In this document: piece after piece, positions 1-64,000 of the stretch
Position numbering within the stretch: the first letter of the stretch is position 1
How the letters are laid out: every line of letters begins with the position of its first letter
Assembly (NCBI GenBank): GCA_000165425.1
Contig: CT868020.1
Span: 1 to 64,000 of the forward strand
Source of the DNA: Paramecium tetraurelia
Taxonomy: Eukaryota
DNA: 64,000 nucleotides
Direction: 5' to 3'
Notes under the pieces: model-generated
Databases searched by the model: none
The model's input: only the letters and a program-made list of their open reading frames with translations
Told to the model about the DNA's origin: nothing
Translations under genes and position numbers: made by a program

Positions 1-153
1 ACCCCAACCCCAACCCCAAACCCAACCCCAACTTCAACCCCAACCCCAAACCCAAACCCAACCCCAAAGCCAACTCCAAAACCCAAACCCAAACCCAAAC
101 CCAAACCCAAACCCAAACCCACAACCCAAACCCGAACCCCAAACCCAATACCC
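1..153. repeat. Telomeric repeats, C-strand (CCCCAA / CCCAAA mix), macronuclear chromosome end
   Basis: Tandem C4A2 and C3A3 units with variants from base 1, matching the Paramecium TT(T/G)GGG telomere. Confidence 0.97.
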
Positions 154-1076
154 ATAGTAATAGAAATATCTAAAAAAAATGATTATTTTTCAAATACTTT
201 TAATTGAAAAATATGCTAGTCTATAATTTATTTATCATTAATATATGATATAGCACTATTTATTTGAATTAAGTAATGAATGAATTGGTTGATACACTTA
301 ATGAACTTCCACAAAAATTCAATACGGAGGCGGAATTTTTACCATAAAATTTATGCTTGTTACTTTTTTTTAATCTAAACCATCAAAAATAAAGATTGTC
401 AGAACTATTTAATTTATATCCATTTATTAAAAATTTGAAAAAACATAGAAAAATAATAGATATAAACAAATATCAAGTATCACAGGTTGGTTAAATAAGT
501 ATTTAATTTAAAATTGGATTATAATAAATTATTATTTTTTTTTATGTTCTAAAATTTTCATTTTATAGTTTTTCTTGGATTTAATATTAATAGAAACATT
601 TATTAATTTAATTTATGGAACATTTGAGAAATACTTAAGTTAGCCCCACACCATTAGTAAAAGATTAGCAGGAATTTTTTAATTATGTTTAACATTAATC
701 ACTGTAATGATTGCTAACCTAAATTAGAAATGAAACAAATCAAACAGATGAGAATCAAAATTATTAAAGTATTGATATAGAATCAAATAAAATACCCTCA
801 GATTTATTGAAGGATTAATCATTTTACTATCCAAAAATATATAGGTTTGAGGGCTCTCTTGGTTTATTTTATTTAGCATTTTTTTAAGTTAAATGCTCAT
901 TTTATCCAACATATTTTTTTGATTAATCAAATATTGAATCAGGTGTTAGCCTAGCTTTGATTTATACTTATTTTGGGGTTATTATCATGACTCGGTTCTA
1001 AAAGTTTTAAATGGCAATGCTTATTCCATTATAATATCAGGCACCAGTATCCTATATAATATTCCTTAAAAATCCT

Positions 1077-1795
1077 NNNNNNNNNNNNNNNNNNNNNNNN
1101 NNNNNNNNNNNNNNNNNNNNNNNNNNNNNNNNNNNNNNNNNNNNNNNNNNNNNNNNNNNNNNNNNNNNNNNNNNNNNNNNNNNNNNNNNNNNNNNNNNNN
1201 NNNNNNNNNNNNNNNNNNNNNNNNNNNNNNNNNNNNNNNNNNNNNNNNNNNNNNNNNNNNNNNNNNNNNNNNNNNNNNNNNNNNNNNNNNNNNNNNNNNN
1301 NNNNNNNNNNNNNNNNNNNNNNNNNNNNNNNNNNNNNNNNNNNNNNNNNNNNNNNNNNNNNNNNNNNNNNNNNNNNNNNNNNNNNNNNNNNNNNNNNNNN
1401 NNNNNNNNNNNNNNNNNNNNNNNNNNNNNNNNNNNNNNNNNNNNNNNNNNNNNNNNNNNNNNNNNNNNNNNNNNNNNNNNNNNNNNNNNNNNNNNNNNNN
1501 NNNNNNNNNNNNNNNNNNNNNNNNNNNNNNNNNNNNNNNNNNNNNNNNNNNNNNNNNNNNNNNNNNNNNNNNNNNNNNNNNNNNNNNNNNNNNNNNNNNN
1601 NNNNNNNNNNNNNNNNNNNNNNNNNNNNNNNNNNNNNNNNNNNNNNNNNNNNNNNNNNNNNNNNNNNNNNNNNNNNNNNNNNNNNNNNNNNNNNNNNNNN
1701 NNNNNNNNNNNNNNNNNNNNNNNNNNNNNNNNNNNNNNNNNNNNNNNNNNNNNNNNNNNNNNNNNNNNNNNNNNNNNNNNNNNNNNNNNNNNNNN
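1077..1795. other. Assembly gap (N run)
   Basis: Run of N. Confidence 1.
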
Positions 1796-4182
1796 AATAT
1801 CAGCTAAGACTTATTATCCGCAATACTCATCAACCTTTTCCTTTAAATCATTCCCCATGTGACTTAGTAGATCCTATTTTTTCTCATTCTGAGGCTTTTA
1901 TTAGTTTGTCCTTTTATAATATTCTTGCAAGTCTAGTTTTTCTTTTGCTTTTCTTCAATTTCCTAGAGTAGTTATGCTTAATCCTTGATTGTGTTTTAAT
2001 TTTTAGAATATATTGATTTTATTTCTTAATTTAATTCTGATTTTTCAATCAGATCAACTTCTTTGTAGGTCAAAAGTTAATTAGTCAGATGTTCAATCAA
2101 AAATTCTGGGCAAAATTATATTAGTTTCAAGCTAATTTTATAAACAATTGTAGTACTAGATGAACTAACTATAGTCATTCTTGCTCTGTCTGTACCTTTA
2201 TCACCTTCAAGTCTTAATCCTGTTAAAACTCTCCCAAAAATGATATCACCAGGGTACAATTTTTTATAAATATAACTCTTTTAATATTAGATATATCCAT
2301 TATTACTATTACAAACAGCATAATCTGGAATTTTATAGGTGATATCTCCATCTTATGTTAAGCAAGACAAGTAATCTTCAGGTTAATTGCGAGTAATCTT
2401 AATAGGATGTTCTTTATAATATCTGTAGGATTTTCTGTGCTGCCTATTTCTAAAATATTCTGGTAATTTAATTCTATCAGTATTTATGGTTCGAATAACA
2501 TTACAGGATCCTTTATATATAATGTACATGTATTCTAGGAGGTCTCCTTCTTTGACTAAAACTTCATCGAGATGGAATCTTTGTGGTATTAATTAATTTG
2601 CTAATGGTATTAAAACAAAGGGCTGAATTTATTTAAAGAATCTCAAGGATTTGAGCATTTTGATTTTCTGTTCTAATTCATCTTACATTAAAACCATAAG
2701 GATATTTTTGAAATTTTCTCTGCTAATAGCCAATAGATGACAAGTTTCGCTAGCTTAAATGGAGGCTTTTCTTTATTAAACCTTTTCAACTTTCTTATAC
2801 TGAATATTATTAGATTTTGTCAAACCAGAGGAATGCCCTAATTCATCATCATTGGCTAGATTCATTATATAATGTTTTTCCTTAACATTGTCCTCCTTAA
2901 CCAAATTAATTATATTAGTATTTTGTCTCTGTAATTCTTTAATCTTTTATTTTTAGAAGGCTTCATCTTAGTGTCCTAGATCTTTGAGTTGTTGTTTAAT
3001 GAGTTACTCCTTGACTTCTTTGAGAGATTTTACATTGATATTCTCTAATTTTTCTTCTAGAACTTCCTCTGATCCCTTTTAGGTAGTTTCCATCATTGCT
3101 AACTCTCCGAAATGTTAGCCATCATAGAGAGATGATACTACCTATTCAATCACAGGGCCAAATTAGTCGAATTTCTTCTCGATTTTAACTACTACACTAC
3201 CTGATAAAATAACAAATAAATTATCCCCAAAATCGCCTTAATGAAATACATATTCTCCTGGAGGAACTTCAATATACTGACCGAGTTTGACTAGATTAAT
3301 TCTTGTGGATTTAGTAAATCTTTCAAAAAATATGAGTTTTTATACAATTTTATCTATTTCATCAAAATTGATACCATCAAAGGGTTAGCCTTATTCAAGC
3401 AATTCTCTTTTACTCTTTAGTTAATCAGTTAGAAATATTAATTCTTGTTCTGTTAACAAATTATCTTTTATTTTGAGGAACTTATTTTTGTCAGCATATA
3501 AATTGTGTATAAAAACTTCAGTGTCTGTTGTCATTTTCATGAATTTAACATCTAAATGTGCTAATTCATCATAGAGTGCTTTTATTTCTTCAGGATTTAT
3601 TTGCAATATTTTTTTGGTTGCTCTAAAATTGTCTAAATCGCATTATAATAATTGAGGTGGTTATCTTATTTATTAAATTTAAGAGAACAATTCATTTATA
3701 TTAATCGGATTAGGTTGAAGAACTTATTATTAATTTACAACTTCTATTGTTTATGATTTGGTCACACGTTTTGTAACTGAATTATTAGTTTTAGTAGTTC
3801 TTTTTGTTACAGATTGAATTAATGGTTGAGATTTAATAATTGATTATTAAGTACTCATGTGAGTAGGCATTGTGGTTGAATATTTATTGCTGAATAATTT
3901 CCTTTTGGTATGATAATAGACATCTTTATTTTTAGACTCTTTAGTTTCTTCATCATTTGAATACAAAGGCAATTCAAATAATGCATCTTTACTAGGTAAT
4001 TATAAGGATGTTTAAAGCCGAGTAGTTTTTCTTGACGTTTTGAAGTATTATGAATCACACATTACACTTTATTTCTGAATGTTGTTAAACATCAATGAAT
4101 CAATACTTGGTTTCGATGATGATTTTATTCTTGTTGTTGCAGTAGGTAGTCTCTTTGGTCTAAAAATTCCATTATTAATCAT
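1796..4182 (-). CDS. Cyclic nucleotide-binding domain protein, 3' end lost in the gap
   Basis: Code-6 ORF from MINNGIFRPKRLP. cNMP motif PGEYVFHQGDFGDNLFVILSGSV...GQHFGELAM at about 3260-3095; second degenerate domain LVKEGDLLEYMYIIYKGSC at about 2560-2500. Confidence 0.85.
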
Positions 4183-4301
4183 TTAGAATAAATACTAATA
4201 TAAATTAAACTAACTTGTTGATAATCATTCTAAATAATTGATGTTGTATCATTATTTTCAATTATATTATATAAGTCGTTTATATTATATTATATGTTGT
4301 A

Positions 4302-5472
4302 TCAATCCTTCTTAGATTTATCATTATCTTTTTTGAGGAGACCTTCTTATTCTTCATCCTTATTAACATCATCTAATAATTCATCAAGGAAGTCTTAATC
4401 TTGGAATAATTAACTAGAATAAATTAAAGGATTACTTCTAAGTGTTCTGGTCTTATGGTTATGCATTTTAATTGGGTTATTTAGGTTATTCTGGTTGTTC
4501 AGGCTATTCTTCTTACATACTCAATAATCTGGCCTACTCTAATAACTCATCATTCTCTTCTTCAATGCCATTTTCTACCTTTTCTTCTTATATCTTTTCC
4601 TTTTATTATTAAGTTTGTTAAGGTTATTATTATTATTATTATTACTAAGGTTATTATTATTATTGTTAAGGTTATGATTGTTATGTTAATTGTTATTATA
4701 ATCTTTAAGCTTCTTCTTCAAGACTCATTTTCATTATCATGGCTAGTTCTGGATCTAAATTTGGATCGATTCCACCATATTCAGAGAATTATCCACCTGT
4801 TCGTTATTAGGGAGCTTATTGCTCTTATCCAGGTTCAGCTTGAAAATCCGAATTATTTCCTAAGGATGAAAATAGGGTTTCTGTGGCACTCATTCCTGGT
4901 AAAATATTAATGTATTTTGAAGATTATCCTTTCTATACATTATCAAAGAATGTTTTCAATTTCTTCAGATGATCTTCATTCTACTCTCCAAAATTGATTA
5001 AATCAATTGCAATATTGTTTTTCTTTAACCTTTTTGCAAGACTGTAATAATTTAAATTATGTCATACTTGACTAAAGTATCTACTTCTTCTTCAATTGGA
5101 CTTGCAACAAATGCCACTATACGTTAATGCTATTGTTTATTGATTCTATGTTTCAAAGCCAATTATGCCTATTGAATTGCAACAGAAAACTTTAAATTGC
5201 CTAATTGTTAAATTTACTTGCATACCTTCTAATCTCGTTTTATGGAATTATCCCTAGATTAAATCTCTATCATTTGTAGGAGTCATCAACAATCTCACTT
5301 ATTTACCACCTCCTAAAATCAATCCCATTCCACTTTCCATGTTTGAATCAATAACTACATTAATATACAATTCAATGGCTTCTTGCTAAGCATTCCATCT
5401 AGATGGCTCTAAGTCACCATTTCTAGAGAATTCTGAGTTATCCAAAACTACTACGGCTGCTTCTAGAGGCAT
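4302..5472 (-). CDS. RPN10: 26S proteasome regulatory subunit RPN10/S5a (VWA + UIM)
   Basis: MPLEAAVVVLDNSEFSRNGDLEPSRW..., ALKHRINKQ, LAKRLKKNNIAIDLINFGE, DPELAMIMKMSLEEE; poly-Gln linker encoded by TAA runs; three tiny introns. Confidence 0.95.
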
Positions 5473-5767
5473 TTTTATTAAATTTAAATAATTAATAATC
5501 ACATTGGGATTGTTTTTGGATGCTCCTTGAAATTAATTTTTCTCAAATAATCATTCAAAAATACTCATTCATCGTTTAAATCGTTCAAATATTTAAATTA
5601 TATTTGTTATTTTTGGGTAATTAATCATTCCTTATTGATACACAAAAATAATAATCAAATACATAAACAAAGAATCAACAATTTGTAGGTGATAAGTCTC
5701 TCATTATATCTGAAAATACATATTTTTTAAATTAAATAACTCATTAATAATAGATAGATATTAATTT

Positions 5768-8700
5768 TCAAAATGGACTCCTTATGTAAATTTTAATTTT
5801 CAATCTTTATCTTCTGATTAAATAAATAATAACTAAAATTAAAATTACAAGCCCAATCAATATTAAAATAAAATAAATAAACATCCCTTTTGTTTCTAGT
5901 TTATTAATTAGTATTAATTCAACTTCTATAGTTTGTAAGTGAGTGGTTGCGACTAAATTGAATTTTTCAAATTCCTTTTCTACTTTTTACTATTCGATTT
6001 CATACCCAAATTTTCCAAAATAAAATTCAGAATCGTGTATCGATTCAAGTATTTGATGAGTAGTATTGAAAAAGTGAAATTTATCATCCTGTTACATTAA
6101 TATTTAATAAGTAGGATCATAAAATTATTTTTCCAATCTCAAATCGTAAATAGCTCTATTGCAAATTAATGTTTAATTCTCCAAGTAAAGTAGGATATTG
6201 ATATGATCACATTGCCTAAGTATTTTAGAAACATTTCCTATTTCCAATTAATATAATTTATTAAATTATAATTTATAGATTAACAAATATTCAAACATTA
6301 TTTAGCTGATTTAAACATAAATAGATTCCTATTCAAACTTACATTTTAACAGGGCAAAGCTGCTCTCAGCTAAAATTTCGATAATTTAGATAGGCTAAAC
6401 AGGCATTAAGTTTATTAGAAGATCTTAAAGTTAAAGGTAATCCAAAGTGATTATGCCAAGTATTGAATTGCTGGTTCCTTCTAATTGTAGTATAGATAAT
6501 AAAATTTAGAATGATATTGAAGTTCTAACGAATTTCATCTGAAGAACAAGATTTTCATTGTCGTCAAATGTGATTGAATTGTTAATTTCCAACTTAGACT
6601 ATATTGATAATAATGAGTTAAATTAAAAGAAGAATAATTCTTGCTGAATCCCAATCTGGACAATTATCAATTTCCCAAGTTTTTTGACCAGAAATGGATT
6701 GGCATTATTACTCGTAATTTCTATACTATTACTAGATTCCGATACAAAGGATCCTGTTTCAATATCAAAAAAAAAAATGTTATAATAGCAATATTGTATA
6801 TTATCATTCTACCAAAATTAAATAAATTAATAGTCTGAAATCTAAATTATTTACATATTATTGTTATTGAAAGTTGAATTAAGAAATTTACAAGTTATAT
6901 GATGAATATATTTATCTAAAGCTACGAAATAGCATTCGATTTCATTTTGAATTTTTGTTTTTAAAATGCAGTTAAGTTCAGATTTAGATTTGCATTCTAA
7001 TAATTTTTGAATTCTAAGAAATGGTCCTCGTAAAATTAAATTATTATTCTTAGATATGAATGCAGAAAAGATTTGACCATAAAAATAGTTAGCCAATACT
7101 ATATCTCTACTTACTAACTTATTTTCTATAAAGTTCTTAAGTTGTAATTAATGACACTTATTTTCAACTTTTAAATTTAATTGGCATTCTATAGATTTAC
7201 CAGTAATTTAAGAATTAAGTTAAATAGGGAATGTTTTATATTCTACCAATTTACTTTGAGTAGAATTTAAATTGTTCATTTAGAGTTCAATTTCTAAGAT
7301 ATTTGATATTCTCATTTAGTTATTTTCATCTTAGTATACCAATTTAGAATTTTGAAAAAAGAAATGCTTACTATTACATTTAATACTTGAAATCCATTAA
7401 ATTTCATCTTACCACTAAATTGCAAGAACCAATATATACATTTGTTCTGACTTAGTAGCAAGCAAACCTACAAAATTCGTATAAAATTAGTAAACAAAGG
7501 GTCTAACAAAAGTATAATCCTTGTAAGTTATATTTTCAGAGTGTTGTATCTCAAAGTCTTCTAGATAATAACAAAACAGGATGGTTAAAGATTGATGTAT
7601 ACCAATCAATTATTGTCCAAAACCAAATGGCAGCATATTAATTATTTATACATCATAAATTCTTAAATAATGGACTTATTCTTCTACTTACCATTATTAT
7701 AATACAAACAAAGTTTAATATTATATAGCTTTTAACTTAGAATTATCTTTATAGAACAATATATTTTCATTTAAAAATAGATCTTCTGGTATTTAATACA
7801 TTTATTATTTTAATTAATATGTATTATTTTGATTTAGATTAAAAATTATTGGAATTTAGTCTTTATAAAATAAAAGCAATGTGAGTCCAAATTAAATTAT
7901 TTTATCTGGAGAATATTCAAGTTACTATATTTACATTGACAAACAAGAATTATGATCAAATTTGTAAACTCTTGCTGAATTTACCCCTAATTTAAATAAC
8001 CAAAACACATTATTTTTTTTAATTAACTTCATACCTTATATATTAATTGATAAATCTTGACATTTCTAATCACAAGATGTAAATTTAAGAATATCATTCT
8101 TTAGAAACAAGGCTGATGTGTTTTCAAAGCCTAGTAATGTATAATTAAGTTTATGGAAGAATGGTTTACATTAATAGATTGAGTAAAAACTATCTAAGCT
8201 ATTAGGTTGTTCTTCTAATGATATTGGAGCTTATATTTCATAATAGATATCATTAACTTTCACATATTTCTAAAAAATAAACCTGGCTTGTGGTTAGCAA
8301 TAATTTTGTATTAAACTGTCCATTTAACAAAGACTTTCTTCATTTTCTTTAATTTTCACAATCTTATAACACATTATTAAATTTAAAGCAAAACTCTGTA
8401 TGCTGAAAATATAAAGGAATTGCTTTTTGGGTTTAATGAAAGGTTGAGTTAGATGATACTTATAGAATTACATTTAATTTAATTCTTCATCAATTTAATA
8501 AAAGTAACTAAGAGATTGGATGAATTTGATTTATTAATTTGGTATTTATATTGTATAGTTAATGTCAAGTGTTAATATTAAAGAGATCTCTTTTTCATTA
8601 TAAATAAATAAACGACCATTAATATAATTCATTTCATAAGAAGAGTTGAAGTTAGTTCTTAATTCAGTTTGCCAAATATAAATTTATCCTGAATTCGACT

Positions 8701-9579
8701 AAGTGAAAATTTATTGGAATTAACATTACTTATTTAGTAACAGTTTTTTGATCTTTCCCTAATATACTTAACTTAAATATATCTATGAATGAGAAAGATT
8801 AAATTATAAATAAAAATTATCTTCAACTAACATTAAATAAGGTGAACGTTAGGAACAATATAAAATGTCGAATAATTATTTAATTTGATATCCAATATTT
8901 ATTTAATAGAATGTAGTTTAGTTTAATAGTATTTGGTTCAAAGTTAAATTTATAATAACCCAGTTCTCACATTAATGAAAAGCCAATAAGAATTAGAAAT
9001 TCTATATTTCAAAATAAGTCCTTTTGCATTAAGTTATATTTAGATTGGCTAAACTATATTAGTATAAAAGCTAAGTTGAATTATTCTTAAAAAATACAGC
9101 ATACACATTAACATATGTTTGGGAGTAACAGAAAACAACAAATGAATTATTTTTATTCCTAAAGAACTCCTCACAGATTTCTCCAGGATTAGAATTAATC
9201 TCAACCACAAAGGGTTATGCTTATTCATAACTTGCATCATTATTTTCAAATATATTTGAATATGTGATATAAAGTAATTCGAATATTGAATTAAATTACA
9301 TAGCCATTTTTTAAATTTCTAAGAATCATCTAAAGTTTCCATTACCTTTGATTGAATTACCTTACCTGGTGGAAATAATTTCATCGTAAATGATTTTTCA
9401 ATCAAATTTTGATTAATTCTGACTTCAGCATTTTAAATATCTTTACCATCTGACTCTATCATGATGGATGAACTGTATTTAGAATAAAATATCTAATCTT
9501 CTTTGATACGATAATCCTAGCAAACCTAATATGTTAATTGAATTAAATTCATAATCACTATTGATATCAAAAATAGCAT
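5768..9579 (-). CDS. Large type I membrane protein of unknown function (about 1260 aa)
   Basis: Signal-peptide-like start MLFLISIVIMNLIQLTYQVC; C-terminal TM MFIYFILILIGLVILILVIIYLI followed by RRQRLK; length implies one small intron or an indel that I did not locate. Confidence 0.7.
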
Positions 9580-9649
9580 AGTATTTAGTATTAAAATTAT
9601 AAATATTTATATTATATATATTCATTAATAAAATCAAATTGTATTCTAA

Positions 9650-10360
9650 TCATTAATAATATTAATTAAGATCTAGATTAATTTTGTCAAGTTATTTAGC
9701 ATAATTTCTAGAGTATGACGATATGAGGTCAAATTCTCCAAATTTATTCTCGTATTACTCGATGGATTAGACAGAACTAAATTATTTATGAATTGGTTTT
9801 ATAGAAAATTAGTTTATATATTAAATGATTTCTTTCTTCTTTGGATTTAAAGTTCGCTTTAATTCAACTTATTTAAGTTTATTAAGTTTTATTTAATCCA
9901 CTATCTTACTTTGTATACCACAGAGATAATGTTCATGTATTTTTTCCATTTCGCTATATAGTAATTCATCAAAATAGGCGAACCATTTCATAAAATTTTA
10001 TAAATACAAGGTTTACTAGGATGGTTTGATTTATAGAGTATTTATGAAGTGAATAGTTCTATTCAGTAAAATATCACGATTTAGATGAACAACAGGAATG
10101 CTAAATATTTCTTAGATATCTTGAAAATTCGATGTTGACGTAAATATTTTGTTAAGAATATTCCTTATATATCCTTCATTCTTATATTATTGTAATTCTT
10201 GAATATATTTACATATTCTGTTAATGTAAAGAATGAGAGTATTCTTATTTATCAATTACAGATTTTTTTCTTGAATTGGTCGATAGGTTGTAGATTTGAA
10301 TTTGCTTTCATCAATACTATTGTAACGATTACGCTACGAATATATTCTTATTCTATTCAT
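9650..10360 (-). CDS. Hypothetical protein (236 aa)
   Basis: ATG and TGA in frame under code 6: MNRIRIYSQRNRY...LDLNQYYQ*. Confidence 0.6.
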
Positions 10361-10918
10361 TAATAAATGTAAAATAAGTGTTATTGAGAATAATAAATTC
10401 ATTAGATAGTTATTCTTGTATAATTTGTAAATGGCTGATACATTATGTACAATATGATTACGAGATTACAAGTAAGACATTTTAAGAATAATCATAAGGT
10501 CTAAGTTAGCTGTTGATTTATAAAAATGGGAAAGGTTTGAAAAATTACCAAGTTTTAAGTACTAGATCATGTTGTATAATTATACAATCAATCTATAAGA
10601 GCACACAATCTTTAGATTGTTATTGAGTCTTACGAACATAATTTTTATGAGATTAAAAAAAAATAGAAAATGTTTTGTCTCTTTTTTAGAGAATTTACTA
10701 TATATTAAATGCGTATCCGAAAATTACTTTCTTCTATTAAGAAATCTCAAAAGTATTTGTTGTAATTGAGAATATCAAGAGTAACTAATTAGCAGTAAAC
10801 TAATTTATAACAATATTTTCAATAAGGTAGAATTTGGGTATTTGGAAATTGAAGCATAAGGGATTAAAATATTTAATTTAGTTTTTGTTATTATTTATGA
10901 AGTTAATTTAATTGAATA

Positions 10919-12569
10919 TCATACAAATTTTTATCTATTTAATTAATAATAAGAAAATTATAAAAAATAAAGGTTTTATTCTTGGATTGGTTGTTCCTAA
11001 TTATCACTTGATAAGTTGTCTTCATTGCTTTATTCAATTCTCATTTAATAGATATTCTTAAGTGATGGTTTGAATGAGGATTGCTTTAGAAAATGCCCTT
11101 TTTTATCCATACTCTAACTTTTGAATCTTCTTTTCTTTTATTTATATTCTGACAATTGACTTGAATGTTCACTTACCGAATTTTAACTTTATTAATAAAA
11201 TGATTTTAAAGTGTTTTTGGATTGCAAATAATTAAAACTCATACCCACAGAACCCTCAACAATAGATTGAGTAGAAACGAAATTACCAAAATGGGAAACT
11301 AATGTTTAGGCTTATAATTGAGCCAATAAGTCCTAAACTGTGATTCTGTTTTCTGGTTATTTTTATAACATAGCTTTCAGTAAATAAATACTTTTTTAAC
11401 TGACACTAAGAAATTTAGATTCCGAAAAGTCGATTTAACATTCTTTATTTAATTTCAATAATCCATCATATGTATTTGATCGAAATGGTGCTCTTCCACA
11501 TAACATGGAATAAAATATTATACCTAAACTAAAAACATCTCCAACCTCTAGATATGGTTATCTCAGAAATACTTCAGGTGCTATATAACCAGCTGTGCCT
11601 TACCCATTTTACAATCTATCTCTCGATATTTTCTCAGTGAAACCAAAGTCAATCAGTTTGAGATTATCTTTATCTATTAATACATTTTCCAATTTAATAT
11701 CTCTATGAACATAGCCAATACCATGCACACACTAGAGAGCAATAGTAAGTTTAAGTAGGATTTATGTGGATTCCACCTCTGTTAACTTCTTCTTATCCTT
11801 TAAGTACTAATACAAGGAGCCTCCTTTGATGTACTCTGTGACTAAGACTATAATCATGTTATTCTGATATTTACTTAGCATTTCGTCAAGTTATATGATT
11901 TCGAATAGTTTAATGATGTATGGTGAATTCAATTTCCTAAGCACGTAACATTCTGATTGAATAAAATTATGAAATTTTTATGAATCCTTCTTTTAAATCA
12001 GTTCTTCTCTATAATAAATTTTGCCTGCGTAATTGAGTGGTTAATTGGGGAGACGAATGTTTGGAGTGAGTTAGATGACTTTGGAAAATCCACCTTTAGC
12101 AATGACATCAGAGAATGTATAGACTTAATCCAGATTTTAGATAAAGGAGAATTAAGAAAGGTTCTTGAAGAATTAAAAGGTAGATTTTCTAGAGAAGAGA
12201 TAGTTAATAATTTTACTAATCATTATTCCAAATATAAATGAATATATCTTTGGTTCTTTTGATTCTGATTACTTTTATAAGATCAGATTTTTTATTAGAA
12301 ATTTTAAGGTCAATGATTTTAAGACTGATATCATGATTGAGTTAGATGTACCCCTTAGTTTTGTTATGATGTTAGTAAAATAGTAACCCTTCATGATTCA
12401 ATAGAAATTGATATTCAGTGGGCTTACTACATTTCCAAGTTATTCGATTCATAGTAAACTATGAAATGATAGATTGAGTAATGTTGAGTTATAGTTTTTT
12501 ATTCCAGAATGCTTTGGTCTAGTCGTTTTCCTGGAATATGGGCCAATATTGGAATTGATGATCATACAT
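10919..12569 (-). CDS. Ser/Thr protein kinase, CAMK-like, with N-terminal extension
   Basis: [36 protein letters not shown]; introns 11848-11874 and about 11149-11176 give an intact frame. Confidence 0.92.
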
Positions 12570-12672
12570 TTTTTAAATTAATTAATAAATTTTTATATAG
12601 ACTAAGTTATTATATATAATATTAGAAGTGTCTTGAATTAAATTCTTACTTTTTTAATATTATTTGATTGAA

Positions 12673-13556
12673 ATGGGTATATGTTAATCTACTCATATTT
12701 AATACCTGGAAGATTTAAAGATTAGACATGCACCTATACTCTATGTTAAGAAATCTCCAGTGTTGGGAATGCATAAAATATATCTCGAGAATCTTCCAAC
12801 ATTAGATGAGTTTAGTCATGAAGATGATTAGATTAGAAGAGCCTAATTTAGTTATAACGATGACATAATTTATAATGGACAGTGGAATGGAAATAAAAGA
12901 AATGGTTTGGGCGTATTAGTATGGAAAGGTAGATATATTGATCTAGCAATTTAGATGGAACTTATTATGAAGGCAGCTGGAAGGCTGATGAAATAGATGG
13001 AAATGGAAAGTTTGTGAGTAATAATCTGGTGATAGAAGGGTAATGGAAGAACAATTAGTTGAATGGTTATGGTATTTATAAGGTGGATGATCTCTATAAG
13101 TATGAGGGTTATTGGTGTGATGATCAGAAAATTGGTATTGGGAAGGAGTATTATGATGATGAAAGTCAATATATTGGGAATTTCGACTAAAACGTAAAAT
13201 CGGGTATTGGAATCTATATTTGGAATGATGGGAGCAAGTACGAAGGAATGTTCAAATAGGACTGTTTGAATGGAATGGGAGAATTGAGATGGGAAAATGG
13301 AAGTTGGTATAAAGGGGAATTTGTGAATAATTATTTTCATGGGCAAGGGTGTTTTCAATGGAGTGATGGCAGAAGATACGAAGGCAATTATGTTTACGAC
13401 TACAAAAATGGATATGGCAAATATTTTTGGGAGAATAATCAAAAATATGAAGGCTATTGGAAGAATGATAAGTGGAATGGTCATGGAACACTAACAAAAT
13501 CAAATTGTATAATAGAGGGAGAATGGATTGAAGGTAAATTGTAAAAGGTTAAATGA
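12673..13556 (+). CDS. MORN repeat protein
   Basis: Repeated Y-x-G-x-W/F...G-x-G units; starts MGIC (possible N-acylation); intron 12929-12954. Confidence 0.93.
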
Positions 13557-13572
13557 TTATTTATAATTTATA

Positions 13573-15156
13573 ATGCAATATAAATCATATATTGATCCTT
13601 TTCTAAATAAGCAAATCAACAACCAAAAACCTTATCTGAATAGAAGTCCTAGTTTTCATAACCCCATCCAAAATTGTATCTAATATTTAGCATCACTCTT
13701 AGCAATATTATGTAAGAGCATCTCTGAATAGAAACTCAAGCTCTCCATTGATCAAGAGAGCCAGACCAAATTAAACAATATTGGACAATCCCAATGGGAG
13801 AAGTATCTCCATCATGCCTAAACTTTAGGATTGGATCCAAATTGCCCAAAAGAGTCTAACTTCAATATAGAGAAATCATCAAGCCTAAATAATTCGAAAT
13901 CAACCTCTCCCAACCTCGAATTCACAGTCCAAATGCCAATTAACGGTTCAATCGATCTTTCTATATGGGTCTCCAAGAGATCAATTCATCATCCCAAAAA
14001 AGACCTCTCTTGAATCTCACTAGTACTGTTATCATGGTACTTCCAATTCATTTTAACTAAGATCTAGGATAGCACACAAGCCACCTCAGAACTCTAAACA
14101 TAGAAAATCTAATAGAAGTTCAGATATAATTTTATATTCCATTATATTATCGGATTGGGAGGATTTGGGAATGTTTGGAAGGTTGAATCCAAAAAAACTA
14201 GAATGATTTATGCAATGAAAGAACTCAAAAAAACCAAGTATTCTTCTTAACCTATTGAGAATTTTAGCTAAAAAATCTGTCAAATCAGTTATGAATGAAA
14301 AACAACTGTTATAAAAACTAAAAAATCCTTTTATTATCAATATGGTAGGATCCTTCTAAGATAGAGATCACTTATATCTAATCCTCGATTATCTATCAGG
14401 AGGCGATCTTCGATATCATCTATTGCTCAATAAAACATTTAGAGAAGAATAAATTAGTATTTAGATATCACTATTATAGAATTTTTTGTGGCTTGCATAA
14501 TTCTTGGCTTAGAATACATAAACTCCTATCAAGTTATTCATAGAGATCTCAAACCTGAAAATTTAGTATTGGATTGTAAAGGATATCTGAAAATAACAGA
14601 TTTTGGAATAGCCAGATATTATAAAAGTGAAAATAGTAATGAAACTAGTGGTACTCCTGGATATATGGCACCTGAAATAATTCTAAAATAAAACTACAAT
14701 TATTGTGTAGACTATTATGCAATAGGAGTTATTTGTTATGAAATGATAACTGGGAAAAGACCATATCTTGGTAGAACTAAAAAAGAAATACGTGATGAAA
14801 TGCTAGGCAAATAAGCTTAATTAAATGCCAAAGAGTATTTGTAGTATTCATTCAATCTGATTGAATTTACAAATAAATTGCTAGTGAGAAAATAACAAAA
14901 TCGATTGGGTTATTAAAATGGGATCAAAGAACTTAAAAATCACAAATTATTCCAGTCATTTTAATGGGAAAAATTGATAAACAAAACTATGATTGCTCCT
15001 TATCAACCTAAATAAGAAGATAGGAATAGACCCTGTCAAAAGACTAGTGATTCACAGCAAACAATATTTAACGAATAATTGAAGTAACTTAAATTTAAAG
15101 AAATCCAAATGCTTTTTGATGGATATACATATTAAACTGAAGACAAGATTATTTGA
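13573..15156 (+). CDS. AGC-group Ser/Thr protein kinase
   Basis: IGLGGFGNVW, YAMK, IHRDLKPEN, DFG, GTPGYMAPE, C-terminal hydrophobic motif FDGYTY; two tiny introns. Confidence 0.93.
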
Positions 15157-15198
15157 CTATAAATTCTAAAATCAACAATTATTCAAATATCTCTGCAT

Positions 15199-16635
15199 TC
15201 ATAATTAAATGGATTAGAATGAAGCACTATCCACCTCCTAATATACTCTCACTAAATCTTCATTATTCTTGAACATATTTGCTTTGCCTCTACTTAATAA
15301 ATTGAAATCTTCTTTACTAAAATGCCATTCAATCTATCCTCTATTCACATCAACCTTAATCATAGTAATTGAATTATCAAACACCTACCCACAATTACTA
15401 GATTTTATTTCTTCTTTTGCCTATATTCCATATTAATGCGTATGATATAGCTGATTTCTTCCGAAATGATTTATTAGAAACAATTAAATTCTAGACAATT
15501 CATAGATGATATTAGTATATACTAGTTTCTTTTTTGCTTATGCTATCAATTCTTTGCATATTTTTAGGTCTTTCTTATCTTTAGATTTCTTCAATTCAAT
15601 GTAATCCAAAAAGTAAAAACCCAAAACCTTATCAACAAGATCGCAATCCAATAATTACTCGTTGTAATAATTAAGCAGATATTAAATAGTCATTAATATA
15701 CTCATTATTGATCCCACTTAAGCTAGTATTTCACCTAATTTTGGATATACAATCTAAGTATCAATTGACATCGGATCAAGACGAATAAATAGATTAAGAT
15801 ATGAGTTCTTAACTAATAGAGTAGACCAAAATTGATTAGTTGTTGCACTTGTTATTAACTAGGCATTGTAGATAAAGCTTTTTGATTCAGAACTACTGAA
15901 TAAAATGCCAGTATCTATAGTAGCTTATGTTTAAGTCAATATCAATTAACCCTAATGAGAGATCTGAGAATCAAAGGTTAAATAATATTATTTCTTCACT
16001 GCCTAGAACTTTTATGAATATGGATCATACTACTTTAAATTCAACCAGAAACTGATATAATTAACAGATTTTTCAAAGAACTCTTTAATTTCTTCATCAG
16101 ATGCACACTCATATCCAATATCAAATAGAGTGGCATTACAAGAAGTGATTACTATCATAAGTTCGGTTGTATCATTCAAATCGTTATCAAAACCACTATT
16201 TTGAACTAAGGATAGATTGTCAACTCTTAAAAGACTTGTATTATAGGGGGAAATTGTTTGTGACTAATCTAAGAGAGAAAATGGTTTTTATGGAATACCA
16301 TTAATAAAATAGATTCCAATAGGAGTTAATATGTTACGTTAGAATCTGAATGGATCTACCTACTCGTTGCTATACTTCCAATAGCAAAATTCAAATAAGG
16401 CATCTTCATTATAAAAAATTTGAGAGTAGTTCTAAACTTTCATGAGGTTGGTTGAATTTGGTAGGATTTTGGAACTCCACCATTCATTCATTACATAGAT
16501 AAAATAGCTAAAACTAGCTACTAATACTAATATTGAACATATTCCACTGAGGATAGACTTTTACTCTTTTTCATCTAAGGAGATTTGTGGTTTATATTAG
16601 ACACCGAATATATCAATCATTTTAAGGTATTTCAT
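15199..16635 (-). CDS. Two-TM membrane protein (DIFG...YPKLGEILAQVGS family), paralog A
   Basis: 479-codon frame; MKYLKMIDIFGVQ, TM1 GICSILVLVASFSYFIYVM, TM2 after YPKLGEILAQVGSI. Confidence 0.85.
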
Positions 16636-16726
16636 TTTGAAATATATTATTTTTAATTATGTCCTGAAGTGTCAATAGAAAAAGACATATTTTGTAAATA
16701 ATAATGAATTTTAATTAATTTATTAT

Positions 16727-18119
16727 ATGACATAAAGAGAGGAGGTATTGTATATATTATTTTAATTATAATAAGACACCATATTTCAGAGAGTGTTAAA
16801 AATTAGGTGGTATTCAATAGAAGGACATCTATCTATCTCCAACAAAGGCAGCAACATATTTGTATCTACTTAATCATGTAAGAATTATGAAGTATGTGAA
16901 AGTGTGATAAGGGTGTTGCCATGCAATTCTGCTAAGAGACGAGTATGCAAATGGGATACAACAATTGAATAAGATGGACCAGCCACTTGTAGAATCCTTG
17001 TTCCTGTTCAGAAGAGAGAAGTATTGATCAAATAATAATTAGAAATGCATTAATGGTTGGCAGAATGTAGGGTATGAAGTGTTTTATTAGAACAAGGATA
17101 CAATTGCAGATCAAAAACAGTTGAATTTGGATTATGAGAATGATGAGATCTAATAGCAATTGGAGAATAATGAGAGGATGCTCACCAACGATTTTAAGTA
17201 TCAGATGAAGAATTTAGCTAAATTTTACAAGGAACTAAATCAAAAATATAGATTGAATGTTCAGGATCCAGATTTTAAAGAAAGAGTTTAGATAGCAAAG
17301 GAATAGTTATAAAGACAAAGAAATAAACCATTGCAGTACTTTAAGAAAGATGGTGTGAAATTCGTAGAATTGCTGCAAGAACTTATTTAAGCTGATAAGA
17401 GATAACCTACATTGTTAGAAAGGTTCAAAGCATTCAATCAATTAAAAGCATCTCAATTTAGAATCAAAGAGAAGCTACCTGAAAAGCTATACAACAAAAC
17501 AACCAATGATGAAGATCCGACTCCTAGAAGCAGGAACAAATTGCTGAAAAAATCTTGTAAGTTTATAGGGTAAACAAGCAGAAATGTTACGGATACTTTG
17601 AAAATGAAATTTCAATTAAAAGATAAATCCTACCATATGTCTAAATAATTCGATAATTACACTCCAAATCTCCTCAAAGTATAATCACAATCGTCGATAT
17701 CTTTTCATAAAAAGAATAAAACAGATAACGAAGAATATCTTGATCGACAACTCGAAAAATTCGCAAGTAGAATGATATAACCTCAATTTAATGTTTAAGA
17801 AATTAACACTGAAAACATCAACAAATTGATTGAAGTAATTATTATAAAATAAATTGAAAGAGCAAATCTAATTTAAAGTAATTATGCCTAAAAAAGATAT
17901 AATCCAAAACGTTGATTGCTCAATCAGAACATCGTAGTAAAACAGAGAGACAAGAATCAGATTGTAATGTATTCACTTCAAGATCAAGAGATAAAGATTC
18001 TACTAAGGCATCTATCATTTTTAAGCGATCTTAGTTGCTTACATCTTTTACCAATAAATCAGATTGTATTAAATGATGATTTATATTTATAAATAATAAT
18101 TCAAAAGGGAATGTTTTGA
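16727..18119 (+). CDS. Hypothetical protein, partly coiled-coil
   Basis: ATG, several tiny introns and long code-6 open frames; exon structure uncertain. Confidence 0.55.
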
Positions 18120-18158
18120 AATTAATTCATAAATAAATTTTATTTATTATTAATTATA

Positions 18159-19033
18159 ATGTACAATTCAAGATCCTAAGTCTCATGTATCAAATTAAAT
18201 TGACCATTTTTAGATCCCTAAGCATCACCTTCAAGTGGCAGAATTCAAAAGATCTCAGAGAAATTATCCACAATCTAAATTGGAGTAGAAAATGAGAGAT
18301 TTCAAAAACTTGAATAAGCTGAATAAAGAATTTAATAGGCTGAAGATGCTTTCAATGAATTCTAAGAATAGATTTTTACTAAATTGAACGGATTAAGGGA
18401 TCAAGTAATTTATATACCCATATCTGTGTAGTTAGGCAAATTATAAAAACAAGTAGAAGAAGATAAATTGGCTAAGGAATAAGCCAATGAAACTAAAAAC
18501 AGGGAAGTTCAAGCATTAGAAAAGAAATTTGAAAATGCTATTCAAAATGAAACATAAACTAGAAAAGAAGGAGAAACTAAAGTATTGAGATTATTGGAAG
18601 ATAAAACAGCATTGTTGAGAACTGAAGTACAAAAAGAAACAGCAGCAAGAGTAGATTCTATTGAAGGAATCCATTAAGGATTATAAAATGATCTACCCAA
18701 AATCTAAGAGGCCATCAGAAATGAAGCCAATGAAAGAGATGAGTCTGATCAGAATGTAAGTACATACTAACATTTAGGTTATGAAATCCATTACTGATGA
18801 ACTTGTTAAATTGAGTAATCTTATCAATGTTGAAAAGAGAAATAGAGATGAAAGTGAATAATCTATATTTGAAATGCTTAAAGATATCGTCAATAGAGTC
18901 AAAGTAGAATTGGATCAAGAAAAGAAAACAAGGTATAATTAATCACATAATTTATAGAGAATAATCAGAAGAACATTTACTCAGTTTATTGGAAGATACT
19001 TGTAATAAACTCAGTATTGCAGCAAATTTATGA
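18159..19033 (+). CDS. SF-assemblin / beta-giardin family striated rootlet protein
   Basis: Short Pro/Ser head then coiled coil with repeated E-x-x-x-R-x-x-x-E motifs, ending REQSEEHLLSLLEDTCNKL; four tiny introns. Confidence 0.85.
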
Positions 19034-19081
19034 TATTGAAATAAATACAAAATATAAAGAATATATTATATATAATATATA

Positions 19082-19561
19082 ATGCAATATCATTAATTTG
19101 ATAAGAACTTGTCTCCCTTACAAAGGTTGACTCTATTTCATGATGGTTCAATGACTAAGTTCTTAGAATTATACTTTGCTGAGAATGTCTAAACAGAAGT
19201 CATCAAAGAATCCTCTCAGTTTGATGATGACTATTTGTATGATTGGAAACAATTCATACCAGATGCTCAAATCTAAAGAGAAGTCATCCTAAAGAATCAA
19301 TCCTAAGGAAATCTCATCTATGCAAGATCATTATGGACTAAACTTAATTATGATAAAATTATGTAAGGCAACAAAAATACTGCTATTGGCAAGAATCTTG
19401 AAAAAAAACAAATCTCATAAAGAAGACAGATTTTAATTGCTTGTTAAACTAAATTACCAAAATCAAGTAATCTACCAATTAGAGATGTTCTAAGTAGAGC
19501 CTATCTAATTTATTAAGAAGATGACCTTCTAATGTATATCGAAGAATACATGTTATTTTGA
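19082..19561 (+). CDS. Chorismate pyruvate-lyase-like protein (DUF98/Ycf21/UbiC fold), 159 aa
   Basis: Intronless; LSPLQRLTLFHDGSMTKFLE, QREVIL, LIYARSLW, AIGKNL, LSRAYLI, LMYIEEY occur in the order typical of the family. Confidence 0.8.
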
Positions 19562-19573
19562 TAATTTATTTTA

Positions 19574-20302
19574 ATGTTTTAACAGCATAATAATACTATT
19601 TCAACGTCCCGATCTAATTCATCCATTAATCAAACACCAAGGAGATTAATACGTGTTGGCACTCCTTCTGGTATTGACAATGCAAGTGCTATGAAAAAGA
19701 ACGAAGAATTTAACAAATAAATAGAATTATATAAACAAAGAGAATCTCACTACAAGAAAATCATTTTTGCCAAAGATTAAGAAATATCAATGATGAAATC
19801 ACACATTTAGTAATTAGAAGAAAGTAAGTTCAAATTTAATATTAGATATCAATCAGAATAATCTGTCCAACCAAATATAAAAATAGATTTAAGATCTAAC
19901 TTAATAAGTCCAAATCTTGTTAGAATCATACAAGTAAAAATCTAATGATCAAAATTTAGTTAAAGGATAATTGAAATTGAAAATCTAAAAAAATCATAAG
20001 GTCATGATCATACAGAATTAGAAAGACAAGTTTTATAATTATTAAGAGAGAATTCTCAATTGATGAATAGTCTAACCGTTTCACACACTCAATAGGATGC
20101 CTTATCCAAAAAGAATAGTTTATAGAACATATCAAAAATTCATCCATAGGAGACTTCTTGGAAACAAAGGTTTATTAAATTGAATAAAGAATACTACGAA
20201 TTACAAGAAAAGCATGCCTTTTTAACAGCTGAATTAGAAAATAACAGATCTAACTTTCGATCCCCAAGTCTTGAAAGCTTTGAAGCTATTATAAGATAAT
20301 GA
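19574..20302 (+). CDS. Hypothetical coiled-coil protein
   Basis: Code-6 ORF with an intron gtaagttc...attag at about 19823. Confidence 0.7.
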
Positions 20303-20584
20303 TTATTTTCAATTTCTAGAACTTAATTTATTAAGCATATCAAGTTGAACAGTTTTTTGGATAATTTATTGGTCTAATATGGTCAATCAAATAATCTAAT
20401 ATATATAGACTGACACCATTTTCCATAATTTTCTTTTTGTTAATAATACTTTTCTTATAGAAATATTTATCTTTTAAATAATAGATTACATCTAAGAAAT
20501 GAGTATGAATAGAAGAACTGAATAGATAAAGACATTAATTAGTTTGAAATAAATATTTATTTGCATTTATTTAATTTTATATAC

Positions 20585-22211
20585 TCAATAAGATTTTCTT
20601 ATTAGATCTACAGCTTGATTGATTTACTCGTTCAAATAAGTTGCATCCTAAAGCATTTTAAATTAATCTTCCAATCCATAATTTTCAAAATCTAATAGAA
20701 TTCCTGTCACTTGAGGTGCCTAAAGATATTATAAATAAATTACCAATTTTTACTCAACCTATTGGTTAACTAAAGGAAATAGGATTGCTCCTACTATGGC
20801 AGTGATTTTTTTCTCATTTCCTTAAGCTTACAGACTTTGTAAGAATTACAAGTCTGGCATTCTTGGTTGGTGTGGTCTTTGTTAGTTATGATATTGATTA
20901 GATTATTGATTTGAGTATTAATTTCTCTTAGGTCTGTGTGGATTATAATTACCTTATTATTGAGTGAATCCTGGTTAATAAGGGGGTTATTGAGGAGGAT
21001 AACCAGTAGGATATTGGGGTGGTTATTATGGATAAGCACCATAGGGAGGGTTTTGATAGTTTGGATATCCTTAGAATGGTTATTAGTATGGGAAGGGAAT
21101 GGGTTAAGGATAAGGTTAAAAGGCTGGTTTCTATTGTGTTTTTTTGAATTGGATAATTTCTGCTGGACTCAACATTGGAGAGATTTGCACAGTCAATTTA
21201 TCATACAGATCAAATATTTTTTTAGTTTTGACAGCCAAATCAATGACTTTTTTACCATCTTCAGCAGATTTCAAATAGATATAAGCTGTTAATTTATTAG
21301 ATTTGTTTGGTGGTAATAATTGAATATCATCTAGAACAACGATGGATTCATATGCTTCTCTGAGTTATTGTTCAGTGACTGTGGGTTTAAGGTTTTTGGT
21401 GTATAGATTAGCTTCAATATTGTCATTTGAATTGACAGCCCATTAAATGGTAATAGTTTGGTTTTGGAATGTTTTGGAAGCTTTGACTGCTTTATATGCA
21501 TCTTCTGAATTTTCAAATCTAACAAATGCAAAGTATGTTTGATTTTTGGGATTTACATTGACTTAGATGGATTCAATTTTGCCATATTCAGAGAAATAGT
21601 TGTCCAACAATGGTTTAATTTGATCCAAGGGTTATTAGGACTTGATATTAGAGATGAACAGTTAATCTCTCTTGATTTGTTATAGTTTACCCTTCTTGAT
21701 TGCTCTAGATGTATATTTGATTGAATTACCTTGTGATATGCAATCCCAAATTTGCCTAATCTGCCAGACATTGTTCAGCGGATTTCCTTTACTCAAACTA
21801 GATATAGGCCACTCCAGCCTTATCAGACATCTAAACTTTGATATTCAAGATCTTTCCATATTTTTATAATTTCTCTTTCACTTACAATTGGGTAGTTGTG
21901 GGACTTAATCCATCTATGAATATATTTGCCTCTTCATCCAATTTATCCATATCCAAGTATTCATTGACATCCAAGTTCTTTCCTTCTATAGTGACTGTCT
22001 TGGATGTTGCTTTTTTCACTATTTGATTAAATTAATTTGTACCTGCATCATGAGAATCAAATACTATGAATACTCCATTTGACTTGGCATTTTGCTATAA
22101 TTATTCGATCTTTCCGAACTCAGAGAATGCTTATTTCAACTATTCAAGGGTAGTTTCAGACTTATACTAAGTTACATACACACACCTATCATGAAGAGTT
22201 GATTAAATCAT
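20585..22211 (-). CDS. Polyadenylate-binding protein-like (about 4 RRM + Q/P/Y linker + MLLE), divergent
   Basis: RNP motifs (NIFIDGL, GVAYIQF, TYFAFVRF, TAYICFK); C-terminal MLLE-like APQVTGILLD...QINQAVDLI. Confidence 0.85.
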
Positions 22212-22256
22212 AAATAATTATTTAATGATTAATTCACTATTTTTAATTATTAATTA

Positions 22257-22937
22257 ATGGAAACTAAGTGTAAAAGAAATGGTTGTAAGAAAGCTTACAA
22301 TGAAAATGAAAATAATGATCAAGCATGCAGACATCATCCTGGAAAACCCATTTTTTCAGATCTCAAAAAAGGATGGACATGTTGTAATAAGATAGTCTAC
22401 GATTGGGATGAATTCATGAAAATAGAGCCATGTGCAGTTGGCAGACACACCAATGTTGAAGCTACTGAAGGCAGTGAATTTTATTAGTCAAAGACTGTAG
22501 AGAATGCATAAAAAGGTATTATTGCAATTTCTAGAATATTAGGAATTGATAACTTTGCTAATAATGCTCCTCAGCCTGTTAGAAAAATAGATGACTACAA
22601 TAAAGAAGAAGCGGAAAAGAAGAAATTGCTAGAATAATAATAAGGTTTCACTTTCTAATTCTACTAATTTAGCTTAAGTATAAAAATAAATCTTTGTTAC
22701 TCCTGCTGGAAAACATAAATGCACCAATAAGGGCTGCTTGAAAGAATATGATCCTAAAGAAAATACTGAATGCTTTTATCATCCAGGGGAACCTTGTTTC
22801 CACGATCTTAAGAAATTTTGGACTTGTTGTAAAGTAGTGTCATTCATTTATTTCCAAAGGTTGAAAAATATGATTGGGATGAATTTATGAAAATACCAAC
22901 TTGTGCTAAAGGATCGCATACACCTAAAGTAGTTTGA
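22257..22937 (+). CDS. CHORD-domain protein (two CHORDs, no CS domain)
   Basis: Two copies of C-x4-C...C-x-x-HPG-x-P-x-F-x-D-x-KK-x-WTCC...DWDEFMKI-x-x-C-x-x-G-x-H; three tiny introns. Confidence 0.93.
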
Positions 22938-23019
22938 AAATCAATATTAAATTATCAACATACAATACAATTTTTATTTTTACATACATAATCTGGCTGT
23001 TATTAAATTAAATTAACAA

Positions 23020-24712
23020 ATGAGAACTAATCAGGGATCTAATAATGATCTTCTTAATAGAAACAACCAAGGAAGAAGAGAAATCGATTAATTGATCAGT
23101 ACCTCTCCGAATGGATGGAAAGATCCTACTGTCTAAAATACTTCAGGATATGTTTCTAGAGAAAAATACAATAAACTCAAGGATCTCAACTCTAAATTGA
23201 AAGTACAGCATCTACTAATTTGTAGTCGACTTTAAAAGAGTATATTCAAGACACCAAGGACAAAGAAAGACAATTATAAATGAAAGAAGAACAATTAATT
23301 AAGTATGAAAAAGAAAGGGTCGACTCCTAAAATAAAGGCAATGAGGAACTCAAAACATAACTAAATGAGTTAAAAATTAAATTGTAAAAGAAAAAGACTA
23401 AAATCAGGTTACTCAAGGAATAATCAAAAACCATTGATTCTCGGTTGGACGATAAGTAATCCAATTATCAAGTCGAATTCGATAGAGTGTAACGTATGTA
23501 TGATTCCTAATTAAATGAAATGTAACTATTCTAATGATCATTTAGAAAAGAACAAGAAAAAAGATATTTGATTTTAAAAGATGAAAATAATATATTAAAA
23601 CAAGCCTTATAATCAAAAGAAGATTAATGCAGATATTTCGAAATGGGAGCTCAAGATGATAGGTAACATTTACAATTATTGGAATAAAAAATCAAAGAAT
23701 TATAAGAAGAAAAGAAAATATTATAAATAGCAATTGACAATTAAACAACTAAAATTGATGAAACAGAAAAGTTCATCAAGTTAAATGATTCACGTCATTA
23801 ATAAGAAATCATTAAAATTGAATCAGAAAAATAACAACTTCAAAATGAGTATCTTTCATAAATTACTTAAAAAAAAGACAAAGGCAAATCCTTTTAGCTT
23901 CAAATCTAATTATTAGAATAATAACTAGCTCAATAATAAAAAGAAGAACTATCATTTAGTAAAATCGTTTAAGGATAAAAACAGGATTACTTAAGGTTGC
24001 AATCATAACTTGAGGACTAAAAATATAAGACTGACTAGGCTTTAAAGGAAACAAGTTTTAAAGCCTAAGAAGTTAAGGAATTGAAATTGAAGTTAGAATC
24101 TCAAAAATCGATAGTCTAAACTTATGAGGATAAATTAGCTTAATATGATATCTAATATTAATTAGATTAAAATGAAAAATAATAGATGTTATTTGATATT
24201 AATCAAATTGATTAGGAAAATAAGAAGTTGTAGCATCTACTCTATGAATCTGATAAAGATATATCATACTTAAAATAATAACATGAAGATGTAATCATTA
24301 TAATTTATACTTGTAGGATTTACGTTAAATTGAAAGAAAAATAGAATCTTTGATTCGTTAATTAAATGAATCTAAGGAAGAGATATAAGAATAAAAAAAA
24401 TTAATCTAAGAATTGAAAAAACAAATTATCTCTAGCGATGAATAAGCAAATGTTTTTAAAAACAAATATTTAAAGGTTAAATAAAACTAAAAAACATTAT
24501 AATCAGAATAAAAATATGTAATCATATATTTGATAATTCTTTAGTTAGAGGAAAAAGTCAAATTGATAGAAAGTGAAAGAATTTTTGAAGAAAAGGAAGC
24601 TTTAAAAACTAAAGATTATGCCATATAATAGAGATCAGTCTAGTAAAGCAAAATCAGAGTACTTGATGAAATCTAAAGCATGATCAAACAACATAAAAAA
24701 ATTACAAGTTGA
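23020..24712 (+). CDS. Coiled-coil hypothetical protein
   Basis: E/K/Q-rich code-6 ORF with tiny introns. Confidence 0.75.
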
Positions 24713-24948
24713 TCAATCTAATATAATATACTTTATAGCTATAATCTATATATATGCTTATTATGAATTCTTAAATGTTATTGAAGAGTTGCCCATATTG
24801 ACAATATTTATTAACACTTAAATTAATTCCTATGCATTCCTATGCATTCTTATGAATCTATTGCAAAGTAATATAAATAAAATATTAATTTGATAAATGA
24901 TAAAAATTTCTAAATAAATGTTTCGTTTTTAAAACAAAAATATCTTTT

Positions 24949-25628
24949 TCAATAGAAAACTGCTTGTATTTCCCAATTGTATGGTCTCTTAATGTAATTT
25001 GGACTTTCTAGATATTTCTTGATTTATGGGAATTCAGAAATTCTCTTGTGAAATTCAACTAGTTTTGGCTTTGAAGTAATCACTTCAGGAGCCAATACCA
25101 GGAATTCATCGACATATTCCCATACCAAAAAGTCAACATAGGTAATTGTATCTCCGGTTAACCATGTTGAACTTTCTAATGTAGTGTTGTAAATTTTAAA
25201 AAATTCTCCAGTTTCTTTCAACATTGCCTCCTTTTTGGCTTCAGCTGTTTCTTTTCCTCCATAAACCCATTAAAAGAATGAGGCTCTGAAATCTCCAACG
25301 GATCCTCTAATGGTTGCGACCATTGTTTATTATTTGGCATCTTTGCCAAGTAATTCAGGTTTATTTACTTTATGAGCTAAATAATAATAGATGGCATCTG
25401 ATTCGAAAACAGTCTATGATAAATAAAATGAATTACGTGATCTCCATCTTTAAGATAGGGAAGATTTGTAAATGGACTATTGAATGTTTGATCGTCCTTT
25501 CCAAACCATTCTTCTGGATTAGTGTATCTCTTATCTTCATAGGGAAGCTCTATGTATTCAAGGAAGAACCTTAATGGTTAAGCTAATCCTCTAATTGCCC
25601 AATATCCAAGAATGACTTTGTTTTCCAT
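24949..25628 (-). CDS. Glutathione S-transferase, mu-like, copy 1
   Basis: LGYWAIRGLAQPLRFFLEY, NLPYLKDG, FESDAI, WLTGDTITYVDF; one 23-nt intron. Confidence 0.95.
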
Positions 25629-26298
25629 GTAAATAATTATATTTGATATTACATATTTGAGTAAAATAATGGTTCATTTAAATTTAATTATGGTAATATT
25701 ATAAGATTCAAACATTCTGTTTAATTATATTTAATTTAACATAAACATTTAGTGGAAATCATTGAATCGCGCCTTTTTATTGCATGAATTATGAAATTAA
25801 TTATTAGTTATTTAAGCTGGAAATTATAATTGTTCATCATATTGTAAATTGTTCAATTATATTTTAGTATAATAAAAGGTATTTTAAAATATTTACTTTA
25901 TTGAAATAAAGGGCATCGTATCTAATGAATATTATATTTTAATAAAGCATTCCTGCTTAGTGTAATTTTAATATATATTCATGTTATTAGTTGATAATTA
26001 TAACTTGATTATTTATTGTTAAATTTACGCAAAAATTAATTAAGCAATGTATGTTACATATATTACACTAATTGTAAGGAAATTATAATTAAAAATTAAC
26101 CAAAGAGGACTGTTGATCGTGTCCATTTTAAAACACATAATTTTAAACTAAAACTTTACCAAAATCTATTTTAAAGCCCTAATATTTTGATAATTTGATA
26201 AAAATTGATTTTAAGAATTAAGAAAGTTGAAAGCTAAAATATCAACCTAGTTCTATATATTACATAAAAATATTAATGTTTATATCATAAATTATAAA

Positions 26299-27678
26299 AT
26301 GAAGTATGTTAAAATGGCTGATATTTTTGGAGTATAATTGAAATAAGAAATACATTAAGATGAAAAGCTTTAAAAATCAGTTTTTGGAGGAGTGTTATCA
26401 ATTATTGTAACTTCTGTTAGTCTAGGGTACTTTATTTATATAATGGATTAATGGAGGAATTCTAACATCCTACCAAAATCAACAAATATCATAAAGGCTG
26501 AAAACTATTCATCAATATAATTCACTAATGATAACCTATTCGAATTCTGTTATTGGAGGTACTAAGAGGGTGTAATTGATCCATTCAGAACTACTGATAA
26601 TATTTTAATGCCAATAGGAATGTATATTATTGATGGCATTCCCTAAACACCATTTTCAATGCTTAGTAACATAACAACTTTATCAGCATATAATAGTAAT
26701 TTAATCTATGTAGAGAACTTGAATATTATATAAAATAGCGGATTTAATCCTTAATTAAACTAAACCAAGGAATTGCTCATTATTATTACAAAATGCAATT
26801 AATACCTACTCTCTGTAAATTAGACATGTGCTAGCGATACTGATATTGAAAACTTTTTTATTTAATAAACTAATATGTTGAGCTTTTGGATAAATACCAA
26901 GTATTTTAATTCAAAAAGTTAGATATTCGATGTAGTCAAAAAGCAATACTACATTTCATTTGAGAAAGAAAGAGCACAATAAATATAAATAATCTTAAAA
27001 TAATAAAAAACCAGAATCGATTCAGGAATCCTATTTGAAAACTATGAAGAAAATGATTTTGTATTTGATGCTCAATTTTTAATGACTACATTATAGATCG
27101 ACTTTTTTAAGAAAATGATAAACATGGATGCATATATAACATTTACTATAAGATTAGATCCTTTCTCTTATGATACATAAGTTGTCTATCCTAAATTAGG
27201 CGAGATTTTAGCCTAAGTAGGATCAATCGTTAGTATGATAATGATTGTATAGTATGTAGCCTATTTTTACAATGAATATCTATTATAAAATAGCCTTGTA
27301 GAAGCTGTTTTAAAAAGTCTTGTTCTAAATTATGACTCTCTTAAAAATTCACAAGAAAAATCTAAAAAGATTACATATAATAATATACAAAAATTAGCAA
27401 AGTAAAAATTACTATTTGTCAACATAATAAATGAACTCTCTAGAATTGAACTATTTTTATTGAGCCTTTATGACAGTATCTAAATTAGTAAAATTTCATA
27501 GTTAAAATTTCAGATAGCTAATGAACCGAAGTCGGAATCATTTGAAGGAGTATTCTCTATGCTATCTAATAAAAGTTTAAATATAATAAATGAGGAAGAA
27601 TTTAAAGATTTGTTCAATGCATTTATATTTAATCCATTAGAAGCAAAGAAAATCATGATTCTAGAAAATATTTAATGA
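26299..27678 (+). CDS. Two-TM membrane protein (DIFG...YPKLGEILAQVGS family), paralog B
   Basis: 460-codon frame; MKYVKMADIFGVQ, TM1 GGVLSIIVTSVSLGYFIYIM, YPKLGEILAQVGSI. Confidence 0.85.
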
Positions 27679-27850
27679 CAATGTATTTGATAATTAAACT
27701 ATAAAGTTCTGATTACATTAAAATATTTGTGTAATATATTGAATCATCAATTTTAATTTTAATTGAAAATCATCATATTCTAATATATATGTGGAAAATT
27801 ATAGAGATAAGACACTTTATAATTAATGATCTCTGTATATATAATTCAAC

Positions 27851-28530
27851 TCAAAAGAATACGGCAAAAGGAGGGGAGTTGAATGGTCTCTTAATGTAAT
27901 TTGGACTTTCTAGATATTTCTTGATTTATGGGAATTCAGAAATTCTATTGTGAAATTCAACAAGTTTTGGCTTTGAAGTAATTACTTCAGGAGCCAATAC
28001 CAGGAATTCATCAACGAATTCCCATAACACAAAGTCAATATAGGTAATTGTATCCCCGGTTAACCATGTTGATCTTTCTAATGTAGTATTGAAGGCTCTA
28101 AAGAATTCTCCTGCTTCCTTCAACATGTCTTCCTTCTTGGCTTCTGCTGTTTCCTTATTACCATAGGCCCAAGTAAAGAATGAAGCCTTTAAGTCTCCTA
28201 TGGCTCCTCTAATAGTTGCGACCATTGTTTATTACTTGGCATCTTTGCCAAGTAATTCAGGTTTATTTACTTTATGAGCTAAATAATGATAGATGGCATC
28301 TGATTCGAAAACAGTCTATGATAAATAAAATGAATTACGTGATCTCCATCTTTAAGATATGGAAGATTTGTGAATGGGCTATTGAATGTTTGATCATCCT
28401 TTCCAAACCATTCTTATGGATCGTTATATCTCTTATCTTCATAGGGAAGCTCTATGTATTCAAGGAAGAACCTTAGTGGTTAAGCTAATCCTCTAATAGG
28501 CCAATATCCAAGAATGACTTTGTTTTCCAT
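27851..28530 (-). CDS. Glutathione S-transferase, mu-like, copy 2
   Basis: Same 680-bp length and same intron as copy 1; LGYWPIRGLAQPLRFFLEY. Confidence 0.95.
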
Positions 28531-28843
28531 TTATTTTTAATTGAACAATTGTATGGATAATCAGGCACTATATAAAACTAGAAATAATACGCAATTCTGA
28601 TTAATTCAGGAATCTGGATATTTTCTTTGATAGTTTTATGGATGAAATGTAGATTTTTTTTAAGTTTTATAACAAACAGAATTAATACAAGAATCAATTT
28701 GACTATTATTTTGATCCTCAGATTATGTTTTCGAGTCTTTTCGTCTTATGATCAAACGTAAAATTAATTGACTTTATTGTCTCAAATACGAAAGAAGTTA
28801 TAATATAAATTTTATAAATTCTCGATTTATATTTATTAATAAA

Positions 28844-29356
28844 ATGAATAAATAATTCAATAAAACTTCCCCTCCTGAGATATTTCTTACTATCTAAACA
28901 AAATAAGCATAACAAGAAGATTCTTTAGATTAAATTAAATAAGTTAGATCAGTCAGTTTGGAAAAGGAACTGGCTTAATTGAATGACGAATAAGAAACTT
29001 ATGATATGATAAATGAAATTGAATATAAAATGCTTAATTTTAGATCAGATTAAAGAAGGGAGAGAGCAGAAATAGAATCTACAAAGTCATAATATAAATT
29101 GTTAGAGATAGTTGCTCAATCTAAAATTAAGCAATTAGAGACATCATTGAAATTCTCTGTTGAAGCTTTAGAGAATAAGTTTATTAGAGAACAAGGCACA
29201 ACCAATGGATATGTGGAATACATTTAATAATCTATAAGTCAATAAAAAAAAGAAGATGCATCAATTAATCATTATATAAAATTACTTGAGAAAAGAGTGG
29301 CAGCATTAGAATTCGAGTTGGGAATTGAAAATGTAAATAATTAGTAAGGATAATGA
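28844..29356 (+). CDS. Hypothetical coiled-coil protein (170 aa)
   Basis: Intact code-6 ORF MNKQFNKTSPPEIF...LEKRVAALEFELG. Confidence 0.65.
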
Positions 29357-29421
29357 GAATCGTTTATAATAACGCATTCTCACTTGATTGAATTGTTGAT
29401 ATATATATTGATAAAAATAAA

Positions 29422-30318
29422 ATGTAAATCGAGTTTGATTAATACTTGTCTTTGCTAAGTTATTTGGATGAAGAAACTAATATAAAGATTAGAAAATAAT
29501 ATCTTTAGATTGAAAATAATCTATCAAAACCATCAAAGTAGAAAGAATCTCAAAGAAAACTATTGAAGTCTTTAATACAAATATTTTTTTTAATTGTTAA
29601 AACATAACTTATATTCATGTACGTGATAATGTGTGGAACCTAGTCTCAAAATTGCTTAGCAAATCTGCAATGGATGGTAGATAACAAATAGAAAATTCAA
29701 AAAATTAATATTTCATTAAAAGAAATGAACCAAAATGAAGATGATGTCTTAGTGAAACTTGTAATTAATACTTATCAGAAAGTAAGCCCTTCAAATGAAG
29801 CGATATAACAAAGAAATTATCTTAAAAATGCAACAAATCTACAATTAATTGTTAAAATTTGTAAGAGATAGGTGGATTTATAAATTAAACTCCTCAATAC
29901 AAAGGTCCTTGGGTTGTAAATGTAGAATTTTAATTTATGAAAACCATGTTAAATCATAGGAAAAACTGGTAAATTGTTGCTTCTGAAATGAAAAATCAGA
30001 GAACTGAGAATTCTGCAAATATATATAAGTTCAAATTTTAAAAAGCTTGAATAATAGGAGATTAAATTATTGAATAAACAATAAATTGAGACTGAACTTT
30101 CATCACTTAAGTTGACTTACATTATAGGGATTGAATAATTCGGGCAACAATAAATTAGTTTTATATTAATGTAAGAGACTAAATAGGATGATAATAGAGG
30201 GCAAAAAATAATCATCTAAAAACCTCCTTTAGAAACATAGCAGTTAAATAAAAATAAAGATAATAAATAAAAAGAATAAATACCTCAATAAATTACAAAT
30301 AATAGGATATTCAACTGA
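29422..30318 (+). pseudogene. Myb-repeat transcription factor pseudogene
   Basis: Myb fragments in different frames: NQNEDDVLVKLV, RDRWIYKLN, KGPW, KNWQIVASEMKNQRTENS; frameshifts and TGA stops. Confidence 0.7.
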
Positions 30319-30819
30319 TATGTATTATTCAATCGATCCTCTTAGTGTTCTATTATATTAAATTAATTCACTGTTGATGGCGAAAGTTCAATCTGAGCAT
30401 GGTTAGATTTTCCACCAAAAACTTTATTTTTCATTACGTTAATATTCTCTGACTTGATTAGGCTTTTTCTTATTTAATTTATGAAAATTCTAATAAAACC
30501 ATTCTTTTTATTCATTTTTAATTTTCAAATATCTTTTTTGCCTGAGTTTATTATGCAAGACTATAGACGACTCAAATGAATAATACTACGTACTTTCTAA
30601 ATTAATTAAGTTGGTATTCGGGTTAATATATTTTTTGAGCCTTTAAATTAATTAAATATTAAAGATATTATAATTTGTTAAATATTTCATATAATTTTAC
30701 TCAAATATTTATAACAAGATTTACTTTAAATATCATCAAATCTTATTGTTTATAATTAGTCAGATATTATTAAGGTATTTAAATAATTTGTAATTTTTGT
30801 TAACTGAGAATGAAATGTC

Positions 30820-32054
30820 ATGATAATAAACCAGCTTCATAATCTTATTAATTTCTTGAAAAAATTAGGGGAGGGGTATTTTATATCATTTTGATATAAT
30901 AAGTTCCTTTGGATTTATATGGAAAGTCAATCATATTGAGACTGGGCGCTTATATGCTTGTAAATTAGTCAAAAATTCGATGAAAAAGGAGAAAACTTTA
31001 CTTCAAAGATTGATAAAGATCCTGCATTTACTGTAAGGGAAAAAAGGTAACAAATAAAGTAAAATAGGCTTTACTCAAATAATCACATCAGGTTAGGATC
31101 ATAAGAATACCTACTTTAGAATGAATTTATTAGGAGACAATTTAGAATAAGTGAGAACAAAATTTGGGAATTTTAATACTGCTACTATATTAAATACAGG
31201 TTAATAAATGATTCTGCTTCTTAAAGAGTTACATAATGCTCACATTATCGCATAGAGATATTAAGTTATTAAGTCTGAAAAATTTGTAGTTCATCAAGAG
31301 AAACTACATCTAATAGATTTTGGACTATCTATTTCGGAAGGAAAACATCTAGAATTTCAAGAAAATAAGGTTATGATAGGGAAAGCTCGTTGTGCTTCCA
31401 TATACGCATTGAAGGGATACGAATAATCAAGGAGAGATGAACTTGAATCTGTTGTTATTTACTAATTTATTTATTCAATGGAACTCTACCATGGAACAAT
31501 ATTAAAGGTGATGATAAGCAGAATAAATATTACAAGATTTAAAGGATGAAAGATATATTTAAACCAGAGACCTGCATAAATTTGCCTCTTGAGCTCTTGA
31601 AGTACATAAAATATGTTAAACAATTAGAGTTTGATTAAAATCCTGATTATGAATATTTGGAAAATTTGTTAAAAAAAGGGGAGGATTTTACTCGAAGTCC
31701 TAAACTCTAAATTTAATAAAACCAGTCCTAAGTTAACCCTAATTTATTGAATTTATGGGTATTGAGAAGGAACAGAGTTTGACATCTAGAAAATTATTGT
31801 AGCAATAAGATAACACTAGTCGAAGGATTAAATTAGAAGATCTAAGTTCCACAGGAGCTGACATAATGGAAGAGTTGGATAAAGATGAAGGAATACAATT
31901 ATAAAACCTATCTGTTGACATCAAATAGCCAAAAATACTAAATAAAACAAGAACGGAATAAGGTTAGATTTTTGGTTTTGAGGCTAAGCTAAAAACGAAT
32001 TAATTACCCATTTCCTTACAATAATCATTACGATATCTTTAATAATTTCTATGA
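30820..32054 (+). pseudogene. Casein kinase 1 family pseudogene
   Basis: KKLGEGSFG, MNLLGDNLE, LIDFGLS, EQSRRDELES, LPW recognisable, but HRDIK is out of frame and there is a frameshift at about 31454. Confidence 0.8.
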
Positions 32055-32087
32055 TAATTTATACTACAAAAATTTGTATATATTTTA

Positions 32088-33000
32088 ATGAATTCAAGTA
32101 TAATCAATATTGGAGTCTATTAAATACTTCTTAATCGTTTGATTGGATAAGGATGGCATTCAACTACATATTAATGTATAAATATCCAATAAATGTAAAA
32201 ATAATTGGTGGCCAAAATCTATTAAAGTTAAACAGTTCCTAATGATGCAGAAATTATCAAACTTAAAAAGCTGAATCATGCTAACGTTGTTTAAATTTAT
32301 GATGTATATTAAAATGAAAAGGACGTTATAATTATTATGGAGAAATGTCAGTCATCTTTAAGGAACGAAATGAAATTTCAGAAGGAATATGATGAGATGG
32401 AGCTATTGGCTGTTTTAAGTTAAATCTTGAAGGGTTATAATTATATTTTGGATCAGGGTTTAGAAATAAATGAATTGAAACCAACTAATATTATGATCGA
32501 TGATAATGAAATCATTAAAGTACGAATTTATTCTATTTGAAAAGGTCTCGAATTATGGTATGAGTAACCTCTATAAACATTCTGATGTAGAAGTTAGACC
32601 TTATGCGGCCCCAGAAATCTTCTTTAGCAATAAGCAGACTGATGCCAAAAACATATATTCGGTAATAAGCTTTAAGATATTTTAGTTAGGTTTGATTATT
32701 TATTAACTTGTATTTCATTAATTACCATTCTCGTTAAAGTAGAATGGTGACGTGATTGCATTTCTATAGAGAATTAAAAAATCTAAGCTCTAAATTCCTT
32801 AAAATGTAAAGATGATTCTATAATAGAAATTCTAAAAGATAACTGAGATCATTTCTCAAATGATAATTTATGATTATTAAGAAAGGATAAATCGAGAGAA
32901 ATTGGGAGAATTATTAATTTAGAATTTCAAGAGAGGAAGTAGAAGAATAGCTAGTATTTAGCCAATTGCTGCAAAGGCTGACGATTATTTATACTTTTGA
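32088..33000 (+). CDS. Predicted pseudokinase (intact gene, catalytic motifs lost)
   Basis: IGQGWHS, VAK, HANVV and YAAPE kept; HRD replaced by INE(LKPTN), DFG by NYG; two introns. Confidence 0.85.
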
Positions 33001-33038
33001 TTTTTAGAAATTATTTTATTATTTTATTTATTCAATAA

Positions 33039-35456
33039 ATGGCTCATCAAAGGAATGAAATGAAGATAGGAAATTACTCCTTCGATGCTTAGAAGGATCT
33101 TATAGTAGAAGGTAAGAGAGGACCAATACTAAGATGTAAGGATAACTCTGGCTAAGTTTATTGTCTGAAAGTAATTAGAAAATTAGGGGATAATTATAGA
33201 AATGAAATCGAGGCTTATAAAAGACTCAAATAAGAAAAAGAAAAGCATTTCAATACTTTAAGGGTTTACGAATTGTAAGAGGATAATGACAATTTTTATA
33301 TTTTCACAGAACTTTGTGAAGCTACCTTTGATCAATACTTGAGTCAAAGATGGAAAAACATGATGTTGAATTTCGATGAAATTCAAGATTTTCTAGGTCA
33401 AATAGTGAAAGGTTATTAATACTTGAGAAAGCTGAAAATTAATGTGAGAGATTTGACGCCTAAAACTATACTTGTCTAGAAATTAATAAATGATAGAATG
33501 ATATTAAAAGTAAACTTTCATTTGATTTAGATATCTGATTATTGTATATACGATAACGGAAGAATAGATCCTCAGGCTCGAACTCCAATTTTCTAGTCCC
33601 CAGAATTGTTCAATTTTAATTCTATGAAAATAAAATTATCCGATCTTTGTGACATTTATGCTGTAAGCTTTATTTAATATTATACGAATAGCTTGGAGTG
33701 ATTCTCTATATGATGTGCTTCAAAGGAGATAATATAACAAATGTTGAAGACTTCTCTAATTTAGAAAAATTTCACGAGGACCTAAAAGCCAAAAATGCTT
33801 TCTAATGTCCAAAAAATGCTTATTGTTAAAAGGAATTACTCTCATTAATATCATAAATGATTGTCTACAATCCAGAGGACAGAATAAAATGGGAAATTTT
33901 GGAGTAAAGGTATCCTCCACATTTTTTTATCTTATCAGATTTATATTTTGTAAACATTAAATAGGTTCTTGGATCTGGAGCTTAAGGATCTACATACATT
34001 GCATAAGATTTAAGAACTAATGAATAATTAGTTTGCAAAATAATTCCAAATGGGAAAGAAGGCACCTTGAGAGAAAAATAAATTGTTGATTAAATCAAAA
34101 AAGTGAAAGCTAATGAAAATGTGATAAAAATTGCTTATACACAAACGCGCCATCAAGATACTTGCATAATTATGGAGAAATGTGACGAGAGTCTGCAAAA
34201 TTATCTAAAAGGAAAAAGTGATTCTTAAAGATAATTAGAAAATAAGGAAATTATAGAGATTCTATATTAAATTGTTTAAGGTTATTGCTTCCTGAAATAA
34301 ATTGGAGTAATTCATAGAGATCTAAAACCAGATAATATTCTAATAAAAAAGATTTAAGGGAGAAATGTTATTAAAGTATATTAATTATACAAAATTAGAT
34401 TATCGACTTCGGAGTAGGCAAGATTATTGGTAAAGAAGTTACTTTTACTGAGGCAGGCACACCATTATTTGCAGCTCCTGAAGTGTTAAAACAAGGTAAA
34501 GCTTATGACTATTAATGCGATATTTTTTCAGTATTATTTTGCACATAAACTTTAGTTAGGAGTGATATTGCATTATTTGGCATTTCTAAGAATGTTTAAG
34601 GATATAAATAATAGAAGAGAACTACTAGAATTTCATAACTCTTTAGAGACAAGACCTTTTTATTGTGAACAGCATTAAGTAAATTATTTAAATTGAGCTG
34701 TAGAATCCATTAATTACAGAGCTGATTAATAAAATGATTGTTTATGATCCAAAAAAGAGAATTACTTGGGAATAATTATAAGTTCATTCTATTTTTGATG
34801 AATTGAGAAACATTCCTCCTATTGTACGGTTCACCGAGACTTATAAATACATTTTTGCTTTATATAATTTGGCTTCTAGGGTATTAGGATAATTAGAAGA
34901 AAATGAAAAAGATAATATAATGCTCCAAGGTGAGATATAAATATTGAAATAATTTATTATTAGATTCTAATTATCCTGCTTGATGTGCATAAATCAAATT
35001 ACTAAAAATTAATATATTATTATAGATAAAATCTGTTATAAAGTGAAATCATAAACAGATTTCTAAGATTGGCTAAAATAGATTGATTGTTAATAACTGT
35101 ATACCTAAAGCCTTGGAAAATATAATTCTATGAAGGACGTCTAAGCACTTAACTAAAACATAGCAAAGGGGTTGGAATTTTTGAACATGCTTAAAGAAAT
35201 TGTCAAAAAGGAAAATACCACCTTTTTAGATATTCATTATTACTTCCACTAATTTTTCTAATTAGTCAGGATTCTAATTTTGAAGTCGAATCTAACAAGC
35301 AAAGCCAAATATTCCTTGCTAAAATTAAAAAATGTCTTTTAAGAATACCCTGTACACAATTTAGAAGCTTTTATAGAAACTAAAATGACATTAAAGATAT
35401 TAGAAACGTCTTAGATGGAAAATTACATTGATGTTGAACTGAAGTAGATTCAATGA
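33039..35456 (+). CDS. Tandem two-kinase-domain protein (degenerate N-terminal domain, canonical second domain)
   Basis: Domain 1: VRDLTPKT, DYC, SPE. Domain 2: LGSGAQG, VCK, IHRDLKPDN, DFG, GTPLFAAPE. Helical C-terminal tail. Confidence 0.9.
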
Positions 35457-35524
35457 TTCATATTTTCACAATAAAATAGTCATCTTTATCCAATTATTTA
35501 TAATTAATTTATTATTTAATTGTT

Positions 35525-37490
35525 ATGCAAAGGAGTCCATCCTCATAATTGTCAATTAATTAACTGACAAATTCTTTATTAGAATGTATTTTAAAGGAAT
35601 AGCATGGCAGCATTAAATTTGATATAATAAAGAAATTTTAGGAAAACATCAATAATAGCGAAATTCATTAATTTATTTTTTAGCTCTGGTAAATTGTATT
35701 CTAATATATTAGTTATATTTATTATGTAACAGGTAATAATCATCTAGAGGAATTTTTGAAAAAATATGGCTTGATGAATTCTTCAAATTATTACAGATTA
35801 GAATGGACTTTAAAAGCATTGAGTGAGGATTCCAAGTGCTTTCCCATTCCTGATTATTTCGCTAAATTCTTTACAGTAATCTATGCAATAATTTTAGCTT
35901 ATGAAACATGAATATGTAAACAAGGGATTAACTAATACTAACAGCAGAGAAGATTATTTTTAGGATAGTAATTCATTTATTTTACGCATATAGTGTATTT
36001 GATTAAAGAAGCCAGAGCAAATTACCAAGATAGATAAGATCAATTAATTTTTAATTTAATAGAATAAAGTCTGAGACTAAAAAGCATTGAGATTGAGGAA
36101 AGAAAATAGTAGATGATAGCCTTTTTAAAAAAGATTAATCAAAATATAAATTATTTGTGGCAAATAACTTCATAAGGTGGCATAACGATACCATTTAATC
36201 ATGGATTAATAGATTCTTATTTAGTAGTCCACATTCTTGATGATGAATTTACTTGTTTCAATACTGCAAAGAGAGTTCCTTACAAGATAATTGTAGAAAC
36301 TATTGAGTATGTATCAATTCTAACGTAGTCCATCGGAATTAGAACTCATTAAGAAAGCTGTAGAAATCTATCAAAATAGTAGCGATATTTAAGAATTAAA
36401 CCCCTTTTATGATATCGAGAAGGAAATGAAAAGCATAGCATAATTGAAGATACTCTAGCAATATGACATCGATGAATTAAAAAAGTATTGTATCAGGATA
36501 TAAGAGATTGGCATTAAAAAAAGTAGAATTTCATTTAAATCCTGAGAACTAGAAAATAAGGAGGAAGCCAAGAGACAAAGATATCTATGCATCTTCAACT
36601 AATTGTACTTCGATTTGGGGTGAAGATTGGAATGAGACTTAGTCTAGAATTCGTAAGTCATCTTAATTTGGACACCTTAAAACCTATCAAATAAGACAGA
36701 TTATAATTAAAGGAGGCGATGATTTAAGGAATGAGTTATTAATCATGCAGATGATAAAGAAGATAAAGGAGATATTTGAGAAACACAAACTAGACATCTT
36801 TTTGAGACCTTACGATATTATTTTAACATCCCCAAATAGTGGGATATTAGAATTCATTCCAAATACTGTTTCAATAGATAAAATTAAGAGAGATTATTAA
36901 GATTACACTTTGAAACAGTTTTATGAGAATTTCTTTGATTGCTTTAGTGAGGCTTAGACGAACTTCTTATAAAGTCTGGCTGGCTATTCATTGATATGCT
37001 ACCTATTCCAATTAAAGGATAGACACAATGGAAATATATTGATTGACAATTAAGGACACATTATTCATATTGACTTTGGGTTCGTTTTAACTCTAACTCC
37101 AGGTAATTTGGGATTCGAAACTGCACCCTTTAAGTTAATTGAAGAATACGAAGAGCTTTTGGACGGGAAAGGCAGTTATTTCCATAATTACTTCTAAACC
37201 TTAATATTCAAAGGTATGATATTACTAAATCTTGAGGTCTGATGGCGTTGTAATAAGAAATTGATGAAATCTTGAACTTCGTTAAGATTATGAACTTCAG
37301 TCCGAAACATAATCTATTGGTGAGTTTGGAGAAATTTAAAATTGAAGACTTTCGAAAGAGGTTTATGGAGAAGTGCTCTCTAGAGTAATTATATGAGAAT
37401 GTACAAAATATTGTAAAAGAATCCAGTAATTCATGGACCACCACTCTGTATGATTATTTTTAGTTTAAGACCAACACTATATATTATTGA
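35525..37490 (+). CDS. PI4K: Phosphatidylinositol 4-kinase (type III beta-like)
   Basis: IIKGGDDLRNELL, SLAGYSLICYLFQLKDRHNGNIL, IHIDFGF, FETAPFKL. Confidence 0.93.
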
Positions 37491-37506
37491 TACTAATTAT
37501 TAAAAT

Positions 37507-38613
37507 ATGAAATAACCTGAATATAAATGCACAGAAAAGCTATGGAAGCCGATAGTTAGACCTCCAAGGCATAATTACCGTTTAAAAGATATGGGGAATG
37601 AAATATTTATGGTTCAGGACACTGTGGTCAAACGAATAGACTTTGAAATGGTAAACAGTCGCGGACTAACTCTTCAGTGCAGGTAACTTCAATGAGATTG
37701 CTTAGTTTATTTGAGCCTGTAAGAATGTAAGACAAGCCCCATTGCTGCATGATTTATTTACATGGGAACTCCAGCAGCAGAGTGGAGTCTCTAACAATAC
37801 TTGAATATTTACTTCCTTAGAACATTTCGGTTTGTGGAATTGATTTGTCAGGTAATCAAATATTGGATCTTAGGTTCTGGCTAATCCTAAGGAGAGTACA
37901 TTTCATTAGGATTCTATGAATCAAGAGATGTAGTTGATCTCTATAATTATTTACGTTCAAATAAAGTAAGTTAACTTCATTATTAAAAGTTGCTTAGCCA
38001 TTTATCACTTAAATCGGTTTGTGGGGTAGATCCATGGGTTCAGTCACAGCCATCATAGCAGCTAGTTTGAATTCTAACTTCAAAATGCTTGTTTGTGATA
38101 GTCCCTTCTCAAATCTGACTCATTTATGTTAGGAATTGGCTTCTAATACTTATAGCATTCCAGGATGCTGCTTCAATTGCTTTTGGTGTTTTGTCAAATC
38201 CAAAATAAGAAAGGAAGCCAAATTTAATATTGATGATTTGAATATCATTCAAATTATACAAAGTTTTAAAATAGAATTATTTTATAGCCTTACCAACTGA
38301 TGTTTCTATTGTCTTTCTATCAGCCAAAGGTGATACGCTCATTAGAGAAAAACACCCTAAAGTTTTATCGGAAAAGTTTAGAGGAATTAAAGAATTAATA
38401 TAGTTTGAAGGCACACACAATTCCAAAAGGCCAATCGAAGTTATGAAAGCCACAGTCTAATTCATAGTTGCTTTTATGGAAAAAAATGATTAACACTCTT
38501 GTCTAAAGGATACAAAAGTTTCATTGAATTGTAAGGACTAGATTCCAATTACTGATGTTGTAGTTCCTCTATTATATTCTGAAAGACCATACATATCCAA
38601 AACAGAAAAATGA
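37507..38613 (+). CDS. Alpha/beta hydrolase
   Basis: IVRPPR, IYLHGNSSSRVE, nucleophile motif WGRSMG, DSPF, FEGTHN. Confidence 0.9.
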
Positions 38614-38815
38614 TGTTAAAGTAAATTCTACAATTATAATTAACATATAAATATCCAAATTCTTATAGATTTTATCTGATATTATATAGTCGATGGATAA
38701 TTGGAATAAAATTTACGTTCTCAATTCTTTATATTAATTAATATAATAAATTGTATTTACTTAAAAGACACTCTAAGAGTATCATATTCAAATCATTTGG
38801 TTTTAGAATTATTAA

Positions 38816-39226
38816 TCATTTTAACTTTATCATGTAAACAAATTCAAACGAAATTTAAATGTAGGTTTGAGATAGTTTAATTGAATTTATTGTTTTAAAG
38901 TGAATTCCTACGTTTTATAAACTTAAATTATAATTTTTAGTAGTTTCATTAAAACTAGTTTCTCTAATTATTTTAATTTGTGATTCAATAGAAATTCTGA
39001 TAATGAATATCTAAAATTAAGATGTTTGATTCAGACTTCCACTATTAAGAATCAATTGTTTGTTATTAATATATCCATCTATTTAGAAGAAATTTTAATC
39101 AATTCCTTATTCCTTTATCTTGTTAACTCCTTATTTTATAAGAGCAATTATAAAGAATCCCAACGTAAGAAAATTAATAGAATAAAAGAAAGTAGTTGAA
39201 ACAAAAGAATATAATTACAATAACAT
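38816..39226 (-). CDS. Small putative membrane-anchored protein
   Basis: 137-codon code-6 ORF with hydrophobic N-terminus MLLQLYSFVSTTFFYSINFLTLGFFIIALI; no homology recognised. Confidence 0.35.
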
Positions 39227-39290
39227 TTTGTGATTTGAAAAAATTTTAATAAATTCATTAGTGAGATAATAATAACTTAGAAGGGCTAGA

Positions 39291-42271
39291 TCAGCCCAAA
39301 TCATAAACCTTTTACAAATGTTTAACGATTTATTAGTTATTGAAATCGTTCGTTTCATTGCTAGTTAAACTTCCTATAAATGGTTTATTAAATGAAACAT
39401 ACTGGACCTTCTTTTATTTTGGAGATTGCTAAGTACTTCTAAAAGTTCTGCTTTATAATTTTTTCCTTTCAAGTGATTGAAAAAATTAATATTCTTCTCT
39501 TTTTAGTCCATTAAATCTTATTTATCCATTCAATTTCCTGTTATCGACAACACTTTTGATATTCAATCTCTGTATTTCATTAGTTTTTTCATCACTCGAA
39601 TTAGGGTCAAAAAAGATCTCATTAAGTTCTTATTGATGCACATGAAAATCCTTAAATTTCTTAAAATAAAATTTTGCTCTATTGTGTTTTTAAGGAAAAT
39701 ATTTTTATTCTATTTCAAGACTTCTTTTTAGCTATTTCTGATAGAAATGCTTGCTTGTTGAGATTGTGTCTTTAAAAGCATTCATAATATCTTAATTCTC
39801 TTTTACTAACTCAGCCACTTATTGCCAATGCTCTTACTCTAACAATTCTAAATTATTTTTGATTTTTTGAATTCTTTCTGACTTCTTCTTGCTATCCTCA
39901 AACAATCTACTAAAAACACCTTTTTATTAGTGTTTAGAAGCTTGGAGAGTCTAAGTTTAAGCTATTCTCTCAAAAGATTACTATTGATGCAAAATGATCA
40001 ATTAATTAGGCTAGCCTAAAGTATAACCATTATTTTTTTCGTTGTATACTTTGAGATCATTTTGATAGTTTGGATTTGAATCCTTGAATTCATTAGCTTA
40101 AACATATCTTCTTTTAAGATTTCCACTTTTTTAAGATGAGTAGTTATCAAAGGATTAATTTTATTAATTGCTTAATTTATAATGTTGCTATGCAACACCC
40201 TCTCCTTCCATATCATCTATATCCTATGCCAAATTCTTGATCTATTATTTTAACTCAGCGGTTTGCTTTATTAATTCTTCAACATCAATCAAATCAGTTT
40301 AGCATTCTTCATCATGACTTTCCTTTTTGACACATCCCAAATCTTCATGAATATTTTCCTTATTGCTATGTGTCTCATGTATTTCAATAGCTTCTGCCAA
40401 ACTTTTATTTACATTACCAATCATAGTTTAGATTGCTTTGTTTTCATAGCTAGTACTTAAAAAGTCTAATGCCAAATTATTTTTTTGATATTACTCATTC
40501 ACTTCCTAGATAAATTTCAATCCATTATGTTATTGTCTTAGTTGTTTAAGTTTATCTTTAAAACTAATGGTAGTTTCTCTGTTATTGTCCTCCAGATTGA
40601 GTTATTCTGGATTGATCTTAGAATCTATATGTTTAATTGTTTATTGCAAACATTTCTAATGATTCTTGATTTTGGCTTTCAAATCTTGAATGATAACTTT
40701 CATTTAAGAATTTTAGGTCTTAAATTCTTCATTAGATAATCCCATCTGTTCTAATTTATTATTCAACTCAACTATCTCTTCTTAACTTGCTTTAATAGCG
40801 ATCATACTTTTGAGATAATTATTTTCCACCTCCAAGAATTATTATGATGTCAATTTTTCGTAATCATTCTAACTATATTATTAACTTTTTGCTTTACTAT
40901 GCATATAATATCAACTCTTTTATATCTCTGCCTTTCTTGATTTGACTCACAATATACCACAACCTTGTAGCATATTTGAGTTGAATTTTCTATAATTACT
41001 ACAATTCTTTAGATTTCATATCCATGTATTCCTCCTGATGCTATTTCACTATTTTAATATTTAAAGCTCAAAATACATTATTTTTTAAATTATTCAAATG
41101 ATTGCATAATTTATTGATTCACTCTGCCCTCAAATTAATTAACTCTTTCAGCCTCTTTTTTCAATTCCTCAATTTCATCCAATAGATCCTGATTTTAGAG
41201 GTTAATAATTCCACAGGCTCTCTCCAAATAGATATACATTTGATCCTCAATACCTTTCTTAAAGTATTCTAATTCTCTATCGTAAGCTTTCGTTACCATC
41301 AATAGTTTATTCACTTCTCTATATCGAATTCCTGATGCTGGCTTTTACTTTTCAAAGACATCATGAAAGAAATCATTTCCTTTGATGTCTTGAATGTATC
41401 TCCATATTTTATAAGGGTCTTATTCCAATGCAAATACACGATTCATCAAATACTCCACATTCTCCATCAGCTTCATCTTTTGTTCAAAGTTTCCCACTGT
41501 CTACCTCAAATTCTAGACCTCGTTCTTTTATTTCTAAACGAATAAATATCTAACAATTAGTTGTTCTATACATTTCCCTTGTCTTCGTTTCATATTGACT
41601 CTTTAGATTGGCTATCTTGTTATTCACCAAATCTCTGTAGCGAGGATCCTCGATATCTGTGACATCAAAGTAAGAAACCTCGTAGTAATCGAAATCATCT
41701 GACTTTTTATACATTTGTTCTCTCATGTTTTGTAGGTCTTTGAGATAACCACTGGCTAAATCCAAGAGTTTCTGCTCTTTCAACTGTAGTTTGACCTTGA
41801 GAGTCGCAATTTCGTAATCCTTTTATTGCAACACTACTTTGTGCTTTTCCAAATCTGCATCGTTGGAATAATCTTGGATATTTTACTAAAATGATATTTG
41901 TTTAACTAAACGTGTCTCTTCTTCATCTGAATTCATGAACCCTTCTTATTCACGATCTCCATGTTCTTATCGCTGCTTTAGAAGTTTGCTTACAATCTCT
42001 TATTATTTAACTGATATACTTGGCAAGCTGTCGATTCTTTATTGTTCTGATAGTGTTTTCGTAATTGCTGAACATATTGGATTAATATGGTTTTATATTC
42101 AACAGGCGTTAGAGTGCAAGGACAGCAATTTCCTAAAAAAACAAATTCAATTATCGACAACGCAAACTATTGAGTGTGTGATTGTAAGATTTAACTGTTA
42201 ACTTGATCAATATTCTAAATTATTTCTTTAATGGGTTTAATAAGATTATCCACTTATAATTTAATTTCCAT
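39291..42271 (-). CDS. Large coiled-coil hypothetical protein
   Basis: Long E/K/Q-rich code-6 frame that contains ORF 41550-41783; one intron near 42133-42160 inferred. Confidence 0.75.
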
Positions 42272-42315
42272 TATTATAATATTAATGAAAATAGAAATAA
42301 TATATATCACCAGTA

Positions 42316-43148
42316 TCAAACTATGCTTCCGACACTTCTTCTTTTATTACGTAATTCATTGATTTGCTATATTTCCTTCTTGGCAGTATCCAGTTCAACA
42401 TTTGTTAAAACCAATTTTTCTGAACTTTTATTATAATTTTTATTTAATTATAAAAATTTGCTTCTCCATAATTAAGATTCATTTTAATATAGTGAAACTT
42501 ACTTTTACTGATTAATCAATTAAAGTTCCAATTTGGTAATTTATTTGTTTAGATTACGAATTTCAATATTCAATTGTTCGATTTTGGTTGACCACTCGAT
42601 TTGTGTTAATTTGAATTTATTTCTCATTTCATCATATTCTTTGATAATAATGTTTTTTTATTCCAGAATGTTATTGAGACTTCGAATTTGTTAATTCGAT
42701 TCTTCACTTTCAGATTGAAGTTTAGAATTGAATAAATCTAATTAGATGTAAATATATACCTGTGCTATTAGTCAATTATAAATCCTAAGGTCGATGGTTT
42801 TGTTCTAGATAGGAGATCTTCATCTGTAAAAATTGCACTTGATATTCATAATTTTTGTTCAGCGCTTAGACATCTAAAATTTGCTCTTGCAGATCTTTTA
42901 GTTGGTTGATGTATTCATTCTCTTTCTCGAAGTTTTTAACCCTCATCTCTTCCATTTGATCAAACAACTACTGATTGTCCTTTCTTAAGTCACTCACCAA
43001 TTATTCTAAATAAAACACTTTTAGTACATCCACCTGAGAACTCCTACTATCCAATCTATTTGGATAGCAATCTGGACTCTGATTTAAGAATAATATTTAC
43101 TTGATATGGTTTAGAGACAAAGAAAAAAGGTTATGATTTGATGTGCAT
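42316..43148 (-). CDS. Hypothetical coiled-coil protein
   Basis: Code-6 frames with tiny introns, ending ...ELRNKRRSVGSIV*. Confidence 0.6.
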
Positions 43149-43283
43149 GACTGACTAAAATATATATATAAATAATAAAAATTTAACATTTCTCTTGAAA
43201 TGCAACTCTTCAACCAATTAGATACATAGATGACAATGAACATCATTCATTATTATTATTTTATAATTATTGTTGTTATTCAA

Positions 43284-44408
43284 TCATTATTTGATACCTG
43301 CCCTGTCAAAACTTTATTTGACTTATTGAATAAGTGATAGATCATTGTCATACTATTAGACCAATTTAGAGTTCAAATTAGCTCTCACGATCCAAGCATC
43401 TTAAGTGGCTTTCAAGTTATCTTGAGCATCTTGCAAATTGGATTTAGCATCATTGAGTAAATTTGACTTGGCCTTGATTTCAGCTACATAATTGGACAAT
43501 CACACATACCATCCTTGATTTCAATGTTCTCTCTCAAATCTGGCAATACAACTGTGGATAACACATTCAATTTGTCATCATAGGTACCCAACAATTCCTT
43601 ATTCAATGTTTCCAATCCTTAGGATGACACTACCAATTGTAATCTGCTTTCTAGGAGTGAGGTTCTCAATTAGTTGAGTAGATTAGTGACTTTGCTGATC
43701 AATTCTTGATTTGCAAAACTATAATAAATAATCTAATATTTAGTTACTTGGATTAAGCAATATCAGTAAGAGCAACGATCAAGGGTTGGAAGAACACCTT
43801 TTGTTTACTCAAATGAGTCTTCAATTTGTCATTGACTTGAGCCAAACTTTCAGCATTCTTCAAGGAGGTCAACAAGTTAAGTGCTTCGTCGATTGCAGCA
43901 GCAGAATCATCATACTCTTGTAATTGGGCAGCAGTATTAGCAGCATCAGTCTTTATCTATTGATCCAATTGATTTCTTAGGAGTGTAACATCTTATTGTT
44001 CCTTGATTGCATCATTCAATAAGGATTGTAATGAGTTCCTAGCTTCTGTGAGATCAGCCAAATCAACTTCGTGTTGAGCCACTTCCACTTGATATTGGGT
44101 GATTTGATTTTCATAAAACTCTTAATCTGCGTTGTTGGATAAAAAGTCCTTGTTGAATGAGGCATTTTCATCTTCCTTGTTTTGTGCGATTTCAGATTCA
44201 AGATCGTTGATGGCATTGATCAAACGAGAGTAGTCCAATTATTGTGATTGCTCTTGTAATAATGCCATGTTTTTTAATGCTCTAAAAAGAGAAGGATGTT
44301 ATTCCTCAATTGATTTTTGTCTTTTTATTTATTTAACAATTACTTTGTCTGATTGTCATTGACTGCGATTGTCAAAAGTACCAAAGCAAAGAGCACTATA
44401 TATTTCAT
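43284..44408 (-). CDS. Trichocyst matrix protein / granule lattice family precursor
   Basis: Signal peptide MKYIVLFALVLLTIA, then acidic heptad-repeat helices (LINAINDLESEI, AIDEALNLLTSL, VTNLLNQLRTSL); about 350 aa. Confidence 0.8.
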
Positions 44409-44443
44409 TTATACAATATATTAATTAAAAACGACTATTTAAT

Positions 44444-45493
44444 TCATTTATAATGTAGTGTAAAATCGTCAATACTAAACAATGGGAATCTGGATTCTAA
44501 TTCCTGAAATAACAACTATTAACCAGATGAACACTAATTCGGCAAATGCTATCTTACAATTGTATTTTTACTCCCAAAATCAAACCAAATTCAATGTGCA
44601 ATTTGTGTCTAATGTGTTTGACACTCAGATTGATTGGCAAAGTCCATTCCTGATACAGCATCTCATTAAATTCTGTCTGCAAATTGCGATTACTCTGGAT
44701 ACCACTCAACAGATGCTCCAAATACAAACAGATCTTCAAATTCTAATGATGAGATTGCATCCAAACAGTTTCACCATCAACTCTCATTATCATTCTCTAA
44801 ATCAATAGTTATTATTACAGTTCCGAATCTCCAAAAGTCAGTCAACATCACAAAGTTAGCTGTCACTTGTACATACGTGTGATTCTACGGTAAATCATTA
44901 TATTGGAATATCAACTCGTCATTCCACTTCCCATATATCCTATTGTTGTCATTCCTTTCATATTTGTATTTATCCAATTGGCTCCTTTTGAAATGCTCAT
45001 GTTTATAACTGAAATAACTATTCTATTTTAAAATCTGTCTCAATTTCTCATGATCGTTTTATAAATTTTTGCTCTCCTTCTTCCAACCAACATTCTACTC
45101 ATCCACAATTACGGGAATCCATTGTGATTGCCCATGGATCTAAATGAAATCAGTTACAATTGTTCGGTGATCAGTACTTTCATCCTCATCATCCCTGTAG
45201 ATCTCCTAAAAGTTGGCACTAATAAATATTGTATCCTCCTTAGGTTCCTCTATGAAAGCAGATGCCCTAGTGTCACTTCTGAAGGGACTCAAACTATTCA
45301 ACTCTAAAACATCTGAACTAAACTCTGTAGGAATATCAATTTCTTCTGTCACAATTCTGTCTGCATGAACCTCTTGGCATTTTAGTTCCCCTTTTAGTAT
45401 CAATTACTTGCACACCAGGTTTTCTCTTATATCCAATTATTTTATGTCACCATTAACGAGTAAAACGAGAATTGTGATAATAAATAATTACAT
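44444..45493 (-). CDS. Secreted hypothetical protein
   Basis: Signal peptide MQLFIITILVLLVNG; contains ORF 45206-45403; probable end FSIDDFTLHYK*; internal exons uncertain. Confidence 0.6.
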
Positions 45494-45710
45494 TATTATT
45501 AATTTGGATGTTATATTCCTTTTCTAAAAATAAGGTAGAATAGAAAGAATGAAGGAATGGAATTGAATTGAAAAAGATAGGAAAGTATGCAAAGGTAAAA
45601 AGGATCTCAAAAATAGATTAACAAAAAAGGAATTCAAATAAAACTACTGACTCAGATTCCTTTTAAAAATCATAAATAAAACTCTAATGTTATAAAATAA
45701 TAAGAAATAC

Positions 45711-46553
45711 TCAAGTTTCTTATTCCTAATCATTTTATATCCAATATTGTTTTAAAGTGTCTACTATATCATTTATAAATAATTCTAAGGATTTATGATT
45801 TCCCTTGTAATTTTCTATTTTTTCGATTTAAGATTGATCTTATTTCAATTAACTTTCTCTCTTTTCATCCACTTTATACTTCTTGGTTCGATTCTAATCA
45901 TTAACTTTATACTTCCCTTTGAATGTTACAATCTATAATTTTAGTAATTCCAATTTTTCATTATATGCCATATCATATAATTTATTCCAATTTATAACTT
46001 CCTAATATTTATGTTGGTTAGTTAAAATATAATTCAAAAATCCTTTTTTAAACTCATCTTCTTAATCATATTTTTGACTATACTATTTGACAAACTCATT
46101 CAAAAAAGATTAGAGCTCAGGATTTAATTAATTACTCACTAGCTCAATGCTCTTTAGTACAGAATCTTAGATTTTCAAATTTTTGAACTCTTCCTTATTT
46201 AGTTAATATTTATTGACATCAACCAACTAATCATTGGTGATATCATATTGAAGAGTACAGTTATCCAAGTCCCTTAAGAAGAAAGTGTAATCCTCTTAAA
46301 TTTTAAGCTGTTCTCTGAGCTTTGATTGTACTTTCTCAACATTCTTCCTCCTCAATTTAGTTTCATCATTATTTCTCTCACTATTTGGTCCTGTTATTGT
46401 TAATAATCTATAAGTAGCAAACTACGAGAAGATTTCCATCAATTTCAATGCCAACTCGTTTGTAGCAATATAATTGTTATCTAAAGAGATCTCTTACTCA
46501 TCCTCCTTTGGCTTTTATGGTCTCCCACGGCCATTGGTTTTATTTTTGCTCAT
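45711..46553 (-). CDS. Hypothetical protein with N-terminal AT-hook-like GRGRP
   Basis: ATG and TGA in frame over 281 codons; MSKNKTNGRGRPQKPK. Confidence 0.65.
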
Positions 46554-46689
46554 AGAATAATTTTTATAATCTTTTAATTTATGATTATATGAACTCAAAT
46601 AATAATTTTTATTCTATTAAATATATTTATGGCAATGAGTAAAATATATAAATTTAATGAAAATAATATAAATCAATTTGTTACTTATA

Positions 46690-47622
46690 AATTATGCAAT
46701 TTTCTCATGGTTTTTCCTCATTGGTAGCACTCTTTTACTTGGGTTTAACGACATCAATTGATATTGATTCCATTTGATCCATAATTGAATTTGAATAGGT
46801 TCTTGAATGTGCCATTTGCTGATTCCCTCGAAATACTTATTAAAACACCCATTTAAAACTACTCACCTACTCAATATGCTTTTTTATTTATAATATTTAT
46901 TTATACGTCTAATGTAATTACTATTCTTTTTAATGACTTAATTTTTTACTCCGTCACACTTAACTTAATGGCCATCAACATAATAGTTGCTGATGTCGTG
47001 CTATCTTTCGACTCAAATACTGGAAACCCAATAGATTTCATTTACTTTTACTCTGCCTTAAGAATTGTTAGGAATTATCAAATACTATTTTTAACGCCTC
47101 CTAAACTGCCTGATAAATTGTTTATTTTTCATCGTCACTTTTATCACTATTCAATACCATCTCCTTATCAATAACAACAGCCAAAATCTAGTTTTTCTGT
47201 TCTTAAATCTTAGATATTAAATGATACTCTTCCTAGCTGACACAAACACACATTTCCCATTTAATTATACGAATGTTGGCTTATCACTTTACTTAATATT
47301 CGAGTATTCAGAATCAGTTGGAATTACTAAGCATTCTACATCCTCATTCTCTACATGACCTGCTGTCAACACAATTTCACAGTTCCCCATATCCTATTTA
47401 AGAAGCTATTAAGGAAACTGAGATGATCTCTCCCCTGTTTAATGACAAAGATTATTCCCCATAAATATTAATATAAAACACAAATGGAATAATTCTTTAG
47501 CTATTAATTCAATTATGTGGCCACTACTTAATTCATCTCCCACTCACCATTAGTCAATTTATAAACATATATATATACTCAAATATTTCAGACCTTATTT
47601 GAATTTGTTCATTTATTTGCAT
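46690..47622 (-). pseudogene. Degraded gene, possibly a trypsin-like serine protease
   Basis: IVLTAGHV at 47352-47375, followed by LAVVID and SIGFP in other frames; several TGA stops and frameshifts. Confidence 0.4.
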
Positions 47623-47955
47623 TTTTATTATACAATTTTGATTTCATTTTTCATCATAATCTTTTGTGGATTTAGCTTCGTATTTCAATAGATAAAATGT
47701 AGTTTGAATTTGTAGGTATTATCAAATGTATGAATCATTTAAGTGAGATATCGTTTTCTCAAAAGATAGCCGTTTTATTAGATGCCATAGAAGTAATGCA
47801 CAACACCATTTTATTGATCTATTTCTTTAGTCAAATTACAAACTAGAGGTTGTTGAATGTTCTCTTATTTTTAGAATGGCTATAGTAATCAATATCATTG
47901 TATTGAATAAATTATAAATTATAAATTAATAACATTAAATTAATTAAATTTATAT

Positions 47956-48531
47956 TCAATCTGGATTGTCAAAGTAATTAGTAATTATTCTTTAACGATA
48001 GGTGAAGTAGAGTAATGGATCTATCCTCAATTTAAAGTCCAATAAGAAAACCAAGACTCTTTCCAAATGGTTGAATTCCTCATGTGAAATCCCAGCTACC
48101 TTTGCATAATATGAATTCTGAAAGAACCTATCATCATAAAACTTTGCTGATAACATGACTGCCACAACGTACAATCTCTTATTAATTATAATGCATTACC
48201 GATGGACATTAATTGATTTTAATATAATTCTCCCCTATTTTTATGACAATTTATCTATGAATATTAAACCCATTATTAAGCATTCCTAGGAACATTAAGC
48301 CTACTTTAAAATTCTGCATAGGTAATCATAAATAGAAATAGAGGGAATCTTAGAACTATTAAAAGCTTCAAGTTCTTAAATGCTATTAGCATCATTGTCA
48401 CCTTCTTCACACAAATCCATAAGCAAATAAGCCATAGCACTTGATAATTATTTATTATCAGCAATTTGCTAATTGTATAATTCATGTTATTATTCGTAGC
48501 TCAATTCTGTTGTTAATCCTAGGTTTTGCAT
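47956..48531 (-). CDS. Cyclin P/U (Pho80-like)
   Basis: PSISIYDYLCRI, CSQECLIMGLIFIDK, NVHRL, AKFYDD..QNSYYAKVAGI; one intron. Confidence 0.93.
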
Positions 48532-49395
48532 TTAAGTATTTATAATTATTATTCAATATATTGTTGTTTGATGTATCAATTTTCTTTAATAAAGTAAATT
48601 ATTATATTTCCATATTCCATATTTATCTACATTTTGGTGATATAGCATGCAGCCTACATTTTGCTCAATTTTTGAATATCTTGTATCATCTACAACACTA
48701 TAAAACGAACAAATTCATTAGGAAACTTCTATATAATGCTTATAAATAAACTATTTAATTTAATATAATCATAATAAATTATACTATTATATTACAGATT
48801 TTAGCAATAGTAGTTATTAATTGAATATTCTTAGACTGGATAATATTATTAATGATTTAAGTTTATTTTCGTTAATTATAATTAAGTTTACCATAAATTA
48901 ACTTAGTTCTTATTTGATTAAAGTGTGATATACTGTTCTCCCAATAAAACTTTAGATACATTTTTATATATTAGATCGTTATTGTATATATTCATTATAT
49001 TAAACAAGTCATCTGATTTCACTTTATTTTTTCTAAATTATCTTTCATTAATTCAATCTAATTAAAATCATTTGATTTAATAACTTAGTACTTACCTATA
49101 TTAATTGTTAAATATATATTTCTTTTGATAGATTTTATAATAATTATTAAATTCTAATTAAGTACGTGATTAGGTTAATAAGATAATACATTTAATATTG
49201 ATTCTAATAAATTATATAAAGAAGCAGTTCTATTTTGCTTAATTTAATTATGCATAAAATTCGGTTGAATCCCATATAAATTCAAAAGAGTATAGAGAGT
49301 GAAGGAAGTGGGTGGATGATATTGAGAATATTGATTCTAATTTGAGAGTATTAAAGAATAAAAAATTAATATCTTTTAATTAAAAAAAATATATT

Positions 49396-49925
49396 ATGGC
49401 AGACGTTCAAAAATCAAAGAGCATTCTAAAAATAAGAAGGCATTTTCTAAAACTCCAAGAAACTCTTAGCTAAGAAGACATCAAAAGGTGTTAGATACTG
49501 GAAAGAAGTTGGTTTGGGGTTCAAAGTACCAAAGGATGCAATTGAGGGTAATTACATTGATAAGAAATGTCCATTCACAGGAAATGTCAGTGTCAGAGGA
49601 GCAATATTAAAGTATGATCTAGAATGATTGTATTATAGAGGAATTGTCATTTCAACTAAGATGACAAGAACCATCATTATTAGAAGAGATTATTTGCACT
49701 ATGTTGCCAAATATAACAGATATGAAAAGAGACACAGAAATGTACCAGTGCACATTTCACCAGCATTTGGACCAGTCAAGGAAGGAGATATCGTTGTTTG
49801 TGGACAATGCAGGTACAATTGAATTAATATGAAGACCATTGTCAAAGACTGTTAGATTCAATGTTTTGAAAGTAATCCCAAATGAAATCATTGGTAATGT
49901 TAGAAAGCAATTTGTTTTGTTCTGA
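49396..49925 (+). CDS. RPS11: 40S ribosomal protein S11 (uS17), with an apparent +1 frameshift at codon 5-6
   Basis: [57 protein letters not shown]; two introns. Confidence 0.96.
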
Positions 49926-49994
49926 TTTGCATGGATATCTATATAGTACAATATCAAAATAATTTATGCATTAATTTAATATTATATATTAATT

Positions 49995-52982
49995 ATGGAC
50001 GACATGAATAATTACGATGAGTTCGGAAATTACATAGGGCCAGAAATCGATTCAGAGGAAGAAGACAATGTGTAGATTGAAGAGGAATAAATGGCTGAGA
50101 ATGACCAAGAACATGTAATAGCAAATGTAAGAAAATGCTTCTATCTTTGAAGAGAGTGTACATACCTAATCAATAAGTTGCAGTCATTCTTAATGAAGAC
50201 AAATAATACTATCCAGATGCATAACAAGTGTATGGTCGAGATGTTGAAATCAATGTGCAAGAAGAGGATGCTTAGCCAATAACTCAGCCAATGATTGCTC
50301 CATTAAAATCAAAGGAATTTGATATCTAAGAGACACAGATACCTCAAACTACTTTCGACTATGAGTTTCTGTGTCGTATTTCTAAGAATCCAGCTTTGGT
50401 AAGAAATGTTGCAATTGTAGGCGGTCTGCATCATGGTAAGACATCAATGATGGACGTCTTTGTTAAGCAAACTCATCTTAAGCAATTTAGTTTGTAGAAA
50501 GACATCCGATACACCGATACTCGTCAAGATGAATAATAGAGATTGATCTCCATCAAGGCAATCCCTATGAGTTTATTGTTACCAAATAGCAAAGATAAAT
50601 CATATTTGATAAATCTCTATGACACTCCTGGACATGTGAACTTCATGGACGAGGTGTGTTGTGCCTTACGAGCCAGTGATGCCATGTTGCTCATTATTGA
50701 TGTGATTGAAGGAGTCATGATGACTACTGAAATGCTAATCAAGGCGGCTGTCAAGGAGAAGATGCCTATTGTAGTCGTGATAAACAAAATAGATAGATTA
50801 ATCATTGAGTTGAAGTTGCCACCTTCAGATGCCTATTTGAAGATCAAAAACATACTTGATGAAGTCAATATCATTATATCCGATAATGGAGGTAATTAGA
50901 TCATATCACCTCTCAATCATAATGTGGTATTTGGTTCAGGTTTATTTTAATTTGTTTTTACAATCTAGAGTTTTGCAAGGAGATATAACAATTTCTTAAA
51001 TCCAGAACAATTCACTCGTCTATTATGGGGAGACATCTACTACGATAATAAAGAAAAGAAATTTGTTCGTAAAATGTCACCATATGCTACCTAAAGGACA
51101 TTTGTTGAGTTTATTTTAGAACCCATATATAAGTTATTTGGGTAAGTGGTTTCTAAGGATAAGGAACAATCTAGAACCGTTCTTATTGAGCCAAGGGATA
51201 TCTCTCAAAAAAAGTGAATTCAAAATGGACACTAGACCATTACTGAAATTGGTTTGTTCTATCTATTTTGGTAATACCTCTTCTTTAGTTGATGTACTAG
51301 TGGAGTAAGTCCCTAATTCTCAGGAAGGTAGTAAAAGGAAAATGGAATTATATTATTAGGGTGACAAATCGAAATAATCATTTATTCAAGCATCTCAAGG
51401 TTCACACAAGGGACCATTATGTATAAATGTTGTGAAATTGTACAGTAGACCAGATTGCATGAGTTTCGATGCTCTGGGGAGAGTGGTCAGTGGAACTATT
51501 AAAAAGGGATAGAATGTTAAATTATTAGGAGAAAAATATAATATAGATGATGAAGAGGATATGGCAATCAGGAATATCAAGAACATATATATCTATCAAG
51601 GTAGATATAGAGTAGAAGTGAATAAAGTGCCTGCAGGAAATTGGGTGTTGATTGAGGGCATTGATTAATTTATTAGCAAGAGTGCTACTATTACAGAGGA
51701 TTCTTAACAGATGGACATCTTGAGACCTATTTAACATAACATTTTAGCGACTATGAAGATTGCCATAGAACCATTAGTTCCAAGTGAATTACCTAAAATG
51801 TTAGAAGGTCTACGTAAGGTAACTAAGAGTTATCCTATTTTGACAACTAAAGTGGAAGAATCTGGAGAACATATTCTATTAGGAACAGGTGAATTATATT
51901 TGGATTGTGTTATGCATGATTTAAGAAAAATGTATTCAGAAATAGAAATTAAAGTATCAGATCCATCAGTTCGTTTTTGTGAAACTGTTATTGAAACATC
52001 ATCAAAAACATGTTATGCAGATACTCCCAATAAAAAGAATAGGGTATTTTGATTAATATAGTATTAATTAGATTAAAGCATTGGCAACTCCATTAGACAA
52101 AGGTTTGACACCTTAAGATAAGGGTTTGGCTGAGAGAATTGAGAATGAAGAGATTGATTTATCATGGCCTAAGAATAAATTAACCGAATATTTTAAATCC
52201 AATTTTAATTGGGATATAATTTAGAGTAGATCTGTGTGGGCATTCGGTCCAGAGAAAACGGGACCCAATGTATTTCTAGATGATACTCTACCATCTGAAA
52301 CAAACAAATAGTTATTAACTGAAGTCAAAGACTATATGATTTAAGGTTTTTAATGGGCAACCAGAGAAGGTCCTTTGTGTGATGAGCCAATCAGAAATGT
52401 GAAATTCAAGATCATCGAAGCCAACATTGCTAATGTAATCATTCCATTTTAATGTAGGAACCCATTTATAGAGGAGGTGGTTAAATAATCCCCACAACAA
52501 GAAGGGTGTGCTATTCTTCATTCCTTATGGCAACCCCAAAAATCATGGAACCAATGTTATTAACAGAAATTATGTGTTTCCAAGACTGTATTCCTGCCAT
52601 CCACAATGTTCTATTAAGAAGAAGAGGACACATCTTATCAGAATAGGCAAAGCCAGGCACACCATTCTCAGTTGTGAGAGCCCACATTCCAACGATTGAT
52701 CACTTTGGATTTGAAACTGATCTTAGAGTACACACTTCAGGATAAGCCTTCTGTTTAAGTGTTTTCGATCATTGGTCATTATTACCAGGAGATCCTTTAG
52801 ATAAAACCATAGTGCTTAAGCCTTTAGAGCCAGCACCTTCAAATCATTTGGCCAGAGAATTCATGATCAAAACTAGGAGAAGAAAGGGTTTGAATGAAGA
52901 TGTGTCTATTTTGAAATTCTTTGATGATCAGTTCTTAATTGATTCACTCAAACAAGACAAAGACTATTAATAGTATATTTGA
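49995..52982 (+). CDS. SNU114: U5 snRNP 116-kDa GTPase (Snu114/EFTUD2), with an apparent +1 frameshift near 51170
   Basis: [72 protein letters not shown]. Confidence 0.96.
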
Positions 52983-53190
52983 TGAGTAATTATTTACATC
53001 CCAATGAGATAATATTCCCGTAATTTCTTTCTAATAATCTTTATATTTGCATAACACCTCTATTCCATCATCTTGAATATAAAAATATCGACGAATAATA
53101 CATAATTTAATAAAAAAAGAGATAAATTACATAAAATTATAAATATGATTATTTACAATTAGTCTTCATTCATAATTACACATTAATATT

Positions 53191-54152
53191 TCATTATCCT
53201 AATAGTGGCTTGTAGACTTATCTTGTATTGATGTTAATTCTGTGTTCGGTTAAGTAATTAAAAACATGAAAATCAGTATTTAAATTAGCAACAAGCTTTG
53301 ATTATTGGAAGGGGTTTCTAATTGTATTATGAGAGTGAGTACTATATAGGATGAAATGAATTTTCAAGGACTCTGGGTACTCCATGATAGCATTTCCGAG
53401 CATGGCCACTCATAACTAGTAAATCTCCGGAGTCCAACTTAATTGCAACAGGTTTTTCATCTTTGGTTGGTCCTCCGATGACGAAAACACTTGACAATCC
53501 AAAACTAAAGGAGTAGATAGGAGAATCTTGATCTAGTTCGGCATCATCTAAATGTCCTGTCATGTAATCATGAGATTAATAAAAGTTGATAATGACTGAT
53601 TCACTTTGGTAGTGATTTTGCAATTATAAGAAGTTGTTGGCTCTTTGAGATATCTCTTAGATTGGATCAGGCACTTGTGTTTTTTCTGGAGGGTAGTGTC
53701 TAGATTGAGATGATGAGTTACCTATTGTTCCAATCATATTGATAGCCAACATTTGCCCATCTGATTTTATTATTGAAGTGATATTTCTTGTCATCGTGGA
53801 CTATGAATTTGTCGAAGTTCTCGTCTTCTTTGTAGATGAAGAGATTGGTTCTGTAGGGTTGATTGATGTATTCGTTCATGCACAATTTGGAGATGCTAAT
53901 TTAATCGTCTAGGTTGAGGAAACCCTTGACTAGGATGACTCCTTGGGGGTAATCGAATCGATGGACAGATCCATTCTTATGAATTCCTTGTTGTTCCATT
54001 TATTGTTCATTTAGATTGTTGACATCGATGAGTTCACTAAAATCGGTTTGGAGACCAGCATAGAATTTGTACTTTTTTTCTGTTTCTTTGAAGGGATTTA
54101 AATTTTAGTATTGGATAGGCTTTTATTTGTTTTTTTTAATCTTCTAATACAT
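53191..54152 (-). CDS. ALKBH1: AlkB homolog 1 (2OG-Fe(II) dioxygenase)
   Basis: KIRWANVGYQYDW, INFY, MTGHLDDAE (HxD), CYHGVPRV, RININTRQV; one intron. Confidence 0.9.
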
Positions 54153-54335
54153 AAATTTATTTAATGAAAGAATTCGCATAAAATTAAAATTGATTGTAAT
54201 TAGATGTATATTACTTAAGATTATAAAATAATTTTCTAAAATAAAATTATACAATTTCAAAAAAATGTAATAAATTACATCATCAGATATAATTTAAAAA
54301 ATGAGGGACTTTGTTTTCACATATATTATTTTAAG

Positions 54336-56790
54336 ATGATTAGCCTTTTCATTCTAGGTCTCGTTGATTTGATACTCTGTTAGAATAGATTTTATTACCA
54401 TGACCCGAGTAATGACATTACAAAACCAAGAACTCACGCCAAGATCTCTGATAGCGGTAACTGAATAATTAATAATCTGTAGACACTCATTTCGATTTTT
54501 ACTTTGAGTTTAGCGAAGATAAGAAGGAAGTGATAATGTTCATAGAGATAGATAAAATTAGTTATTTTTCATTGGGACTTGGAAAATCCATGTCAGATGG
54601 AGATTTATGGGTATTTGAAGTTTACGAAAATGTGATAACTGTTAACGATTCTTATTGTGAGAAACATGGAAGACCTCCAACTGATGTTTCCTTAGGAGGG
54701 ACAGACGATTTGTAACTCTTGGGTTACTACTACAATTAGAATGGCAAAACAGGTGTGAAGTTCAAGAGATCAGTTAAAACAGGTATCCACATCAATCTAA
54801 ATATGTTAGGCGACAAATATGACAAAGACTTAGTGGAGGGAGAAGCAGTGGAGTTCATATGGGCTCACGGTAAGACGGAGGCTAATATCACATTGTCCAA
54901 CCATGGGAATGTGAACAGAGGAGCTGTGGTATTGAATTTCACCGATGATGGAGGCAGCAACGATGTCATTATAGTGGATGGAGACAACACCTATTACATT
55001 CACAAATGGACAAACTTTGCCTGTTGGGGCATAGCAAGTGATGTTGCGATAATTGTTGGAAGGTATTACAAGACCTGGGGATATCGAACATATCTCCATG
55101 GGTTCTTGTTCATCTTGATAGTGACGAGTTCCATCACAACAGCCATGATGATGTTGAGTACAGATTGGGCTATTTTGGAATGGAGCAACTTTAAGGAATA
55201 ATCCATTAAAAATCAATTCCATATTATCATTTTTATGATTGTGGCAATATTTATGATTGCATAAAGCATTGGAGGCGTTCTCTATAATTTAATGTTAAGT
55301 TCATTGAAGATTAACCAAAAGGTCTCAGTCAAACCCTCCATTCATGCCATTTTAGGCAATGTCGTATACACACTCGGCAAATTACAAATCATAGCAGGTC
55401 TCTTCATGGACAACGATGTTAGACTCATGTTGATTTTGGGAGCTGTTTTCACCACTCGCCTTATATTGGAAATCCTGTATCAAAAGGGTAGTTTGGTTAG
55501 TGTAGTCATGACTGGAAAAGACTCGCATTCCAATAAAGTGTATGAGGAGGGTTAAAATCGCTTATTGGATATCAACAGTAGTCAGCAAGATGACAGTTTC
55601 GAAAAGAATTCTTCAAAATTATGGTGCATCTATAAGAACCAAGTCGTTGAATTGTCACAGATGATTCATCCAGGTGGCAATTACATTTGGAAACTTATTT
55701 AAGGCCAAGATGTTACTCGATATATTATAGGAGCTTACTCTCTTGATTAACTCAAACTCCAAGCCTACAAACACAGCATCTACACTCTCAAGATATTGGA
55801 ATAATATGTTACAGGTATCTATGTCATTCCAGATCCAGAATTCTTTGTCAATAAAGCTAATAGAAGAGTAGTCAAATAATTAGAGGAAACATGGAAATTG
55901 AATACAGTTAATCCCTATACTGATTAAGTTGCTTACTTCGGATTTGTTAATGAAAAGTATCAATTCAAAAATACTTTATCTGGTCTCCAAACATTTGGCC
56001 AATACTTTGTAATCACATCCTAAGAGGATTCAGCTATTTCTACTAGATAGTACACCATGGTCTTAAGTATGACTTAGCAAAGGATCAAGTATAGAAAGGA
56101 CATATCGGAACTCTTTAAAAAGATTCTCTCTTTGCAAAACATACAGAAGGAAGTTCCAAAAGAGGAAGAATACTTGTCTGAGTTACCTTTAATAATTAAG
56201 AAGTATCAATCAAAAAATGGGTTCTCCTCTTTCATTCATGACGACAATCGCAATGGAGAGTATCTTATTCAAGGACCTTATGGAAATAATCTCACTATTG
56301 AAAATGGCAGTCATTTAGTGTTCATTGCAGGTGGCACTGGATTGTTCCCATTCTTAGACTTACTTGAATATCAACTCAAAATGACCTATCATAACATACT
56401 ATATAAGTAGTTCGGCTAAGATGCTGTGTAATTTATGAACCCAGGAACAATTAAGAATTTCAAAATCACTCTATTTCTAGCTGTCAACTCAGCAGATGAT
56501 TTGGTATTTATCTTATTCATTATTCTTAGATTGGCAAAGACATCTATTTCACTTTGTTATCGTTACAAAACCAATTGGACACACCCAATTTCAAAATGAT
56601 CGTCAAAGGAAACTTTAAATTAAAGGAATGCGAGATCATCCCCCAAAGATTCAATGCCTAGATTTTGAAGTCGTTCCTTGGGGACTTCAATTCTGTATCC
56701 AATTTCTTTATTTGTGGACCACCCACTATGAATACTACAACCGAAAAAATCTTAAGAGATGTGGGAGTTAATAACATAACTGTTCTTTGA
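54336..56790 (+). CDS. DOMON + cytochrome b561 + cytochrome b5 + FAD/NAD(P)H-binding reductase fusion
   Basis: Signal peptide; GLGKSMSDGD..IWAHG..NHG; four His-bearing TM helices; HPGG...HS; RQYT, GPYG, AGGTGLFPF, ICGPP. Confidence 0.9.
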
Positions 56791-56822
56791 TTATTTATAT
56801 ATAGATATAATTATGAATATCA

Positions 56823-58164
56823 TCATTGTTTTATGTACAATTTTTAGTAACAAGAAACACTGAACTTACTGACACACACACACACCATCAAGAAGAATAT
56901 CGACCATTCAATTGGTTTTTCTATATAATTGAACATATATATATACATGCTAACATTATTGAAACAATGGTAGATATCATCCCTCCACAACACTATAAAA
57001 AGTTAAATAGACCAAAATATTGGATATGATCATTCCAATCCTAGGCAATTATGGCCAATAATGTAGACGTAGTGCCACAATCAACCAATCCCCAAAGAAT
57101 GGCTATTAAAAAACACAGGCCGTAATTCTATTCGTAAGTGTTCATTATAGCCAATAACAAGGCTATGGATATTAAATGAAATTGCAATAGTTGGCTTGTA
57201 TATTTAGGCGTATAAGAGTTGAATACACCTACAAATATCTATAAAATAGGAATAATATTATACTCCTCCCAAGACTTCACAACATCCTAAGACTGTCATA
57301 ACGAATAGAGTATATTTGGTGATTTCTTCGTCACTAAGAGATGAAGTGTTAATAGAATTTTCAATGACATAATGCATAACATTCCATTGAAAACTCAAAA
57401 GACACCCAGTGATCATCATCGGGAAAATAAAGCATTATACTCTAAATTCTTTCATAGTCAAAATGACAGAAATTGGATTCAACTTTCTCAATTCCTAAGT
57501 GCTCTTGAATTATTGCTCATCTTCCTGGAGTAAAACAACACTGTGGGTATAACGCTTCGGTTAAGGTACCAAAAGAAAAGATAAAGAACCTAAAGTTGCC
57601 ACAGCGACCATCAAACAGTAAAAATAGAATTGCTTTATTTTAACAATCAAAAAGGCAGAATATAAACTACCTATGACTTAGGATAGTTATAGAACTGCCC
57701 AGGCAATACCATAATACAATCCAGCTTTTTTGGAATACTTACTCAATTATGCGACGTAATCATTTTGTGTAATAAACAGACCAGAGGACGTGAATCCACT
57801 TACGGCTGATGATATAATAGTCACTAAGTAGATCCAGAAATCACTGCAGATTCCATCCTCTTTATCTGCACAACTACAAACCAATAAGCCAGATATCAAA
57901 AATAGCAAATACCCAAGGGAATGAATAAAAAAACTATGATGATATGGCAATTTCCTGATGTATAAAATGCCTAGAATATTAATATTTGTATTTACAGACA
58001 AAATTTCCAATCATTCCAAAAAAGAAGATAGTGAAAATCGAAATATTCCCCAAATAATCGAAGCCTTTCTACTCAAAAATCTGGGTCATTACATTCAGGC
58101 CAGTCGATGTTGCTGATAAATATACCGCAAACACTAAGCTCATATAAATTAAGCTACAGAGCAT
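56823..58164 (-). CDS. UNC-93-like MFS membrane protein
   Basis: About 12 hydrophobic segments; LFITQNDYVA, GLYYGIAWAV, AILWGLVDCG. Confidence 0.8.
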
Positions 58165-58228
58165 ATCAAATTTAATAATAATCACATTTTTATAAATTAT
58201 TTAATTTATCATAACTTACATCATTTGA

Positions 58229-59082
58229 TCATAACAATTCATCAATAGATTAATATTATTCGTCATTCCCTTAAAATAATGATATTAATTCTTTTTCCTT
58301 TGATTTGAAGAGATACTCCAAACGAGTTCTTTTTTCTTGTTGTTGATTCCTCTTCAACACTTTGACAGCTTAACTCAATGAGATCTGTTTGGCCCTTTTT
58401 GCATTTTGCTTTTCCTTAAAACAATATTCTTACATGTCTCATAAGCAACTTAGCATTCGAACTTTCAAAACTCAACTAGTCAACGAATTTCTATTAAATG
58501 TCCGATTCTCTTTATTTACAATCGAATTTAGTTAATCTACCTAAGTATATTTTCCCTGAAATTCTCTGCTTCCTCTCTTTTTTCAATTGATTCGTATCAA
58601 ATGGTGGAGGAGATAAATTAGCATGGGCCAAAATAGGAGGTAATTCCTTCCTTTATCTACTATGATGACTCTACAACATCCTTTTAGGCGATTTCGTTTT
58701 TTCTCTCTTCTCTTCAGGTACAAAGGTTGGATTCGACAAAATCAGTTGCTCTTGAGAACTCTTATTCAAAATCAATTTGGATTGACTCTTATTATACTTT
58801 CTGCATTCAATAGATTGGGATTGGTGTACTAACGACTTCTAATTTTCATTTTATGGTAACTCAATAAATGGTTTACCTTGATTGAATTTAGGAAGTCTAG
58901 AACTTACTTATCTTAATCCAAACACTGAAATAGTAGTGGCATCATATACTTTCCAATTTGTTCGGATTTTAAATGAACAGATATCCTAATTTAATCTTAG
59001 TGTCAGTTCTAGCTGAAATGAATTCTGCTGGTTCCAAAATACTCTCCTATGAAATCATTCTCCTAGTTGTTTAAGAATCCAT
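58229..59082 (-). CDS. Hypothetical protein
   Basis: Code-6 ORF MDSQTTRRMISQESILEP with a 25-nt intron. Confidence 0.65.
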
Positions 59083-60023
59083 TAAAATTAGCTAAAAATT
59101 AAATAAAAATCCAATGTCTTAAAATATACTTCGATATTTGGGTCTTAGAAGAGTTCCAAAGAATAATTAGAATTTAAAAAAACAATCATAACATTTAAGT
59201 CTGAATATTGAATTAATAATTGATTTTCCATATTGCATTCAATATAGATATAACAAATGGAAAAACCAGAAAAAATTAGATTCCATTCGAAATGAACTGG
59301 TTTCTGAATTTATATAGTATTGAAGACTTAAAAATTTCTTAAACATTGATCTTTAATTTATTCAAAAATATTTAAAATGCAGTTTGATCTATCCACTTAA
59401 CTTACCAGTTTAGATTCACTAACATTAAAAAAATCTCTCTTAAATAAAGATTTACTTATTTTTTCGGATAATATATTAATAATTATATTTATTTATAATA
59501 ATATATTAATTTCATGATAGCTTAAACGTCATGCTGATATTTTACAGTACTCTAAACATTAGAATGTTATATTTCAATTATTCTCAATCAAAAATCTCAG
59601 TATCTATAATTATAAGAACATATCACACTTATACAAAATTTAATTTTACCTTGACTAACTCCTCTAATTCAAAATGTAGAGTTTTCTATTAATTTATTCT
59701 TACTCATTTCACATTAGTATGTATTTCCATTGAGTATTATAAATTGCAAATAAAATCGATGATACTAAATTTAGAACTTTCATAAAATTATTTGTCTTTT
59801 TAAAAGTCAACACAGTATTTAATTCTTGTTATTGCAAAGATCATCTGAATTAAAAATTAGTTTTGAGTAATAAAGCTAACATTTTAGACATATTGTTAAT
59901 ATTAAAATAGTTAAGATAATTCTCATGATAATGAAATCATGAAGATATAGATACGACTTTTCTTATAAGTATTTATTAATAAAAGAAATGATTATTTCAT
60001 ATTTTTCAAACCTTGGATATTTA

Positions 60024-60413
60024 TCAATCTTTCTACTATTTATAAGAATGAAGTCTAAAATTTGTCACTTAAGTTCCTTTGTTTTTTAATCTCCCTTTCT
60101 TAGTTGGGGATCTTGAACTGACATTCGAACTCTCCTCTCTAACCTTAGGGATGATTATTATTTTGTTTCCAAATTTTAGTAAATCTCTCATTATTTTAAT
60201 CCCCTCTTCCTAGCTTCTTGGCTTAATCATAATCATTTGGATATTGGATATTTAGACACCCTCCTATGTAGACTCTTTAATCAAATTTAATTGTTGACTG
60301 TTAGCCTAGATGGTTGAGTTTATGCTTTTTATTCCAGTTTCTAAGGTGACTGTCTGCAATTACTAAGTGTCTTCAAATTCTGTATCTTTTTATGACTTAC
60401 AGATGTTACCCAT
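60024..60413 (-). CDS. Small hypothetical protein with MGNIC N-acylation motif
   Basis: 130-codon code-6 ORF MGNICKSQKDTEFED. Confidence 0.55.
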
Positions 60414-61025
60414 GAATTAAAAAATTTAATCTTTTCATTTCATTTACCCAACCTATTAACCAAAATAAATTTTAAGATCCCTCGTTTGAAAATTATTCAA
60501 GTCAAGTCACTTTCCAAAATATAATATTTTTAGGATATTTTTTTAATGATGAAAAACTAAAATTTAGTTACTTAGGAATACATGTTTTGATTAATAGTGC
60601 ATTTATATGGATTTGATAATATTTATCACTACTGATTCTCATGATCAAGGAAATTAAAAAGTAAAAATTTAATATAAGGGGGTTATAATATAAGATAGAC
60701 ATAATTTATATTACTATAAATTTTTAATTGTCTAACTTTTTTTTTATATGAGCACTTATTATTCAAATTAATTAAAATAAATTTTATTTTCTGCTAATCC
60801 TCGATTCAAATTAGGACAAGTCTAAGATATATTCAAAATTTCATTGAAAGCATAAATAATAACTGATTTAAGCATTTACAAGATAAAAATCGATGATTCT
60901 TCATCTTTAAGTCAGAAACTAATTACTTAGAATAAACAGTATGCTAAATGAAAAAAAAATACATTACCTAATAAATTTTGACAAAAAGAAAGTATTAAAT
61001 TTAAGAAGGATTACTATTTTAAAAA

Positions 61026-61818
61026 ATGAGACCATTTTTTTTGTAAACTCTTGAGAGCATAAAGAGTTCTGCTGGATATGATAACGAAGTTGACTTATTT
61101 TGTGAGCTTTAAGTAGTAGATTCAATGGAGAAGTCAAGTTAACCATAACTTAAATATATGATGTAATTCTGTTTGTTTAATTTAAAGGAGTTCACACTCT
61201 TCTCCTGATGAACGTATTCAAAATACATTTGAATAGGAATTTCATGCAAACCCAAGTGAGTAGAAACTAAACGATTCGAATTAGAACTAGATGCAAATTT
61301 AAAATTATAATGATAAAAATGAGAGAGTTTAAACTTTGAACTAAAGTGAACCAAAAAGACCTAAGAGAAATAGAAGGAAATTAAATGTTAATTCACAATT
61401 AATGGATTTCCAGTCCGAGAATAATTCGTCCTCCTAAAATTTGAGTATTATTGCTTGTAGATGCACTAAATCGAATTGCTTGAAATTGTATTGCTTATGC
61501 TTCCATTAAAATCAAAAATGCTCTGATCTTTGCAAATGTTTTGAATGTAAGAATAAGGCAGAGCATTTTGAGATCAGATTTAATGCTCTAGAGAAAGTCA
61601 AATAAAAATTGCATAGATAGAAAAACGATGATGATTTATTTGATAGATCAAAGATTTGGGGCTGCAAATGCCAGAAATCCTAATGTCAGAAGAATTATTG
61701 TGAATGTTTTGTCAGAAATTAGAAATGCTCTTCAAGTTGCAGATGCAAAGATTGTGCAAATAAAAAAAGATTTCCATTCTAGCAAAAAAAGAAATAGAAG
61801 AACCAATCTTAGGTTTGA
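61026..61818 (+). CDS. Tesmin/TSO1/LIN54-type CRC (two CXC) domain protein
   Basis: CRCTKSNCLKLYCLCF...C...CKC..CKN and GCKCQKSQCQKNYCECF...C...CRC..CAN; one intron. Confidence 0.92.
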
Positions 61819-61977
61819 GTATATGATGTGATAGTAATACAATTTTGATTTTTGAATTCCTTATTCATTAAGTATTATTCAATCGTGATTTCTTCCCCAA
61901 TAGAAGTGAAATACAAGAAATATTTATTTTTTGTTATAGATAATTTAAAGCTGTTAAACAATAATTTAAATAATAAT

Positions 61978-64000
61978 ATGAAACCTTATCAGACTCCAAA
62001 TTCTGGGCATTCTCGCCAAGGGAGTTTAAGAGTGTAACGACAACCTTTGGCTGTAATCAGCAATTGTCCTGAATTTTCATAGTGTGCCAATTACCTGCAA
62101 TAGAAAGTTTAGGGATTGGAGTAGCGAGTTAAGAACCTCAATAGTTAGCATGCAGACAGAACAGAAAATAGATCGACAACTACATAAAAAAATGAAGCAT
62201 CCCTATCACCCTTTGTGAGGTAGAAAAAACCAAGTAGTTCGAATTAGAAAGTGGATTCGTAGAGCTACTATGAAGCCATCATTAATAAACGACTGGAAAA
62301 CATCAGTAAAATGGATTAGTCTCCTGTGCATATCAAAACTGATAATACAGTGGCTTAATAAGATAAATATTCCATTCATAGCTAATTATCCAATTTAGGT
62401 CCATGCTCAGGAAAATTGCACTCTAACAGTATTGTTAGAATTTAAAAGTTGACTAAAAAATTGAGAAAGTTTAAAATGATCAAGGACTAAAACCAAGATG
62501 AATGTGCTCCATCTTTGGCAAAAATTAAATGTTTTTGTTAGGAATATTATAATGATTGTTTTGATTTCTATAGATGCACCGACTTGATAGCCTTAAAATA
62601 TTTTATCTATTTGCTCGTATAGGAAATTAACACTCTTTATAGTTAGGACGCTTTTAAGATGGCAGACAATTCAATGTAGTATCAATAGTAAATTGAAATG
62701 CTTAAAGAGTAATTAGATAATTAGAAGAGTGATTAGGTGAGTTTCCAAAACCAATTGAAATTATAAAAGATGGTTGTGGATACTCAAAAATTAATACAAG
62801 ATATTATTAATGTCTTATAAACTAAACACAATTAAAGTACATTGATCAATTAGGTTGAAGTGCTGAATAATTAAATGAAAAATATCAAAGAAAATATGTC
62901 GACCAATTAACTGTAACATCAAAATGCAACTTCATTTGGATAGTAATTAGCAAAATGTGGAATTGATGTCAATTATCAATAGAGAGTAACAAATGATACT
63001 TCAGTAGTGAATTAATCAAATTTTAAAACTCAAACTGTGGATGAAAGAAATCAAACCTAATTTAGTTCAAAATCAAAGTCTCCTTATAATAGGAATCAGA
63101 AGAAAATTAATTTTGAGTTAGAATAATAAGTGGATATGAATAAGAAATTATTTGATGAACAAGTAGTAACAAATAGATAGTTGATGGAGAAACTATTCAA
63201 ATTACAAACTGAAAAGCAATAAATTGATTAGATATTGAAGTAAGTGTAGGACGAATTGAAATAAAGAAACTAAGCTATTATAGAGTTGGAAAATAATCTG
63301 TAAAAGGAGAGTTCAATATTTAATGAGATGAATTAAAATTTAGAGGAGGCTCTTTAATAGAATAAAGAAATATAGAAAGAAAATGTTAAGTACAAAGAGA
63401 GCATTGATCAATATATGTAGATAGAATAGAAGTATTATGATTTATTACAAGAGAACAATAAATAATTTTAATAGTTGAATTAAGTTATAAAAGAAAATGG
63501 GTGTCTATAGAAGGTTCAATAGTAAATAGAGGTATTATTGTAGATTAATATTAGGCTGAATGCAAGGGCTATTAATAACAAATTTTGAAATTGCAAGAGA
63601 AGTGTTAAGCACAATATGCTCAAATGTAAGATCAAAGTGATGCCAAATACCTATAATAGTAAATAAATGAGTTACTGTTACAACAACAAGAACAGAGCAA
63701 AATAATTGTAATCAATTTTATAAATAAATTAGACTTTGATTACTGACGAAGCCCTGTATCTTGGCTAGATGACTCTTTATGCCAGTGATATACTGTAGAG
63801 ACAACAGACAGATGGCATTCCCACCACTCTTGTGATGCTATAGAAAGACTTAAATGGAAAGAGGAGCACAATTCAATAGAAGATGAACATTCTATAGTAA
63901 TTTGGGAACAACATGAAAAATCAGCAATTGATTGCTCACAGTAGTTCTAGTTAATTTAATGATAATGTGGATTTACTGGAAAATCTGCATAGTGAAGCTT
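61978..64000 (+). CDS. Gln-rich coiled-coil protein, runs off the window end
   Basis: MKPYQTPNSGHSRQGSLRV... long code-6 open frame. Confidence 0.75.

What the first reader, a model, noticed from the sequence alone, without database searches (positions are those of the whole stretch)
19082..19561. Prokaryote-type chorismate pyruvate-lyase-like gene in a ciliate
Seen: intronless 159-aa ORF, absent from the ORF track, with LSPLQR...DGSMT..LE, REVIL, IYARS, IG..L, SR.Y.I and M.IEE. Known: this motif order matches DUF98/Rv2949c/Ycf21-type chorismate lyases of archaea, bacteria and red-algal plastids, which make 4-hydroxybenzoate. Most eukaryotes studied obtain 4-HB for ubiquinone from aromatic amino acids. 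Inference: a horizontally acquired (or algal-derived) direct chorismate-to-4-HB route. It uses TAA as Gln, so it is not bacterial contamination.
Basis: partly seen in the sequence, partly recalled or inferred. Interest (0 to 1): 0.8.

Follow-up and report, generated by a model that had tools for sequence, protein, structure and literature searches.

The report
Chorismate lyase-family gene in Paramecium
A small Paramecium nuclear gene encodes a protein of the bacterial-type chorismate lyase family, which probably makes the ring precursor of ubiquinone directly from chorismate; related ciliates carry the same gene and the Tetrahymena copy is already labelled this way.

Summary

It is a genuine ciliate gene. 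It sits among ordinary eukaryotic genes with the same base composition. Orthologues exist in P. octaurelia (97%), P. sonneborni, three Tetrahymena species and Blepharisma.

It is not new as a kind. The T. thermophila orthologue is already annotated "4-hydroxybenzoate synthetase (chorismate lyase), putative".

The origin is unresolved. In two trees the ciliate-type sequences sit in an unresolved position between a cyanobacterial/algal clade and other bacterial types, and profile scores point in different directions.

Enzyme activity, expression and a chorismate source in Paramecium could not be tested here.

The parts
19082..19561 (+). Single-exon gene for a 159-aa DUF98/Rv2949c-like chorismate pyruvate-lyase family protein (stop codon included)
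19277..19279 (+). Codon of Arg66 (REVIL motif), invariant in 48 of 48 family members. Inferred substrate/product carboxylate-binding Arg, by analogy with UbiC Arg76 (recalled, not aligned residue by residue here).
   Evidence: (48/48)
19544..19546 (+). Codon of Glu155 (IEE motif, last strand), invariant in 48 of 48. Inferred counterpart of the UbiC active-site Glu (recalled).
   Evidence: 48/48. VIA alignment model 3..159 to UbiC 14..159 gives ranges only, not residue pairs.
19034..19081 (+). 48-nt AT-rich spacer between the TGA of the upstream same-strand ORF (ends 19033) and the ATG. Presumed very short 5' region.
   Evidence: No transcript data were obtained.

Best explanation
This is a genuine, vertically inherited nuclear (macronuclear-type) gene of a Paramecium aurelia-complex species. 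It encodes a small, single-domain, probably cytosolic enzyme of the DUF98/Rv2949c-like chorismate pyruvate-lyase family. The most likely mechanism is cofactor-free elimination of the enolpyruvyl side chain of chorismate, giving 4-hydroxybenzoate and pyruvate. The reaction would take place in an internal pocket lined by the family-invariant Arg66, Arg139, Tyr141, Ser83, Thr25 and Glu155. The 4-hydroxybenzoate would then be prenylated in mitochondria for ubiquinone. Shown here: gene structure, genetic code, family membership, fold, conservation of invariant residues, and presence across ciliates. Inferred: catalytic activity, the role of each residue, cytosolic location (there is no room for a presequence, since the domain starts at about residue 10), ubiquinone as the sink, and availability of chorismate in Paramecium.
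Against: No activity, expression or localisation data were obtained. The NCBIfam equivalog model for cyanobacterial chorismate lyase scores only 49.3 bits against a cut-off of 175. The three Paramecium proteins are the most divergent ciliate members: only 19 proteins among 1.84 billion representatives reach E<=1e-3 with this query. They depart from the consensus at three well-conserved columns: S112 where 43 of 48 have Glu, L149 where 39 of 48 have Pro, and M157 where 43 of 48 have Phe. They also lack the C-terminal helix seen in other ciliate-type and cyanobacterial members. The fold is shared with non-catalytic UTRA ligand-binding domains. Whether Paramecium has arom and chorismate synthase could not be checked. 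No shikimate or ubiquinone gene lies in the window among the 43 ORFs scanned.
Confidence: 0.62

Rival explanations
1. The protein keeps the chorismate lyase/UTRA fold but has changed function in Paramecium. It might be a small-molecule-binding protein, or a lyase acting on another chorismate-derived substrate, or it might make 4-hydroxybenzoate for a sink other than ubiquinone.
Against: All 9 family-invariant residues are kept. Solved chorismate lyases outrank all UTRA domains in both structural comparisons. There is no DNA-binding or other domain. The three Paramecium species keep 85-97% identity, which argues for a constrained function.
Confidence: 0.22
2. Origin rival A: the ciliate gene descends from the cyanobacterial/plastid lineage. 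That would mean endosymbiotic or algal gene transfer, a relic of a photosynthetic ancestry or of algal prey.
For: Tetrahymena and Blepharisma score 88.4 and 78.1 bits on the cyanobacterial equivalog model, against 27-56 for the bacterial-type rows of the 34 proteins scanned. Ciliate-type and cyanobacterial/algal members share the S-x-W motif and a C-terminal helix that the bacterial type lacks. The bacterial type is one side of a starred branch, 98/93* and 100/100*. The nearest structure cluster to the Blepharisma protein is cyanobacterial (TM 0.92). Nuclear copies in algae exist and group with cyanobacteria: Cymbomonas and an MMETSP transcript.
Against: The trees are unrooted, so 'bacterial type is a clade' does not make ciliates sister to cyanobacteria. 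The cyanobacteria plus algae clade excludes all ciliate-type rows at 100/98* and 100/100*. Paramecium, P0019 and P0030 score higher on the bacterial-type profile (77-81 against 58-61; 73-74 against 56-62), and Blepharisma is tied. Sampling was biased because the profile contained cyanobacterial-like rows. Archaeal, mycobacterial and plastid-encoded members were not in the trees.
Confidence: 0.2
3. Origin rival B: an ancient transfer from a non-cyanobacterial, possibly unsampled prokaryote into an early ciliate or wider eukaryote lineage, or vertical descent from an early eukaryote followed by wide loss.
For: The ciliate-type rows form their own long-branched lineages. In the best tree all 13 are one side of a branch, with weak support of 44/77. 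The type also occurs in an unidentified eukaryote with standard code and compact genes next to a nucleoporin, a FAM135-like gene and a kinase (L001), and in another ciliate-code contig (L002). Two pattern scans of 185,579 prokaryote species genomes found no relative carrying ciliate-type motifs.
Against: No donor group was identified. The pattern scans only find close motif matches. Support for one eukaryote clade is weak.
Confidence: 0.45
4. The ORF is bacterial contamination or a chance open frame.
For: The family is overwhelmingly prokaryotic.
Against: The frame has 8 in-frame TAA and cannot be read by a bacterium. It lies 48 nt after and 12 nt before other ciliate-code ORFs on a contig of eukaryotic genes. 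Its base composition matches the host. Orthologues exist in two other Paramecium genomes. Pfam E is 1.1e-16.
Confidence: 0.01

Closest known systems
Tetrahymena thermophila protein EAR91150.1 / XP_001011395.1, annotated '4-hydroxybenzoate synthetase (chorismate lyase) protein, putative (macronuclear)' (P0098)
   Same: Same family (PF01947) and same ciliate-type clade. Paramecium and Tetrahymena group together at 97/96* and 91/93. It is also a single-domain nuclear ciliate gene.
   Different: 190 aa, with about 20 extra N-terminal residues, an internal insertion and a C-terminal helix that Paramecium lacks. Identity is about 31-32% for its close relative T. malaccensis. It keeps the Glu that is Ser112 in Paramecium. 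The annotation is computational; I found no paper on it.
Synechocystis sll1797 and the cyanobacterial chorismate lyases (NCBIfam NF037993)
   Same: Same Pfam family, fold and invariant residues. sll1797 is a shown chorismate pyruvate-lyase whose mutant needs 4-hydroxybenzoate (PMC11808434).
   Different: It feeds plastoquinone, not ubiquinone. Paramecium scores 49.3 bits against the equivalog cut-off of 175. In the cyanobacterial-like rows P0013 and P0014, the conserved I-G is I-W. The cyanobacterial/algal clade excludes the ciliates.
Mycobacterium tuberculosis Rv2949c (namesake of PF01947)
   Same: Same Pfam family.
   Different: Actinobacterial. Its 4-hydroxybenzoate goes to p-hydroxybenzoic acid derivatives and phenolic glycolipids (recalled, not checked here). 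No Rv2949c sequence was in my trees. The only actinobacterial rows were Micromonospora and an Acidimicrobiales MAG, both of the bacterial type.
E. coli UbiC chorismate lyase (PF04345; PDB 1g1b, 1g81, 1jd3, 1fw9)
   Different: It is a different Pfam family. There was no PF04345 hit even at E<=10. Identity in the structural alignment is 15-18%. The residue-by-residue match of catalytic Arg and Glu was not obtained.
Archaeoglobus fulgidus AF1396 (PDB 2nwi), DUF98 of unknown function
   Different: Archaeal, with no assigned function. Identity is 20-23%.
UTRA effector-binding domains of GntR/HutC regulators (PhnF, DasR, YvoA)
   Different: They are non-catalytic and always follow a winged-helix DNA-binding domain, which is absent here. 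There was no PF07702 hit, and identity is 4-14%.

Membership tests
Pfam PF01947 Rv2949c-like (DUF98) chorismate pyruvate-lyase | Whole-protein HMM score at or above the curated gathering cut-off | tested here: met
   61.6 bits against 22, E 1.1e-16, one stretch covering 19-156 of the protein and 2-140 of 149 in the profile
Pfam PF01947 Rv2949c-like (DUF98) chorismate pyruvate-lyase | Chorismate lyase/UTRA alpha+beta fold | tested here: met
Pfam PF01947 Rv2949c-like (DUF98) chorismate pyruvate-lyase | Family-invariant residues (DG-x-x-T, R-x-x-x-L, A-x-S, R-x-Y, terminal-strand E) | tested here: met
   G22, T25, R66, L70, A81, S83, R139, Y141 and E155 are invariant in 48 of 48 aligned full-length members and present here
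Pfam PF01947 Rv2949c-like (DUF98) chorismate pyruvate-lyase | Highly conserved Glu in the I-E-x-[FR]-R-E segment | tested here: not met
   Ser112 in all 3 Paramecium proteins where 43 of 48 members have Glu. This column is not invariant in the family, so it does not exclude membership.
Pfam PF01947 Rv2949c-like (DUF98) chorismate pyruvate-lyase | Conversion of chorismate to 4-hydroxybenzoate plus pyruvate | not testable with these tools
   Needs an enzyme assay or ubiC complementation
NCBIfam NF037993 cyano_chori_ly (equivalog of cyanobacterial chorismate lyase) | Score at or above the curated equivalog cut-off (175 bits) | tested here: not met
   49.3 bits. The other ciliates score 43.9-88.4 bits. 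Only P0013, of the 34 scanned, passes (186.2).
Pfam PF04345 Chor_lyase (UbiC type) | HMM match to the UbiC family | tested here: not met
GntR/HutC regulators with UTRA domain | N-terminal winged-helix DNA-binding domain followed by a UTRA domain (PF07702) | tested here: not met
   The protein is 159 aa with a single domain from about residue 10 to the end. There is no GntR or UTRA Pfam hit.
Direct chorismate-to-ubiquinone route in this organism | Shikimate pathway (arom, chorismate synthase) and 4-HB polyprenyltransferase present in the same genome | not testable with these tools
   No genome is held. None was found among 43 ORFs of the window. Papers gave nothing for Paramecium.

The most novel reading that the evidence does not exclude
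Ciliates, together with at least one other compact-genome eukaryote, make the ubiquinone ring directly from chorismate with a cytosolic DUF98 lyase. This lineage of the enzyme would be as old as the ciliates and distinct from both the cyanobacterial/plastid and other bacterial types. It would be the missing sink that explains why ciliates that need aromatic amino acids in their diet (recalled) still keep a shikimate pathway. It would also set them apart from their apicomplexan relatives, where no chorismate lyase gene is found (PMC6763611).
Probability: 0.3. Interest if true: 0.55.

Novelty: new member of a known kind. Interest (0 to 1): 0.33.

Why it matters
If the enzyme is active, Paramecium and other ciliates would be among the few eukaryotes that make the ubiquinone head group directly from chorismate. 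Studied eukaryotes make it from tyrosine or phenylalanine (PMC8122105 abstract, listed). That would give the ciliate shikimate pathway a clear purpose. It would also predict sensitivity of respiration to shikimate-pathway inhibitors, rescued by 4-hydroxybenzoate. Ciliates would then contrast with Plasmodium, where no chorismate lyase gene exists and ubiquinone seems not to depend on chorismate (PMC6763611). For genome annotation, the Paramecium proteins now labelled 'unnamed protein product' can be named as DUF98-family putative chorismate lyases. The evolutionary question, whether the gene is an algal relic or an old bacterial transfer, stays open. This is a modest, testable addition rather than a surprise, because the Tetrahymena orthologue already carries this annotation.

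Tried and rejected
1. Whole-genome search for PF01947 paralogues and shikimate genes was not possible: no genome is held for this window.

2. Expression. The look-up of sequencing runs listed no holder on record as RNA (24 rows; 20 hold the stretch or part of it, all as contigs of unknown or guessed kind; 4 raw RNA runs of the same species label are unindexed). So there is no evidence either way on transcription.

3. The search for related loci with the broad alignments A1 and A2 was rejected for lack of a conserved 7-10 column stretch. With the closer alignment A4 and with P0019 alone, two scans of prokaryote species genomes matched 26 and 48 pattern stretches. Neither scan gave a tblastn-confirmed relative.

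4. The metagenome scan with A4 matched 84 pattern stretches, of which 2 were relatives (L001, L002).

The Blepharisma orthologue was searched instead.

6. Affinity of the ciliate type to cyanobacterial or bacterial types by local profiles gave contradictory answers among ciliates, so I rejected it as evidence of origin.

7. Literature. No relevant paper combined chorismate lyase with Paramecium (1 hit, on Rickettsia) or with Tetrahymena (1 hit, on Photorhabdus). No paper combined chorismate, 4-hydroxybenzoate and Tetrahymena (0 hits). Shikimate with Paramecium gave 4 papers in each of two searches, none on the ciliate pathway; of these I read passages of 3 (PMC11528492, PMC13466520, PMC3879968) and saw the rest as listings only. 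Richards et al. 2006 on the eukaryotic shikimate pathway is not held; what I say of it is recalled. PMC7205293 holds 'Rv2949c' but not the word 'chorismate'.

8. Earlier findings of this scan: nothing on this genome or these words.

9. Contamination and chance ORF were considered and rejected (see rivals).

Full report
OBSERVATION. The stretch 19082..19561 on the + strand starts with ATG and ends with TGA. Read by the ciliate nuclear code it is an unbroken frame of 159 codons. Eight codons are TAA read as Gln and none is TAG; the gene also uses CAA six times and CAG twice. Under the bacterial or standard code the frame is broken eight times, so a standard ORF list would not show it.

FAMILY AND FOLD. 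The protein (P0001) matches Pfam PF01947, 'Chorismate pyruvate-lyase Rv2949c-like' (formerly DUF98). The score is 61.6 bits against a gathering cut-off of 22, E 1.1e-16, over nearly the whole profile. No other Pfam family appears even at E<=10, so there is no UbiC-type PF04345 hit and no UTRA PF07702 hit. The NCBIfam equivalog model for cyanobacterial chorismate lyase is matched only weakly, 49.3 bits against 175.

CONSERVED RESIDUES. I aligned 48 full-length members: 10 ciliate-type, 18 cyanobacterial/algal and 20 other bacterial. Nine columns are invariant, and the Paramecium protein keeps all of them: G22, T25, R66, L70, A81, S83, R139, Y141 and E155. By recall, UbiC holds its product with an Arg and a Glu (R76, E155). 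R66 and E155 are the obvious counterparts, but I obtained only alignment ranges, not residue pairs, so this step is inference.

The Paramecium proteins do depart from the consensus at three well-conserved columns. S112 stands where 43 of 48 have Glu, L149 where 39 of 48 have Pro, and M157 where 43 of 48 have Phe. They also end right after the last strand, without the C-terminal helix of other ciliate-type and cyanobacterial members.

IT IS A CILIATE GENE. The closest proteins are from Paramecium octaurelia (159 aa, 97% identity, full length) and P. sonneborni (160 aa, 85%), so the window comes from a species of the P. aurelia complex. ORFs near the gene encode a protein kinase fragment, an MLLE domain, RRM domains and a CHORD domain. 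Further out lie cNMP-binding, kinase, GST, PI3/4-kinase, EFTUD2 and DOMON proteins. The gene's GC (29.4%) and GC3 (26.3%) are like those of its neighbours. Contamination and a recent transfer are both excluded. The gene is tightly packed: 48 nt after the stop of the upstream same-strand ORF, and 12 nt before the next ATG-initiated ORF.

DISTRIBUTION. An exhaustive phmmer search of 1.84 billion representatives found only 19 proteins at E<=1e-3, so the Paramecium protein is a divergent member. The best hits outside Paramecium are Tetrahymena malaccensis (189 aa), a 149-aa protein also present in an MMETSP transcriptome (P0005), and Blepharisma stoltei (156 aa, 'DUF98 domain-containing protein').

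A profile search added T. utriculariae and T. thermophila. The T. thermophila record (EAR91150.1 / XP_001011395.1) is annotated '4-hydroxybenzoate synthetase (chorismate lyase) protein, putative (macronuclear)'. The idea that ciliates carry a chorismate lyase is therefore already in public annotation. Even so, I found no paper that discusses it.

A metagenome scan gave two further loci. L001 encodes P0005 at 99% identity, beside a protein kinase, a FAM135/DUF676 protein and a Nup120-like nucleoporin. All are long uninterrupted standard-code ORFs at about 40% GC, so this is an unidentified eukaryote with a compact genome. L002 is a low-GC contig whose partial homologue is readable only with 9 TAA/TAG as Gln, so it is another ciliate. 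Blepharisma and Paramecium/Tetrahymena lie, by recall, on the two sides of the deepest split in ciliates. That would make the gene probably as old as the phylum.

ORIGIN. I built two maximum-likelihood trees (IQ-TREE, LG+C20 PMSF): one of 53 rows, and one of 44 rows without the partial and longest-branched rows.

- The 'other bacterial' type (Ktedonobacteraceae, Acidimicrobiales and others) is one side of a starred branch, 98/93* and 100/100*.
- Cyanobacteria plus algal nuclear copies (Cymbomonas, an MMETSP transcript) form a clade at 100/98* and 100/100* that excludes all ciliate-type rows.
- Paramecium and Tetrahymena group together, at 97/96* with three partial unnamed rows and at 91/93 without them.
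- Blepharisma groups with two unnamed proteins (91/88 and 92/69).
- P0005 stands alone in the 44-row tree; both trees leave it in an unresolved fork.

In the best 53-row tree all 13 ciliate-type rows are one side of a branch, but with weak support of 44/77. The trees are unrooted and the three types meet at an unresolved centre, so they name no donor.

Similarity measures disagree. Tetrahymena scores higher on a cyanobacterial/algal profile (89-96 against 60-63 bits). Paramecium and P0019/P0030 score higher on the bacterial-type profile (77-81 against 58-61). Blepharisma is tied. Shared features with the cyanobacterial type, namely the S-x-W motif, the C-terminal helix and higher scores on NF037993 for Tetrahymena and Blepharisma, are suggestive but may be ancestral.

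Two pattern scans of 185,579 prokaryote species genomes found no relative with ciliate-type motifs. My sampling lacked archaeal, mycobacterial and plastid-encoded members, and it was enriched for cyanobacteria by the make-up of the query profile. The 'horizontally acquired or algal-derived' reading is therefore possible but not shown. What is shown is that the gene is old in ciliates and inherited vertically within Oligohymenophorea.

FUNCTION. Characterised members exist in two branches of the family. Synechocystis sll1797 is a chorismate pyruvate-lyase whose deletion mutant grows only with 4-hydroxybenzoate (PMC11808434, passages read). Pfam names the family after Rv2949c. Its role in mycobacterial p-hydroxybenzoate derivatives is recalled. 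With the fold, the invariant residues and this bracketing, the most likely activity is chorismate to 4-hydroxybenzoate plus pyruvate.

The protein has no N-terminal extension: the domain starts near residue 10. The algal copies differ, at 237-306 aa. A cytosolic location is therefore inferred.

Ubiquinone is the obvious sink in an aerobic ciliate, but that is inference. For a chorismate source, a T. thermophila chorismate synthase is listed among purified recombinant enzymes (PMC11633415, table passage), and I recall that Richards et al. 2006 confirmed a pentafunctional arom cDNA in T. thermophila (paper not held). For Paramecium itself I could test nothing. No genome is held, the 43 window ORFs scanned hold no shikimate or ubiquinone gene, and the papers found say nothing. 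In Plasmodium, a fellow alveolate, no chorismate lyase gene is found and ubiquinone appears independent of chorismate (PMC6763611, passages read). If active, the ciliate enzyme would mark a real metabolic difference within alveolates.

WHAT COULD NOT BE DONE. Expression is open. Activity, localisation and the pathway context need the experiments and searches listed under next steps.

VERDICT. The gene is a real, old, vertically inherited ciliate gene for a DUF98-type putative chorismate lyase, already annotated as such in Tetrahymena. It is a new, rather divergent member of a known kind. The origin is unresolved and the function is untested. Interest is modest.

Noticed in passing
window 15199-16635 (-) and 26299-27678 (+): Two long ciliate-code ORFs (478 and 459 aa) with no Pfam family begin with near-identical N-termini and look like paralogues about 10 kb apart on opposite strands. 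This appears to be a local duplicate of an uncharacterised, probably membrane-protein gene.
   Followed up: no
window about 985-1860: The translation of the long cNMP-binding ORF (985-4182, -) contains a long run of X, so the window holds a stretch of N (an assembly gap) inside or next to this gene. GC in 1-2000 drops to 17.4%.
   Followed up: no
window 50135-52982 (+): Four overlapping or adjacent ORFs carry successive domains of the U5 snRNP GTPase EFTUD2/Snu114 (EFTUD2 N-terminus, GTP_EFTU, D2, EFG_III, EFG_IV, EFG_C). This looks like one gene split by short ciliate introns or frame changes.
   Followed up: no
L001 4736-5185 (+) and neighbours: A 149-aa ciliate-type DUF98 protein (P0005, also in an MMETSP transcriptome) lies in a compact, standard-code, roughly 40% GC eukaryotic contig beside a kinase, a FAM135/DUF676 esterase and a Nup120-like nucleoporin. 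The organism is unidentified. It shows the ciliate-type enzyme is not confined to organisms using code 6.
   Followed up: partly
L002 5400-5804 (+): A partial DUF98 homologue is readable only with 9 TAA/TAG as Gln. It has a short insert after the A-K-S motif that looks like a tiny unspliced intron. This is another ciliate with the gene, here apparently not intronless.
   Followed up: partly
ESM Atlas rows 2-3 (not in the window): In methanogen-type archaea the DUF98 domain occurs fused to GHMP-kinase-like beta-ribofuranosylaminobenzene 5'-phosphate synthase. That hints that the archaeal members supply 4-hydroxybenzoate (or a related arene) to methanopterin synthesis.
   Followed up: no
window 19562-19573: Only 12 nt separate the TGA of the DUF98 gene from the next same-strand ATG-initiated ORF (19574-19948, coiled-coil-like, no Pfam hit). 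Either the downstream gene starts later or the 3' end and the next 5' end overlap. Transcript data are needed.
   Followed up: no

What the first reader, a model, noticed from the sequence alone, without database searches (positions are those of the whole stretch)
54336..56790. Self-contained trans-membrane electron wire in one polypeptide
Seen, N to C: signal peptide; DOMON with likely heme ligands Met (GKSMSDGD) and His (NHG); cyt b561 with four TM histidines (about 55001, 55096, 55220, 55343); cytosolic cyt b5 with both His ligands (HPGG, HS); FNR-type FAD (RQYT) and NAD(P)H (GPYG, GGTG, CGP) domains. Known: DOMON-b561 proteins (FRRS1/SDR2, plant CYBDOM) normally take electrons from ascorbate, and NOX/FRE enzymes use a different TM domain without b5. 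Inference: NAD(P)H to FAD to b5 to b561 to DOMON heme, an independently assembled NOX/FRE analogue that could reduce iron or make ROS in food vacuoles or at the surface. I know of no functional characterisation. It lies tail-to-tail with an MFS gene, which may be coincidental.
Basis: partly seen in the sequence, partly recalled or inferred. Interest (0 to 1): 0.85.

Follow-up and report, generated by a model that had tools for sequence, protein, structure and literature searches.

The report
Self-powered membrane electron wire in Paramecium
A Paramecium gene encodes one membrane protein that strings together a flavin enzyme and four haem sites, so it probably moves electrons from the cell's NAD(P)H to the outside or into a vacuole as NADPH oxidases and iron reductases do, but built from different parts and apparently unstudied.

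Summary
Observation confirmed. 54336-56790 (+) is one Paramecium gene (genetic code 6, three 26-27 nt introns, 791 aa). It is 750/791 identical to a P. octaurelia protein, and one transcript contig spans it with all three introns removed. Order: probable signal peptide, DOMON, five-helix cytochrome b561 core, cytochrome b5, b5-reductase-type FAD/NAD(P)H module. The membrane part folds like cytochrome b561 (Z 13.5) rather than NOX/STEAP (about 10). In 50 chosen relatives at 18% mean identity, five haem histidines are invariant and the sixth is kept in 48. The family spans ciliates. Relatives fuse the same wire to a haem peroxidase or a ceruloplasmin-like oxidase. The gene differs about 130-fold between two RNA libraries while its neighbours differ about 2-fold, so the MFS gene is probably unrelated. 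Best reading: an NAD(P)H-fed trans-membrane reductase (wire about 0.8), most likely reducing Fe(III)/Cu(II) (overall about 0.5); ROS production about 0.2. No activity is shown. It is not a NOX/FRE member. Ten literature searches found no description; the 2007 DOMON survey was unavailable.

The parts
54336..56790 (+). Whole gene, 791 aa, code 6; exons 54336-54456, 54483-54782, 54810-56503, 56530-56790
   Evidence: 750/791 identical to P0004; spliced contig 54272-56829
54336..54383 (+). Probable signal peptide (aa 1-16)
   Evidence: hydropathy 1.61, helix 2-14; required by loop-charge topology; no dedicated predictor run
54457..54482 (+). Intron 1 (26 nt)
54432..54937 (+). DOMON domain (aa 33-183); Met77 (54590) and His172 (54902) are the probable haem ligands
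   Evidence: PF03351 4e-16; fold match to the DBH DOMON, Z 15.8; family Met and His align with CDH cytochrome M65 and H163 in a weak alignment, E 0.29
54783..54809 (+). Intron 2 (27 nt, in frame)
   Evidence: (9-aa gap in all 10 relatives)
54986..55483 (+). Cytochrome b561-type membrane core, five helices; His205 (55001) and His278 (55220) outer, His237 (55097) and His319 (55343) cytosolic
   Evidence: model pLDDT 92; best folds 4o6y Z 13.5 and 5zlg Z 13.3; His kept in 50/50, 50/50, 50/50 and 48/50; loop charges
55604..55822 (+). Cytochrome b5 domain; His427 (HPGG, 55667) and His462 (55772)
   Evidence: PF00173 above cut-off in P0004; family profile to 2ibj 6e-10; both His 50/50
55880..56284 (+). 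FAD-binding beta-barrel of FNR/b5-reductase type (RxYT 56045, GPYG 56273), with a helical insert
56306..56787 (+). NAD(P)H-binding domain (GGTG 56330, CGP 56713); ends in an aliphatic, not aromatic, residue
   Evidence: fold of aa 484-791 matches 7rom Z 19.7, 7w3o 19.1, 6mv2 19.0; C-terminal residue V/L/I in 41 of 48
56504..56529 (+). Intron 3 (26 nt)

Best explanation
A single-chain, NAD(P)H-fed trans-membrane reductase. Cytosolic NAD(P)H (NADH somewhat likelier) passes a hydride to FAD in the b5-reductase module. FAD passes single electrons to the b5 haem, as in nitrate reductase and NCB5OR (established chemistry, recalled). The b5 domain sits on a flexible linker and takes the place of ascorbate as donor to the cytosolic b561 haem (His237/His319). 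The electron crosses the membrane to the outer haem (His205/His278), then to the Met/His haem of the DOMON domain, and on to an acceptor outside the cell or in a vacuole lumen. The likeliest acceptor is chelated Fe(III) or Cu(II), for example iron from digested bacteria, with the gene switched on only under some conditions. SHOWN: one gene, one transcript, the folds, conserved ligands, loop-charge topology and strong regulation. INFERRED: cofactor binding, b5-to-b561 transfer, direction, cofactor preference, acceptor and location. I put the wire itself at about 0.8 and a metal acceptor, given the wire, at about 0.6.
For: One spliced contig over the whole gene. Six haem His almost invariant, with RxY 46+3K/49, GP 47/49, GTG 49/46/49 and CG 44/44 of 50 chosen relatives at 18% mean identity. 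TM1-2 and TM3-4 loops net positive in 50/50 and 49/50, outer loops in 13/50 and 11/50. With five helices this puts DOMON outside and b5/FAD/NAD inside. The membrane core best matches b561 and the tail best matches NADH-b5 reductases. The Arg at H4-7, a predicted ascorbate contact in HYP1 (R307, H314) and CG8399 (R509, H516) (passages), is Arg in only 2 of 50 family members, as expected if a protein donor replaced ascorbate. The DOMON-b561 protein HYP1 reduces ferric and cupric substrates (PMC10784544, passages). One relative, P0159, fuses the wire to a ceruloplasmin-like multicopper oxidase (E 5e-131), the ferroxidase class that partners ferric reductases in iron uptake (recalled).
Against: No biochemical data. 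Full-length model pTM is only 0.67 and the TM-to-b5 linker (379-405) is disordered, so domain packing and haem distances are not established. The TM1-2 basic motif RYxK is kept (38/50 at each of its basic positions), so ascorbate binding is not excluded. Peroxidase fusions (P0097, P0132; Atlas cluster of 179 members) outnumber the single multicopper fusion and point to H2O2 rather than iron. About as many of the top 150 hits lack DOMON (36) as have it (38), so DOMON is dispensable in the family, although some of these may be truncated. The conditions behind the 130-fold switch are unknown, and it rests on two libraries. Nothing iron-related is co-regulated nearby.
Confidence: 0.5

Rival explanations
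1. Same wire, but O2 is the acceptor: an independently assembled NADPH oxidase analogue that makes superoxide or H2O2 in food vacuoles or at the surface. The peroxidase-fused relatives would then be true DUOX analogues with a working peroxidase.
For: P0097 and P0132 carry An_peroxidase (1e-113, 3e-123) upstream of an intact wire. Both show the distal GQFxxHD and proximal RYGH motifs, whereas DUOX has lost its proximal His (PMC4420034, passage). Tetrahymena food vacuoles contain ROS (PMC10944698, passages). The strong on/off expression fits an inducible defence role.
Against: Characterised b561/CYBDOM proteins reduce metals or ascorbate radical; I saw no report of O2 reduction in the passages read. 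The Paramecium protein has no peroxidase and no EF-hands. The Tetrahymena paper attributes the ROS to putative NOX homologues whose architecture I could not check. An Fe(II)-driven Fenton route could give ROS indirectly.
Confidence: 0.2
2. The wire feeds a specific protein or organic acceptor outside the cell: a separate surface oxygenase or peroxidase, disulfides, quinones or ascorbate radical in a lumen. This resembles the CDH cytochrome domain feeding LPMOs (recalled).
For: The DOMON haem site aligns with the CDH cytochrome domain. The family fuses with different extracellular redox enzymes. Ciliate relatives carry one or two DOMONs, and multi-DOMON-b561 proteins exist.
Against: No partner gene is adjacent or co-regulated. 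DOMON-less forms could hardly dock a protein acceptor.
Confidence: 0.15
3. The two halves are coupled only loosely. The b5/b5-reductase tail regenerates ascorbate or another small donor locally, or serves a cytosolic acceptor, and the b561 part works as an ordinary ascorbate-dependent CYBDOM.
For: The RYxK basic motif on the cytosolic loop is retained. The long disordered linker allows independent action.
Against: H4-7 Arg is lost in 48 of 50. The b561-b5-FAD-NAD core is kept together across deep lineages, with a narrow H4-to-b5 spacing of 98-135 residues.
Confidence: 0.1
4. Artefact: two neighbouring genes or a chimeric gene model.
For: One annotated P. tetraurelia relative (P0009, 674 aa) lacks most of DOMON.
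Against: A 715-codon open frame spans DOMON to the NAD domain. One transcript contig covers the gene. 9 of 10 Paramecium hits are 791-796 aa, and the same order occurs in Tetrahymena, Protocruzia and Blepharisma proteins.
Confidence: 0.01

Closest known systems
CYBDOM proteins (Arabidopsis HYP1/CRR, animal SDR2/FRRS1, insect CG8399)
   Same: Outer Met/His DOMON followed by a five-helix b561 core with H1-H4 on TM1-TM4 (PMC10691727, passages); spacing 32/41/41 here against 41/30/36 in CG8399 and 34/33/36 in HYP1.
   Different: CYBDOMs end after the membrane core and take electrons from ascorbate (PMC10784544). This protein adds about 425 cytosolic residues (b5, FAD and NAD(P)H domains) and lacks the H4-7 Arg.
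NOX/DUOX/FRE (ferric reductase domain superfamily), including the DOMON-FRE subfamily of Naegleria and oomycetes
   Same: Single-chain NAD(P)H to FAD to two TM haems to outside; the DOMON-FRE forms also carry an outer DOMON (PMC3591440, passage; relatives P0024, P0101, P0154 are of that type).
   Different: No PF01794, PF08022 or PF08030 hit for P0004. One His per helix instead of two pairs on TM3/TM5. An extra b5 haem, and a b5-reductase-type rather than NOX-type flavin domain. The family profile aligns with the DOMON-FRE P0024 only over DOMON.
Cytochrome b5 + b5-reductase tandem of NCB5OR (CYB5R4) and assimilatory nitrate reductase
   Same: b5 followed by an FNR-family FAD/NAD(P)H module; fold matches 6mv2 Z 19.0 and 7rom Z 19.7, and 5yly.
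   Different: Here the tandem is attached to a trans-membrane dihaem core, not to a Mo-pterin or CS domain. It has helical inserts in both subdomains and an aliphatic C-terminal residue.
DspNOX of demosponges
   Same: Holds a b561-like TM block in a protein with FAD/NADPH domains (PMC9524095, passages).
   Different: DspNOX keeps a canonical FRD, PAS and EF-hand. It has no DOMON or b5, and its b561 block is additional to the NOX core, not the conduit.
STEAP2-4 metalloreductases
   Same: Self-sufficient NADPH-fed trans-membrane metal reductases (recalled; 6hcy listed at Z 10.1).
   Different: STEAPs have one haem, an N-terminal oxidoreductase of another fold and an FRD-type membrane core (recalled).

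Membership tests
Cytochrome b561 domain | Four His on four consecutive TM helices, H1/H3 non-cytoplasmic and H2/H4 cytoplasmic | tested here: met
Cytochrome b561 domain | b561 fold | tested here: met
   top two of 48161 chains are 4o6y (Z 13.5, rmsd 3.0, 153 aligned) and 5zlg (Z 13.3, rmsd 3.0, 158 aligned); the next row is 11.4. Foldseek also ranks b561 first, but with non-significant E 0.2. Z about 13 is near the level helical bundles reach by common arrangement, so the His pattern carries part of the weight.
Cytochrome b561 domain | Pfam PF03188 above gathering score | tested here: inconclusive
   below cut-off for P0001 and P0004 (18 against 23 bits); above it in relatives such as P0014, P0018, P0075 and P0175
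CYBDOM | Outer DOMON with Met and His haem ligands before the b561 core | tested here: met
   M77/H172; Met 26, His 23 and both 22 of the 28 rows with a long N-terminus; aligned to CDH M65/H163 at weak E 0.29 (that these are the CDH ligands is recalled, and PMC10691727 confirms Met/His ligation)
CYBDOM | Cytosolic ascorbate site / ascorbate as donor | tested here: inconclusive
   H4-7 is Arg in 2/50 and Arg or Lys in 7/50, Val in this protein; the TM1-2 RYxK basic residues are kept in 38/50
CYBDOM | No own flavin/NAD(P)H module | tested here: not met
   b5 + FAD + NAD domains follow the core
NOX/FRE (FRD superfamily) | Ferric reductase TM domain (PF01794), His pairs on TM3 and TM5 | tested here: not met
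   no PF01794 hit in P0001 at E<=1 or P0004 at E<=0.01, while control-type relatives P0024, P0101 and P0154 hit it at 1e-13 or better; His spacing medians 32/37/41, one per helix; NOX5/STEAP Z about 10, below b561
NOX/FRE (FRD superfamily) | FAD_binding_8 + NAD_binding_6 dehydrogenase domain | tested here: not met
   family hits are FAD_binding_6 and NAD_binding_1 (one relative, P0025, has a sub-threshold NAD_binding_6 hit); best sequence and fold matches are b5 reductases, though NOX5-DH is only about 2 Z lower, as all share the FNR fold
NOX/DUOX | Reduces O2 to superoxide or H2O2 | not testable with these tools
   needs an assay
Cytochrome b5 domain | HPGG motif plus second axial His about 35 residues later | tested here: met
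   both His 50/50, spacing 34-38
FNR/b5-reductase family | RxY(T/S), GP, GxG and CG motifs on the FNR fold | tested here: met
FNR/b5-reductase family | NADH versus NADPH specificity residue | tested here: inconclusive
   the strand carrying the determinant is variable and poorly aligned across the family

The most novel reading that the evidence does not exclude
A second, independently assembled family of eukaryotic NAD(P)H oxidases, built on cytochrome b561 + b5 + b5 reductase instead of the ferric-reductase domain. It would supply vacuolar or surface ROS in ciliates, and its peroxidase-tipped members would be convergent DUOX enzymes that make H2O2 and use it in the same chain. The same portable wire is reused with a ferroxidase for iron handling.
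Probability: 0.2. Interest if true: 0.9.

Novelty: new variant of a known kind. Interest (0 to 1): 0.7.

Why it matters
The b561 proteins in the papers I read use ascorbate as donor, and NAD(P)H-fed trans-membrane electron export in eukaryotes is ascribed to the NOX/FRE/STEAP fold (recalled). If this protein works as built, eukaryotes assembled that function a second time from other modules, and genome surveys keyed on the ferric-reductase domain miss it. It gives a concrete, RNAi-testable candidate for how bacterivorous ciliates obtain iron from prey or make phagosomal ROS. It is strongly regulated and lies in a tractable organism. The peroxidase and ferroxidase fusions suggest a portable electron-supply module for extracellular redox enzymes.

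Tried and rejected
No whole genome is held, so paralogue number, synteny and whether this Paramecium has canonical NOX/FRE were not tested. Complex prediction (b561 core + three haems + b5) was not available, queue full; this says nothing about docking. The models come without coordinates, so haem-haem distances were not measured. A 'longer' word-based search with A1 found nothing, yet the HMM search found three long fusions, so that blank is only low sensitivity. A search with the wire part of P0097 returned only itself and P0142, neither named, so the organisms of the peroxidase and multicopper fusions are unknown to me. Single-sequence phmmer against the PDB gave only weak FNR-family hits. 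NCBIfam gave only sub-cut-off FNR-family hits. No listed holder of the DNA was on record as RNA; X4 is a guessed RNA run, but its contig lacks the introns. The tree is the quick version only. It shows one Paramecium clade and puts the peroxidase and multicopper fusions together (96, long branches, differing composition), so I draw no order of events from it. Functional link to the MFS or AlkB-like neighbours: rejected for lack of co-expression in the two libraries. Literature: 10 searches found no description of this architecture; one search was swamped by 'Chlamydomonas' matches. Iyer et al. 2007 (DOMON survey) and Asard et al. 2013 (b561 review) are not held and may list the architecture. 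Passage searches of PMC3591440 and PMC1940245 found no mention of ciliates; PMC11834939 has no DOMON mention; PMC8027222 and PMC7852580 were uninformative. No supplements were read.

Full report
Gene. The window is low-GC ciliate DNA. Under table 1 no long frame exists here; under table 6 a 715-codon frame runs 54452-56599. A scan for GTA...TAG introns found exactly three, at 54457-54482, 54783-54809 and 56504-56529. Removing them gives a 2376-nt CDS from ATG 54336 to TGA 56790, 791 aa, 750 of 791 residues identical without gaps to a P. octaurelia protein (P0004). The word-based search returned 10 proteins, all Paramecium, 60-93% identical; 9 of the 10 are 791-796 aa. The organism is therefore a Paramecium, closest to P. 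octaurelia among the hits.

Transcript. Four runs were laid on 53200-58400. Contig 12 of X4 (2481 nt; RNA is a guess) spans 54272-56829 and lacks exactly the three introns, whereas the unclassified run X15 retains them. Raw oligo-dT reads of X21 cover the gene on the expected strand, with spliced loose ends at introns 2 and 3. Mean depth over 13 bins is 343.7 in X21 and 3.0 in X22, two libraries of one study: 133-fold after scaling by letters read. The upstream AlkB-like gene changes 0.55-fold and the MFS gene 2.3-fold. The gene is thus strongly regulated and not in step with its neighbours. The conditions are unknown, and this rests on two libraries.

Domains. Pfam on P0004 gives DOMON 44-161 (4e-16) and Cyt-b5 406-478 (7e-6) above cut-off; NAD_binding_1 (7e-4) and Cytochrom_B561 (4e-3) fall below it. 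The weak calls were tested by structure. The full model of P0004 has pLDDT 84 and pTM 0.67, with a disordered linker at 379-405. Residues 484-791 match NADH-cytochrome b5 reductases best (7rom Z 19.7, rmsd 3.4, 236 aligned; 7w3o 19.1; Ncb5or 19.0), and residues 30-191 match the DOMON of dopamine beta-hydroxylase (Z 15.8). The family profile hits Physarum b5 reductase at 2e-16 and cytochrome b5 at 6e-10. The membrane part was folded alone (pLDDT 92, five long helices). Its top matches among 48161 chains are Arabidopsis cytochrome b561 (Z 13.5) and human Dcytb (Z 13.3), ahead of designed bundles (11.4) and STEAP/NOX5 (about 10); Foldseek gives the same order without significance. The DOMON Met and His align with M65 and H163 of the cellobiose dehydrogenase cytochrome domain in a weak alignment (E 0.29); that these are its haem ligands is recalled.

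Conservation. An HMM search of 1.84 billion representatives gave 1126 hits at E<=0.001, of which 150 were listed. I aligned 50 sequences (A2): 4 Paramecium proteins and 46 hits chosen for long coverage, leaving out fragments and DOMON-repeat proteins. Mean column identity is 18%. His205, 237, 278, 427 and 462 are present in 50 of 50 and His319 in 48 (Met in two); the RxY, GP, GTG and CG motifs are kept in 44-49. Among the 28 rows with a DOMON-length N-terminus, Met is kept in 26, His in 23 and both in 22; some misses look like one-column shifts. His spacing medians are 32, 37 and 41, one His per helix, the b561 and not the NOX pattern. Loops TM1-2 and TM3-4 are net positive in 50 and 49 of 50, and loops TM2-3 and TM4-5 in 13 and 11. 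By the positive-inside rule H2/H4 and the b5-reductase tail face the cytosol, while H1/H3 and DOMON face out, as in b561 proteins (PMC10691727, passages).

Family. With sub-profiles built from A2 (partly circular), 38 of the 150 listed hits show DOMON(s)-TM-b5-FAD-NAD and 36 show TM-b5-FAD-NAD. At least one of the 38 (P0061) is a gapped fragment, and some DOMON-less rows may be truncated, though P0014 (P. sonneborni) starts with a hydrophobic leader and has no DOMON. Of 30 proteins looked up, four carry an organism name, directly or through their cluster: Tetrahymena utriculariae, Protocruzia adherens, Blepharisma and P. sonneborni. An Atlas cluster of 54 members is mostly Ciliophora where the phylum is known. 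Three unnamed relatives extend the wire outward. P0097 and P0132 carry an N-terminal animal-type haem peroxidase with distal and proximal His motifs visible, and P0097 matches an Atlas cluster of 179 members. P0159 carries a ceruloplasmin-like multicopper oxidase (5e-131) between two DOMON-b561 units. All three keep the DOMON Met/His and the six haem His. Earlier AI notes of this scan report the same designs in chytrids and Basidiobolus; I did not test the fungal range and count them as leads only.

Mechanism. The parts form a continuous chain of the right sidedness: NAD(P)H, FAD, b5 haem, cytosolic b561 haem, outer b561 haem, DOMON haem, acceptor. FAD-to-b5 transfer is standard b5-reductase chemistry (recalled), and a three-haem b561-DOMON path with ferric and cupric reduction is reported for HYP1 (PMC10784544, passages). 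The untested link is b5 to b561. The Arg at H4-7, predicted to contact ascorbate in HYP1 and CG8399, is Arg in 2 of 50 here, which fits replacement of ascorbate by b5. However, the TM1-2 RYxK motif is kept, so the test is inconclusive. I put the wire at about 0.8. For the acceptor, CYBDOM precedent and the ferroxidase fusion favour Fe(III)/Cu(II) (overall 0.5). The more numerous peroxidase fusions and ROS in Tetrahymena food vacuoles (PMC10944698, passages) keep O2 alive (0.2). A protein or organic acceptor (0.15) and loosely coupled halves (0.1) remain.

Comparison and novelty. It works like a NOX/FRE but is not one. It has no ferric-reductase domain, a different His layout and a b5-reductase-type tail, and the family profile aligns with a DOMON-FRE protein only over DOMON. 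DOMON-FREs are published (PMC3591440, passage), as is DspNOX with an extra b561 block (PMC9524095, passages); both keep the NOX core. Its b561 and DOMON parts are those of a CYBDOM, but CYBDOMs lack a reductase module. Ten searches of the held library found no description of this fusion. The two papers most likely to list it were not available, and database entries already show its Pfam parts without a functional name. Verdict: real, expressed and conserved; a new variant of known kinds (a self-sufficient CYBDOM and convergent NOX/FRE analogue), function inferred. Interest 0.7.

Noticed in passing
P0159 (2338 aa, unnamed source): DOMON-b561, then a ceruloplasmin-like multicopper oxidase with copper motifs visible, then DOMON-b561-b5-FAD-NAD: a possible reductase plus ferroxidase in one chain.
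   Followed up: partly
P0097, P0132 (unnamed sources): Peroxidase-DOMON-b561-b5-FNR fusions with distal and proximal His motifs kept, unlike DUOX; P0097 and P0142 have T in place of R in the RxY flavin motif.
   Followed up: partly
P0043, P0054: DOMON-less relatives with Met in place of the fourth b561 His, possibly His/Met ligation of the cytosolic haem.
   Followed up: no
window 54955, 54998, 56464, 56488: About 12% of X21 reads show other letters absent from the contigs of X15 and X4, probably reads of a close paralogue that is switched on in the same library (inference).
   Followed up: no
window 56054-56180 and 56345-56420: Long helical inserts in the FAD and NAD subdomains, conserved as helices in the model and shorter in the Blepharisma-type clade; they could be docking or membrane-contact surfaces. 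The C-terminal residue is aliphatic in 41 of 48 relatives.
   Followed up: no
window 53273-54113 (-): AlkB-like 2OG-Fe(II) oxygenase gene (PF13532 2.5e-28), head-to-head about 220 nt upstream, expressed in both libraries and not co-regulated.
   Followed up: partly
window 56888-58353 (-): MFS transporter gene, tail-to-tail, low expression in both libraries, with a 25-nt intron at about 57239.
   Followed up: partly
P0015, P0029, P0031, P0042, P0093 and others: Large proteins with 5-12 tandem haem-type DOMON domains, some ending in b561 and others (P0024, P0101, P0154) in a true ferric-reductase domain: extended extracellular haem chains.
   Followed up: no
window 50105-52982 (+), 49346-49627 (+), 47956-48552 (-), 61162-61818 (+): Frames resembling U5 snRNP GTPase Snu114, ribosomal protein S11, a cyclin and a CXC/tesmin protein (seen; names recalled, not tested).
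   Followed up: no
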